Shown here: positions 1 through 64,000 of the stretch, piece by piece
Layout of the letters: every line of letters begins with the position of its first letter
Position numbering within the stretch: position 1 is the stretch's first letter
DNA from: Syncephalis fuscata S228
Taxonomy: Eukaryota > Fungi > Zoopagomycota
Assembly (NCBI GenBank): GCA_025786725.1
Contig: JAHLTZ010000010.1
Location: 248,001 to 312,000, forward strand
DNA: 64,000 nucleotides
Reading direction: 5' to 3'
Notes under the pieces: generated by a model
Databases searched by the model: none
The model's input: the letters and a program-made list of their open reading frames with translations, nothing else
What the model was told of the DNA's origin: nothing
Program-made: the position numbers and the translations under genes

Positions 1-129
1 CTGCATTAATTATACTATTTACTGATTATACTAATTATTTAATGCTAATAGGCCGTAAGTAGCACTGTATATTGATGTCTTATATGTTAATTATATGACA
101 TATAATATCTATTTGTAAATACAGCATAA
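1..129 (+). CDS. 3' end of a paralogous micro-exon gene: last 3-nt exon GCC (52-54), last intron (55-124), terminal exon with stop (125-129)
   Basis: ...CTAATAG|GCC|GTAAGT...ACAG|CATAA has the same architecture as the array at 19310-28665. In phase 1 it reads Ngc-cca-taa. The sequence downstream is homologous to that downstream of 28676. Confidence 0.7.
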
Positions 130-450
130 TCAATGGTTGCAAGACATTAGCATTAATAGTGCAATCAAATCACTATTCCAATACACTTTAGGTATATATT
201 CGGTGAAAAGCAAGACCATTTGACAACTACGCCGTCCTGTCTATCCATATATCAAGTTTTGGCCAATGCTCCGGTTTATCCAGTTTTTAATTAATGGAAT
301 CATTATTTTATCAACAAGCTTGCATTTAGCTGTTTTTATTCAACTGTGCAGGCATATAGTAATAGACTTGTGGTTTCATCTTAACTGTATACAATCAAAT
401 TGCTATATCAATAACCATGTTTTATTTGCATCCAATAATGGCAATTATTG
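130..450. repeat. Diverged duplicate of the region downstream of the micro-exon gene (28677-~28960)
   Basis: Colinear shared blocks: caagacatt; aaagcaagaccatttg vs aaagcaagatcatttg; ggtttatccagtttttaattaatgg vs ggtttattaaacttttaatcaatgg; tttattcaact; tagtaata. Confidence 0.75.
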
Positions 451-1292
451 ATCAAATAGTTAAATTAACAAAAGACATGCACAATTATATTTTATTAGCC
501 ATAGGCATAGGATGGTATGAATATGGTAATGTTAAATATGGATATTGTAATGATAAATGTTGGCAATAAAGTTGGCTGTGCTTATTTTTAAATATACCAT
601 GGATAGTAACAAATCTATCACTATCATATAAGAAAATGATATTGTACCAATATTGATATAGAATAAGCATCGATTGCTAACAACTTGGCACTACATTGTG
701 ACGACTAGCAACTTAATGGCTACCGTCTTGTTTACGCTTACTTCTATCATCCAAGCATTAGTGGCTACTAATTAATTGCTTAATATAACATGAACCGATG
801 TTATTATAAAATAAACAATAAATGATTTTCCTTTTAATTATTGATTACCATAGTTAAGCTTTTAATAACTAAATAACATTTGTAACTAAAGCAGAAAAAA
901 GAATACAGCACCAAAGATATAGATGTGTATTATAATTCCAATAAAGCTAGTGTTTTATAGTATATACTGTTGTTAATAGAATTGAACTTTGTCCATAAGG
1001 TTGCTCATATGTCAGTAGATAACAAGTATTTACTGGTTATGTCCTTGTATAAATGTTTGTTTATGATTGTTAGTACTAGTATTTAGTATATTGTTGATGT
1101 GACTATTTATATGTTATCATTGGCATATTGTTTAATTACATAGTGGACTTTATGGATCAATTTCATGGTAGATAATTACGCGGCCATAATACTGTAATTC
1201 GGTGCCGTAAAAATGTAATATTTATATATTTTTAATAGCTATGGCCATTATAAAGATGTAATGTGTTTGTTTCTAACAATCAAGCTATTTCA

Positions 1293-2179
1293 AAAAATGA
1301 TTTCAACATAACTAGGTAGTAAATGTTAATATGGCGTTACAAATCATGTATAACTTTACATATAATAAAGCAAATCACTTGATATTGTGCACAAGTATAC
1401 ACGCGACATATAGATAGCCACTAGCAAATTACACTGCGGCTGTATTGCGTGATGATGTAATAGTTGTGATAATAGGCTAGTAAATGTGTAAAATGGCCAT
1501 TTTTTACCAACCATAAACTATATAACTAAAGGATATCAAAATAATTGCCGGATTCGTGTTTTTCATGCTTAGTTATACAGATTGGTATGATTTATAGAAC
1601 GCCGATTTTTGCAAAAAAAGTTCGCCAAAAATGCAACTTGCATGTTATTAATTAACGAAAAGTGCTTAAACTTTGTGACTTTAATACTTTTAATGTTAAG
1701 AATTAAATTTGGGCTAGAGTAAATCTAAAGCGCTCTATAATACTAGACAATTATAATAGCAAGCTAGTATGCAGAGATACCAATGTAAAGTGGCAATATA
1801 TATTATATACATACATGTATCTAATTATACGTAAATTGCATTTTTGGCAAACTTTTTTTGCAAAAATCGGCGTTCTATAAATCATACCAATCTGTATAAC
1901 TAAGCATGAAAAACACGAATCCGGCAATTATTTTGATATCCTTTAGTTATATAGTTTATGGTTGGTAAAAAATGGCCATTTTACACATTTACTAGCCTAT
2001 TATCACAACTATTACATCATCACGCAATACAGCCGCAGTGTAATTTGCTAGTAGCTATCTATATGTCGTGTGTATACTTGTGCACAATATCAAGCGATTT
2101 GCTTTATTATATGTAAAGTTATACATGATTTGTAACACCATATTAACATTTACTACCTAGTTATGTTGAAATCATTTTT
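1293..2179. repeat. Long inverted repeat / foldback (MITE-like) element with ~344-bp arms (1293-1636 and 1836-2179) and ~200-bp spacer
   Basis: The arms are near-perfect reverse complements with only a few substitutions, e.g. aaatgatttcaacataactagg vs cctagttatgttgaaatcattt, and gccggattcgtgtttttcatgc vs gcatgaaaaacacgaatccggc. No coding capacity. Confidence 0.9.
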
Positions 2180-3267
2180 AATACTACTTTATACTGTCAC
2201 GGCATTGAAGCAATAGTTTCACATTTTAAATCTATAAACTAGCATTTTATTGGTATTTAAGGCATAAATAAAATAATGTATTTTTACTACATTCATATCT
2301 ATCAGAAATAAAATACTTACGCTTTTACGATGGACATATGTTAAAATACCATATAATGGCTGTATTGCTATGTTAGTGTGACTGATAGATATCAAAGGAA
2401 ATTTAGGTTCTGCTATTAGCTATGTTTAATACAAATGATAGCATTATCAATGACAATAAATACAATATAGCCATAGTTGTATTTTGTTTCTATTTAGTAT
2501 CATACAAGTTATTCGGCATATTATAGTTTAGATGTAATAATCAATGCTAACTGTGAAGTAGTTTATTATTTGTTTGCTATTAACCAAACAAGACGCTGTA
2601 TTCTGAACGTTAGGATAAGTGTTAGTAAACATCAGAAGCTAGCGCTATGGAATGACATCAAGATAAGCCATTGTTCAGCTAAGTTATAATTTTTAAATCA
2701 AAGCTGCAAAAACACTATAATTAATTTGAGAATAATACAGTTAATAAAATACGTGAATTTATAAACTAATGTTTGTACTTGTTGTCACTACTATGAAAAT
2801 GAAACCAATATGTGCACAGCTTGTCTCTGATCAGTATTTAGTATAGCCCAGTTATAATAGAGCTTAGATAAGTCAATTTATTAAATTGGAATATCATCAA
2901 TTTGGTTGGTTTATTGTATGGATCAGCATGATCACGTAAAGACATAACATTTAAATTGAATAAAACTAACGAGCTGAGACATTTATCAAGACAGTATTAA
3001 AATCTACAATTTAGTAAAAGCTACAACATGTAATTACGTACGAAATATACAACATAAAAACACATTGGCAGAATAAAACATTCATTAGGCATTCATAATT
3101 ATATTAAAGATGTTGTTTTAGTTGATAAAACTTTATTTGAAAAAGTTGTATCAGATATTCATTGTATTTACCGAGTTGTCGTCACAAAACGCAAACTGCG
3201 CGTACATAAGAGACATGAGCTAGAGCTTAGAGTATTTAAAAACGCCGTTTATCTATTAAATCTAGAT

Positions 3268-6186
3268 TTAGTAAGCGCCGGTGTAACCATAGCTGGTGCT
3301 AGGATAGGAGTTGTAACCGCCGTTAGCTGGTGCAGATACCGGAGCTGGCGCATTTGGGTAGGCGTTATGCGAAGCTGGAGCTGGAGTGTCTGGGTAGGCA
3401 TTGTGAGAAGCTGGAGTGGTTGAAGCAGCTGGAGCTGGAGTCACTGGAGTGTATGAAGAGTGAGGGGCTGAAGTGACTGGAGCTGGAGTATCTGGGTAGG
3501 CGTTATACGAAGCTGGAGTGGTTGAGGTAGCTGGTGCTGGAGTTACTGGAGTGTATGAAGAATGAGGGGTTGAAGTGGCTGATGCTGGAGTAGTTGAAGT
3601 GGCTGGTGCTGGAGTCGCTGGAGTGTAAGAAGCTTGAGGGGCTGAAGTGGCGTGGGTCTCATTGTGGAAAGGAATGTGACCGCTGCACTTGGAGCCGGAG
3701 CCAGTACCGGTGCAGGTAGATGGAGCTGGAGTGGATGGAGTGGTAGTTTTACCGCAGCTAGTACCGGTGCAGGTAGATGGAGTTGGGACAACTGGGGTGG
3801 ATGGAGTAGTTGGGACATATCCGCCATAGGTGTCGTTACCAGCTGGAGTGGATGGAGTGGTAGTCTTACCGCAGCTAGTACCGGTGCAGGTAGATGGAGC
3901 TGAAGCAGATGGGGTGGATGGAGTAGTTGGTACATATCCGCCATAGGTGTCGTGACCAGCTGGAGCTGGAGTTGAGACGACTGGAGCTGGAGTGTCAGGG
4001 TAGGCGTTATGAGGAGCTGGAGCAGATGGGGTAGTTGGTACATATCCGCCATAGGTGTCGTGACCAGCTGGAGCTGGAGTTGGGACGACTGGAGCTGGAG
4101 TGTCAGGGTAGACGTTATGAGGAGCTGGGCTAACTGGAGTGGATGGAGTAGTTGGGACATATCCGCCATAGGTGTCGCTGCCAGATGGGACTGGGGCTGA
4201 AGTGGATGGCGTGGTGTAAGTCTCATGACCGGATGGGACCTGTGGCTTAGCTGGAACATAACCAAATGGAGCTGGTACACAAGTGCAGATCTGGTGGGTT
4301 GATGGAATATAGATAGGAGCTGGAGCAGATGGAACGACATAAGTGTTGTTATCAGATGAGACTGGAGCTGGAGCAGATGGGACATATCCGCCATAGGTGT
4401 CGTTACCAGCTGGAGCTGAGACAACTGGAGTGGATGGGATGGTTGGTACATATTCGCCATAAGTATCGTGACCAGCTGGAGTTGGAGCTGGGACTATTGG
4501 GGTAGATGGAGTAGTTGGGACATATCCGCCATAGGTGTCGCTGCCAGATGGAGCTGGAGCTGAAACTACTGGAGCTGGAGCAGATGGGACATATCCACCA
4601 TAGGTGTCGTTACCAGATGGAGTTGGAACGGTAGTTTTACCGCAGCTAGTACCGGTGCAGGTAGATGGAGCTGGAGCAGATGGGACATTACCGCCATAAG
4701 TGCTGTTGTCGTGATCACCTGAAGCTGGAGTAGCTGGTGCGGTCTTGTTGCATGGAGCCTTTGGAGTTGGAATGTCATCAGTGTCATTGCCAGCTGGAGT
4801 TGAAGCTGGAACAGATGGAACTGGAGTGGTAGTCTTACCGCAGCTAGTACCGGTGCAGGTAGATGGAGCTGGAGCAGATGGGACATTACCGCCATAAGTG
4901 TCGTTACCAGATGGAGTTGGAACGGTAGTTTTACCGCAGCTAGTACCGGTGCAGGTAGATGGAGCTGGAGCAGATGGGACATTACCGCCATAAGTGCTGT
5001 TGTCGTGATCACCTGAAGCTGGAGTAGCTGGTGCGGTCTTGTTGCATGGAGCCTTTGGAGTTGGAATGTCATCAGTGTCATTGCCAGCTGGAGTTGAAGC
5101 TGGAACAGATGGAACTGGAGTGGTAGTCTTACCGCAGCTAGTACCGGTGCAGGTAGATGGAGCTGGAGCAGATGGGACATTACCGCCATAAGTGTCGTTA
5201 CCAGATGGAGTTGGAACGGTTGTTTTACCGCAGCTAGTACCGGTGCAGGTAGATGGAGCTGGAGCAGATGGGACATTACCGCCATAAGTGCTGTTGTCGT
5301 GATCACCTGAAGCTGGAGTAGCTGGTGCGGTCTTGTTGCATGGAGCCTTTGGAGTTGGAATGTCATCAGTGTCATTGCCGGCTGGAGTTGAAGCTGGAAC
5401 AGATGGAACTGGAGTGGTAGTCTTACCGCAGCTAGTACCGGTGCAGGTAGATGGAGCTGGAGCAGATGGGACATTACCGCCATAAGTGCTGTTGTCGTGA
5501 TCACCTGAAGCTGGAGTAGCTGGTGCGGTCTTGTTGCATGGGGCCTTTGGAGCTGGGGCATCATAAACATCATCGCCAGCTGGAGTTGGGACTGGAGCTG
5601 ATGGAGTCTCATTGTATTCACCACCTGGAGTTGGAGTATCATGGTACTCACCACCTGGAGCTGGTGCTGATGGAGTCTCATCGTATTCACCACCTGGAGT
5701 TGGAGTATCATGGTACTCACCACCTGGAGCTGGAGCTGGAGCTGATGGAGTATCATGGTATTCACCACCTGGAGCTGGAGCTGATGGAGTATCATGGTAT
5801 TCACCACCTGGAGCTGGAGCTGATGGAGTATCATGGTATTCACCACCTGGAGCTGGAGCTGATGGAGTATCATGGTATTCACCACCTGGAGTTGATGGAA
5901 TCGATGGAACATTTGATTCAGGTGCTCTGGCTCTGCACTTGAACACGCTGCAGCAAATAGGATGCTTGGTGTTGCACTTGACATTTTGGGTGGTCGTGTG
6001 CTTTGGTGTAGTAGTGCACGTACCATCAACACGCTTTAGATTACCGTTAACAGTGCCGCAGTGGTGGGCACCATTGTAGCAATGGAAAGTAGCGGTACCA
6101 CAGCCATCGCTGATGATTCCGGGGCTAGCAATGACGCTCTGGGCGGCAAGGATAAGAGCAGCAGACAAAATAAAAGCACCCTTCAT
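3268..6186 (-). CDS. Secreted Pro/Thr/Ser-rich repetitive (mucin/cell-wall/adhesin-like) protein, 972 aa
   Basis: Intronless ORF with signal peptide MKGAFILSAALILAAQSVIA and a Cys-rich N-terminal domain. Tandem GGEYHDTPSAPAP, STCTGTSCGKTT, DTYGGYVP and HNAYPDTPAP repeats follow. Confidence 0.88.
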   Translation of the reverse strand: MKGAFILSAALILAAQSVIASPGIISDGCGTATFHCYNGAHHCGTVNGNLKRVDGTCTTTPKHTTTQNVKCNTKHPICCSVFKCRARAPESNVPSIPSTPGGEYHDTPSAPAPGGEYHDTPSAPAPGGEYHDTPSAPAPGGEYHDTPSAPAPAPGGEYHDTPTPGGEYDETPSAPAPGGEYHDTPTPGGEYNETPSAPVPTPAGDDVYDAPAPKAPCNKTAPATPASGDHDNSTYGGNVPSAPAPSTCTGTSCGKTTTPVPSVPASTPAGNDTDDIPTPKAPCNKTAPATPASGDHDNSTYGGNVPSAPAPSTCTGTSCGKTTVPTPSGNDTYGGNVPSAPAPSTCTGTSCGKTTTPVPSVPASTPAGNDTDDIPTPKAPCNKTAPATPASGDHDNSTYGGNVPSAPAPSTCTGTSCGKTTVPTPSGNDTYGGNVPSAPAPSTCTGTSCGKTTTPVPSVPASTPAGNDTDDIPTPKAPCNKTAPATPASGDHDNSTYGGNVPSAPAPSTCTGTSCGKTTVPTPSGNDTYGGYVPSAPAPVVSAPAPSGSDTYGGYVPTTPSTPIVPAPTPAGHDTYGEYVPTIPSTPVVSAPAGNDTYGGYVPSAPAPVSSDNNTYVVPSAPAPIYIPSTHQICTCVPAPFGYVPAKPQVPSGHETYTTPSTSAPVPSGSDTYGGYVPTTPSTPVSPAPHNVYPDTPAPVVPTPAPAGHDTYGGYVPTTPSAPAPHNAYPDTPAPVVSTPAPAGHDTYGGYVPTTPSTPSASAPSTCTGTSCGKTTTPSTPAGNDTYGGYVPTTPSTPVVPTPSTCTGTSCGKTTTPSTPAPSTCTGTGSGSKCSGHIPFHNETHATSAPQASYTPATPAPATSTTPASATSTPHSSYTPVTPAPATSTTPASYNAYPDTPAPVTSAPHSSYTPVTPAPAASTTPASHNAYPDTPAPASHNAYPNAPAPVSAPANGGYNSYPSTSYGYTGAY

Positions 6187-7703
6187 ATTGGATAAGTAAA
6201 TGTGTTCGCAAGAAAGACTACTAGTATCGGTTAATAATTTTGTTGGTGCAAGTGAAAAATCTAGCTATTGCTTCACAGGCAGCTGAAAGAATAAACGCAA
6301 TTAATAGGGTGCGATATAGAAACGTGTAGCGTTACTAAAACGTAATAAGACGAGGAGAGGCGTAAAACTTCGAGTAAATAGTGGCAACTGCCTTAGGAAG
6401 CGAGGATATGGTATTCGGGGAATGACCAACATTTGCCCTGCTATATAGATGCTCTTGCCACGTAGAAGCATCCGGTCTTGTACTCATTATTACCATTTTG
6501 AATAACACCAAAAGCACGTATTCGGAGACAGAAACGAAAAACGTGTATATTTCAACCAACTGTCTAGAACGCAAATGGCAATTACTTTATTAGGAAGTGT
6601 TTGGCGTGTTTGTGAAACCAACTCAGTAAATTGCATTTACAGGCGTAATCAAAAATGGAAATTGAAAATTTTTGCCATTCTTTCACCTCCTGGCCATGTG
6701 AACCTAGACTATTTTTCCGCTAATTGGATGTTTTAGGCTTAAGTTTGCTCTTTTTTCCAGTTATTTACCACGTATTTGGTAAAGGAGTTTATCGCCGGAA
6801 GAGAAGAAATCCATGCCTCCTTGTTGCAGCACAATGACATCGTGCGCTCGTAATAACAAATCCGTTATGGAAAAGCAAATAAACGCTGCTGAGCAAATTC
6901 ACTGCAAATCAATTAACAAATACGTACAACGTTAGCAATTTGGTTCCAAAAAAAACAGATAATAAACTCGTTGTTGTGCGCCGGCCCGTATCTATACCGA
7001 ATAAATCCAGGCCTTAGTTTATGATATCAACTAAATTCGCATGGCTGTACAATATCATGGTGCCGAAACGATAATACATTCTAGTCTTGTAGCACCTCTT
7101 TTTTTAACAGTTGCTAGTAGTTGCCCTGACCAACTATCTTTATGTGGCGTCTTTACAAGTCATATTGGCCTTAAACAATGAATTAATTTTCAAAATATAC
7201 CCAAGCTGATGGATGAGCAACAGAACGGCCCTGCATATTTATTTAGGTAGCAGGCCATGTGTTTGCGTTATAAATAAATGCACTTCCAAACGCCACTGAT
7301 AAAAACAATACTCCGCCTTAGTATTGTATCGCCATTATCTGACTTGCACAAAACTTTAATGCCAATCGTCGAATTTTTTTTAGTAATCTAAGATTAAGAA
7401 TGGGGCTAGACGTGTACAAATTATGACTAACATTACACGTACCATTATTTAGATATTAAAGTTAATAAATTGCTAGCACTATTAATAGCAAAATACCATT
7501 TTATGTTAAAAATTTAGGCCAATAACTACTTTACCAAAAGCAGTAAATTAAAGACTTTTATTTTTACTTTCTAGAACTATCTAATAAATATTGCAACAAC
7601 CATTCGCTCAACCATTTGTATTTGTTTTATTTTGTTTTAATGCTTGTTCTGATAGAAATACTGTAGTTTAATAATGATTCTGATCAATTTTCTAATCAAG
7701 ACT

Positions 7704-9781
7704 ATGTATTATTTTAAAATCACAGCAGCATTAATTTTATTATTAATGCAGTTGAATGAAGTCCCAAATGCTACATTAGGATGATCAGCCTTATCAGCTC
7801 TGTGTTATAATAAAACAGCAATAACAACAGCCGATACATCAGATAATTATGTTAAACAAAACATACCACGCTTAGTTAAACGTTTTACTCAAAAATTAAA
7901 ACAAAGAACTGTTGCACAGGATTATAAAATCATTGGATTTGGAATGGCACCAACCATAAAATATCTGAAAACCAACAGTTTGGTAAGTCCCATGGTACCA
8001 CATGCATCTACTGGTGTAGATACTATGCATCGCCAAGGTGTAATGGGCAAAGGAGTTAAAATAGCCATTATAGATAGTGGCGTCGATTATTTACATCCAG
8101 CGCTTGGGGGCGCATTTGGTCCTAATCACAAGGTGGCTTTTGGCTATGACTTTGTTGGTGACAGCTATGGCGACACGGGTGTTGCCGCCGCAAAAAAAGA
8201 TCCTATGGATTGCATGGGCCACGGTACACGTATAGCCGGTATAGTTGCAGCAAACACAGCTACATTTGTTGGAGTAGCACCTGAGGCGAAACTTGGGCCT
8301 ATTGCATAATTGGTTGCAGATTTGCGCCTGCTTCCATGTCAATTATAAAACAGGCATTCGACATGGCAGACACGGACGGCATGCATATTATTAATATTTC
8401 ATTCAGCAATTATCTGGGCAACAATGGAGCACTTTTGTCTAGTTTTGTGGAGCAATACACTCAGCGAGGAATCATTATTACTGCGTCGACTGGTAATATA
8501 CGACAAATGCAGAAAATAACGTGGACTTCTAATGTACCGAGTATTGCGCCATCTGTAATTTCAGTTGGTTCCATGGATATACCGTACATTATATCCGATT
8601 CGTTTAAAGCTGTTGGCCTTGGCACGGATGCTATTATGTACAAAAACATTTGCTTTAATATTCAACTGTTATTAAGAGAATATGATGTGATTACAATGCA
8701 TTATTCAGAATATCCAGATCAATGTACCATTCCAAATAATGCAAATGGCAAGATAGTCTGGATGCCATATGATGGATGCGATATTAGTCGTTTATTTAAA
8801 AATATGAAAAATAGTGGCGTTGTCGGTAGTATAATTTTAAATTCTGACAAAAAATACAACAATTGTTTAGTTCCAGCTATTTCTGTTGGTAATCAGTTTG
8901 CCAAGATTGCTTCAGAATTGATTGCAAAAGGACAATCACTCAGACTTGGGTTCTATGGACACAAATCTCACGTTCCAGATACAAGCAGTATCTCGGGCTC
9001 TATTTCTGCAGCCTGGGGGCCATCGTTAGACCTTGGAATGAATCCAGATATTATGGCGCCCGGCGTAGCAATGTTTACAACTACAAATAAGGCTGAGAAA
9101 TTTCAGATTGATCGTGGTACATCATTTGCAGCGCCTTATGTGGCAGGTGTGGCCGCGCTCTATCTTCAGGCACATGCCAGTGCAGACGATAATATTAAGC
9201 GATTTAATCCAGTAGAATTTAAGAAGACTATCCAAAGTACGGCAATACCTTGCATAATGCCACATACACAGCTTGCTGGATCGGTGGCTCAGCAAGGCGC
9301 TGGGCTTGTTTGTATCGATCGAGCCATGTTGGTCTCATTTACTGTGTCGCCCTCGGTGATAGAGCTTGGAGATAGGCAGACAAAGGCCATGTATCAGGAT
9401 GGAAAACTAAGTCGGATAACTATTTATAATCCAGCATCTGTTGTAAAAACATTTACCACTACTCATTTACCTGCCGTATCAATGCGTGGATTTGATAGCA
9501 ATGGTAAGGAGTTCAGGCCACCACAGATTTGTGAGATACATGCAAAAGCTATTTTTTCCAAATATACATCGGTAGAACCAGAGACATCAGTGTCGATTAG
9601 CATTAAATTCGACATACCGCTTTTACGTGCCTACAAAGACCACTGGCTTTACTCTGGTTATATTATCGTCGATCCAGATCACAAACCAAACCGCCCATCT
9701 TCAAGCCAGGCTATTTATATACCTTATTTTGGGCTTAATGGTAGCATAAACAATATTAGAAAAATGGTTAAACAGCCGTAA
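7704..9781 (+). pseudogene. Secreted subtilisin-like S8 serine protease with probable PA domain; disrupted as assembled
   Basis: Catalytic motifs IIDSG, HGT and GTSFAAPY. A signal-like start MYYFKITAALILLLMQ at 7704 is in frame with 7944 but interrupted by TGA at 7782-7784. A 1-nt deletion in the ggg run near 8296 (KLG-AYCIIGC) joins ORFs 7944-8309 and 8336-9781. Confidence 0.8.
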
Positions 9782-10525
9782 TATATGCTACTTTAAACAT
9801 AACATTTAATGTTACTATACAAAAACAGCTATATTAACACAAACAATGTTTGTAAAATATTTTATACTAAATATGTAGATATACTATAAATTACATTTAT
9901 TTATTTAAAAAATGTTCATTTATTTAGTAAATGTTAAATACGTAATTACACATAGTACATTATTTGTATAATAATAGTTTATTGTATGGATGCATAAGTC
10001 GCCATAGTATATTATTATGTATACTAATAATAAGTAATTTGCTACATTGTATACTTGTTGCATTTTTTCAAAATAGTGCCAAATACTTGTGCAACAAAAT
10101 GGTCAATCAATCATCAGTTAAACAAACACATAGACACTTAATTGTCAGCACACAACAAACAACACAGCTATGTTATCATTTGCTTTTTACTATTTTGGAT
10201 CAAATAAATTTAACTTGAATACAATTAACTAATCATAGCATAAATAGTGACAACATCATTTAACTAGCATTTTGCTTTTATCCTATGTCTTACCACAATC
10301 ATATCGCAGCAATATAATATTACCTAATATATAAATAATACTTGTTTATTTAAATAATAAACAATTAATTTATATTAAATACATTTAAAATATACTTTTA
10401 AACAGCAAAAAACAACACTGCAGCTTGCAACAGACTACGCTGCACCGCTAGCCATCTAGTTAGTTAGCAAAATAAACAAAATTTTAGCAAAAATGAACCC
10501 AGTGCGCGCTGGCAGGCAAAAAGAC

Positions 10526-10600
10526 TGCTCACTACAGGGATCGAACCTGTGACCTTGGCGTTATTAGCACCACGCTCTAAACCAACTGAGCTAAGCGAGC
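10526..10600 (-). tRNA. tRNA-Ile(AAT)
   Basis: Reverse complement GCTCGCTTAGCTCAGTTGGTTTAGAGCGTGGTGCTAATAACGCCAAGGTCACAGGTTCGATCCCTGTAGTGAGCA folds as a cloverleaf with A/B boxes and anticodon AAT. A TTTTT terminator follows 3 nt downstream. Confidence 0.95.
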
Positions 10601-10606
10601 CGATAG

Positions 10607-10725
10607 AAACTACATTACTTCTCATTCCCGCGTGGTCCCCCACCGCAGTACTACAGAAGCGCGGCCTAACTTAACTTCGGAGATCGGACGGGATCCGGTG
10701 CTTTCTAGGCGCAATGAACGTAGTT
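10607..10725 (-). rRNA. 5S rRNA
   Basis: 119 nt with hallmark 5S segments (GCACCGGATCCCGTCCGATCTCCGAAGTTAAG, AGTACT, GGGGGACCACGCGGGAA) and complementary termini AACTAC/GTAGTT. Confidence 0.93.
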
Positions 10726-11479
10726 GAAGTGAAGGCATTTTTTTGCTAGCCATTCGTAATTTTAATTTACGTAAAAGCTTGCTGCAAATGTTATTTAGAC
10801 ACATGCACACATTCAATATTACACCATACATCAAATAAAACGCATACGCACAACAATAATAGCAACTATAAATACAGTACATATAATAGGCATATAATAG
10901 TGATAGTAGTACATGTCTGTAATCATTAGTATAGTTATTATCATAGCTACTATCATATCAGCACAGTATAATAAAAATCATACCAATAAAGCAATGAGCA
11001 ACAACAAGGGCATTTATAAGCAGTGTGTAATGCATATATAACTATAGAATACAAATACTGTTTGCTAGTATATGTATACTGCTACTCGATAGTTGTAGCA
11101 GATGAAAAAGCAGCACAGTACATTAGACGATAAGTTTAATCAACAATAGGAAAGCATATAGTGTAGATGACTAGCATGCATGCAGGCTGTATACTGTAAA
11201 CAAGAGGATTGTGTTTAATGTAGGTGATAACAGCAAAGCAAGCAAGAGAATACAAGCGATAGAAAAGACAGACTCAGATGTGGCACATATATAGTGGGTG
11301 TACTTACTATTATAGCTATATGTGGGATTGTAAAGAATAAAGAATACAGATTGCAAGTAAAAATAGAAAGAAAGAGCGTGATAGGTAAGTAATGGAATAT
11401 GAGCAAGTGTAGTGCATACAATTTATGCTGTATAGAGATGAGTGCAGCTATCAGCACCATCATTGCACTGGTGTTAGCA

Positions 11480-12020
11480 AAGTTGAATAGCGTGCGGCTA
11501 TTGTATAATAATGAAACGATAAATAATAGAATGAATAAACAGAGAAGGTGCGATTAGCTATGTTAATGAGCATATATGCAAGATCAATGAGCGGAATCAG
11601 TCGACGTTTATTAATAATAAGGCTAACACAAAAATAAAAATAGTCTTGGATAGAGAAAGGCTAGACGAGTATAGAATGATATAGAATAACATGAATATAC
11701 AATGGGAAGAGTATGATAAGTGGTGTTGAGGTTATAATGCATATAACAAAATGAGTGAATTAAACAAAGTATATTGGAATATACAAACGATAGAATGTGT
11801 CTAGTATATCGTAGAATAATACATATTAGTATGGGACAGAATGGAAATGATATAGGTGAATAGAAAGTATATATGTATACTAAATATATGCGTACTAGAT
11901 AACGAATCTATGATGATGAGATTTAATGATTGATGTAACTCACCGCCTATCATCATGTTCAATAGATTGGGCGTTATTGAATATTAGTTATTTGACCATT
12001 AATCATACTAAATAGTTAAC
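11480..12020. mobile_element. Partial copy of a dispersed non-autonomous foldback/MITE-like family (related to 58075-58970 and 61320-61990)
   Basis: Shares gtcgacRtttattaat, gagtatagaatgatata, gtatattggaatatacaaac, agaatgtgtctagtatatc and the terminal catgttcaatagattgg blocks with 58500-58910. Confidence 0.7.
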
Positions 12021-12586
12021 AAATTACCTATTTATTTATAATAATGTTAAATGACCTATAATATGTTATATGATTAACGCTAAGCGATAATTAATCAGCC
12101 TATATAATTTACAGTAATCGCTTTTAAAAACCATCTCATTATAAATAAATATTAATATATATATAAATACATACAAACATGCAAACAAATATACCAGTAA
12201 CAATAAATTGAACATACATTATGAATAAATGATCAGTAATATAACTAAATACAAATCTACGTGGATCATAAAAGTATAATCGGTGCTATTTGTAATGGCA
12301 TTAATGGTATCTAGATTACCACATCGTTAGTAGTATATAGTATTGCTCTATTCATAGCGCTAGATAGTAGTGGCACATCTGGACAATACACGGTTAATTA
12401 CATTATTCACCAACCACCACATTAGTAGCAAATACACCAGCTCATATAATACACAACAATCATTATAAGCACATTGTTTGTAGTGAAGAAGAAGCGTGCG
12501 CTAAATCATTTAATCGTTGAAGCAACATAACAGCCAGTACGATAAAGTAATATCCACACCCATATATATACTTGTAGATACGACAA

Positions 12587-14077
<1,491 letters not shown>

Positions 14078-16463
14078 GATGATGATAAAAAGTAATAAAT
14101 GTTATGTGAGTATGCACACACGGGAGTACTGGTCAAAGAACTAGCACAGATGAATGAAGATAACGCGAACAAATGCGGTGGTTAGCAATACCGGATGAAG
14201 AAAGTAAAGAGATGAGAGTTGGGGGAAGGTCAAAGGCAAGAGTGATGGCGCTTTTAAAGCCATCAGTTTAATGACACCATGGGTCGGCAATAGAAACGAC
14301 GACGACGTAATGCCTTACACACACACATGCTTGGTATTTCTGTGTGTATTTCTGTGTGATGTGTTTGTGTGTGCAGTAATTGAGAGCTACTAAGTTAATC
14401 TAGAGAGATGCCACATGTTCTTCCATTCTAGATCATGCCACCTTGCCCACTCTTGTTATCACACACACACACACACACGGATATCACACGGCTAGCCATA
14501 TTATTTACCATATTATTTTTATCACTGATGAATGTTTGAGATTCAAGGACATCCTGAATCCATTATTCATGTGGTGATGAATCAATGTTAACACGTTGGA
14601 TTTCTTGGCAAAGAATAAACCAATTAGTAAAATATTTAACTAAATTATTTATTGTTGTCGTTTGTTATCGCTATTTATTCATTTATTCGCTATTATTGTT
14701 GTTTGTTACTACAAGTAGATGTATCTGGCCAAGATATAAATATTAATAGCCATCTTTTACTTTGTAAATCGCTGCTATTGCTATCATTTAATTTCCTTAT
14801 TTTTCGCATATACTCAGCCAATCAGCACTTGCTGTATCATTCATGGTAGTAATACTTATAGCAGCAATACTCATGGTAAACTACGACTTGTAAAGTAATA
14901 TACTCTATTCTTGGCAAATCGCTGATTTTTGGCAATATAATTAGTCATGGTTGTTATGATCAGCACTCGTAGTCTTATGACCTTTGATTAATTTTACTAT
15001 CACAATTAATTGCAAACTTCTTGGCAAAAATGCCCATTATATTTATTGTTAAAGTCAGCCAAAATGTTTTATATTTATTTATGTTTTCGTTATTAGAGTT
15101 TAACCACTTTTTAATTTGTTATTGTCAAACACGCCCGCATTGTTTATAATATGTTCTATAAATAAAACAACTGTTATTATACATGCATTGCATAGATGGT
15201 GTATAACCATTTGTTTTACTATTATGCATCGGTCCTATGCCCAATCTGCATGGTCGAAAAAGAAAAACCAGCGGACTGTTTCGAGTTGCCCCTTAATATA
15301 CCACTTTTGTAATCCCTTGCTAAAACCACTCATTAGCAGCATAGGACATTGTTATCATGATTGTTATACTATGGCTGTTGTCAATGGTTGATGGCGGGGG
15401 TACGTTTTATAAACAAGAATTGCAATTAAACCCAAGTGTAACGGAAACAATAAAATAACAAAACAATCAATGTTTTCTAATGGGTCCAGTAGCAAAGTAA
15501 CACTAAACAGTAATTAATAATTAAATTGCACATCTTATGTCTTTATCTGGATAGGTAAAGCGGAGTTTACACTTCTGCATGTGGTGTTTTAGCGAACGTT
15601 CTATTATATTCAGCGCTAAACTTGCCTTTCTCCTCCGCAACATCTTTTTCTTTTATCCGTTGATTTGTGTCGTATCTTATTCATTATACTCTACAGTCTG
15701 CTGGCCAGACTTTGCACTGCACAGCATTCTCCGTAAACTTCTTTTTTGATAGCTTCTTGGTGTTTCTTTTTAGTATTCTTTCGTTAGTTTGACAGGTGTT
15801 TTCAAACAGCTGCAACGCGGTCGTTTCACTTTTGCTTAGTCGTTAGCTTGATCTTTGTCGTCGAGACAGAAACAGTTTGCTGCTGGTAGTTTTTTATTAT
15901 CTTTTGCAATCTCCTACTGTGTTACTGTATCCTTATCCGTTTGTATTCTTACAAGATTGAACTGGTGGCTACTCGCCTGCTTCATACTAAGTCGAATAAC
16001 GAGCGAAGGAGTAGTTACAAAAAGTTCGCGTGTACTCCGTGTTTCGTACTATTTTCTCCGTGCACGGGTTTAGCCTACCTTTTAAACCACCCATTGAGTA
16101 ACAACAGCTCCTGACTCTTTAAAACAACAACAACAGCGATAACCGCGGCGGTAGTAGTAACATTAAACCGTCACAATCATAACGTTTTCTTCTTTATTCC
16201 TTCAACGGCCATAAATCATTCATTATCTATCCTTTCTTTCGCAACATCGCATTTTAAGTAACACCTTCACTTCACTGTCCTACTATTATACACTGGCTGG
16301 TTCAGCGTTTGATACATCCATTGCATTTCCTTACTTTAAAGCTGTGCTCTTTGATACAGTTCACCTTTTTCATTCTTTTCTACTTTTACCGTTCACTATC
16401 GCGCCATCTTTACGCCATCTTTTTTCTACTGCTTTAAATAAGATTTTATTTGTTTCTGTCATA

Positions 16464-17177
16464 ATGACTTTGGACAAAAACCATCGCCAATTGGTACAGC
16501 GGTCGGAGTCGCTAAATATTTCGGCAAAAGCCAATTTAACATTTATAATAACGCCACAAAATAAAATCCGCGCTAAGCGACCATTTCCGCTGATTGCACA
16601 AAAAACACCTGTTGAGCCACTGCCAAAGTGCTCTACAACAGGATCATCAGAGCACGCGGCTCCTTCAGCGTATCATCAGGAGGTATTATCCAAGGCAACT
16701 GATGCAGATGTCGAGGCCAATCTTGGTAAAAAAATGTCAGCAATGACTAGCTCGTTGGCCCAACTACCTGCGTTAGCACGCGCCCGAGAACTTATTCAAG
16801 CTGAGCAGCGAGGCAAGGTCAATATGGAGCTTGAGGCATCAAATAACGCGTTAAATGTCGAGATGGCATCTCAAGCATTAAAGCCAAATGGGCATCCTGC
16901 CCGTGTTATTCGTAAACGACGATCGCAATCGGTGTCGGCAGTAATGAATACGTTTACAAGCCAGCTAGACGCCGATAACATTGATGCACCACCACAAGCA
17001 CATGATCCTGAGAGTCTAGAGGCGGATGCAGCTTGCTTTGAGCGTGTTTTTTCTTCCTATGCAGAATGGGCTCATATGACCTTTGTCGCCCCGACGTCGG
17101 ATGTAGATCCTAACAGCGCTAAGGTGCCTAGAAAGGATTCAATTCTTGCTAGTTCTCGACAACGTTTACAAAGGCAA

Positions 17178-17210
<33 letters not shown>

Positions 17211-17762
17211 GTAATGTCAGCCTTGGGTGAGCCATCAGCAGATGTTTCGCCCATCCCGCTATATCGTCGACGCCGTCCTTCTTTATCTGCTCCCTCGCCT
17301 ATTGCTATCGATCAACTACTACAAGCACCTATGGCCCAGATGTGCGCTCAATCACCAGCAAGTTCGGACCAGCGATTGAAGCCATCTTATCCACTAAGAA
17401 CGGCATTTTCTCCGCGCTCACCTTCGTCTCGTGTGCGTTCCTCATCAGTGGCACACCCCACAATCCATTTCTGTTTGTTACGTATTGTACTTTCAGCGCG
17501 TGATTATATTACTATCCGAGTACCAATTGATATCTCACTCAGCAACCTCACCACACTAGTTATCAACAAATGTTTACGCTGCGGTCGGCGTCGAGATGAT
17601 CTTAGCCATCGATTGTTCATTTGGGAACGATCGGACCCAGATCTTACTTTGGGCGTGGTTAATGACTCGATGCTTCGAGAAGTACTTTTGCCAAAGCCAT
17701 CCACATTAGCACATGATAAGTATGCATGTATTGAGAATCCGATAATACTTTATTGGACGTAA
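16464..17762 (+). CDS. Hypothetical protein with poly-Gln tract and a possible C-terminal PB1/ubiquitin-like fold
   Basis: Long intronless GC-richer ORF with first ATG at 16464. The domain call is only a visual resemblance. Confidence 0.7.
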
Positions 17763-18049
17763 TTAGGCAATTTCAACTATTGTATTTGGGTTACTTGTGA
17801 ATGCATGTATAAAAATTATGAATTATACGCTGTTAACACTGATATGGGATCGTTATCGTTCTTTTTGTCAATATATATGAAATAAAAAGCAGCTTTTTAC
17901 AAATTTAATTATTTTGGAATTATAGCATTTGAAGCCATGTTGCTAAATTATTATCATAGCTTAATAAGAATGTTATGTACTTAATTTATACTATTGTTAC
18001 AACTCAAATTGTAGAGATTGTAACTTGGATAAGCAGTAACATTTTACTT

Positions 18050-18215
18050 AATGTTGTTGTATAATGTTAGCTTTTGGTATTTGCTAATACTTACTGTAAC
18101 GCACAGATACGATGTGTTTGGTTAATTAATATTAATTTAATATTAGAACTATTTCTTATTTTGTTATTACTTATCACGGTTTAATTATAGTAACTGAATA
18201 GTTTCTAATAAAGCT
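18050..18215. repeat. Dispersed repeat, second copy at ~39790-39945
   Basis: aatgttagcttttggtatttgctaat...ttaatta...acggtttaattata vs aatgttagttttggtatttgctaat...ttaatta...acggtttaactata. Confidence 0.7.
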
Positions 18216-19215
18216 GAAGTGAAATAAAATTGAACTATAAACAAACAATGGCTTTAGTGATATTGAGTAAAGTTATAGTTTATAGCAAAATCTACTGATC
18301 ATATCTTTGTAATGATTGCTTGTTTGTTCGTAGTTAGTGCCAATATTTAATATATCTATTATTCTTGTGACTGTTTACATTTAATATTAAAGTTTGTTTA
18401 ATAACATAGTTTATTTATTAGTCACACCATTATAAGAATATAGACGTAATATTGGAATGGCAACACTATATCGCCAATTTATACACTGTGTTAAAAACAG
18501 TATGTTCACACCTGTAACTAAATTGCAATGTTAAATTAAACGAGTATTTAAACCAACCAATACATTTGCATGATTTAAAAACGGCAGCCAGTTTGTGCAC
18601 GCAGTAACTACCTATGAATAAATACAAGCCCAGTGCATTAAAGCGAGTGAATAATAGTGTCTATCAGTTATATGGTGGATATTTTCATGCTGAATGGAGT
18701 TGATGTAGCAAAGGCTTGCATATAGGCCATTGCACATACAATATAAACTTATTTATGTAAAAGGCGAATATTACCTTTGCACGGACTATGGTCTGGCCAT
18801 AATAACGTCGCCTTTGATTAATGTTGCCGCTGCATTGGTGTTATTTGCAGTTCTACCATATACACACACAAAACCATCGATATTGCCACGTCATTCGTGT
18901 AATTGCCGAGCAGATTGAAACAAAGGCTCGGCTGCATATTAGTATGTCATCGATATATTGGTATATGTATGCATCGAGTTATCATGTGAATGTACTTTAT
19001 TGGTTTACATTGAATATCAATGGCATGATTCATGCACATAGCCTACTGGCATTTCAGCACAATTATAGACTTAAATAAGCCACACAACGCACACAAATAA
19101 TTAATAGTACTATTATCATATTCTACTTTCTGCCAAATACTCACCATTATCTGTTCTATACCAATCACACACTGTTGTCTATTCTATTTGTTTGTTTTAG
19201 CCACTTGAAACTACC

Positions 19216-22200
19216 ATGAGGTTTTTTATTGCCGTCGTCTGCACTCTCGTTGTGGCTTTTGTGGCCGGTATAATCATGGTGGATGCTAGGCCAGATTCAG
19301 TCCGCATTAGTATGTTACAATTAGTATAAATATGAAATATCTCTACGCTTAACTAATGGTAATATTAGCTGGTAAGTCATGCTTATAAATTGTTGCTTCA
19401 ATGTTTACCCTTGGCCGTCATTTACCTAATAAAATGGTAAACACATTAGGCGGTGGGTTTTAGGAGTACACAGCCATTTGTTTGCTAATTAAACGTTAAT
19501 TAATAATTTAAATGGACAAACGTAAACTATTAGCTAAGAGTAAGTTTATTATAAGCTAGTAGCTCAAATGCCATGTTTCTAATAGCAATATGTTGAATTT
19601 ACACTGATAGGGCGTAGGTTGTATTTATGCTAAATAGCAATTTAATTAAAAATCGGTTTATTCATCAATTAAAATTAATAGCCCGTAAGTAATATTGCAT
19701 ATTATTCGACTATAAGCTAATTACATGGTATTTATTGTATTTATCAACAACCTGACAGCATGTAAGTAGCATTGTATACAATTAACTATTTGCTAACTAT
19801 ATGTTCATTGTGTGTGCATGTCAACAACTTAATATTAATAGGCGGTAGGTGATACTTTATCTTAATTGATTATGCATTAATCAATTACTATTTACTATGT
19901 GTATTAATCACATGTATTAATAGATCGTAGGTGATACTGTATATTAATCAACTGTGCATTGATTATATGCTATATATATATTGTGTGCATTGGTAAATTT
20001 ATATTAATAGTTTGTAAGTGGTATATATTTATATCAATTGGCTATGCACTAATTACATTCTATATACTGTGGTGCCAACATTTCAATATTAATAGGGTGT
20101 AAGTAATATTTTATATCAATTGCTTATACACTAATTGCATGCTATTTATTCTGTGCATCAATAACTTGAAATCAACAGGCTGTAAGTAACACTGAATAAC
20201 AACCAATTATACACCAACTATATGCTATGCATTATGCGGATTAAACATTTTTTATAATAGCTCGTAAGCAATATGGGATATCAATTGGCTATACACTAAT
20301 CATATTTCATGCAATATTTAAACTAACAATTCAATACTAATAGCTGGTAAGTGGCGTTGTACATTATTTTATTTTATTTTGAAGAGCTTGTGGGCCCCCG
20401 CTGCGCATAATTAAAGAATTTGTGCTGCTTCTCAGTGTCATGCTGTTATCGCGTTAATTATAATAAAGCTTTTAAAATATTAAACAATGTAGCATTGTTG
20501 ATACCGAGTGGACCGCCACGTTTTTGCATGGAGCCGGGTCCTATAGACTCCACGCGGGGGCCACCATCTTTAGGTGGCGTTCGACGTCGAACGCCATTTT
20601 ATTGATGTGGTCCCAGGTATAAATTTGCCTCAGGCCTCTCTGGCCTTCAGCGTTTGTTGCCGGACCTTCTTGTGGTTCTGGTTGACCTGCTATTTGTGTG
20701 TCGGTACGTACTGTTTTCCATCTTCCTATTGCTTCGTCCACTTGCTTGCATCTTGTCTTCCATATCTTCTTCCATACGAAGTCCAATGCCGTCTTTGTTG
20801 CTGTTTTTATTAGTTCTCTTCTTTCTTCTTCGCGTACCCCCTCTCTTTTCATACTGTATAGTGTTTGTGGGCTCACCAATCCTAATAGAAATCCGGTGTT
20901 GCTGATTGGCTGATCTGGGACAATAGATTCAGCCACCTCCCCCACATTTAACAGTCTCATTGGCGGGTCTTTTCTCGATCTTCTTTCATTTATCCACTCC
21001 ACCTTTCTTCTTGTCATGTCTTTAATTTTATCTCTTGCTTCTTTTTCCCTATCTAGTCCGTTTCCTTCACACTTCACTATATGTCGCCACGTCTCTACTT
21101 CTCCACTACTACATCTGCAGCACATATTAGTTCTATACCTCTCCTTACACCATTTATTTTGCCTTTCTAGAGTTGGCAGTATACCGGCTGCCATTTTTAG
21201 CGCAAACTCTCTTCTTTTCATCTCTATTTGATACTCTTCCTTACTCGTGTCTTTTTCCGGTCTCACCCCCTCTCTTATAGTTAGCTCCACTTTTGTACTG
21301 GTAAGTAGTGTTTGTGCTAACTCCGGGTGTTGTCTTCCTATTAGTTCTTTTAATGCTCTTTCTTGCCTTACCTTGCTTTGTCGTTTAACTGCACTACGTG
21401 GCTCCAGTAGTGTGTTTAATTTTGACATGAGCATGTTGTGCTGATGTACTGGAGCTGGTGACGTGTTCAGCGTCCATCTTGGTACTGCTATTATTGTAGT
21501 AGCTGCCGCCTTTTTCGCTTCCTTGTCCGCCAGCTCGTTCCCTCTTGTACCTACATGTGCGCGTGTCCACTGCAACTCTGTCTTACCACTTCTCTGTCTT
21601 GTCGTTGCTGCTATCCTTTCCCATATCTTGTACGTTGGTGTGGCTCTTCTTTTGCTGTCTAGCCATGGCTCTGGCTTCAGCACGTACTGTCGCCACCACT
21701 CCTTGCACGTCATTGAGTCGGTTATCAGCTTTAAGTCACGGTCCGGTGGTGCGCAGCATAGCGCATGCGCTATTGCCATCGCCTCCACCATGTCTGAGTG
21801 GCAATGTGGACCGACATACTTTCCTGCTGTAATTGCCAGTGGCCGTGTACCCGTACTCGCTATTGCTATTGCTGCGTATCCACCTTTGCTATTCTTACCT
21901 GTTGGATCTATCACCGATCCGTCTGTCCAAATGTTTACTTCGCCACTGACGTGGCTTAGTGCCTCTGTCCAGTCGTACTCGTTTCCTTCTGCATCTACAC
22001 TCCTCTCTCTTAAATTTTCCTCTGTGAAGTCTATAGGCTTTCCTCGCCTTTCCCTTATCCCCTTTGCTATCCGCACTACTTCCATAGCTTCCCTTGCGCA
22101 TACCTGCCATTCCTTTTCCAGATCTTTGTACCATTTTGGTGACCCCGCCCTTGGTGCCTTCCTATATGTGATTTGGGTGTATGTCTTTAATTTTGGCGTG

Positions 22201-25200
22201 CCGTCTGCTGCTATTTGCATTACATCTTTCAGTCTGGTCAACTTAAAGTGTTTGACGGCTTTTCGAATATCTCTGTATGTTGTTGGTGTCACAACATCTT
22301 GTATCAATACTTCTTCTACTTCGGTCGGCAGTTGTTGTTCTCTGCCGCATACCACGCTGATTTCTCGCTCGTGTAGTCGTTGAGCTATGTGCATCGCGTA
22401 TATCCGTCTTGTTTCCCTTCTTTCCACGTACTTGTTGTATGGCGATCTAGTGCTGTATGTTGTTGTCCTTACTGCTTCTTCCTGCGCTCTGGCCGTCTCC
22501 CCTAGCACTCCTGGACTATCCAGTCTACGCAGTAGATCTCCGATCTGGCTTGCGTCTATCGCGTCGCGTGTTCTGGCTACATTCATACCATCCGTTGACC
22601 ATATTAGCGTGTTTGGTGCTGACTTCGCCATATGTGCTTTTCGTTTAAGTATTTTTAGCCATTTTCGATCTAGTGTCGTACACTGTGTTTCTGACATAGT
22701 ACTAGCTGCTGTTTTGTGTACCACAGCCGGCACTATTACTGCATTGATAATGTAAGCTGCTGTATTACTGTCTATTGCTTTCGGTGCAATAGTTTACATG
22801 TGTTTTCTACTGCTTTTTCTATTACATCAAACGCTGTTTGTTGTATCCATCTAGCGACAGCCAGCAGCCTAGTATTCTAAATGGTACATGTGGAGGCTGT
22901 ACTATTCTAACTAGGCCCACTTCTCCCTCAGCCAACCGAATTGGTTGTAGATCCGCGTTTACTGCTTTGCCAGATGATGTTTTGGCTGTGTGTATCGTCT
23001 TTCCACAGTGCACTTCTATGTCGTGTAGTTCAAAAAATGAGCGACAGATATTTGCTAGTTGTTGGAGGTTCGCTCTGTCTTCCGCCAGTAGTGTCAGGTC
23101 GTCTGCGAAGGCACCGTGGGCGATCTTTACCGGTGTGTTGTTATTTCCTATACTTCTCATTACATACCCATGTTCTGAATCTTTCAGTTTTGTTAGTAGC
23201 GGGTCGTAGAACGTCAGCCATAATAATGGTGAGTTTACTTCTCCCTGGTCCAGTCCGCATTCCGGATGATGTACCTCTGTTTGCCCGTGTGCTGTTAGTA
23301 CTGTTGCTGTTCGTTGTTCAAATATATTTGCTAGTAAGCCTATATATTGTTCTGGTATTTTTAGTCGTCTTAACGAACACTCTAAGCTATGCCATGATAC
23401 TGAGTCATATGCTCGTTTCACATCTAGCAACAGTACTTCCAGTCCACGTTCATGGCAAATGGAATCATCCATGACCGCTCTCAGTACCTGGACAAAGTCC
23501 GTCGTTTTATTGCCTCTTGTAAAACCGAAGTTACCCCCCTGTAACACTCCATTTCTTTCCATTACCTCTTGCAGCCGTCTCGTCACTATTATTGAGTATA
23601 GCTTGCGCATTGTCTCCAATAATGTGATTGGCCGTAGCTGCGCCATGTCTCCACACCAATTTGCCGTTTTTGGTATTGGTATTATTACCCCATGCTTCCA
23701 GGCTGTTGGTACATCCCCTTTTTGCAAACACGCTGTAATAATTCCCGCCATCACCTGCTGCAATTCCCCACATGCTTTCTGTAACATTTCATTTACCACT
23801 CCTGATGCCCCTGGTGCTTTGTTTTTTGGCAGACTCTTTAGCACTGCTGTCATCTCTTCTATCCCCACTGGTTCCATGAGACCGTTATAGATGGCAGGGT
23901 CGATGCTCTCTATTGGTCTATAGCTACCTGACCATGTTGGGTGGTTTAGCGGGCTAGTTCCACGTCTCGCACCCATCCACTGAGTGAAGTAGTCTCGAGT
24001 GAGTCGGCGTACCTCTTCTGGCCGGTCCTCGATAGTCGAGTCATTGGTCTGTACCACTGTTATTTGCTGTAGTGGCTTATTCTTCTCCAAAACTCTTTTC
24101 AACACCTCTTTTAAGTCAGTGTGAAACAGTAGGTTTCTTTTCATCGTCGCGCCGCGTATTTTTTCGTTTAGTTCTTTTTTCTTCTCTCTGTTGTACTGAT
24201 TGCTTAGTCTCGTCTTCAGACCTTTGACCTCGTCTACCGAGGCATGCTCTTCTAGTTGTCCCGCCAGCTCCACCAACTGTGTAACCGTAGATACAGCGAA
24301 CTGTTGCGGTTACTACGAGTCACAATACAATAATGTATATAAAATAAAAATGAATATTGAAAGTGAACTAATGTCTTTATTTGTGGTCATAATCATACGC
24401 GTATTTATATTGTTCTATTGGATATATGGAATATCTAAGTAGAACAATAAAAGAAAATAAAATAAAAATAAAAGAAAATAAAAGATAAAGATAAAACAAT
24501 ACGCGGTGGCGGAGTGTTAACTTCATCGTGGACCATGTGTGATGATCGGTGTGTTTAAACACCGATCATAATGTCTAAAAATGGTAATAATAAATGAGAG
24601 GGAGAATTTTTGTTACAAACTGCGTAACCGACGGATGACGTCTTGCTAGTCGCTTTATTCGCTCACATCTTTGTCTTGCCGATAAATCTTCTTTTTGTAT
24701 TTTAGCCAGACTTTTTGTCGTCTGCAGAACCGGATGTAGACTCAGCTCATCACTGGGCCTATTCCTTCTTATCACGATATGTGGCAGCTTGTCATCAGCG
24801 CACAGCACCAGATGACTGACGATTGCTCCCCATAGTCGATCTAAGTATGGAATACTGTTGTGTTCAAGCTGGCCGTCTTCTTTTGTCTGCTCCACCGCAT
24901 CTTTAATTGTTCTATTCCAACCTATAGCTGTTGCTGAGGTGTAATTCATCCAATCCACTTCTGTAGCCTTTCGTCTGTTTAATATTTTGCGCGGCAGTTG
25001 TTGGCATAGCCTGTCACCTGCCCGCTGGAATATTATTGACGTGGTCAGCTCCAACACTATCGGTTGATGTGTGCTATATATTCCTTGGTTTATTTGCTGT
25101 CCCGTCGTTCCGCTCCCCTCTTCGTCTTCTATTCCTACCCCTGATACCATATCCGCTAGCGTATCTGTTGTCAGGAATAAGTCTAGCCTGGCGCGCGCTA

Positions 25201-28200
25201 CTCCGTTCTCTCGTTGCATAGTGTTTGTGTACTTGTATATGTCTGGGTACTGTCTTCTCCAGACATCGACCATACTTCTTGTTGCCATCAGATACTCCAG
25301 CATACTTGACTCTGCTCTTGTATCTGTGTACCCTTGTCGGTCCAGCCATGGCTGTGGGACGGCGTTGAAGTCGCCTCCTATCACTACTTCTGCTCTTTTC
25401 TGGCGCGCTTGATCCACCCATTTCTTCAACTCGGTCAGCATGCGATTGGCTGCACTCGGATTGCTTCTTCCCTTGTTTGTTGGGTACAGAAGCCCGACTA
25501 CCAGCAGTCCCCTTTCCCGGAATGCCAGTCGTATGCCAATCATTCTGTTGTTTACTGTGACTACTTCTTGTATGTGCTTCTCCCACTCAACCTTTATCAG
25601 TATTGCTACTCCATAAAAGTTTGCGTGGCCTCTTTGTGTTGACCTTTCTGGCGCACCTGCCGTCTTTAGGATATATCTACCTTTGATTCCAGTTTTGTTA
25701 GCTATTTCTTTTTCTATACTTTCCGTCCAACGCGTTTCAGTTAGTATTATAAAATCTAAGTCCAGCTTATTCAACGCTGTCCATAGTAGGTCCATCTTGC
25801 TGCCTGTTGTTGCCCCTGTGACGTTCCAGTGTATAAATCTCATTTTCTCCGGTCCTGGCCTCCGTTCTCTATAAAAGTTAGAACTTGTACCCACAAAGAG
25901 CTGGCTAGTGTCCCTGTAGTCGTTATTTGATCTATTATTGGGTCTATTATTATTAGTACTATTTAATGTATTGATATTATTTAATGTATTAATATTATTA
26001 TTCATTTTTTATATTTATTATTTTTTGTCTTATTATTATTTTTAAATGTTTTAAATGTTTTGTTATTCTTATCTTATTATTTTTAAATATATTAATATTT
26101 TTTGTCTTATTATTTAATCTATTCTTTTTTTTTAATGTATTATTATTAATTATCTTATTTTTTGATATACTATTTTTAGTTAATTTCTTTTTGTTATTTT
26201 TCTTATTATTATTCATTGTATTATTATTATTTTTTATCATATTATTCTTGTTATTTATCTTTTTCTTTTCTTATTCTTATTCTTTATGCTATTATTAGTT
26301 CTGGCCGGGCATTTCTGCCTGACTCCACTTACTCTGCCCTGCCCCCATTGCTTGACTTGTTGGACTGTTGACTGCAAACGTGTTTATACTCATTTGCGTT
26401 GTCTTTTTTGGCTTTAGTTGTCCCAGCTGCTTTAGTCGTTCAGCTGGTGTGTGCGTCGCATCGTCCATTTCCATGTCGTTTTCATTGCTGTAGTCTTCTT
26501 CTGTTTGGTGTTGACTTGTCATCTCTACGTCTTCTCCGTCTTCTACCTCTACCTCTCCCTCTTCTCTCTCTCCCATTGCTGGCTCATCTTCCAGCGCCAT
26601 TCCTTCTTCCATGTCACACACCATTGTCTCTACTGCTCCTTCTTCCGGCTTTTTGGCCGCTGCCGCTACTATGGCTAGCTGCTTCGCTGTCTTCTCTAGC
26701 TCTTCCGTTTGGCGTCGCGTTTTCACACCCCCGCTAGCTAGATTTATTCCTGCTACTGGTCTTGTCTTTCTTTGTCTTCCCTTCTTTGCTGGTGGTGGTA
26801 ACTCTTGTTCTTCTTGTTGTTCTTGTTCTTCTTCTACTACTACTACTGCTACTGCTACCTCTCCTTCTTCTCTTTCTTCTTCCTCCACCATTTCATTTTC
26901 TTCGTCTTCGTTCACATCTGTTGCTTCTGGCGTTTGCTGTTCTTCTTGTTGTTTTTCGTGTTCAGCTGTCACTGTATTGTTGGCTGGTGCTGTGTTTCTC
27001 TGCTGCCAGCTTCCCGATGTACAGTCAACTGCGATATGTCCCACCATGTGGCACCTAAAGCACGCGTCTCTTCTTCCGATCTTCAGCATCATCGCCCCCA
27101 CTCTTATTCTTGTCGGTATTTTCTTCTCGTCTGTTTCGACTTTACACACTACTATTGGAGACTCTAATACGCAGTCATAGAATCTCTTTTCTAGTCTGTG
27201 TATCGCCCAGACTTTGCTGTTTGGCCCCAATTCTTCTCTTAATTTTTGTGCCACGTGCTCCAACTCTGTTGCCGCGTCCACCCCTATCACTTTCAGTGGT
27301 ATTGGTGCTGGCCCTTCATAGCTTCTTACTTTGATGTGCTCTTCTCCAATATAAAAGCCTTCTCTCACCATCAAGTTTACTTGTTGTTTAGAGAATAAGC
27401 TAAACACATATTCCCCTGCTGCATTATCAATACTGTACTTGATTTTTTTTCCTTCTTTTAATTTCTTAACAATCGCCTGCGCGACTTCTGCTATTCTGTT
27501 AACATTTGTCATCTGTACCCCGATACAATGCTTCAATACTCTTTCCTTTCTTAATTTCTCCGCTTCGCTTTCCATCGTTTTCACAATGTTGTTTGTTACT
27601 TTTTCTGAGTAAAGCTGACGCTGCTGGGTTGTCATTTTTCTTGATGTCTTTTTCTTCTTTTTTCCTTTGAAAAAATATAAATGGAAAGAGTCTTTTAAGT
27701 AATGTGGCGTTGTACATTAGTTGACTATTTACTAACTATATTTTTATTATGCGTACCAACAACTTGCTATATTAGATGGTAATTAGTACTGTATATTAAC
27801 TGATTATACATTAATCATATTCTACCTACTACGTGTATTAAACGATCGATATTAATAGAGGGTAGATAATATTTTATAACAATTGGCTATGCACTGACTA
27901 CATGTTATGCGTTATATCCGCTAAATGACTTTTAGAACTAGATCGTAAGTGGCATTATATATCAATTAAATAGTTATCAATTACATATTATGTGATGCGT
28001 GTATGAATATTTTAATATTAATAGTTGGTAAGTAAAATTGTATTTCATTCAGTTATGCACTAATTACATATTATGTGCCGTGTGTATAAACGAATAAATA
28101 TTAATAGAACGTAAGTGATATTATGCCAATTGGCTATGCGCTAATTACACACTATGTATTGTATGTATCAATAAATCAATGTTAATAGACTGTAAGTACC

Positions 28201-28676
28201 ATTATAAAATAATTTATTATTTGCTAATTATATATTATGTGTTGTGCGTATCAATAACTTAATATTAATAGGCAGTAAGTACTACCACATATTAATTAGC
28301 TATGTGTTAATTATATGCTATGTATTATGTATATTAAAATTTAATGTTATTAGAATGTAAATGATATTGTACAACAGTTAACAATTCACTAAATACGTGC
28401 TTATTATATGTATCAACAACTCAATGTCAATAGGCAGTAAGTGGTAGTGTATATAAACTGGCTATGCACCGATTAAATACTATTTACAATGTGTATTAAT
28501 AGTCTAATATTGATAGAACGTAAGTGATACTGTATATCAAATATTTACGGACCAATTGCATGCTATATATTATGCTTATAAAATTTGATATTAATAGCTG
28601 GTAAGCGATATTTTATATTGTTAATTTATACATTAATTCATACCATGTATTATATGTATCTATAGAAGGACATTAA
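19216..28676 (+). CDS. 26-exon micro-exon gene encoding a 59-aa secreted Cys-containing peptide precursor
   Basis: Exon 1 19216-19309. Micro-exons: ctg 19369-71, gcg 19450-52, ctaaga 19534-39, ggc 19611-13, ccc 19682-84, cat 19759-61, gcg 19842-44, atc 19924-26, ttt 20011-13, ggt 20096-98, gct 20179-81, ctc 20261-63, ctg 20344-46, [LINE in intron 14], atg 27776-78, agg 27859-61, atc 27942-44, ttg 28025-27, aac 28108-10, act 28189-91, gca 28272-74, aat 28354-56, gca 28434-36, aac 28517-19, ctg 28598-600. Last exon 28666-28676. All introns are GT..AG. The 180-nt CDS translates to MRFFIAVVCTLVVAFVAGIIMVDARPDSVRITGAKRPPCDLWCSPDEDLEHCKCKPEGH*. Confidence 0.85.
19310..20366 (+). repeat. Tandem array of ~80-bp intron + 3-nt exon units (left half)
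   Basis: Periodic AATAG-NNN-GTAAGT junctions. From ~19685 on, units share a body like gtaagt-gatattgtatatcaattggctatgcactaattacatgctat...aatattaatag. Confidence 0.92.
20541..22821 (-). CDS. LINE ORF2 C-terminal part: RNase H and C-terminal Cys/His finger
   Basis: RNase H motifs IWTDGS, EAMAI, ITDS and WTRAHVGTRGNELADKEAK; CCRC..ETWRHIVKC. It joins the RT part if one A is added in each of two A-runs near 22835 and 22795. Confidence 0.88.
22822..24279 (-). CDS. LINE ORF2 reverse transcriptase domain
   Basis: KAPGASG, IPIPK, RPITLL, LLDVKRAYDSVSW, GLDQGEVNSPLLW and FADDL motifs. Confidence 0.93.
   Translation of the reverse strand, partial: QLVELAGQLEEHASVDEVKGLKTRLSNQYNREKKKELNEKIRGATMKRNLLFHTDLKEVLKRVLEKNKPLQQITVVQTNDSTIEDRPEEVRRLTRDYFTQWMGARRGTSPLNHPTWSGSYRPIESIDPAIYNGLMEPVGIEEMTAVLKSLPKNKAPGASGVVNEMLQKACGELQQVMAGIITACLQKGDVPTAWKHGVIIPIPKTANWCGDMAQLRPITLLETMRKLYSIIVTRRLQEVMERNGVLQGGNFGFTRGNKTTDFVQVLRAVMDDSICHERGLEVLLLDVKRAYDSVSWHSLECSLRRLKIPEQYIGLLANIFEQRTATVLTAHGQTEVHHPECGLDQGEVNSPLLWLTFYDPLLTKLKDSEHGYVMRSIGNNNTPVKIAHGAFADDLTLLAEDRANLQQLANICRSFFELHDIEVHCGKTIHTAKTSSGKAVNADLQPIRLAEGEVGLVRIVQPPHVPFRILGCWLSLDGYNKQRLM
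24280..24617. mobile_element. Solo LTR (338 bp) nested in LINE ORF2
   Basis: Ends are TGTAAC...GTTACA with a 5-bp TSD AACTG at 24275-24279 and 24618-24622. Removing it restores the in-frame RHPSVTQ-LVELAGQLEE. Confidence 0.9.
24618..26005 (-). CDS. LINE ORF2 N-terminal apurinic-like endonuclease domain
   Basis: HWNVTG, LTETR, GVAILIK, GGDFNA, RLDLFL and STHQPI motifs of EEP/APE endonucleases. Confidence 0.92.
26295..27635 (-). CDS. LINE ORF1 (gag-like, CCHC zinc knuckle)
   Basis: CFRCHMVGHIAVDC knuckle and an acidic low-complexity tail. Lies 5' of ORF2 inside the TSDs. Confidence 0.9.
   Translation of the reverse strand: MTTQQRQLYSEKVTNNIVKTMESEAEKLRKERVLKHCIGVQMTNVNRIAEVAQAIVKKLKEGKKIKYSIDNAAGEYVFSLFSKQQVNLMVREGFYIGEEHIKVRSYEGPAPIPLKVIGVDAATELEHVAQKLREELGPNSKVWAIHRLEKRFYDCVLESPIVVCKVETDEKKIPTRIRVGAMMLKIGRRDACFRCHMVGHIAVDCTSGSWQQRNTAPANNTVTAEHEKQQEEQQTPEATDVNEDEENEMVEEEEREEGEVAVAVVVVEEEQEQQEEQELPPPAKKGRQRKTRPVAGINLASGGVKTRRQTEELEKTAKQLAIVAAAAKKPEEGAVETMVCDMEEGMALEDEPAMGEREEGEVEVEDGEDVEMTSQHQTEEDYSNENDMEMDDATHTPAERLKQLGQLKPKKTTQMSINTFAVNSPTSQAMGAGQSKWSQAEMPGQN
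27704..28665 (+). repeat. Tandem array of ~80-bp intron + 3-nt exon units (right half)
   Basis: Same unit as 19310-20366, resuming exactly after the TSD. Confidence 0.92.
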
Positions 28677-29359
28677 CCGGTACATCCAAGACATTGGAAC
28701 TAGCAGTTCAATCTATTTTAAATAAATATTCGATGCAAAGCAAGATCATTTGGCAAACGTCGTTCAGTTTATTTATATACCAAGTTCCAGCCAATATTTT
28801 GGTTTATTAAACTTTTAATCAATGGCACCATTATATCGCTAAAGTCTGGGTCCAGCTGGGTTTATTCAACTATTCAGAATTTTAGTAATAAATACATGGT
28901 CCCATTTGATTTTATTTGATCAAGCTATCAGCTTCTACCTGTTTTGTAGCAGTCTCTATTTGAGCAATCACAATCGTATTACGGATGGCAAGAGAACACG
29001 TATTATTGGCAGAGTGTGATTGAATCTGGGCGCTGGAAGTAACATAGGAAACGTAGATGGTGTGCCGTGAAGATGGCAAATAATATTTATATATTGAAGC
29101 AATAAATCAATGTAAAATAGCTCATTTTTGTAAGTATTATCAGTAAAATAAACTAAATCAGCATCAATTATCATCAATTTACATGTTTTTAAAACAAATA
29201 ATTTACAGTTAATTGCATATCATTGCACGGCTGTTATTAAATCAGTAATGTATTGCTAAATGGGGATCAGAAATTACAATCGATCACATTTACATGAGGC
29301 GATTATTAAGGTGATTGGAAAACACTAGTACCAATATAGATGCTATTTCGGTGGTAAAT

Positions 29360-30080
29360 CTAAAACATTTGGGATCCTGCAACGGCGAAAAGTGCCATAC
29401 CTGTCAATCCAGTCATGGCCATGCCGATGGTTGTAGCGTCGCTTGTTGCAGCAGCAGGTTTCTTATTATCGCTGCTTGGTTTTGCATTTGAGTCTGGCTT
29501 CTTATCGTTGCTGGGCATTTTTTTGTCGTCTGGCTTTTTGTCTTCATGCTTTTTATCATCGGGTTTCTTGTCATTGCTGCTAGGCTGGCTTCCACCCTTG
29601 CCGTTGACTGAATGAGCATAGATGATATGACAAATTAGTCACTACTATACTTCTACTACGACTTCTACTGTCTAATGAAATAATGCTGTTTAGATTCACT
29701 TACCCTTAAAATCACCGCTGAATAATGGAGAGGATGCACCGTTGACTCGAAGGAACCAAGTGCCGCCCAAGATATCACTAGGAATCTTCCACACTACGTT
29801 GCGGGCATTTGGTGATGCATTGGCCACCTGTAGTACTGAGCTGGAATCGCGACTGACCGCCTCAATTTGAACTTCAGACGACGCATTTGGACTATCGTCG
29901 GTCGTCCAGGTAACGGTTGCCGTACCACCTGGCACGAATGGGCCCATAGGTGTGTTGATCTGGACAATTTCTAGATAGCCGTTAATATTTGTGCTGTTAC
30001 CGGCCGCGATGCAACTTACCAGCCTGGACCGCAGCTGCAGCCATGCCGAGAGCAATTAGAGTAGCACAAAGACGTGTCAT
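29360..30080 (-). CDS. Secreted, probably GPI-anchored Kre9/KNH-like cell-wall protein (3 exons)
   Basis: Signal peptide MTRLCATLIALGMAAAAVQA; beta-rich domain (GGTATVTW...VVWKIPSD); K/D/P-rich linker; hydrophobic C-terminus ...GMALFAVAGSQMF*. Two GTAAGT..AG introns. Confidence 0.8.
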
Positions 30081-31163
30081 TATGGCTAGTATACGCGATT
30101 TGTATCTAGTAGTATATGTGGATGAAATTAGTTATAATGGTATCGATGCGAACAATAAGTGGTCAAGTGGGACTTTATTCTCCTTTGCCATTTCATCGCT
30201 ATATATATACACACACACGTGTATATATATGGTGGTAAAATAGCATAATTATTTAACTGATACATTAGCATAGCCAGGTAACGTTTTAATGCCTTATTAA
30301 AGCTGTTTCCAGGTCATTAATCCTGTGACCATGGCAAATTATTTGCATTTATCGACGCAGCCATTCATTTATCATATATTTACTCAATACTTAAGCTTAC
30401 CTTAGTAACAAAAGTATCAATTTAACCAAATTCAATCAAATTAAATATTATCTGATTAACAACACCACAATGATATATGTCTTGGTCTAAAAGCACAATG
30501 AAGTTTGATGCGCGACAAGTGTTGACGTGAGCGGAGACTAAAAGTAAATCCAATGCTTGCCTGACGATAAAAAGGTATTTGTGCACATGCGGCGCCGGTT
30601 TCTCGTTCTTGACGACCGACAAGTTTCTTTTGTTTTCAGTCAGGGGTAACAATGGATTGTTTACGCCAATGCTATAGACCAAGCACGGACTAATTACTAA
30701 GGGGTGATGATGATGATGACGCTGACACTGCTGCTGCTGGTGGTGGTGGTAATATAACAGTAAAGTGGTGGCAGTGACCGACGTACTAAAGGAGAATCAA
30801 TCTAACTGCAGGAGAATCATTATTGAAGGGGATATCAGCTAAGAAAAAGGAGGCCAATGTTCAAAAGTTAAAATCTATAGAGCGGCGGTAATAACTCGCG
30901 TAATACTCTTATTTATAGTTTATTAAGTTTGTAAGTTATAATTGCTTTTGTAATATACACAACTTTGCCAAATAAATGTGTAAATGTTTTATACAATAAT
31001 ACAATTTTAGGCGTGACTAGTCTATTGTGGGCCATTTTTAGTCGAAATAGCATGCGTCATTGTTAGCGCAATACTGCTTCTTTTTCTATTCTTTGTGGAG
31101 TAATCGTGATTCCAAATTCCATTATACATTGTTCATTAAGATTTGACACTTTTCTTTTTCAAA

Positions 31164-31770
31164 ATGACAGATTCTGAAGGTAGATGCGTTAGACAAGTGT
31201 CATTAGCTTGTGTCTATGTCTATTGACAACTAGTGTAGAAATCCATACAGTGATTGCCTCGCCCTATGCATGGACCGATAATACAGCATGGGAGCTGTTG
31301 GAGCAGCGGTTGATGTAAGACGTGGGATATGGCACATTGTCTAGATGCAAGCAATGCTTATCGCTATTTTGTCGACTTAGGGCGATAGAAGATAATACGG
31401 GCGTTATTATTCTAGTTGATGATGCAACCAAGGTTAGATGCAGTTAGTAAAACAATTGGATGCCAATATGTGTTTGTGTTTATAGTTTGTGGAGATTACT
31501 GGTAAAGACAATGAGGCTGTAAGAAGAGCGTAAGTAGTGTCAATTGGATGTTACAGTAAATAAGAAATGCTTACATGTTATATAGACGTGTCCAAGTTCA
31601 AAATGCCATTAAAGAACTGGTAAGTGCCATTGATGATTGCAAGTCACTATACTAGACAGTTGTCATAATATATATAGAGAGTCCCTGGCGATGATATTGG
31701 CCGATTGGAGGGCGATGACCTGTACAAGTTTATCTCTGCACACCAAGCAATAATTAATGGCGATGTATAA
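31164..31770 (+). CDS. Small multi-exon hypothetical protein, possibly KH-like
   Basis: Manual splice gives MTDSEEIHTVIASPYAWTDNTAWELLEQRLM-AIEDNTGVIILVDDATK-FVEITGKDNEAVRRA-RVQVQNAIKEL-RVPGDD...INGDV* with short GT..AG introns. Confidence 0.65.
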
Positions 31771-32070
31771 TTGTTGCCATAACAAATAAAGCTATATGAT
31801 ATAAAGAGTGCAACAATTTTATTATTGATGCCAGTTACAATGTATTATTAAAATGGCTATCATTGATAGAATATAAATATATTTTATATATATGTGTGTG
31901 GCGTGTGTATGTGTGCAAATGTGTGTGTGAATGAATTACTGTTAGCCAGTTTTCAAAGCGGAATCCGTCAAAACTAGTCCATTGCCTCCACGCCTAACTG
32001 ACGGTCTCACCCTCTTTTCTACAGCACTGCATCAGCCAATTAAGAGGGTCGCGTGCATCCGTCGATCAAC

Positions 32071-33533
32071 ATGAAGGTAAGATAGCTTGTTGTATATGCA
32101 TATACAGTTAACGGGAGGAACGATGGAGGAGAGAATTGCGATTAAAACGATCCAAATGAATCGATGGATGGATGGATGGATATATGAATCGATGGCTTAT
32201 GGATGGATGATAGCTATGACGATGGCAGGTAGAGTTGTTTAGCAGAAGTAATAGAATAAGGAAACAATATTGTTTATTATTCAATATATTGGATGCTGCA
32301 CGGGATGGATGCATAGATGGATGGATAGATGGATAAATGGATGGTTGCTTGTTGAAGACAGTATATACGATAGAAGAAAATTGAACATTGATAATAGTAA
32401 TGCTGGAATCGTGTATAATATATACATACATACATCTACTGTTATTAAAACAATATAATAATTGCTAGTACTATTATACACGCGACTATACTAGAAATAA
32501 TAATACAAAATTATTGTTATCGTTTGTTATTATTATATTTGGAATCGGGAATCTACAATTGAATGTGCTACTAATATTTTTGTTTATAGTTGAATATTGC
32601 CAATCCAGCCACTGGCTGCCAAAAGCTGTTCGATATCGATGATGAGCGCAAGGTGTAAGTAGAATACTGACGGTGTAATATTAAACATATAGACACGGTC
32701 GACAATACGCCAAATAATTATAAACTAATAAAATTTAATAATGCACCTGTTTACATAGTCGCATCTTTTACGACAAGCGCGTCTCGGCTGAAGTTCCCGG
32801 AGACACCATCGGTGATGAGTTCAAGGGATACGTTTTCCGCATTACCGGCGGTAACGACAAGCAAGGTTTCCCCATGAAGCAGGGTGTCTTGTTGCCACAC
32901 CGTGTGCGCCTTCTTCTCTCCAAGGGCCACTCGTGCTATCGCCCACGCCGTACCGGTGAGCGCAAGCGCAAGTCTGTCCGCGGTTGCATTGTCGGCCCAG
33001 ACATGTCCGTCCTCTCCTTGACCGTCGTCAAGCAGGGTGATGCTGACATTCCCGGTCTTACCGACCAAGTCTTGCCAAAGCGTCTTGGACCAAAGCGTGC
33101 CAACAACATTCGCAAGCTCTTTGTAAGTATTTACGCGCATACAATGATTAATTCTCGGTTTATTGACAAATATTTGCGTGCATTAGAACTTGACCAAGGA
33201 TGATGATGTCCGCAAGTACGTTATCCGTCGTGAGGTTCAGCCAAAGAACGCCGAAAAGAAGTCTTACACCAAGGCTCCTAAGGTAATTATAAAGGTGGTT
33301 ATTGGTTATAAATATGCTGACTTTATGGCGAATAGATCCAGCGTTTGGTTACCCCATTGACCCTCCAGCGCAAGCGTCACCGCATGGCATTGAAGGCTCG
33401 CCGCGCCCAGGCCTCCAAGGCAGCAGCTGCTGAATATCAAAAATTGTTGCACTTGCGCATGAAGGAGAAGCGTCAATCGCTTCACAAGCGTCGTGAGGCT
33501 CGTGCTGAGAAGCAGCAGCCTAAGCAGCAATAA
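32071..33533 (+). CDS. RPS6: 40S ribosomal protein S6 (5 exons)
   Basis: [15 protein letters not shown]...[15 protein letters not shown]...[16 protein letters not shown]...KAPKIQRLVTP. Confidence 0.97.
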
Positions 33534-36500
33534 ATAAATTGCCTGTGCTTACCTTTTGCACCACGTAATCAGTCTTTCTTTTCATTATTAGGCTACAGAT
33601 GTGCGTGCACACGGGGCGACATAGTTGATGATATATGTGCAGATATTAAGGTTTTCTATTTTTTTTTAGTTTTATCTGTTACTCAAACAGTATATGGTGT
33701 TGTTTGTGTATAGATGGGGACAAAGAGAGAGATAGAGAGAGACGATGGTTATAGCGTCAATAAACACCATCCATCTTTACTAATTGCGTGTAGATATAAT
33801 TTATTCATACAGTATGATAATTTGCGTAATATAGTTTCATCAGTAGATGTAAACAAATATCAAAATATTGACACGCTTTTTCAATGCGTTATTAAAGTAG
33901 TCATGTTGTAACAATTGGATTTATTGTAATCAATAGCCGCATTGTGTTTACATTGCACATGAGCTGTTTGCATCTATAACAACACCAGTTTTATCAATTT
34001 AATCATTTGTTTACTGGCTTATTACAACGCCTTAAGCCAATGTATACATAATGAGGACAACTGTCATTAAATTGCCAACATCTAGTTATGACAGTATTGT
34101 GCTGAGTATAGCTGGAATGTTTTTATGAATCTTGGCCTTAGTGTTTGTGTAGTGAAGCCAATATATTATGATTGGTAAATACAGCAAGGCATGAGATACT
34201 AAACTAGCACTGCAGAGGTTGAGTGCAGACTTGTATCACGCAATATTATGAAACAGGCAGTGTATTGTAATGAGTAAAAACAGCTCTACACTCTAGCACA
34301 TTAATTGACGGGTTGCTATATTTGTTGCTAAAAAATTACTAGTTTCAAGAATAAATAATGCAGTTATAGGAGACAAATATGGTTGGTAGATTGTGATGAT
34401 ATAATATGCAAAAGTACGGTTTTGATATAAAGTATGATGACTGGTTGATTGCTTGAAACGCTAAAGTCCGAGCCATCAAGGGCAGTTATATTTTAGTATG
34501 GCACAATTGAAGATGTTGTTTATTACACCATTCATGACCTAAACAATAAAACACTCTGGCCATGGTTATAGTCATGGAGCACATCTTAGCAGCTGTCAAT
34601 ATGAGATTAAATATAATACACAGCGATTGATTTGCTCAATATTTGATTTAACATTTCAGCAAAGCTATAACTTTTGCAGCAATTTACACACCAGTATCTT
34701 TACGTCATTGATTACAGCTAGTCTGATAAATCAATCAAATGCACTAACAGCTACACACAATTTAAATTTATAAAGTACAAACATTATCATCATGCAATTT
34801 CTCACAACTCTTGTCCCGCATCTTGGCAGTGGTATGGCTTTAGGCAATGGTGACAAACTTACTGGGCACAAGACTATGGCCATAACGACAAACTGCCAGA
34901 GAATTTCCCAAAATGCTAAGAAAACAACAAATTACAGCTAACGTAGAGCAGCGGATAACACTGAACTAGATCAGCATTAAAAGTGCTGAATAATAGAAAT
35001 TATTTAATTACAATTTATGGTATTTGGCTTACTGAGTTTTTGTGAGTATTAGGATAGTCTAAAATGCTATATTTAAATACTGTTATTGTCAGTGTTGCTA
35101 CAATCAAATGGACCAATATGTTTTGAAAAAGTTTACTGTTGAATTTAGTTGTTAATATTAACGTGACATTGTCTACTTGTTGCTTGATGATTTAACATGC
35201 TATAAACAACTGATTTAGACAAACTTAAAATATTACAACTTTAAAAACATTGTATTTAGTTTAATGATTTTAGCAAACAAATAAATGTATAATAGCAATT
35301 AATTATCGTTTACAGATAGTTATTGCAAAGTAGCTATAATAGCAGTGATATATATATATATACTTGACTACTTAGTTCAAATGCAATATAACATACATTG
35401 AGGTTTTAAAGATATGTCTAATTAAATAGCACCAAATACTTATAGTTTTATAATATTTATTGTATAATATTGTTATAGTTTAGTTAATAAAATTGTAACT
35501 TAAATGACCAAGTAACATTTTATCCTGGCATTGTTCTATAAAATCAGTTTCTGATACTTATTAACGCCTAACGCTCAGAATACAATGTGTTGGTTGGCTG
35601 CATTGATTTAATAATAGAACTTGAATGCCTTGTAGTATTTCATCATTAACGTAACATGTTAGTTCAGGTGACTGCTCATATGCTCACAGCTAACAAGTAG
35701 CTACTCATCATGTTGTCGTAATAGGTATTTGTTACTAGTAATCGGTACTAATATTCGATAGATATATTATTCTTGTGATTGATCACATGCAACTTTAACT
35801 GACCATCCAATTACATAATATATCTTTTAGTTACACTTTCACAAGACCCTGTCCGGAATATCAAAGCAGCAACAATATAACTTAAATTTATCACCTAATT
35901 ACATTAGAATCACTCTCTTGAGCTGTTTATAGCTATTAAGAATAGCAAAGGTTATATTTACATCAGTCATAGCTATTAGAAATAACAGATGTTACATTGA
36001 TATGACAATTATAGCTAATTAGAAGCAAGACATTCATATAATTAAAATAATTATAGCCGTTTATATTTATCATAAGTGAATAATTATACAATTATTTTAA
36101 CAATAAAAATAGGCACAATTTTGCATGATGTTACAAACGATTGCAAGCTATTAGTGCAGCTAAAGCATTTATAAATAAATAATTTTATTTTCAAATGCTG
36201 TTTATATTTAGTATAAATCATTAAATAAATGTTTATATAATTATTTCAGCTATAAAGAAGTTAAACGACGTTGTGACTATTCTGCTTAATAAAATAACAA
36301 TCAGATTACTAATGCCATATCACTCATGGTAGATTGGGATGGCAAAAATTGCAAACTCAATAGTAAAGCAATTTATTTAAAAACAAAAGGTAAGATAGTG
36401 TTTATTAGCTATAAATAACATCAGCAAAAAATCTATAATGAATGTAAATGATTGTTTCAACCACTGGAAGATAAGCTATATTGGGCACTGTATCGCATGC

Positions 36501-37855
36501 TTGGAAGTGGATTAATCATATTACGCGTAAATAAATCACGTGATATGCTAATGAATAATTACTATTGCTATGTTTGATAATAGTAAAAGTCAATTTACGC
36601 ACATTTAACACTAGCTAGTCTACAATCTGGTGTCTTTAAACACTAGTATTGTTTATTTTTCCTTTTATAATGAATTTATTTAATAAATTGTAATAATCAA
36701 CAGCAGTTAAAACAAAAAACAGACAGCATTAATCTAAATAGTAGCAGCATTACTACAATTTAGTGTTTATTGTCTCCCAAAAATCGGTATAGAGTAGATC
36801 TTTCTAGGTTGGTCTTCAACACATTGTATGAGTTAATGTTTTTATTGACTTCCCAAAGCTCATATAATTATTGTTTTAGTATTATATATTGCAAAACCGG
36901 TCTACACACATCTTGTTTGTATTCGATATTTCTCTCAAAACCAATCATAAGCGCTTTGAATCACGCGCCACAAGTGCATGAACCTATAGGCTTTCAGCTT
37001 TAAACATTCTTCTTTTAGTAGCTTTTGCCGCTTTGTCCACGTAATTTGCTAGTTCAAAAGTATCAAGTGTTCGTCACACCATTCGATTTATGGCACTGCA
37101 TGCAGTAGAGGCATATGCGTACACAGTACGTATGAAAGCCGAGCCTTTGCTTCAATGGCATTTTTTGCCTGCAGTCCAATGTCGTCACGTTTCTTGGACT
37201 TGTTTAATACCTGTTTTCACTATTTTCACTATTCATCTATTTCTGTTCCTTATTCATCCACTTTTCTTCTATTCTATTTATCACTTACACTACAGTCGTT
37301 ATAACAGCTTTCTTCGCCCTGTCCTCTTTCCACGCGTTCCCCGTTGTTCACCACCTTTTTTTGGACACTATCACCTGTTAAAATTTCTTAAATAGTCCTC
37401 GGCTACTTGGTGCGGGGCATACCAGATTTCCTTCTCTTGCGCCGTAGTCGTTTGTGTGTCGTTGCCGTCGTTTACTTTGCCGTATTCAACTAGAGGCCAT
37501 TTCATATCTTTAGTGCCTATTTTTTTGTCATTGGCAACAATAGCGATAGCCATAGCGCAGTAGCATTATTTTTATTGGCCTTTTTGTTCTGGCCGTTCAG
37601 TTTTTTTTCAAACTTTGAGGTGAGCAGCAATTGATTGTAGCGTGGATTTCTGCTACTGTCGTCGTGCTGTGGCGCCTTAACAGCTTGTCCATACCATCCA
37701 ACCCAAAACACTAAGCAATTATATACTTACATATCATTTCCAGCTATTCTTTAGTGGCATCGACCTTTTACTGTTGATTCCGTACAAGCCTATATTTACA
37801 GTCTCTTTCTTCTTTCCTTTTTGTGCTCACGAGATATAGAATTATTTTACACATT

Positions 37856-38887
37856 ATGGCAAGTATTAACACAGTCCCCTCAGGCAACGCTTTATTGATG
37901 GTGGCCGTTGTCCCACTTCCCTTATCCCTACACTCATGGCTAAGTGCGGGCGGTGCCGGCAATGTGCCATCGGGGCATCCTTTTACCAAGACGGAGGCAC
38001 CTTTTATGCCAATGTCGACGGCAACACCGACCAAACAGCAACAGCAACAGCAACAACAACAGACACCGCCACCCAATCCGCCAATGGCTGGCCTTCAGGG
38101 CACGCTATGGGATTTAGTTCGTCGTCTTCAAAGCAGTCTAAGTGAAGAAGACTATGAGACGGCGCGCGCTGTGTTTGGTGCTGATAAAGAAGGCAATATT
38201 AGTTTACAGTTGCCTTCGTGGACATGGCCTGAATTGCCATGGTATGCGACGCGTGAAGGTGTTAGCGATGCACTCGATACTCTACGTCAGCGTATGCCAG
38301 CTTTTGTAGGCGCAACTGCATGTTCGGCAGCTATTGCCTACCGTCAACCGCGCTTAGGCCTAAGTTATGCAGCTGGTCGTCTACGCACTGGACTAGGTCC
38401 GTGGATTGGCACAACTATGGCCAGTGCAATTTCTAAGCCTGCCGCGATGATGACAGCAGCAGGCGGTCTACCACTACTATTGGTAGCACTACCTACTTAT
38501 TATACTTATCTGGTATTTTCAGAGGCAGGTCGCATTGCACTTGAGCTAGGCACCGATGCACGCCAATTGACAACCATTGCACAAATGATTGTTAGTCGAT
38601 GCGAGCCAGTATTTCGCGCTGCCGATGGCCTGCCTGCTGATGTTGCTATGCGCGTTATCGCACTTGGCCTTAAACAACATTTACCCGAACATGTAGCATC
38701 TGTCGTTAAACAGGCTGTTTACGTCAGCAGTCTAACTGGCAATATGTCCACGCGTCTTACTCAAGTTCTTGAGGCCGCTGCCGAATGGGCCCATGGCGAG
38801 CAAGGTCGTCAAATGCTCGATCAACTTGTGCGTATTACCGAAACAACCGATGCTAAACAAAGTTCCAAAACACCTTGTGCAGCTTAG
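37856..38887 (+). CDS. Hypothetical protein with poly-Gln tract and a hydrophobic segment
   Basis: Intronless GC-richer ORF of ~340 aa. No family recognised. Confidence 0.7.
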   Translation: MASINTVPSGNALLMVAVVPLPLSLHSWLSAGGAGNVPSGHPFTKTEAPFMPMSTATPTKQQQQQQQQQTPPPNPPMAGLQGTLWDLVRRLQSSLSEEDYETARAVFGADKEGNISLQLPSWTWPELPWYATREGVSDALDTLRQRMPAFVGATACSAAIAYRQPRLGLSYAAGRLRTGLGPWIGTTMASAISKPAAMMTAAGGLPLLLVALPTYYTYLVFSEAGRIALELGTDARQLTTIAQMIVSRCEPVFRAADGLPADVAMRVIALGLKQHLPEHVASVVKQAVYVSSLTGNMSTRLTQVLEAAAEWAHGEQGRQMLDQLVRITETTDAKQSSKTPCAA

Positions 38888-39789
38888 CTAACAAACTAAC
38901 AATTCAAATTTCATATTATACTTCACAAAACTATCTTTTATATTGTTCTAACCAGGCAGTCAGATATTTGCGCTGACTTGACGGCATTATTTATGCTAAG
39001 TGCTATTAACGATTATCTTTATTTAGTAATGATTTTAAGAAGTAACCAATAAATTTCATATAAATGAATTTTCAAAAATTAACAAAGCTATCAAACGCTA
39101 TTGCGTAAGTGTTACAAAGTAAAATATGGAATATGGAATAAAACATTTGGTAAGAACATCTTGATTAAACACAATAATTGAAAGTGTTAAAAAGACGCAT
39201 TTTATTGAATTAACATTGAAACACCTGATTAAGCTATTTTTCATACTTCTCTCCTTACTTGCTCGCTTGACTAGCGTTATATCATTACGCTACTGGTGTC
39301 ATAGCAGTGCTTTTCTAGCTAAATTGCATTCTTTTGGCCAATGATTTTTGCAAAGATCATTGTTCTGTATTTTATGCCCAACTGTTCAGCTTAGCATGGA
39401 GAACATGAGACCGGCAATTACTTTGCTGTATTTTAATTATATAAGTTATAAACGGTAAAAAACTGATATTTTTGCATATTTATTAGCGTATTATTGCAGT
39501 TATTGCATCATTATGCAATACAATAACAGTATACTTTGTCAGTAGCTATTTATATGTCACAAGTATATTTGTACAAAATATCATACAAGTTACTTGATTA
39601 TACGTAAAATTGTACATAATCTTATTAAAATTTAATTAATTAATTATTTCTATTACTTTTTAACTTACACATTGTCAAATCTTATCATCTAAGTACACTA
39701 TAATTATTCTTTTAAAATATTCATGCTTACTAGAAATAACAAAATAATTTAGTCTCACAGTGTTCATGACTATTGTACATAAATGCTAT

Positions 39790-39945
39790 TACATAATGTT
39801 AGTTTTGGTATTTGCTAATGATTACTTTGACGCCCATAATACATAGTGCTGATTAATTACTATTGCTTTTAATAATCAATTTATTCCTAGTCTATTATTG
39901 AGTATTACGGTTTAACTATAATAAGCTAAATAGCTTTGTAGAAAA
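39790..39945. repeat. Dispersed repeat, copy of 18050-18215
   Basis: Direct-orientation similarity as described for the first copy. Confidence 0.7.
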
Positions 39946-40141
39946 AAAGAAATTAGAACCATTATTGTCTTTATTCCTATTAACAAGGCTATCATTTTAT
40001 AGTCAATATAGCAAATAATAAAAGGTAAATGATCTTTACTATTGTAGCCTTATTACAGTAGCATTTTATTTTACATTATTGATCATGCATGCCAAATAAA
40101 TTATTAGTATAAATAAATTAATAATTTATTATATTTTGTTA

Positions 40142-41939
40142 TTACGATTCATTAGCTGAAATATTAAAATTAAAACAAAAGCCTGAAGATTCAGATTCCT
40201 TAGGATCGCTATCCTCTTTTTTATCATCTACAAAGGAAAAGCAGAACCCGGTTGTTGAGTCATTGCTCAAATTTGACGACTGTGCTGACTCGTCTTTTGA
40301 CCTTAATTGGGCCCACCAACTAGATTTCTCTTTAGCAGCAGCAATACGTAATCGACGCGCTTCGGCTGCTTCTCGTTCTGTTTCGATAATAGCCGACATT
40401 TCATCAGGAAATGCGCGTATAAGTGAATTGCAAAATCGTGCGTACATTTGAGCCCGTTCAATATCACCACTATCAGGCGATGTTGTGTCAGCTATGCCGC
40501 ATTCTTCGTCCGCAATGCCTCGTAGTCCACTAATTTGGCATGGCCGATCACGTAGGAATGCTAGCACCTCGCTAAGATTGCTACGGCTTACATAGTTTTG
40601 AGTGACCGCTACCGAAAATTCTAAATTAATAACACAATGCCACCAGCCGCGTGGCACAAACATAATTTCACCAGTACGACAAACACATTCAAGCGGCGGG
40701 TTCTTCATCCGACGCGCTTCGGCATAGTAATGATGAAACCACTCCATAACTGAAACAGGCGCGGTTACTTCCGATTCATCTGGCAATAACAAAAACAGCT
40801 TATTAGCTGTATTGAAACTAACGCAGTCGTTGTGAAATTACCTTCAGTTGCATAAACGCCAGGCGGCATTGTTTCTGGCGGAAATAAAATCCATTTTTTG
40901 GCACCCGATACAACGGCATTCCAGGCAGAGGTGGCGTTTGGATCTTTATGAAATGTTGAGCCACTACGAGCCGGCCCAACAATAAGCCAGCGATAATCAG
41001 GCCGTTTATCATTGCCAAGATGCGAAAATAAATCTTCACTGAAATAATTTGGTACTGTAAATTCTTTTTGCATTTTTACGCAGCGATCAGTAAAGCCTCG
41101 GTCAAAAAGATAAAGAGGCGATTCATCTTGCTGGGCCTCGGCATAAGCCCAATAGTCAGCTAGAGTGATATCGACTTTTTCCGCACGGAAATGTGTATCG
41201 CCGTAATTGGCTAACAGCTGGTCTTGCGTCCATGCCTTCAGTGCTGGCCAGTCCCGAGCACCATCGGCAATAATAACAGGTCGGTTCGGCTGTTCATACT
41301 CACGTACAAACGCATCTAAACTTAGATCGTGGCGACGATCGACTGTTTCTGGCGCACTGGCGCCGACAAATGCATCCAAGTCGACGGCTGCGTAGTGCCA
41401 TGGTCGAAACAGTGTATCCGAGTACATCCACTGGACCTGCACTGGATCGACCATTTTGTTTTTGCCACAATTATTTGAAGAATAACAATTAATGAAAGTT
41501 ACACGCCAACTTGTGCTATAATGGAATCGGCCGTTAAATGTATCAAGTACACGATCTTTCCAGTTTTCTTCGTGTCGAGCAAAAACATATAGCGCTTTGC
41601 TTATCGGTTCCAACTGAGCTAGTATCACGGCTGGTAGTTGTTGGCATATTTGGAGAATAAGTTCGTCAGGAAATCGTGCAAAACGTCCAAGACCAAGCGT
41701 ACGTGTATCACGAAAAGTATTAAATTTTCTTGCTGCTCAGCAGCCGTTGCCTCAGCAATATCAAGAAAACGATTTCCTTCAGGACGAACGCCCAGTGGAT
41801 GTGGTGGACATGCGGCGACCAGTTGGCGCTGTAGTACTTTATCCCGTGAAAAATCCAAGTTGTCTACGAAGCTTGCGGAATGAGCCGTCGACAAGCCGTT
41901 GGCTGTTTGAGCAATGCGTTGTTTTTTTGCAGAAAACAT
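40142..41939 (-). CDS. F-box + JmjC domain protein (JMJD6-like oxygenase)
   Basis: HPLGVRPEGN; F-box GRFARFPDELILQI (after restoring 1 nt near 41725); RPDYRWLIVGPARSGSTFHKDPNATSAWN; FVPRGWWHCVINL. One intron near 40772-40842. Confidence 0.9.
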
Positions 41940-42539
41940 TTTGCGGAAAAAAAGAATACGTGAAACATATTGTAATTACAATTACCATTAATCTCGTTAT
42001 TTTCAACTCCGTGCTTTGCGGCCATTAATGGCAACAGAGCATGATAATAAATATACACTGTTTGATTTTTATGTTCTATCTATTGCATATAATGCTTAAC
42101 ATTCTAGTAATGAATAACCTATTATTTAAAACACCATTTGACTATTTGATTTGTATTATTGCTCATTCATCAAATAAACGGATGTTTTGTAAATATAGCA
42201 TATTATAATTAGTTACATCCAATATAGTTGCATCTAAACTACTCATTTTAACAATAATATTAGTATTTTACTTATTTTAATGTTATTACACTAATAAATA
42301 TATGTCGCGCTTTATTTTGTTTTTAATTTTAAGTTTAAGCTTTTGTCCCTGACATTTGCTAATTAAATACAATAAAATGTTTTCATGGCATATATGGTAC
42401 ATTATTTAAATTATTAATTTACATTGCCTTTACGATCAAAGCATTAAATTACATTGCGATTTGGTGGTCAAATAGCCTTTTGCCAACATTGAAGTAAGTG
42501 AATTAAATATTTTTTTATTGAACATAGTACCGGGTGATA

Positions 42540-43530
42540 AATGACATCAATCATCAAAATACTTGTTGCAATATCAAAATTAAAAATACATAATCCCAAG
42601 TCATTGTCTAGCGAATAAAACAAGCCAAAGTGAGAGGATTATAGGAAATGAATATGCTATAGATTTCCTACACAAGCTCCGCATTGATTTACCAGAACGA
42701 TGGATACAGAAAACCAAACGCTAGATGCCAACAAAGTGGATACAAGCTTCTCCAACTAAATGGATCTTGTTTTATTACCAAAATTGCTGGCACAGAAACC
42801 TTATTACATTATACGGACAATCTATCAGTACGATAAAAAGCTGACCAATTATCCGATCTGTTGTATCAAATGCTTAAAGGCACGGATTATTTAAATGTTA
42901 AATTGTCCTAAAAATAATATTTAGAACCCAGACTTTTGAATCTTGCTGGTATAATCTGCAACGACATGTGGCCTGATAGTAAGTAACTTATTATATTTTT
43001 ATTAAGAATTTAGCCTAACTAGTTATAGGCGTAATGGTTTCTAAAATCACAGATAATAAAATTGGAGTTACACTCATTGACTGTGATTTAAGTACATTGT
43101 TGATGCCAAAAATCATAAAGCTACGATAGAACGAGTGGGAATTCGATTGCTTAAAAGTCTAAATAATCCAGATAAAATCAAGATATGCTTTTAAAAAATG
43201 CTTGAGCAGTTGGTACCTTTTTTCATCATGTTTTACCAGACCAAATGCCCACATATGGTGTCTTCTCGGTCGTTCCATCTCAAATGGCTAGATCTATGAA
43301 GCAAACAATAACAGTTACATATCTGCCAGTAACGAGCAATTCAGAACAACAACGGATTTGAAGTTCATTGATTAAAATGATTAATCAGCTTATGGTTACT
43401 GATCCAAAACTTTAGTTTACTGCAAAAAAGTTTATATATATATATATATCCTTAGTCAGGAGCTTTAACGATTTAGATTGATTAGACTATTCACCAGCTG
43501 GCTTTAGTAAAATGACTAAGCTAACGAGTA
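42540..43530 (+). pseudogene. Decayed protein kinase-like gene
   Basis: Fragments LYQMLKGTDYLN, GIICNDMWPD and VTLIDCD resemble kinase subdomains VIa, VIb and VII. Multiple stops and frameshifts; boundaries approximate. Confidence 0.55.
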
Positions 43531-43731
43531 CTACACTAGCAAAATATCATTATTTTAATAAACGCTTTTTTCACTAGATATTTAAATAAGCAATTCCTTG
43601 TAAGTATGAAAAAACGCCGACTTTAATGATGTAATTTAAAATCATTGTAATGTGGTAAATCATAAGCATAAATGTAGTAGAAGCGGATAACATGGATAAG
43701 AGAGCAATGAATATGATCAAATAAGACTAAA

Positions 43732-45404
43732 TCAATTATAACGAATAAACACGCACACGTTCGATACGTTGTCGTCGATCTGGTGTGCGTCCAAAGCCTT
43801 CAAAGCAGCGTCGTTTAACCGTAGACTGGCTGTGCTTGCGTCTACGCCAGAGTCAGAACGAGCCTCATTGTCCACGAACGAGGCTACCTCCTGGCTGCTC
43901 ATACCATCCCACACGCCATCGGTAGCGAGAATAAGATAACAATCGTCAGGAGATAGTTCGCGTACTTGCACCTCTGGCTCGCATAAAACACCTAAGCGTT
44001 GTGCTGTACATAATTAGTGTTAGTATGATCAATTTATTCAATATTCATCGCACTTTTGCACTACTTACCAACATCATCACCAAGCGAACGGCTGACAACA
44101 ATTCTGTAGTTTAAATTAACAAATAAATCAATTAATTAATAACAAAACTATATTCCATGATAATTACTTACCCAGGATAAGGAAGCGATCCTTTAAAGAT
44201 TCTCAACGGACCTATTATGTACATTAAACAGTTAAATTGATATAATTAGTTCATTGTACGTATACGGTATTATTTGTATGAATGTTTACCTTGTTTTGTG
44301 CCGTTTTCCTGTAATTGCTGAACACGAGCACCAGAGCGTAAAACTCTATCAAGCTCTTGTGGATCCGCACAGTTATGATCGCTATTAAAATGATTAATTA
44401 TTACTGCTTCATTAAACAGCACATAGTCCAAACAGCCTACCTTGTTAGACTAATAGCTTGAATGTCTGGTCTATCTCCCGGTGCGGCCGAGGGGCTGAAG
44501 ACACGACGGCCTAGAATAACACGACTGTCGCCCAAATGGGCCAATATTAATTGATTACCACGGCGAATAACTACTGAAGCAGTTGTTCCACTCATATAAG
44601 TATCAACGTCTTCATTCTCAACCAGCAAATCATTCACTTCACGGAATGCCCGCTTAATTGCAGTTGCCGGTTCAACAATCAATAATTGTCGATAATTCTC
44701 TAACACCTCAAGAAAGACCTTTTTTACAAAAGTTGCCGCCTTATGGCCCTTTTAATATTACATAGCAATCAACAACAATAACAGAATCATTAATAAGCTT
44801 AGTCAATGCCACCAATAATACACTTACTTCAGAGCCATGGCCGTCAAAGACAGCATACAAGGCGCAGTCATCTTGGCCAAAAAGATTCTCTGCAATAAGC
44901 GTTTCATCTTGCTGCAATTCATTTACATATCGTTATTTAAAACATGTACTATCTTTAGCGCCATTATACAGAAAACATTGTATTATGCTGTCGATGTCAA
45001 CTTACGTTCTTATCACGCTTTCCCACTGCAGTTGCAGTGCCCGACGAGAAATGGAATGATCTTGCCTTGGGTTGTGTACGGAAATTAAGCCGTTTAAATA
45101 GCATATCGGTAGAGGAATCATGGCCAATAGCGGCCGATGCCGTCGATGGCAGTCCCAAAAGTGATGGTGACGGTGACCGTGCCGTGACAAACGGTGAAGT
45201 GAATGCCACAGGCGAGGCAAGTGGTGAGTTGCTTGCCGAAGAGGTAGTGCTAGCAGCGCGGGACTCAGCCGCACGTACTGCTAACACCAGTCTAAGATTT
45301 CCTTCTCGGAAAGACTCGCTCTGTCCACGATTGGTGCTCAAAGAAGATGCAGAAGCGTGAGCCGCATGGCGCAAATAGTTGGCGAGTGAGTGGACACTGG
45401 ACAT
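43732..45404 (-). CDS. Protein phosphatase 2C (multi-exon)
   Basis: YAVFDGHG, SGTTA, AHLGDSR, SRSLGD, ILATDGVWD and DDNVS motifs across GT..AG-bounded exons. Confidence 0.93.
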
Positions 45405-47615
45405 AGTTACTTAAACGTGTTGTCTATGCTGCGTAAAAAATGTTAATGCACAGGCATACGACTATCAAATAACAAACCTTCTAAAAATAGTATATGAAAC
45501 AAATAGCCTTGTCAATGCAAGGTGTGAACTGGGTCGGCAGCGAAGGGCCGTTCTATCCACGAATTCTAAATAGTATCCAAATCGAATTGAAGTGAATAGC
45601 AAAGGAGAAGGAAAGAGAAGACCAAATAATGCACCAGCGCGTCTATGCAAGCAGTACGTTGAAACTAGGTAGCGTTTTAGCTATGCTAGCGTATCCTACG
45701 CAATCTAGTTAACACTGTGTTGTATCCTAGCCAATATGGTAGCTGCCTCCCACTCTCAAGTCTATAACTATTGCTCAATCTTACCTATTCAACGGACAGG
45801 CAAAAAATACAAATGTCTGGGCAATTGGTTATTGTGACGTGGTCTATAAACAAACAGTAGAAAGTAAGCTGGTGCCAGTATACTAGAGAAGTAAAAGTGG
45901 GAACCAAGGGAGAAAAAGGCACATCAAAGGACTAAACGAAGATGTGTGGGCAGTTTAAAGAACGAAAACAGGCTGGGACAAATCTCACCTGTCTTTTAAA
46001 ATAAAATATAATAAAAATGGCTGTCGTCGTAGTGTTGTAGTAGTGGCTGTATAATAAACTATACTTTATCTCTTATAGCTATAAATTTAATCGTAGTGGC
46101 TGTGTATAGTAGCTGTTGCAATAGCAGTATCAGTAATAGTAGTAATAAAAGCAATAGCCGTAGCTTGAAGCGGTAGTAGAATCAATGGTGAAAGGAAACG
46201 ATAGGTAGCGTAAAACGAAAGTTAGCAGTACGTCAAAATAGGATGATTAAGCGAAGGATGAAGAGGAAGATGCAGGTAGAAACAGACAGACAGGTAGAGA
46301 GAAAGTTCAACTGCAAGTAGGTTGTGCGCGCAATAAAGCTGAATGCGAGTTGCGTTCCAGTGTATCGCGCAAATAAGTTAGATACGCTGTATATAAGCAA
46401 ACGTCAATAAACAACGATAGCCGTGTGCAAGCGTGTAATCGAAAGGAGTAAAAGGGATGAATTTACTTGACAAGCGCTAGCAACACTCGTCGGAATATTA
46501 AAAAGTGCCAGCAATACTTGAACAACAGTCGACCGGTCTGTCAGTCAATCAGCGAATGTCAACAACACATGTTCATATGAACTCAGCCCGTCAAGTGGCC
46601 AAGCACATGCTCGCCTATATTTACTTACGATGGCCAAGGAATTACCGGAAACAAAAAGAGCAACAGACGTAGTGTTGTGTGGTCAATGCTGCCACGTTGC
46701 TGGGCCTGTCCGTGTATCTGTGCCTATTTTTTTAATTCTTCTTCCTTGTAGCTTTGACGTGCAGATTCGTCTTTCAAGACAGCCATCGCCTAAATGAGTT
46801 AATATGATTACTACAGCCATTACTACTATTATTATAACTATCACAGCTATCACAGCTATCACAGCTATCAAAGCTAGTATTCTCGCCTTCACCCTTCTTT
46901 ATCCTTTTCCTTGGTTGTAGCTAAAGACATGCTTCTATAAATGTGTGAATACCCTTGTTTTCCATCCTTGTTCAGCGACCACATGGTCAAGCTTTTATCG
47001 TGGTCCTTACTAAAACAAGTAGCTGCCAATGGCCGCACTTAGCGGTGTGCCCATTTCCTTGTATATATAGTAGATAAGACCCTTATTTGGTACTACTAGA
47101 ACACAATAAAGCAGCGATTAAAATAAACAAACAAATAGAATACACTGCATGTGAGCCTATGTATCCATCTATCTGCCTGTGTGTGACCATAGTCTGTTTT
47201 ACGCAGTCTTTCTTAATAAGAATACTAGAAAGTATTAACTTGTTTATCGTGTCACCAACACGAATACACGTAGACATTGATACAACACACAGTAGCCATA
47301 CACAAAAGGCGAGGAATCTGGCTTGTTATCAGTATTTCCGTTATCACCAATAATAATAATAATACAATGATAATACAATAACAATGCAATAACAATAGTA
47401 ACATATTTATTTTTGTTTGTTTCTTTTACTTAAATTCTTACCATTTTAAAGTCTTTGTTTGTCATCTTGGTCGTCTATTGTGTTATACTTTGTGGCTCCT
47501 TACCAATAACGGGCAAGCAGTAGTAATTAGTGACCAAAGCATCGTTCATTCTTATTTTGTACTTGTACGTGTACGAGCGTGGACGTGAACTTCATTTTTG
47601 TAAACAGCCGTAAGC

Positions 47616-48967
47616 ATGCTTGCATCTCCTTATAGCCATGACTATGTCTTCAAGTATATTATTATAGGCGATATGGGTAGGAAGAATAGTATTAGCTGTA
47701 TAGACAGATGTAGATAGCTGTAGATATATATATAGCTAATGAATGAAAAATAACTATATACTGATCGTTGGTTGACTAGGCACGGGCAAACTTGTCTATT
47801 AAAACGCTTTACCGATAGAAAGTTTGTACGATAATTATAAAGTGTTTAATTATTAAACAGTATTAATGAACCTATTTATTTAACTGATAGAATGATAATG
47901 TACGTTATACGGTAGGAGTGGAGTTTGATACCCGCATTATAGCTATAGATGGACACCGAATAAAGTAAGTAAATTGTAATAGCCACGATATATCTAAATT
48001 ATAATAATATTTAGATTACAAATCTGGGATACTGCGGTCAAGGTACATATTGTGTGTGTATATGTGGATGAATAGACAGTATTGACATTGATGAATATAG
48101 AACGATTTCGATCAGTGACCAAAGGCTATTACCGTGGTGTAAGAGCCATGCCTATCATTTTATCTATTAATATTAATACAAATGACGTTAATACAAATAA
48201 CAGGCAGCGGGTGCTATTCTGGTTTATGATATTACACGGTATGTTTACAATATTAATAACTAAATAGTATTCTTATAGTTATTAGACGCGAGACATTTGA
48301 TCATATTATTAGCTGGTTAAATGATGTTCGGCGTGATGCTCCTCCACATACTGTCTTTTGTCTTGTGGGTAATAAGGTATTAATACATCGTATATTAAGC
48401 TGCTTTTTATAATTAATACGTAATTGTCAATTGACAGCTGGATTCAGAGGGCCAACGCCAAGTGACAACACAAGAAGCACAGAGCTTTGCACATCAACAT
48501 GGTAGGTATTGTATATGGATAATTTATGATATATAGCTAATATTTATCTAGGATTGCTATACATTGAAACAAGTGCTCGATCGTATGTATTTTAAATAAT
48601 ATTTAAATGGTTAATAATGAGTTATATACATGTAGTAATATAAATGTGGATGAATGCTTTTTAAGTATGTATTATGCATTTTAATACAAATATACTAATA
48701 TAATCATAGATGTGGCTAGTCGTATTTATGATCTTGTTATATCAGAAACGTAATTATCAATCTATTTACACATTAAGTATTAATGAATTACAACTATTTA
48801 TGCACCAACTATTTAGAATTGACATAAGAGCCCTTAATTCCGGTGTTCAACAACGATCCTCAGCATCTTTTGACATGCGCTCTTCGCGTGTATCTTTAAG
48901 CGCTGATGGTTCTGGTTATTCCGGTGGCGTACCATCCTCATCCTCTTATAGGCCATCCTGCTGTTAA
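47616..48967 (+). CDS. RAB14: Rab GTPase, Rab14-like (many short exons)
   Basis: YVFKYIIIGDMGTGK, TVGVEF, IKLQIWDTAGQERFRSVT, YYRGAAGA, LVGNKLD, IETSAR, LNSGVQ and C-terminal CC. Two 1-nt homopolymer deletions must be corrected. Confidence 0.85.
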
Positions 48968-49109
48968 AACATACTCTCTCTCTCTATATCTCTTCTGTTA
49001 TTGCATTTAGTGTATTAAATAAAGATTATTTTAATGGCCAAATTCATTTATTTTGTATGTGTTTCGGTGTTGCATGTATATCAATGTAGGCATATTCCAA
49101 TGATGATCA

Positions 49110-50530
49110 TTAAGCATATATACGAAATACTTCATCTCCCACACCAGCTGGTGTAAGTATACCTAAATCGGTAATAAAGAGATTAATGTGTGATGCAGGT
49201 GTGTAATCAACACGAGGCCGTAACCACTGATTAATACAGCATAAAGAGTAAATAGTCAATTCAATTAGTATAAAGTAATCGATTGAATTATATTTAACTT
49301 ACCTCCATTTCTGTATCATCGTCACTAATGGCAGTTATTGTCATGGATAGTCCATCTGCAGATTGGGGTTCTAAGCGAAGAGCGGTAAATGCACTGCCTG
49401 GCAAGTCACGTTGATTTAATGGCAATCTTCTTACAAACTTGTAACTACGTAATCATTACTATAAATTCGACCATTCTTTTAATATTTACCTTTCTGCAAC
49501 AGCATAACATAATTTACCAGCTGCTTTGGCGCCCAATGCTACTTGATACGTGCCAATCTATATAAAAATACATATATTTATTATTATTATTATTATTAAT
49601 GGCTATTACTATTATCATTACATACTTGACTGACCAAGCCACCATTCTCAGTGACTACTTCGCCGCCTAATAACACCAAATCAACTTCTTCCATGGCACT
49701 TGCTACCGCTGCATCTGCTATAATCTGGCATGGTACACCAAGTTCTTTAAGGGCCTTTGCCGTTACCACACTATATATTATTATTATTGAATCAGTTATG
49801 TCTTGATAGCAACTATAATTAATTAAACTTACCCACTACAAGTTGGACGCGATTCTGTAACCCATACGCGGAAATGCACACCAGAATTGACAGCATGGCG
49901 TAGTAGTTCAAGTACAACGCGCGAATATGAATGCACAAGAATAGTCTAATATAAAATAGTCATTGATTAGTAGATAGTTCTTTTTTTTTCTAGTTTAATA
50001 CGTTGAGTTGACCAGTTGCTATTCATACCATATCATCTTGAATAAATCGTGCTCCTAGTTTAGCAATTACTTGACGGCATGCGCTCGCTTTATTAACGAA
50101 TCGACATCCACGCTCAAGCAGCAGCTGTTTGCCCTGTTCTAAATCTTGAATATGTTCGGTAGTTACAGCGAAAAATTGCTTAAATAATGCACAGCCAGCC
50201 TCCAACGGTAAAGATTCTGGCTGAGAACGCAATAGCTGGGCCACTGCTCCCGTTAGATTGACCGTCAATTCTGACATTGTTGTTGCTAACCAGCCATAGC
50301 GTATTACTATATAATAGACGAAACAGAAAGTGCCAATAGCTACTTACCCTGGCTACGATTCACGTATTCTACAAGTGCCTCAATAGCAGCCACAGGCACC
50401 GCAACGTCCTATACCAATACAAATGTCTATTAATCGGCATTCAATGCACGTTCCAACTATTGCCTACCGCATCAGCGGCTAGTTTACGCGTAAAGTGATC
50501 TACGATATCAAAGGTACCGGCCGTACTCAT
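49110..50530 (-). CDS. GCN3: Translation initiation factor eIF2B alpha subunit
   Basis: PVAAIEAL, AGCALF, ILVHSYSRVV, VTESRP, LLGGEVVTENGG, IGTYQVAL and DYTPASHINLFITDLGILTPAGVGDE. Confidence 0.92.
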
Positions 50531-50664
50531 AGTTTGTTGTTAAAAGATAGAAAATGGTTGTGTTTATCTGTGTAAATGTAAATGTTTTTATCTTCTCTTT
50601 CCATTTTTACCACTACGTAATATTGCACACCACCTAGTCACCACTATATCATAACCACATCACC

Positions 50665-52137
50665 ATGACTACATTGCCACCATCTGGTAAAGATGCTACA
50701 GCAGTGGCATCGCATAAACACGGAGCCCATTGCAACCATACGGCTGCTAACCAAAAAGACATCACTGCAGCATCAAGCGAATCAGTGGGTTTTTATATAC
50801 CAAAGCGTAAAATCCTTACGCCTGAAGATTTGACGCGATTTCAAGCTTCACCGGTCTATAAAGACTATGTAAATTTTATAGACCAATTGAATCTATCGGT
50901 CGCCAATATCAAGACACGAGCAGAATGCGAAATGACACCGGTAAGCCTATTGATAGCCATATAAGCAACTACACACACTATTTACTGATAGTTATATAGA
51001 CGCTTGATCGATTAGTGGCTCTATTGGATGAATTGCTACTTTGGTGTGAGGAAATTAAGCCTGATGAACATCGTACACGTTTTGGCAATCCAGCCTTCTG
51101 TATTTGGTATGATCGATTAGGCGAAGTAAGTAAAAGTTAAACGTAGACATAAGGCATTAACGTGTATATTCGATAGAGAATACCACAGTTACTCGATGGT
51201 ATTGTCGAGAAAGAAGCCTTTTCGAAGTTGGACGCTATTTACAGGAAAGCTTTGGTAATCGTGAACGTATTGATTACGGCACAGGCCATGAAGCAAACTT
51301 TATTGCATTTCTGTAAGTAATTTGGGTAATCATACAATATAGCTTTATTAATATAGTGTAGACTTTGTTTGGTTAAACTTCAACTAATTGATGAAGCACA
51401 TTATCGTTCTGTCGTATTACGAGTATTTTTCAAGTAAGTTTTATTTTACTTTTAATCTATTATTTTTATTAATGATGGTAGATATATTGATGTTATGCGT
51501 CATTTGCAATTTACTTACTGGCTTGAGCCAGCTGGATCTCATGGTGTATGGGGTCTTGATGACTACCACTTTTTACCATTTCTATTTGGATCATCTCAAT
51601 TGCGCGGTAATACTATATATATATATATCTACAGATATATGTACTAATATATGTATAATTATGTTAGATCATCAACATTTCCGTCCAAAATCAATACATG
51701 ATGCTGATATTTTAGATGAATTCTACAAAGATTATATGTACTTTGCATGTATTCGATTTATTAACTCAGTAAGTAGATGATATACCACTATAGCTGTAAT
51801 AACCAATACGATATAGGTCAAAACGGAATCATTACGATGGCATTCACCAATGTTGGATGATATTAGTGGAGTAAAGACTTGGACAAAGGTCAATCAAGGC
51901 ATGAAGAAGATGTATGAGGCAGAAGTACTTGGCAAACTGCCTATTATGCAGCATTTCATGTTTGGATCTATATTATCATTTTCTGGTGGCAGCGAGGATG
52001 CAGAAGATGAAGCAGTTTGTGGAGATCATCGACATGTTCATGCACTAGGACAAGAAACACCAATCTGTTGTGGTATTCGCATACCCGCGGCATTTGGTGC
52101 ATCAGAATCACAGCCTCGTCGTCTTCCATTTGATTGA
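50665..52137 (+). CDS. PP2A activator PTPA (Rrd1/Rrd2 family)
   Basis: [59 protein letters not shown] and [12 protein letters not shown]. Confidence 0.94.
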
Positions 52138-52451
52138 TTGTGAAGTGTTATTAATACGTTTATTGCTTTGTAATTAAAACAACGTACAATTGAAATAACT
52201 AAAAGAATGACAACCAATTTTTAATTTCATTAATAATATTATTAATAGAATAACATTGTATCACTATTAACTACACGACTTTTATTAAATAATTCATTTT
52301 TTGTCTTTTTAAACACTGCAGTCTTTGGCTTTATTGCGTCGTTTTTCTTTTCCCTTTCTCTCTTTTCTCTTTCTTTCTCTCTACTTCAATTTCACGGTTA
52401 GGCTTGGTCTTTTTTTGATTTTGAATTGTGTGTATCTCTATCTTATTTACA

Positions 52452-53561
<1,110 letters not shown>

Positions 53562-53795
53562 GCTTTTTATTATACGCAAAAATGAAAGGGCGTAGACGCG
53601 ATAACGCGATACTAATCATTCGTTGTCAAATTATTGTGGATGACGTCCAAGTAATTATGGTGTGGTGCATGCCTCTTTTTTGTACAAGCTTAAATAAATA
53701 TATTTAAAACGTAAACATTTATTAACATTATTACATCGATCCTTTCTAGTCATTATTATTACTATATTATTACTACTATATTATTTACTATTATT

Positions 53796-55392
53796 ATGCC
53801 TCGTTCAAGGTCAAATTCGCCGCAGGGACGTTCACGTCGGCGGTCTCCCTCGCCCGAAAGACGAGAGTACGTGTTATACTGCAAGTAAAATGACCTACCA
53901 TTCACTGATCGGTTTGTGGCCAGGCGTCGAGATAGAACACCGCCACGTCGACGGGAACGCTATGACGACACCAAAAACGACGATAGATCTCGAGAGCGCC
54001 GATTGTCGCCGTCGCCGTCGTCTTTGTCCAAAAAGGCGTAAGTAATCTAAGTGATTTTGGCTATATATGATATTTATAAAACATGGCGTTAGTTCTAGGC
54101 GCGATCGTTCACATAGTCCGTAAGTATTTGCAAGAATGTAGATAAATAGAAATTAAATTGTAGTAGAGAGCAAGCTACACGGCGGTATCAAGGCCGTTCA
54201 ACCAGTGCCGATCGACGAGTGTAAGTAAAGATGCTTTTTAGTGGTCTATTGGCTTATTTATCATGTATATAATAGGCGAAGTCGGTCTCGTAGTCCTGAC
54301 CGACGTCGTCACCGCCATAGACATCGTTCTAGAAGTGAAGAACGTCGTCGTCGTCGTCGTCATCGGCATCGCCGGCACCGTCGCAGAGATGATTCAGATC
54401 AGGATGATGCGTCGAGTGCTACAGATAGTGAATCGGACAGTGCTAGCTATGACAGTGACAGTGGCAGTGGCAGTGATTCAGCATCCTATAAACGCTCACG
54501 TAAACATAAAAAGCATAAAAAAAGTAAAAAGGTAAGATAGTATTACTATTGAATAAGCTATTATATTAACATTATTTATAAAGCGCAAGTTAAAGAAGGA
54601 TAAGAAAGGTAAAAAATCATCTCGCTTAAGTGGTGTGATTGGAGAAGAGTTTGGCAAACATGGTATTCTTCGAGAAACCGAGTAAGTAACAGCTAGTGAC
54701 AAGAATAAAAATAATATAATAGACGTGGCTAATAGAATATAGTGTATATACAAAAGAACAGGTAGATCTATAGTCTATGTATGATTGTTATTTCTAAATC
54801 AAGTATTTGACAGGAATTCCACGCTTGGCTTATTGAGGTCAAGCATTTATCGCCTGAAGTGCTGAATCAACAGCAGATGAAGCAACATTTCAAGCTATAC
54901 ATGGAAGGTAACGTGTAACATTTATTTATTATGAATTAGCATTAATGACATATAGTAGATTATAATACGGCATCAATGCCCCATGAAAAGTATGATAATA
55001 ATGATGGTTGTTTAAATTCACTAATATAACTTTATTAGATATTATAATATGGAGAAATGGGAAAAGAGTCAGTATGGATCAGAAGATGCATGGGGCCAGA
55101 AAATGAAAGGCAGTGGCGGTGATAGTGTATCGGCCATTGGCTCATTAAATTTGTTACGAGATGAAGAGCAGCTTCGGTAAGTAAATGGATCAATCAATGC
55201 AATCTAAAGATACTAATAAGCTTTTTTAGACGACAACGTGCTTCCGGTGGTATGGCACGCTCGGCCGCTCCAACCATGACAAAAGAACAAGTGGAAGATT
55301 TACGACGTGTTCAAGGTGAACGAATCGCTGCTGAGAAATTGCGTAAAATGGGATACCAGCCTAAAGAAAGTATGGGTGTGCGCTACGAGTAA
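53796..55392 (+). CDS. Arg/Ser-rich nuclear protein with a conserved-looking C-terminal domain (multi-exon)
   Basis: RS/RH repeats and a Lys-rich tract, then FGKHGILRET..EFHAWLIEVK..FKLYMEDYNTASMPHEKYYNME across canonical introns. Confidence 0.8.
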
Positions 55393-58074
55393 ATACACTC
55401 AGTTCATTTATTTTTTAGTATATATGAAATAAAAAGTTTTCTACAAAATTAAAATATTGTAATATAAATTAAATAGATAATAAATTGCTGCACATCAAAA
55501 TACTACGAGTAAACTATTACTACCAAGTAAAGACCGTCATGTTGTTATATAGCAGTGATGTTTTATCTTTTAATCTATAGGCTAGAGTGCTAGTTGAACA
55601 AGAAGTAGATAATATAAGACAAAAATATTGATAAATCAAATTGCCTAGGAGGTAAAGAAGGCAATTGATAGAGAGAGATAGCAGTGTTATAATATAATTA
55701 TTGCACACTTTGACCTGTTATAGATCTGCAATGATCCAAAGTAAAAATAAAACATAAAACAATTGCTTGCTGCACATATGTTAAAATGGTATAAAAAAGC
55801 CAAAATACATTTACTATATAAATTGAAGCACCGACGTCAATGATTGGAATAAAATGATTAGCAATAAAGATAGGATAAAAAAGAGCAATGTAAGGACGTG
55901 TTGTAAAGGGTGTTTGTAATTCAACTAGTGGTTAATCAACTACTGACACAATTTATTCTACAAATACTTAATGTTATGTTTATTACGGCATATTCCGCTT
56001 CTCAATGTTACAATTCTGTTCATAAATTGTATAGCAAACTATCGTATTTACTGGTATTTTAGATAATTACTCGGTCATGCATGCATGTGCTACATTATTC
56101 TGGTTTTTATATAGACATTTGAAAGTAATATGGTTATGTATTTATTCCTGTTTTCATTCAATCAATTTTAATGCACTTGATAATACAGTATAAATAAAGC
56201 GTATTTTATTTCTATTTAGTAGCATTAAAGCTCAACTAGTGACTTATGTGCTATACCATATTTCTAAAGGCAGCTCATTTATTTAACTAATAAAGTAGTA
56301 GGATTGTATAGATTGATTGGTTTAATTGTATGCAAATGATAAGGCATTTTGAAAAAGTAGGCGTATCTGATAGTATCTGAAATGCTGCTGGTATGGTTGC
56401 ATTAGACAAGTTTGGGTGCACTGGCCAATTGATTTAAATTTGCGCGGAAATAACTGGCAAATGGAAGGCAAAAAGTGAGCAATGTGGAAATAAGGAAGGG
56501 ATTATAATCCGATATACTAATATGATGGCATCCGACACTAGAAGGTTTTAGCTAGATGCAATACGCCAATGAGCAGCTACCACATAATCTTTACCAATAT
56601 TGTTCATTCTAATGGTAGATATGTTTTGGGACAATTTTATAAGGTTGTGTAGTGATTACTTTTGCTTATTATCTCGCTTTCTTTTTTAGTTGTTAATATA
56701 CTGTAAACCATTTGTTAACGGTATAGCATCAAGTCTAGTAGGCACATCCAGTGGTGTGTGGTCCCCTGGTTGGTTGGCCATGGAGTACTGTGTTCTTACT
56801 TGGGAGCTTTGTTGAATGTGCAATACATTATTTGCAGACTATCGTATTATACTAGCTCAGCAACTATATGGCTGCCCGTAATAGGCGGCTGTATACTAGT
56901 GTAGCGCGGAGGCATGTGGGTGTTAACTGAATTGCAGTATAGTACTAATTTCAAATATTATTTAAAAATACTTGCTTTGAAGCCATAACTTATTTTCAAT
57001 GCATGTTCGTGATTGCCAGAGCATTATTACTTAATAGTATCTCTGCGGTTTGTTTTATCGCAGTAAAGGCTAGCTATTATACTGTATTCTTTAATAGCAC
57101 ATCGGTATATGGTGGCACGTTGTTTAATCGTAATATGTAGCGGTGCTTAAGTGATCAGCTTTGTGCAACAACTACAATTAAGCAAACCAGTAGTCTAGCA
57201 ATCTTTATTGCTACATATAAGCTACCACACATGTTACGGCATTCATTAAGGCGTAGGAGCCATCCTGGCATGGCTAGTATAGAATCATGTGCTTCTGACA
57301 TATGATACTTGCGCCAAATGGTTGTATCGTCAGTATTCCGTGGTGGACGCGTAATTTTTACTAGTTGATGCCTCGATGGACAACTTTAATTGTGGCTTTA
57401 CAAACGATTTGCCTAGTGCCTTTGTATAATGTTTAATAACATTATCGCACCAAAAATGGCCACATTACATGCCCGCTATAAAAAACGAATGGATAGCAAT
57501 TAGCTAAGTATATGAACGTTACCACTACTAAATAATATTGACACACTTTTGTTATAGTTATTCAAGCATTGGTGCCGGGACAACAAGTATATACAAGCTG
57601 TATTTATCAATGTGCATCATTATTTTTTGCATGCAATTTATAATATCAATTATTGTCTTCATTAATAGGAGTAACGGCTGCAGTATAATATACTGCTGCT
57701 GGTAATACCGCTTAGTATGGGTTTCCAAATGAGAGTGTATACTCGTTTGGTTTTTATCCTGCCAAGTGGTAATTGGTATTGTAACTGCGCATCTGCTAAA
57801 TGTGCTGGTTAGGTATTTGAAGTGGTGGCAATAAAGAGGGAGATGAAGGCACTTTTATACACATATACATCTAAGTGGTAGATTTTAATAAAACATGTAT
57901 GAAATGTTTATTTTAATGACATCGTATTATAACGATGGTTCTATTATTATTGTTTATATATTTGTTTATTATATTCATTGAATTTGAAAAGTGTTATTAA
58001 TATTTAAATGGCTAGATTACAATTAATTATACCTAATACAATTATAAAAGAGTATATAATTTTTTATAATTGAC

Positions 58075-58970
58075 ATAAATTAGTTTAATTTGAGAGACAA
58101 ATGACTAATATTTAATAACATCCAATCTATTGAACATGGTGATAAATGGTGAATGACATTAATCACCAAATACTCGTCATCCTAGATTTACTATCCAATA
58201 TGCATATATCATTACAGTATGCGTTATTGCTATATATACCCATCGCTTTGCTTGATTAACATTAAACCATAACTAGTTAGCATGATCTAGTTTATTTATA
58301 AATAATCTTAATAAAACAACTCCGTTCATATCCATATTATTTGTTATACCAATATAACTCAGTGAACAAACTAAGTGCGATAAATCAATTCTTATTAATA
58401 AAAGGGTTAAAATCATATTGACAACGGTTATAGACAGTGTATGGTCAATATATAATAAAATGATAAACATTATAATGAATACGCAATATTGAACGAGATT
58501 AGCAATGTTAAAGTTATTGAGCATATATGCATGAACGGATGAGTAGAATTAGTCGACATTTATTAATGATAGTGATAGAACAAAAATAAAAGTAGTTTTG
58601 GATAGAGGAAGACTATGCGAGTATAGAATGATATATAAAATGATAAATGTACGGTGAAAAAGCATATAAAGCAATGTTAAAGCTATAGTGTATATAATGC
58701 AATGCGTGGAATGAGTGAAGTATATTGGAATATACAAACAACAGAATGTGTCTAGTATATCATAAAATGATATATAGTAGTGTGGGATGGAATGGAAATG
58801 ATATAGGTGAATATATTATATATGCGTACTAGATAATGAACCTACAATAATGGGTATTTGCTAATTAAATAAAACTCACCATTTGTCCCCATGTTCAATA
58901 GATTAAATATGTAGTCCAATTGCGCGAATGTTATTAAAAATAATCATTTGACCCCCAAATCATAATATAA
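58075..58970. mobile_element. Non-autonomous TIR (MITE/foldback-like) element
   Basis: Left end aatctattgaacatggtgataaatggtga is the imperfect inverse of right end tcaccatttgtccccatgttcaatagatt. The interior is homologous to 11480-12020. Confidence 0.72.
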
Positions 58971-59419
58971 TTTAATGATTTGATGATTTAATAAAAATGA
59001 TTATTCAATAAAATAAACGTTTAGTTTGACTGGGCGAGTGCTGTCAAACAAGTCAATTGGTACCAATCATAATAATTGTTTATTTTTATTACATCAGCAC
59101 TTGCACCCACACTATAAAAACAGACTGCCGATCGCATAGCACACGATTTACGTCACACCTTCCTCTTTCTCTTCCTCCACACCTGACAGCATTTATCCAC
59201 TAGCCACCTTCCCCACTTGCACTTGTTTCCATAAGTTTAGTATATGCCTTGCTTGCTATATGTCATTGTTGGTCTATTAGTATAAGCATGCCTAGTCTCG
59301 GTACTACATACCGCCCTGCTGTATGGCGCCATACAGCAGTGCTAGCAGTGTCGTTTTGCCTTGTGAGCAGCTGCTAGTATGCTAGCTATGATAAATATAT
59401 GCTGCCAAGCATACAATGT

Positions 59420-59495
59420 TTTCTTTCTCTTTCTCTTCCTCTTCCTCTTCCTTCTTCTCCTCCTCTTCCTCTTCCTCTTCATCCTCTTCTTCTCT
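59420..59495. repeat. (CTCTTC)n pyrimidine microsatellite within diverged local direct repeats (59280-59700)
   Basis: Seen directly. Flanking duplications include ttccattRctcaccgtRctagcaaYagtgt and gccatacagcagtgc. Confidence 0.8.
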
Positions 59496-59905
59496 AACCT
59501 TCCATTACTCACCGTACTAGCAACAGTGTATGCTGGATATATGCTACCAAGCATATACTGTTCCTTTCTCACCCTCTACCTCATCCTTTCCTCTATATCT
59601 TCCATTGCTCACCGTGCTAGCAATAGTGTGTTTAGCTACGGTAGTAGCATATGGTGGCACTCTGTACTGGCCATACAGCAGTGCCACTATATGCACTGCC
59701 TGTAAACACCTGCCAGCATGATGTTGCATTGGCAGCACACCTCTTTTCCCTTTTCCCTTTTTCCTTTTAATAAACCACTTACCGGTCCTTCTTTATGGTG
59801 CACTGATCGTGCAATGGTAAGTAACTAGCTTAAATCTGTCACTAACTCTACATATAATACTTTAGATTTACAAGCCATCAAGTATCAAGTTCAAGAGCAA
59901 TGGCG

Positions 59906-61134
59906 ATTAGTGTGTTAGCGGCCGGCTACCAAGCAATATAACAATCAATGTTATATTGATGACTTTAAATTTAGTTTACTAACTTACTAACCTGTATTGA
60001 TAATTACAGCTTTATATCATAAATAAAAATCACCAAATTGTTTTAGTGTGCTAGCGGCCGGCTACACAACATTGCAACATACTAACTTTATATGTATTGT
60101 TTTAGATTTAGGTACTTGGACACTAACACTAACACTTGTTGATTATTATAGATTGTAGACAGCCGGGCACCGGCATAAACACTGGCGCCAACACCAACAT
60201 CAGCACCGACACCGACACCAGTACCAACACCAACGCCAACATCAGCACCGACACCGACACCGACACCAACATCAGCACCAACATCAACACCAACACCAAC
60301 AGCAACACCAACAACAACAACAACATCAGCACCAACAACAACATCAACACCAACAACAACACCAACAGCAACATCAGCACCAACACCAACATCAACATCA
60401 GCACCAACATCAACATCAACATCAACACCAACAACAACATCAGCACCAACAGCAACATCAGCACCAACACCAACAGCAACATCAACACCAACACCAACAT
60501 CAACATCAGCACCAACAACAACATCAGCACCAACACCAACAGCAACAGCAATATCAACACCAACAGCAACATCAGCACCAACACCAACATCAACATCAAC
60601 ATCAGCACCAACAACAACATCAACACCAACACCAACATCAGCACCAACACCAACATCAACATCAGTACTAACACCAACATCAACATCGACACTAAACACC
60701 AGCGCCGACGCTAACATCAATACCGACATCACCATCAACAACAACATATACAAGTAATTTGTCATCAAGTTCAAGCATCAAGCATAAAGCATAGTTGTTA
60801 TCACGTACTTTAAGCACACATGATCTTAAGTACCATATCCTTTTATTTCTTATTCAACTCCCATTGTTTTTATTTCATATATTTGCACTAACAATATAAC
60901 AATGATTTTAGATTCTAGACTGCCGCCTACTAACATACTAACATCATTAATATTATTTTAGATTTTAGATAACCGGCCATGGACACCTAGCGTAAGTATT
61001 ATTATTATACATAGCCGGCCGCTAGCACACTAAAACCAAATATGCAATATCAATTCAGGACAATTGTCTACTAACGTACTAACATTGTATTTATTGTTTT
61101 AGAATTGTAGGTAGCCGGCCGCTAACACACTAAT
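59906..61134. repeat. Two nested perfect 25-bp inverted-repeat pairs enclosing a ~570-bp (NCA)n low-complexity tract
   Basis: Outer pair 59906-59930 / 61110-61134; inner pair 60040-60064 / 61012-61036; tract ~60180-60750. Confidence 0.9.
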
Positions 61135-61319
61135 ACGCTCACATCAAATAAGTAAGTAATGTGATACAGCAGTTGTAGCAGTATCCATCATACTTTGTAT
61201 GTGGTGGTATACCGCCATCAATAAACGGTAGTATACCACCACAACAATAGCAACAAACAAGTACTTGATGTGACATCATCAAGATTAAAGTTATATTAAA
61301 TCAATTTAATAATATTTTA

Positions 61320-61990
61320 TTTATTATCCAGTACGCATATATCCTATATCCATATGTATCATTCCTATTCTATCCCATGCTGCTATATATTATTCTATGA
61401 TATACTAAACACATTCTACTGTTTATATGTTTCAATATATTACACTCATTCCTCTCATTATGCTATATGTACTGTAATTCCAGCACAGCTCATCGCACAC
61501 TTACCATTGCATATCAGTAATACCATATATTATTTTATCGTATAGTAACTACCTTCTGTTAAAAACTGCCGCTTGTTTAACTTTAGCTTTCTTAAATATA
61601 AAAGTCGACTCATTATAATTTAATGAGTCGAAATGAGCTGAGATTTACTAACAATATATCTATACTCGAACCGATGACTATTTTAAATAGAGCAAAACCA
61701 GATGAGCATAAAATGATATACAGTAAAACGATTATACAATAGTAAATGTGCGATGAGCTGCATTGTAGGTATAGCATATGTAAAGCAATGAATGGACAGA
61801 ATGAAATGTATCGAATTATATAATAAATATAATGTGTCTAACATAGCATAGAATGATATATGCATACTGGATAATAAATCTACAACGCTGAGTGTTTTAA
61901 ACTTGGATGTTAGTCACCATCCATTATCATGTTCAATATATTGAATGTTATCAAGTTAGCCATCTGACCATTAAATCATATTAAATGAAT
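61320..61990. mobile_element. Palindromic foldback copy of the same MITE-like family
   Basis: ttattatccagtacgcatata vs tatatgcatactggataataa; cagctcatcgcaca vs tgtgcgatgagctg; central hairpin tcgactcatta..taatgagtcga; terminal catgttcaata block. Confidence 0.75.
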
Positions 61991-62132
61991 AGCAGATTGT
62001 TTATTGCAATAAAAATAGTATATACATTAAAATGGTATACAAGCCAAAAGATTAAATGACGTACTGTAGCCATACGCAGCTGTTTTGTAGCTTTGCTTCT
62101 TTTAATATTTATTTTATAAATTTACATTCAGA

Positions 62133-63077
62133 ATGAACAACAACAATAATTGTTCTACACCAGCTAGCCAGAGCACGGTCATAGCTGTGGATTCGGACTC
62201 GGCTCATTTAAATCTGGTCAATGCAGTTGAGGTATTGCATACTAATTCGTGGCTGGAACTAGCAAAGCTAACTTACAAACAACCACATTCGGGAGCTACT
62301 TTACCTTGGGAGGTAGTGCGTCGTTTACCAATTGGATATGTCCCTAACAAAACAGAAACAGCAAAATTGCCGACAGCATGGCCGGGTATGACGATGGATG
62401 GTAAAAAAATAAAGGCTAATAAGTAGCGATAATAAATGACTAATGCTTGTAATCAATAGCGGTAGACATTCATGCAGTCTTACGTGGAAGCAATACACCA
62501 CCGCTATTGCTGCTTGTCCTGCAGTATAGACCACCAATCGATGCCTATGTATTGGAATTTCCATCAGGTAATAGTTTGATCAAATGATAAAGTCTATAAA
62601 CTAAACAACGTATTTTTAGGCCTAGTAGACCCTGGAGAAATAGCAGCTAACGCAGCTCTTCGTGAGTTGTTGGAGGAAACGGGATACCGAGGACGTGTAA
62701 CGCATATCGGACAGCTTATTGCTTATGAGCCAGGCCTAACTAACTCGGGTACTCGACTCGTTCGCGTGGAGGTAGTCTATTATTACAATATTCAGGCTAT
62801 AGCGCTAATAGATTTTAAAGGTAAATCTGGATGCCCCGGAAAATCAATCGCCTAAACAACAGCTTGATGGTGACTATGAACAAGGGCTTGAAGTTATCAA
62901 GCTACCTCTACACAATCTTCTGGGCCACATCGAAGGTACTAATTATTGTAGTTATTAATCATTTATCTAACAATGTTACATATATGACTAGATTTACAAA
63001 AAACACGTCCTAATCTTACTGTGGATTCTCGGCTATATACATATGCCGTTGGACAACAATACCATGTCGAGCAATAA
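62133..63077 (+). CDS. Nudix hydrolase (ADP-ribose pyrophosphatase, NUDT5/Ysa1-like)
   Basis: [41 protein letters not shown] Nudix box and VDSRLYTYAVG. Four introns. Confidence 0.92.
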
Positions 63078-63112
63078 GCAAATAAATGATTTATTTAGTA
63101 TAACATATCAGA

Positions 63113-64000
63113 TTACTGCTGAAGATAGCGATGTAGTGTTTTTGCCGGCTGTCGTCGAGATAGACCGACACGGATTGGTGTGCGTGGACTGTTAATACTG
63201 GACATGGCATGTGAGCCTGTATTGCTTGCCATTGGTTTACGTAGTCCTGGCGATTTAACAGCACTAACTGGAGTAGGTGGGGAGGCCACTTTAGCTGTTT
63301 TTACCTTGGTATTTGTATTAGAAGCTAAAGTGGATGCAGTATCGGCTGTTTTAGATGTTGTAGGCTTTTTAACTTGTGCTTTCTTATTAGTAAATGTCGA
63401 CTTTATTGTTGCAATATCCGCTATAATCAATTCCTCTTCTTCTTCATTTACAATTGTTTCTTCCTCTTCTTCTTCACTATCCTCTTTTTCAATGATAGTT
63501 TGTTTGTTATCAGGCTGCTCTTCAAATTCTTCATCTTCAATTTGCTTTTTATTTGCTTTGCTTTGTTTTTTGCTTTGTTTTTTGCTATTCTTTGGCAGTT
63601 CGTCATTTCGCTTTCGTTTTGATGGTGCTGCTGGTTGCTCCGTTTCACCCATAGTATTGGATTCCAAATCACTAGCTGTTTTCGTCTCTTCACCGCCATC
63701 TTCTACTTCGGCAAGATATGCTTCTAAATCAAAAACTGGTGCTACTTTTCCTCGACTTGCACGACCTGATCGTCGTCGTGATCCATCCTCATTGCTTTCA
63801 TTAGAGGCTATTTGCACAGCCATTTGCCAATCCATTTTTTCTTGTTCGGTCATATCTTTAGATACATCAGCGGCTTTTTCTACTTTGTTTTTTGAACGTT
63901 TTATTGGCTCCTTCTTTTTTTTAGTTGTTTGCTTGATCTCTTCATCTATAAATGTAAGCTTATCTGCGCCTTGTTCATTTTTAGGCTCATCCACGTCCAT
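63113..64000 (-). CDS. C-terminal part of a Lys/Glu-rich hypothetical protein (continues beyond the window)
   Basis: Open frame to the window edge, charged low-complexity sequence, ending PIRVGLSRR..TLHRYLQQ*. Confidence 0.75.
   Translation of the reverse strand: MDVDEPKNEQGADKLTFIDEEIKQTTKKKKEPIKRSKNKVEKAADVSKDMTEQEKMDWQMAVQIASNESNEDGSRRRSGRASRGKVAPVFDLEAYLAEVEDGGEETKTASDLESNTMGETEQPAAPSKRKRNDELPKNSKKQSKKQSKANKKQIEDEEFEEQPDNKQTIIEKEDSEEEEEETIVNEEEEELIIADIATIKSTFTNKKAQVKKPTTSKTADTASTLASNTNTKVKTAKVASPPTPVSAVKSPGLRKPMASNTGSHAMSSINSPRTPIRVGLSRRQPAKTLHRYLQQ

Follow-up and report, generated by a model that had tools for sequence, protein, structure and literature searches.

A Zoopagales gene for a predicted secreted peptide whose mature part has probably grown by tandem amplification of introns with single codons

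How can a peptide be encoded almost entirely by exons of three nucleotides, and have the introns that separate these exons multiplied together with the codons? The question is raised by a gene of the fungus Syncephalis fuscata, which lies in a 64-kb stretch of DNA (the window) that was analysed as a whole. Extending on the forward strand from 19216 to 28676, the gene consists of a signal-peptide exon, 24 micro-exons and a short last exon. Twenty-three of the 24 micro-exons are 3 nt long and the remaining one is 6 nt. The 25 introns have GT-AG ends and are 59-84 nt long, if intron 14 is counted without its retrotransposon insert. The features are:

1-420, forward strand: tail of a paralogous gene, truncated where the window begins.
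1-51, 52-54 and 55-124, forward strand: penultimate intron (part), micro-exon and last intron of the paralog.
127-129, forward strand: immediate phase-1 stop in the paralog's last exon, followed by a homologous 3' UTR.
19216-19309, forward strand: exon 1, starting with ATG (by sequence reading and translation).
19310-19681, forward strand: introns 1-5 (59-81 nt) and the micro-exons 19369-19371, 19450-19452, 19534-19539 (6 nt) and 19611-19613.
19682-20346, forward strand: micro-exons 6-14 (3 nt each, starting at 19682, 19759, 19842, 19924, 20011, 20096, 20179, 20261 and 20344) with the homologous introns 6-13 (74-84 nt).
20347-27775, forward strand: intron 14, a 76-nt member of the intron family split by a retrotransposon.
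20367-27703, reverse strand: non-LTR retrotransposon of about 7.3 kb inside intron 14.
27776-28600, forward strand: micro-exons 15-25 (3 nt each, starting at 27776, 27859, 27942, 28025, 28108, 28189, 28272, 28354, 28434, 28517 and 28598) with the homologous introns 15-24 (77-80 nt).
28601-28665, forward strand: intron 25 (65 nt), a weak family member and the positional counterpart of the paralog's last intron.
28666-28960, forward strand: last exon, in which two bases finish a codon and two more codons precede a TAA ending at 28676.

Read by eye, the N-terminus encoded by exon 1 resembles a signal peptide: a single Arg precedes about 15 hydrophobic residues. The exon also encodes the beginning of a pro-region, and its sole consensus donor, GTATGT, ends it in phase 1. 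No homolog of its 31 residues was found among 1.84 billion representative sequences. The segment 19310-19681 codes for the pro-region as far as a Lys-Arg site. The splice signals of exons 2-5 are weaker, and the exon at 19450 has the weak donor GTGGGT. Tandem Repeats Finder reports a period of 83 and detects only part of the array; a scan of the 64-kb window for AG-NNN-GTRRRY junctions recovers the entire series and finds no such series outside the array. An actin intron of the same genome has a GTAAGT donor, a CTAAC motif about 39 nt before the AG and a length of 85 nt. The introns of the array share this design and so resemble ordinary introns of the genome. The junctions of the array are predicted from their sequence to be spliced.

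Introns 6-24 are clearly homologous to one another. When intron cores are compared after trimming 6 nt from the 5' end and 3 nt from the 3' end, introns 6-25 have a mean pairwise identity of 63%, with a maximum of 79% between introns 7 and 20, compared to 52.6% for shuffled introns (sd 0.032, maximum 0.636). In a leave-one-out profile introns 6-24 score 30-48 bits each, as against at most 3 bits for eight intron-like segments from elsewhere in the window; intron 14 attains 35 bits once the retrotransposon and one of its two target-site duplications are taken out. The original prediction, which gave the array exactly from the first base of intron 6 (19685) to the last base of intron 25 (28665), assigned a common body to all of these introns. 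This is correct for introns 6-24, but intron 25, with 14 bits, is a weak member. Introns 1-5 had been taken for more diverged copies; they are instead at background (at most 3.8 bits, about 52-57% identity) and have no detectable relation to the family. The homologous introns thus begin exactly at the Lys-Arg boundary.

The triplets between these introns have a different character. The pair-identity of the three exon columns is 0.24-0.26, which is chance (0.25), whereas the intron columns have a mean of 0.66 and none of them is as low as the exon columns. The variation of the exons is therefore even freer than had been claimed, as the exon columns alone are at chance. The 3-nt slots have a GC content of 53%, compared to 26% in the introns, and the best conserved intron columns are those of the donor, a CTAAT branch-like motif and the AATAG acceptor. 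The triplets retain no residual similarity, and their duplication together with the introns is argued from parsimony rather than observed.

All introns are in phase 1, so that each triplet straddles two codons, with two of its bases in the first and the third base in the second. The product read in this way is a short pro-region ending in Lys-Arg and then a 23-residue peptide with the pattern C-x3-C-x8-C-x-C, and the stop is reached 9 nt into the last exon. Phase 1 is favoured because several lines of evidence agree: the exon 1 donor; the stops of the two paralogs, both located no more than 11 nt after the last acceptor; the indels between the 3' regions of the two paralogs, the lengths of which are not multiples of three; the codon usage, which prefers phase 1 over phase 0 by 9.5 bits; and the presence of four Cys among 27 codons (P ~0.009). 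The last exon beyond the stop is a 3' UTR that is conserved in the paralog. Phase 0 is also open, and openness over 25 codons is not significant by itself. The phase-1 product has the signal peptide, the dibasic site and the even number of Cys expected of the small cysteine peptides that fungi secrete after Kex2 processing. The gene thus appears to code for the precursor of a small peptide, with secretion and Kex2 processing at the Lys-Arg site predicted.

By combining these observations it is possible to describe how the gene may have been assembled. It is probably a spliceosomal secreted-peptide gene of a Zoopagales fungus, the mature part of which has grown by tandem amplification of an intron together with a codon. 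As 19 homologous introns are in register and exactly 3 nt apart, tandem duplication is the only simple explanation for them, which is in keeping with the earlier proposal that intron and triplet form the duplicated unit. Exon 1 would supply the signal peptide, and the 24 micro-exons would deliver the remaining coding sequence, three bases apiece. The 83-nt unit would comprise one 3-nt exon and an intron of about 80 nt, and its tandem amplification would have built the mature-peptide part, each duplication adding one codon and one intron. Later, the triplets would have diverged fully. The introns would have kept some two thirds of their sequence, presumably because there is no room for splicing information in an exon of 3 nt and the introns have to carry it. 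Tandem duplication of such units implies that most introns of the gene were gained in bulk, and the suggestion that the array exemplifies a route to mass intron gain follows from it. Each event had been expected to change the peptide by one amino acid; a unit does correspond to one residue, but the triplet is split over two codons.

Many similar arrays are present in soil metagenomes. In the younger ones the same triplet recurs in consecutive units, which is what duplication of units would produce. About 25 metagenome arrays have no frame-0 stops; chance alone would give about 33 stops in the 472 triplets that the 29 variable metagenome arrays contain altogether. Those NLR-linked arrays that can be read are in phase 0.

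The amplification at this locus is old, and older than the duplication that gave rise to the paralog at the window edge. The tree of the array and paralog introns is a star-like polytomy, intron similarity has no trend with distance along the array, and the longest exact run common to two introns is 16 nt, all of which argues for the age of the array. The most similar pairs, introns 7/20 and 8/15 (78-79%), are non-adjacent. With such a tree and such pairs the size of the amplification steps is unreadable, and the idea of a peptide that grew one residue at a time receives no support. There is no convincing higher-order repeat; the mean at offset 13 is slightly raised (0.69, n=6), with many offsets tested. 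The orthologous interval of Syncephalis plumigaleata and S. pseudoplumigaleata contains no array, and neither does a third related contig. As these two species have no gene at the orthologous site, they provide no outgroup.

The array might, on the other hand, be an active diversification device, in which single codons continue to be gained, lost and reshuffled, both inside a paralog and from one paralog to another, through gene conversion or unequal crossover between the homologous introns. The array and the paralog share one intron family, and the paralog's penultimate intron is closer to introns 21 and 8 than to its positional counterpart, intron 24, a weak comparison over 48 nt. The highly similar non-adjacent pairs described above agree with exchange, and some metagenome arrays have introns 87-95% identical, which would make good recombination substrates. 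The local introns, however, are only about 63% identical, with no longer exact runs than those 16 nt and no decay of similarity with distance, and neighbouring units resemble each other no better than randomly chosen ones do (permutation p = 0.48). Adjacent triplets are never identical in the array. The only strongly supported clade of the tree unites intron 25 with the last intron of the paralog (95/93) rather than with its array neighbours, which indicates that the paralogs have not been homogenised since their separation and speaks against shuffling between them. Ongoing codon shuffling at the locus, with the introns as its recombination substrate, is therefore not supported, and an active device is unlikely.

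It has also to be considered whether the locus might be a dead gene, or an 83-bp minisatellite that codes for nothing, with incidental GT...AG ends and neither splicing nor translation. The array is certainly a tandem repeat, the two relatives have no such gene at the orthologous site, and among the metagenome matches to the pattern there are simple satellites in which the triplet does not vary. Furthermore, the array contains a retrotransposon. This element is flanked by perfect 16-bp target-site duplications (20351-20366 and 27704-27719) and has an A-rich 3' tail; ORF1 is followed by parts for endonuclease, reverse transcriptase and RNase H that are spread over three frames, which shows that the copy is defective. 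The reverse transcriptase has only distant relatives, the best at 54%. The 7.3-kb insertion may have inactivated the peptide gene. A minisatellite, however, should diverge evenly, and here chance-level variation and a doubled GC content are confined to a 3-nt slot between the best-conserved motifs. The spacing preserves a reading frame throughout, the array follows an ATG exon resembling a signal peptide, both paralogs have an in-frame stop, and one of the frames stands out by its codon usage and cysteine content. A minisatellite or dead gene is quite improbable.

Repeated insertion of a mobile, introner-like intron into a continuous coding sequence, by which the peptide would have been interrupted and not grown, accounts for similar introns and dissimilar triplets without extra assumptions. 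Nevertheless, the intron would have had to insert independently 19 times, always in one orientation and one phase and at a spacing of precisely 3 nt. The flanking exon bases have no proto-splice-site consensus and there are no target duplications. The intron profile has no match in the window outside the array except for the paralog tail at 55-108, and none in 123 other loci. Serial insertion is thus very unlikely. That the locus is a non-coding, snoRNA-host-like gene, each tandem intron of which releases a small RNA while the exons are irrelevant, is hardly credible: intron blocks are conserved beyond the splice signals and mammals do have tandemly repeated snoRNA introns, but there is no Rfam family at E <=1 except one sub-threshold match inside the retroelement, RNAalifold gives zero consensus pairs, the consensus has no C/D box motifs, and the exons keep a reading frame and differ in composition.

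Growth of the gene by amplification of intron-plus-codon units can be compared with several known systems. A literature search on 3-nt or single-codon exons, tandem introns and Syncephalis introns yielded nothing relevant, the only precedent being the NLR-like genes of truffles. Passages in PMC4986451, PMC3689799 and PMC10197012, each of which cites Iotti 2012 (Fungal Biol 116:261), describe spliced 3-bp exons in fungi, namely codon-sized micro-exon arrays in the nank (NACHT-ANK) genes of Tuber melanosporum. Alternative splicing of the micro-exons, as judged by cDNA, is a further feature by which arrays of this type would be recognised. As far as these passages describe the nank arrays, the likeness extends to consecutive 3-bp exons (tens in Tuber), short canonical introns, and frame-preserving exons, any of which can be skipped in frame. 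The mutual similarity of the Tuber introns is an assumption drawn from the NLR-linked metagenome arrays; introns 6-24 have such similarity here. This precedent reduces the novelty of the layout. The present host, however, belongs to Zoopagomycota and not to Ascomycota, and the predicted product is a small secreted cysteine peptide precursor rather than an NLR-like receptor; a Pfam search of all large ORFs of the window found no NACHT or ANK domain. The phase is 1 here and 0 in the NLR-linked metagenome arrays, and the introns here are old and diverged (63%).

Other likenesses are less close. The micro-exon genes (MEGs) of Schistosoma, for which a role in creating protein variation has been proposed, have exons of 6-36 nt or more and long introns that are not known to be tandem copies of one another. 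DeMarco and colleagues reportedly described them in 2010 as genes for secreted products with a signal-peptide exon and symmetric micro-exons. The fungal gene shares with them a signal peptide (by reading) and the location of most coding sequence in symmetric micro-exons of a multiple of three, but MEGs belong to animals, exon 1 on its own shows no sequence relationship to their proteins, and the 3-nt exons and tandem-copy introns are features of the fungal gene. Introners of fungi and algae likewise provide many homologous introns per genome and bulk intron gain; they are dispersed in unrelated genes by transposition-like insertion, whereas the present introns follow each other head to tail within one gene family, with 3 nt between neighbours. 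The WD40, ANK and TPR repeats of fungal NLRs, which have been proposed to grow and shrink by recombination of repeat units, also combine a conserved scaffold with a few freely varying positions. They are wholly coding; here, the scaffold is intronic and one codon is expressed per unit.

Exons of 3 nt are the lower limit for the spliceosome. In a run of 24 tiny exons all information for the pairing of splice sites must reside in the introns, which makes the locus well suited to the study of splicing by intron definition. It would also be a clear example of bulk intron gain via tandem duplication, with at least 19 introns in one gene. Genes of this kind escape standard gene finders, which is a warning for annotation. 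The finding of this layout in a mycoparasitic, early-diverging fungus, and in a secreted-peptide gene, extends a phenomenon of one gene family in truffles. Tentatively, arrays of codons and introns might be a general fungal route to build and vary short peptide segments, reinvented several times. If so, the phase-1 arrays for secreted cysteine peptides in Zoopagomycota and the phase-0 arrays of NLR-like receptors in Ascomycota would have separate origins. The intron would then be the conserved, selected scaffold and the codon the free variable, and frame-neutral skipping of any exon would give rise to a family of peptides from a single gene.

A single gene is legible in the sequence at 19216-28676 of the plus strand, and the tail of a paralog lies at the start of the window. 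The two can be laid out as follows:

1-51 (intron end), 52-54 (micro-exon), 55-124 (last intron) and the last exon thereafter, plus strand: tail of the paralog, inside which the window starts
19216-19309, plus strand: exon 1, with an ATG start and 31 codons plus one base, followed by a GTATGT donor
Between exon 1 and the last exon, plus strand: 24 internal exons, 23 of 3 nt and one of 6 nt (19534-19539)
20367-27703, minus strand: non-LTR retrotransposon of 7.3 kb in intron 14, carrying an A-rich tail and flanked by perfect target duplications of 16 bp
From 28666, plus strand: last exon, with a TAA stop ending at 28676

Apart from intron 14, which has 7429 nt, the 25 introns measure 59-84 nt. 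Within the 64 kb, a scan for AG-NNN-GTRRRY gives a periodic series in this gene only. The limits of the original prediction are exact: intron 6 begins at base 19685, and intron 25 ends at base 28665.

As the sole consensus donor of exon 1 sets phase 1, all introns are in phase 1, so that every triplet completes one codon with its first two bases and opens the next with its third. In this phase the first stop is reached 9 nt into the last exon. The N-terminus translated from exon 1 has one Arg and then about 15 hydrophobic residues, which look like a signal peptide; a search with its 31 amino acids against 1.84 billion representatives found no homolog. The predicted product consists of this putative signal peptide, a short pro-region, Lys-Arg and a 23-residue peptide with four cysteines (C-x3-C-x8-C-x-C), and its tail reads Lys-Pro-Glu-Gly-His-stop. 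Four cysteines in 27 codons have a probability of about 0.009 given the triplet composition. Phase 0 is open as well, so openness alone is no proof of the frame. Codon usage, modeled on six coding stretches of the window, places phase 1 ahead of phase 0 by 9.5 bits and of phase 2 by about 20 bits.

The paralog, read in phase 1, stops right away in its last exon (127-129). The 3' regions of the two genes align over more than 350 nt with a mean column identity of 79% and indels of 17, 2, 2 and 1 nt. To judge from this pattern, the conserved region behaves as an untranslated region, which argues against longer phase-0 frames. The paralog is co-oriented with the focal gene, about 19 kb upstream of it, and is truncated by the window edge; the family thus has at least two members in the region.

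The homology of the introns is real and well above chance. With the splice-site bases left out, introns 6-25 have a mean identity of 63% (maximum 79%, introns 7 and 20) in a nearly gap-free, in-register alignment, against 52.6% (sd 0.032, maximum 0.636) for composition-matched shuffles. When each intron is scored against a profile of the remaining ones, introns 6-24 each obtain 30-48 bits, whereas eight AT-rich, length-matched GT..CTRAY..YAG segments from elsewhere in the window obtain at most 3 bits. The claim that the introns are copies of one another holds for introns 6-24; intron 25 is a weak member of the family (14 bits), and introns 1-5, described in the original prediction as more diverged, are at background level. 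Unrelated introns end, and related ones begin, exactly where the predicted pro-region gives way to the mature peptide.

Could the array be a plain minisatellite? When every triplet is aligned together with its downstream intron, pairwise identity in the three exon columns is 0.24-0.26, the chance level, while the intron columns average 0.66 and none falls to the exon level. The 3-nt exon does vary freely, as had been noted, and this contrast, which a neutral satellite would not show, contradicts a minisatellite. The triplets have 53% GC compared with 26% for the introns. Conservation within the introns is highest at the donor, at the AATAG acceptor and at a CTAAT motif that precedes the acceptor by about 40-45 nt. 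A bona fide actin intron in the window (85 nt, GTAAGT, CTAAC about 39 nt before AG) matches this design. A host gene of the snoRNA type is opposed by introns that have neither an Rfam match nor a consensus structure. A mobile introner is opposed by the failure to find dispersed copies in 123 other loci or in the window, where the full intron profile has no match beyond the array except at 55-108.

The following observations indicate that the array is old and predates the split from the paralog. Introns 6-24 are no less similar when they lie farther apart in the array (Spearman 0.07), and neighbours are as alike as random pairs (permutation p = 0.48). A maximum-likelihood tree including the paralog's introns, as suggested with the original prediction, is approximately a polytomy, in which only one clade, that of intron 25 and the last intron of the paralog, has strong support (95/93); introns 7, 20, 14 and 17 form a weaker one. 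The longest identical run between any two introns is 16 nt. Nothing in the distance trend, tree or runs suggests that the array introns were recently duplicated, converted or homogenised, and the active codon shuffling envisaged earlier is unsupported at this locus. The paralog's partial penultimate intron also belongs to the family and is closer to introns 21 and 8 than to intron 24, weakly so over its 48 nt.

Tandem duplication of the 83-nt unit, whatever the number of units per step, is the only simple way to account for homologous introns at intervals of exactly 3 nt that all share their orientation and phase. The triplets, if duplicated along with the introns, would later have diverged to saturation, while the introns would have retained two thirds of their sequence. 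Either selection would have favoured different residues, or the intron sequence would be constrained. We favour intron constraint, since a 3-nt exon holds no splicing signals of its own. The gene model with an origin by tandem duplication is the best reading and, in our judgment, a fairly probable one.

The retrotransposon encodes ORF1 followed by an apurinic-type endonuclease, a reverse transcriptase and RNase H in three different frames; the copy is full-length yet defective, and its relatives are distant. Its insertion may have disabled the focal gene. About 270 nt of AT-rich, non-coding sequence between the endonuclease and reverse transcriptase parts (24309-24578) may have been inserted secondarily.

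The lineage falls in the Zoopagales (Zoopagomycota). The order actin, poly-Gln protein, small gene, ribosomal S6e (12587-33203) is kept in loci of two Syncephalis species (L001, L002). Its second gene, the ORF at 16344-17762, shares 58% identity with a protein of Syncephalis pseudoplumigaleata, 55% with one of a JGI sample and 50% with one of S. plumigaleata. These relatives have only about 550 bp at the site of the micro-exon gene and retroelement, with no micro-exon array at the orthologous site, and the focal gene is therefore lineage-specific there. Elsewhere in the window, a 972-codon open frame (3268-6186, minus strand) consists of nested tandem repeats, including 294-nt units 99% identical. 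Against Pfam it yields just FerB, below threshold, and no domain that is credible; its product is probably a repetitive protein of the wall or mucin-like type. About 30 copies of an 18-nt unit (equally 23 of a 24-nt unit) at 60188-60746 could encode a Pro/Thr-rich stretch, depending on strand and frame.

Codon-sized micro-exons are on record for the nank (NACHT-ANK) genes of Tuber melanosporum (Iotti 2012, as related in passages of PMC4986451, PMC3689799 and PMC10197012). The layout is little-known yet on record; the phylum, gene type and intron phase are new here. A periodic-junction pattern returned more than 120 metagenome contigs. Some of the matches are plain satellites whose triplet never varies. 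In about 25 arrays the introns are 65-95% mutually identical and the triplets vary without frame-0 stops; the 29 variable arrays, with 472 triplets in all, would by chance be expected to contain about 33 stops. Several arrays adjoin or directly follow NACHT/ANK ORFs of Pezizomycotina type. Young arrays often contain identical triplets side by side in runs, the direct signature of single-unit duplication, which the old array of the window has lost. No intron sequence common to the window and the metagenome arrays was found.

Five contigs (L007, L080, L026, L054, L025) have the opposite pattern, with up to 45 units, a triplet that is always GGA and intron-like spacers about 67% identical; either a satellite whose core is conserved or a micro-exon-encoded run of one residue might explain this. 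The very AT-rich arrays L082, L109, L095 and L059 (contigs WNGA.., WNFZ..), with introns of 70-107 nt and 15-17% GC and variable triplets free of frame-0 stops, presumably derive from a different eukaryote. Arrays of 10-35 units occur in L056, L098, L121, L122, L071, L035, L008, L070, L084, L103, L119 and other metagenome contigs. In arrays of the L056 type the introns are about 65-75 nt long and 75-95% identical, and the AG/GTAAGT-flanked triplet varies from unit to unit without a frame-0 stop; L121 and L122 have one intron family in common. Arrays of this type are probably the counterpart of the 'nank' phenomenon in Tuber. The micro-exon layout is seemingly more widely spread than the literature implies.
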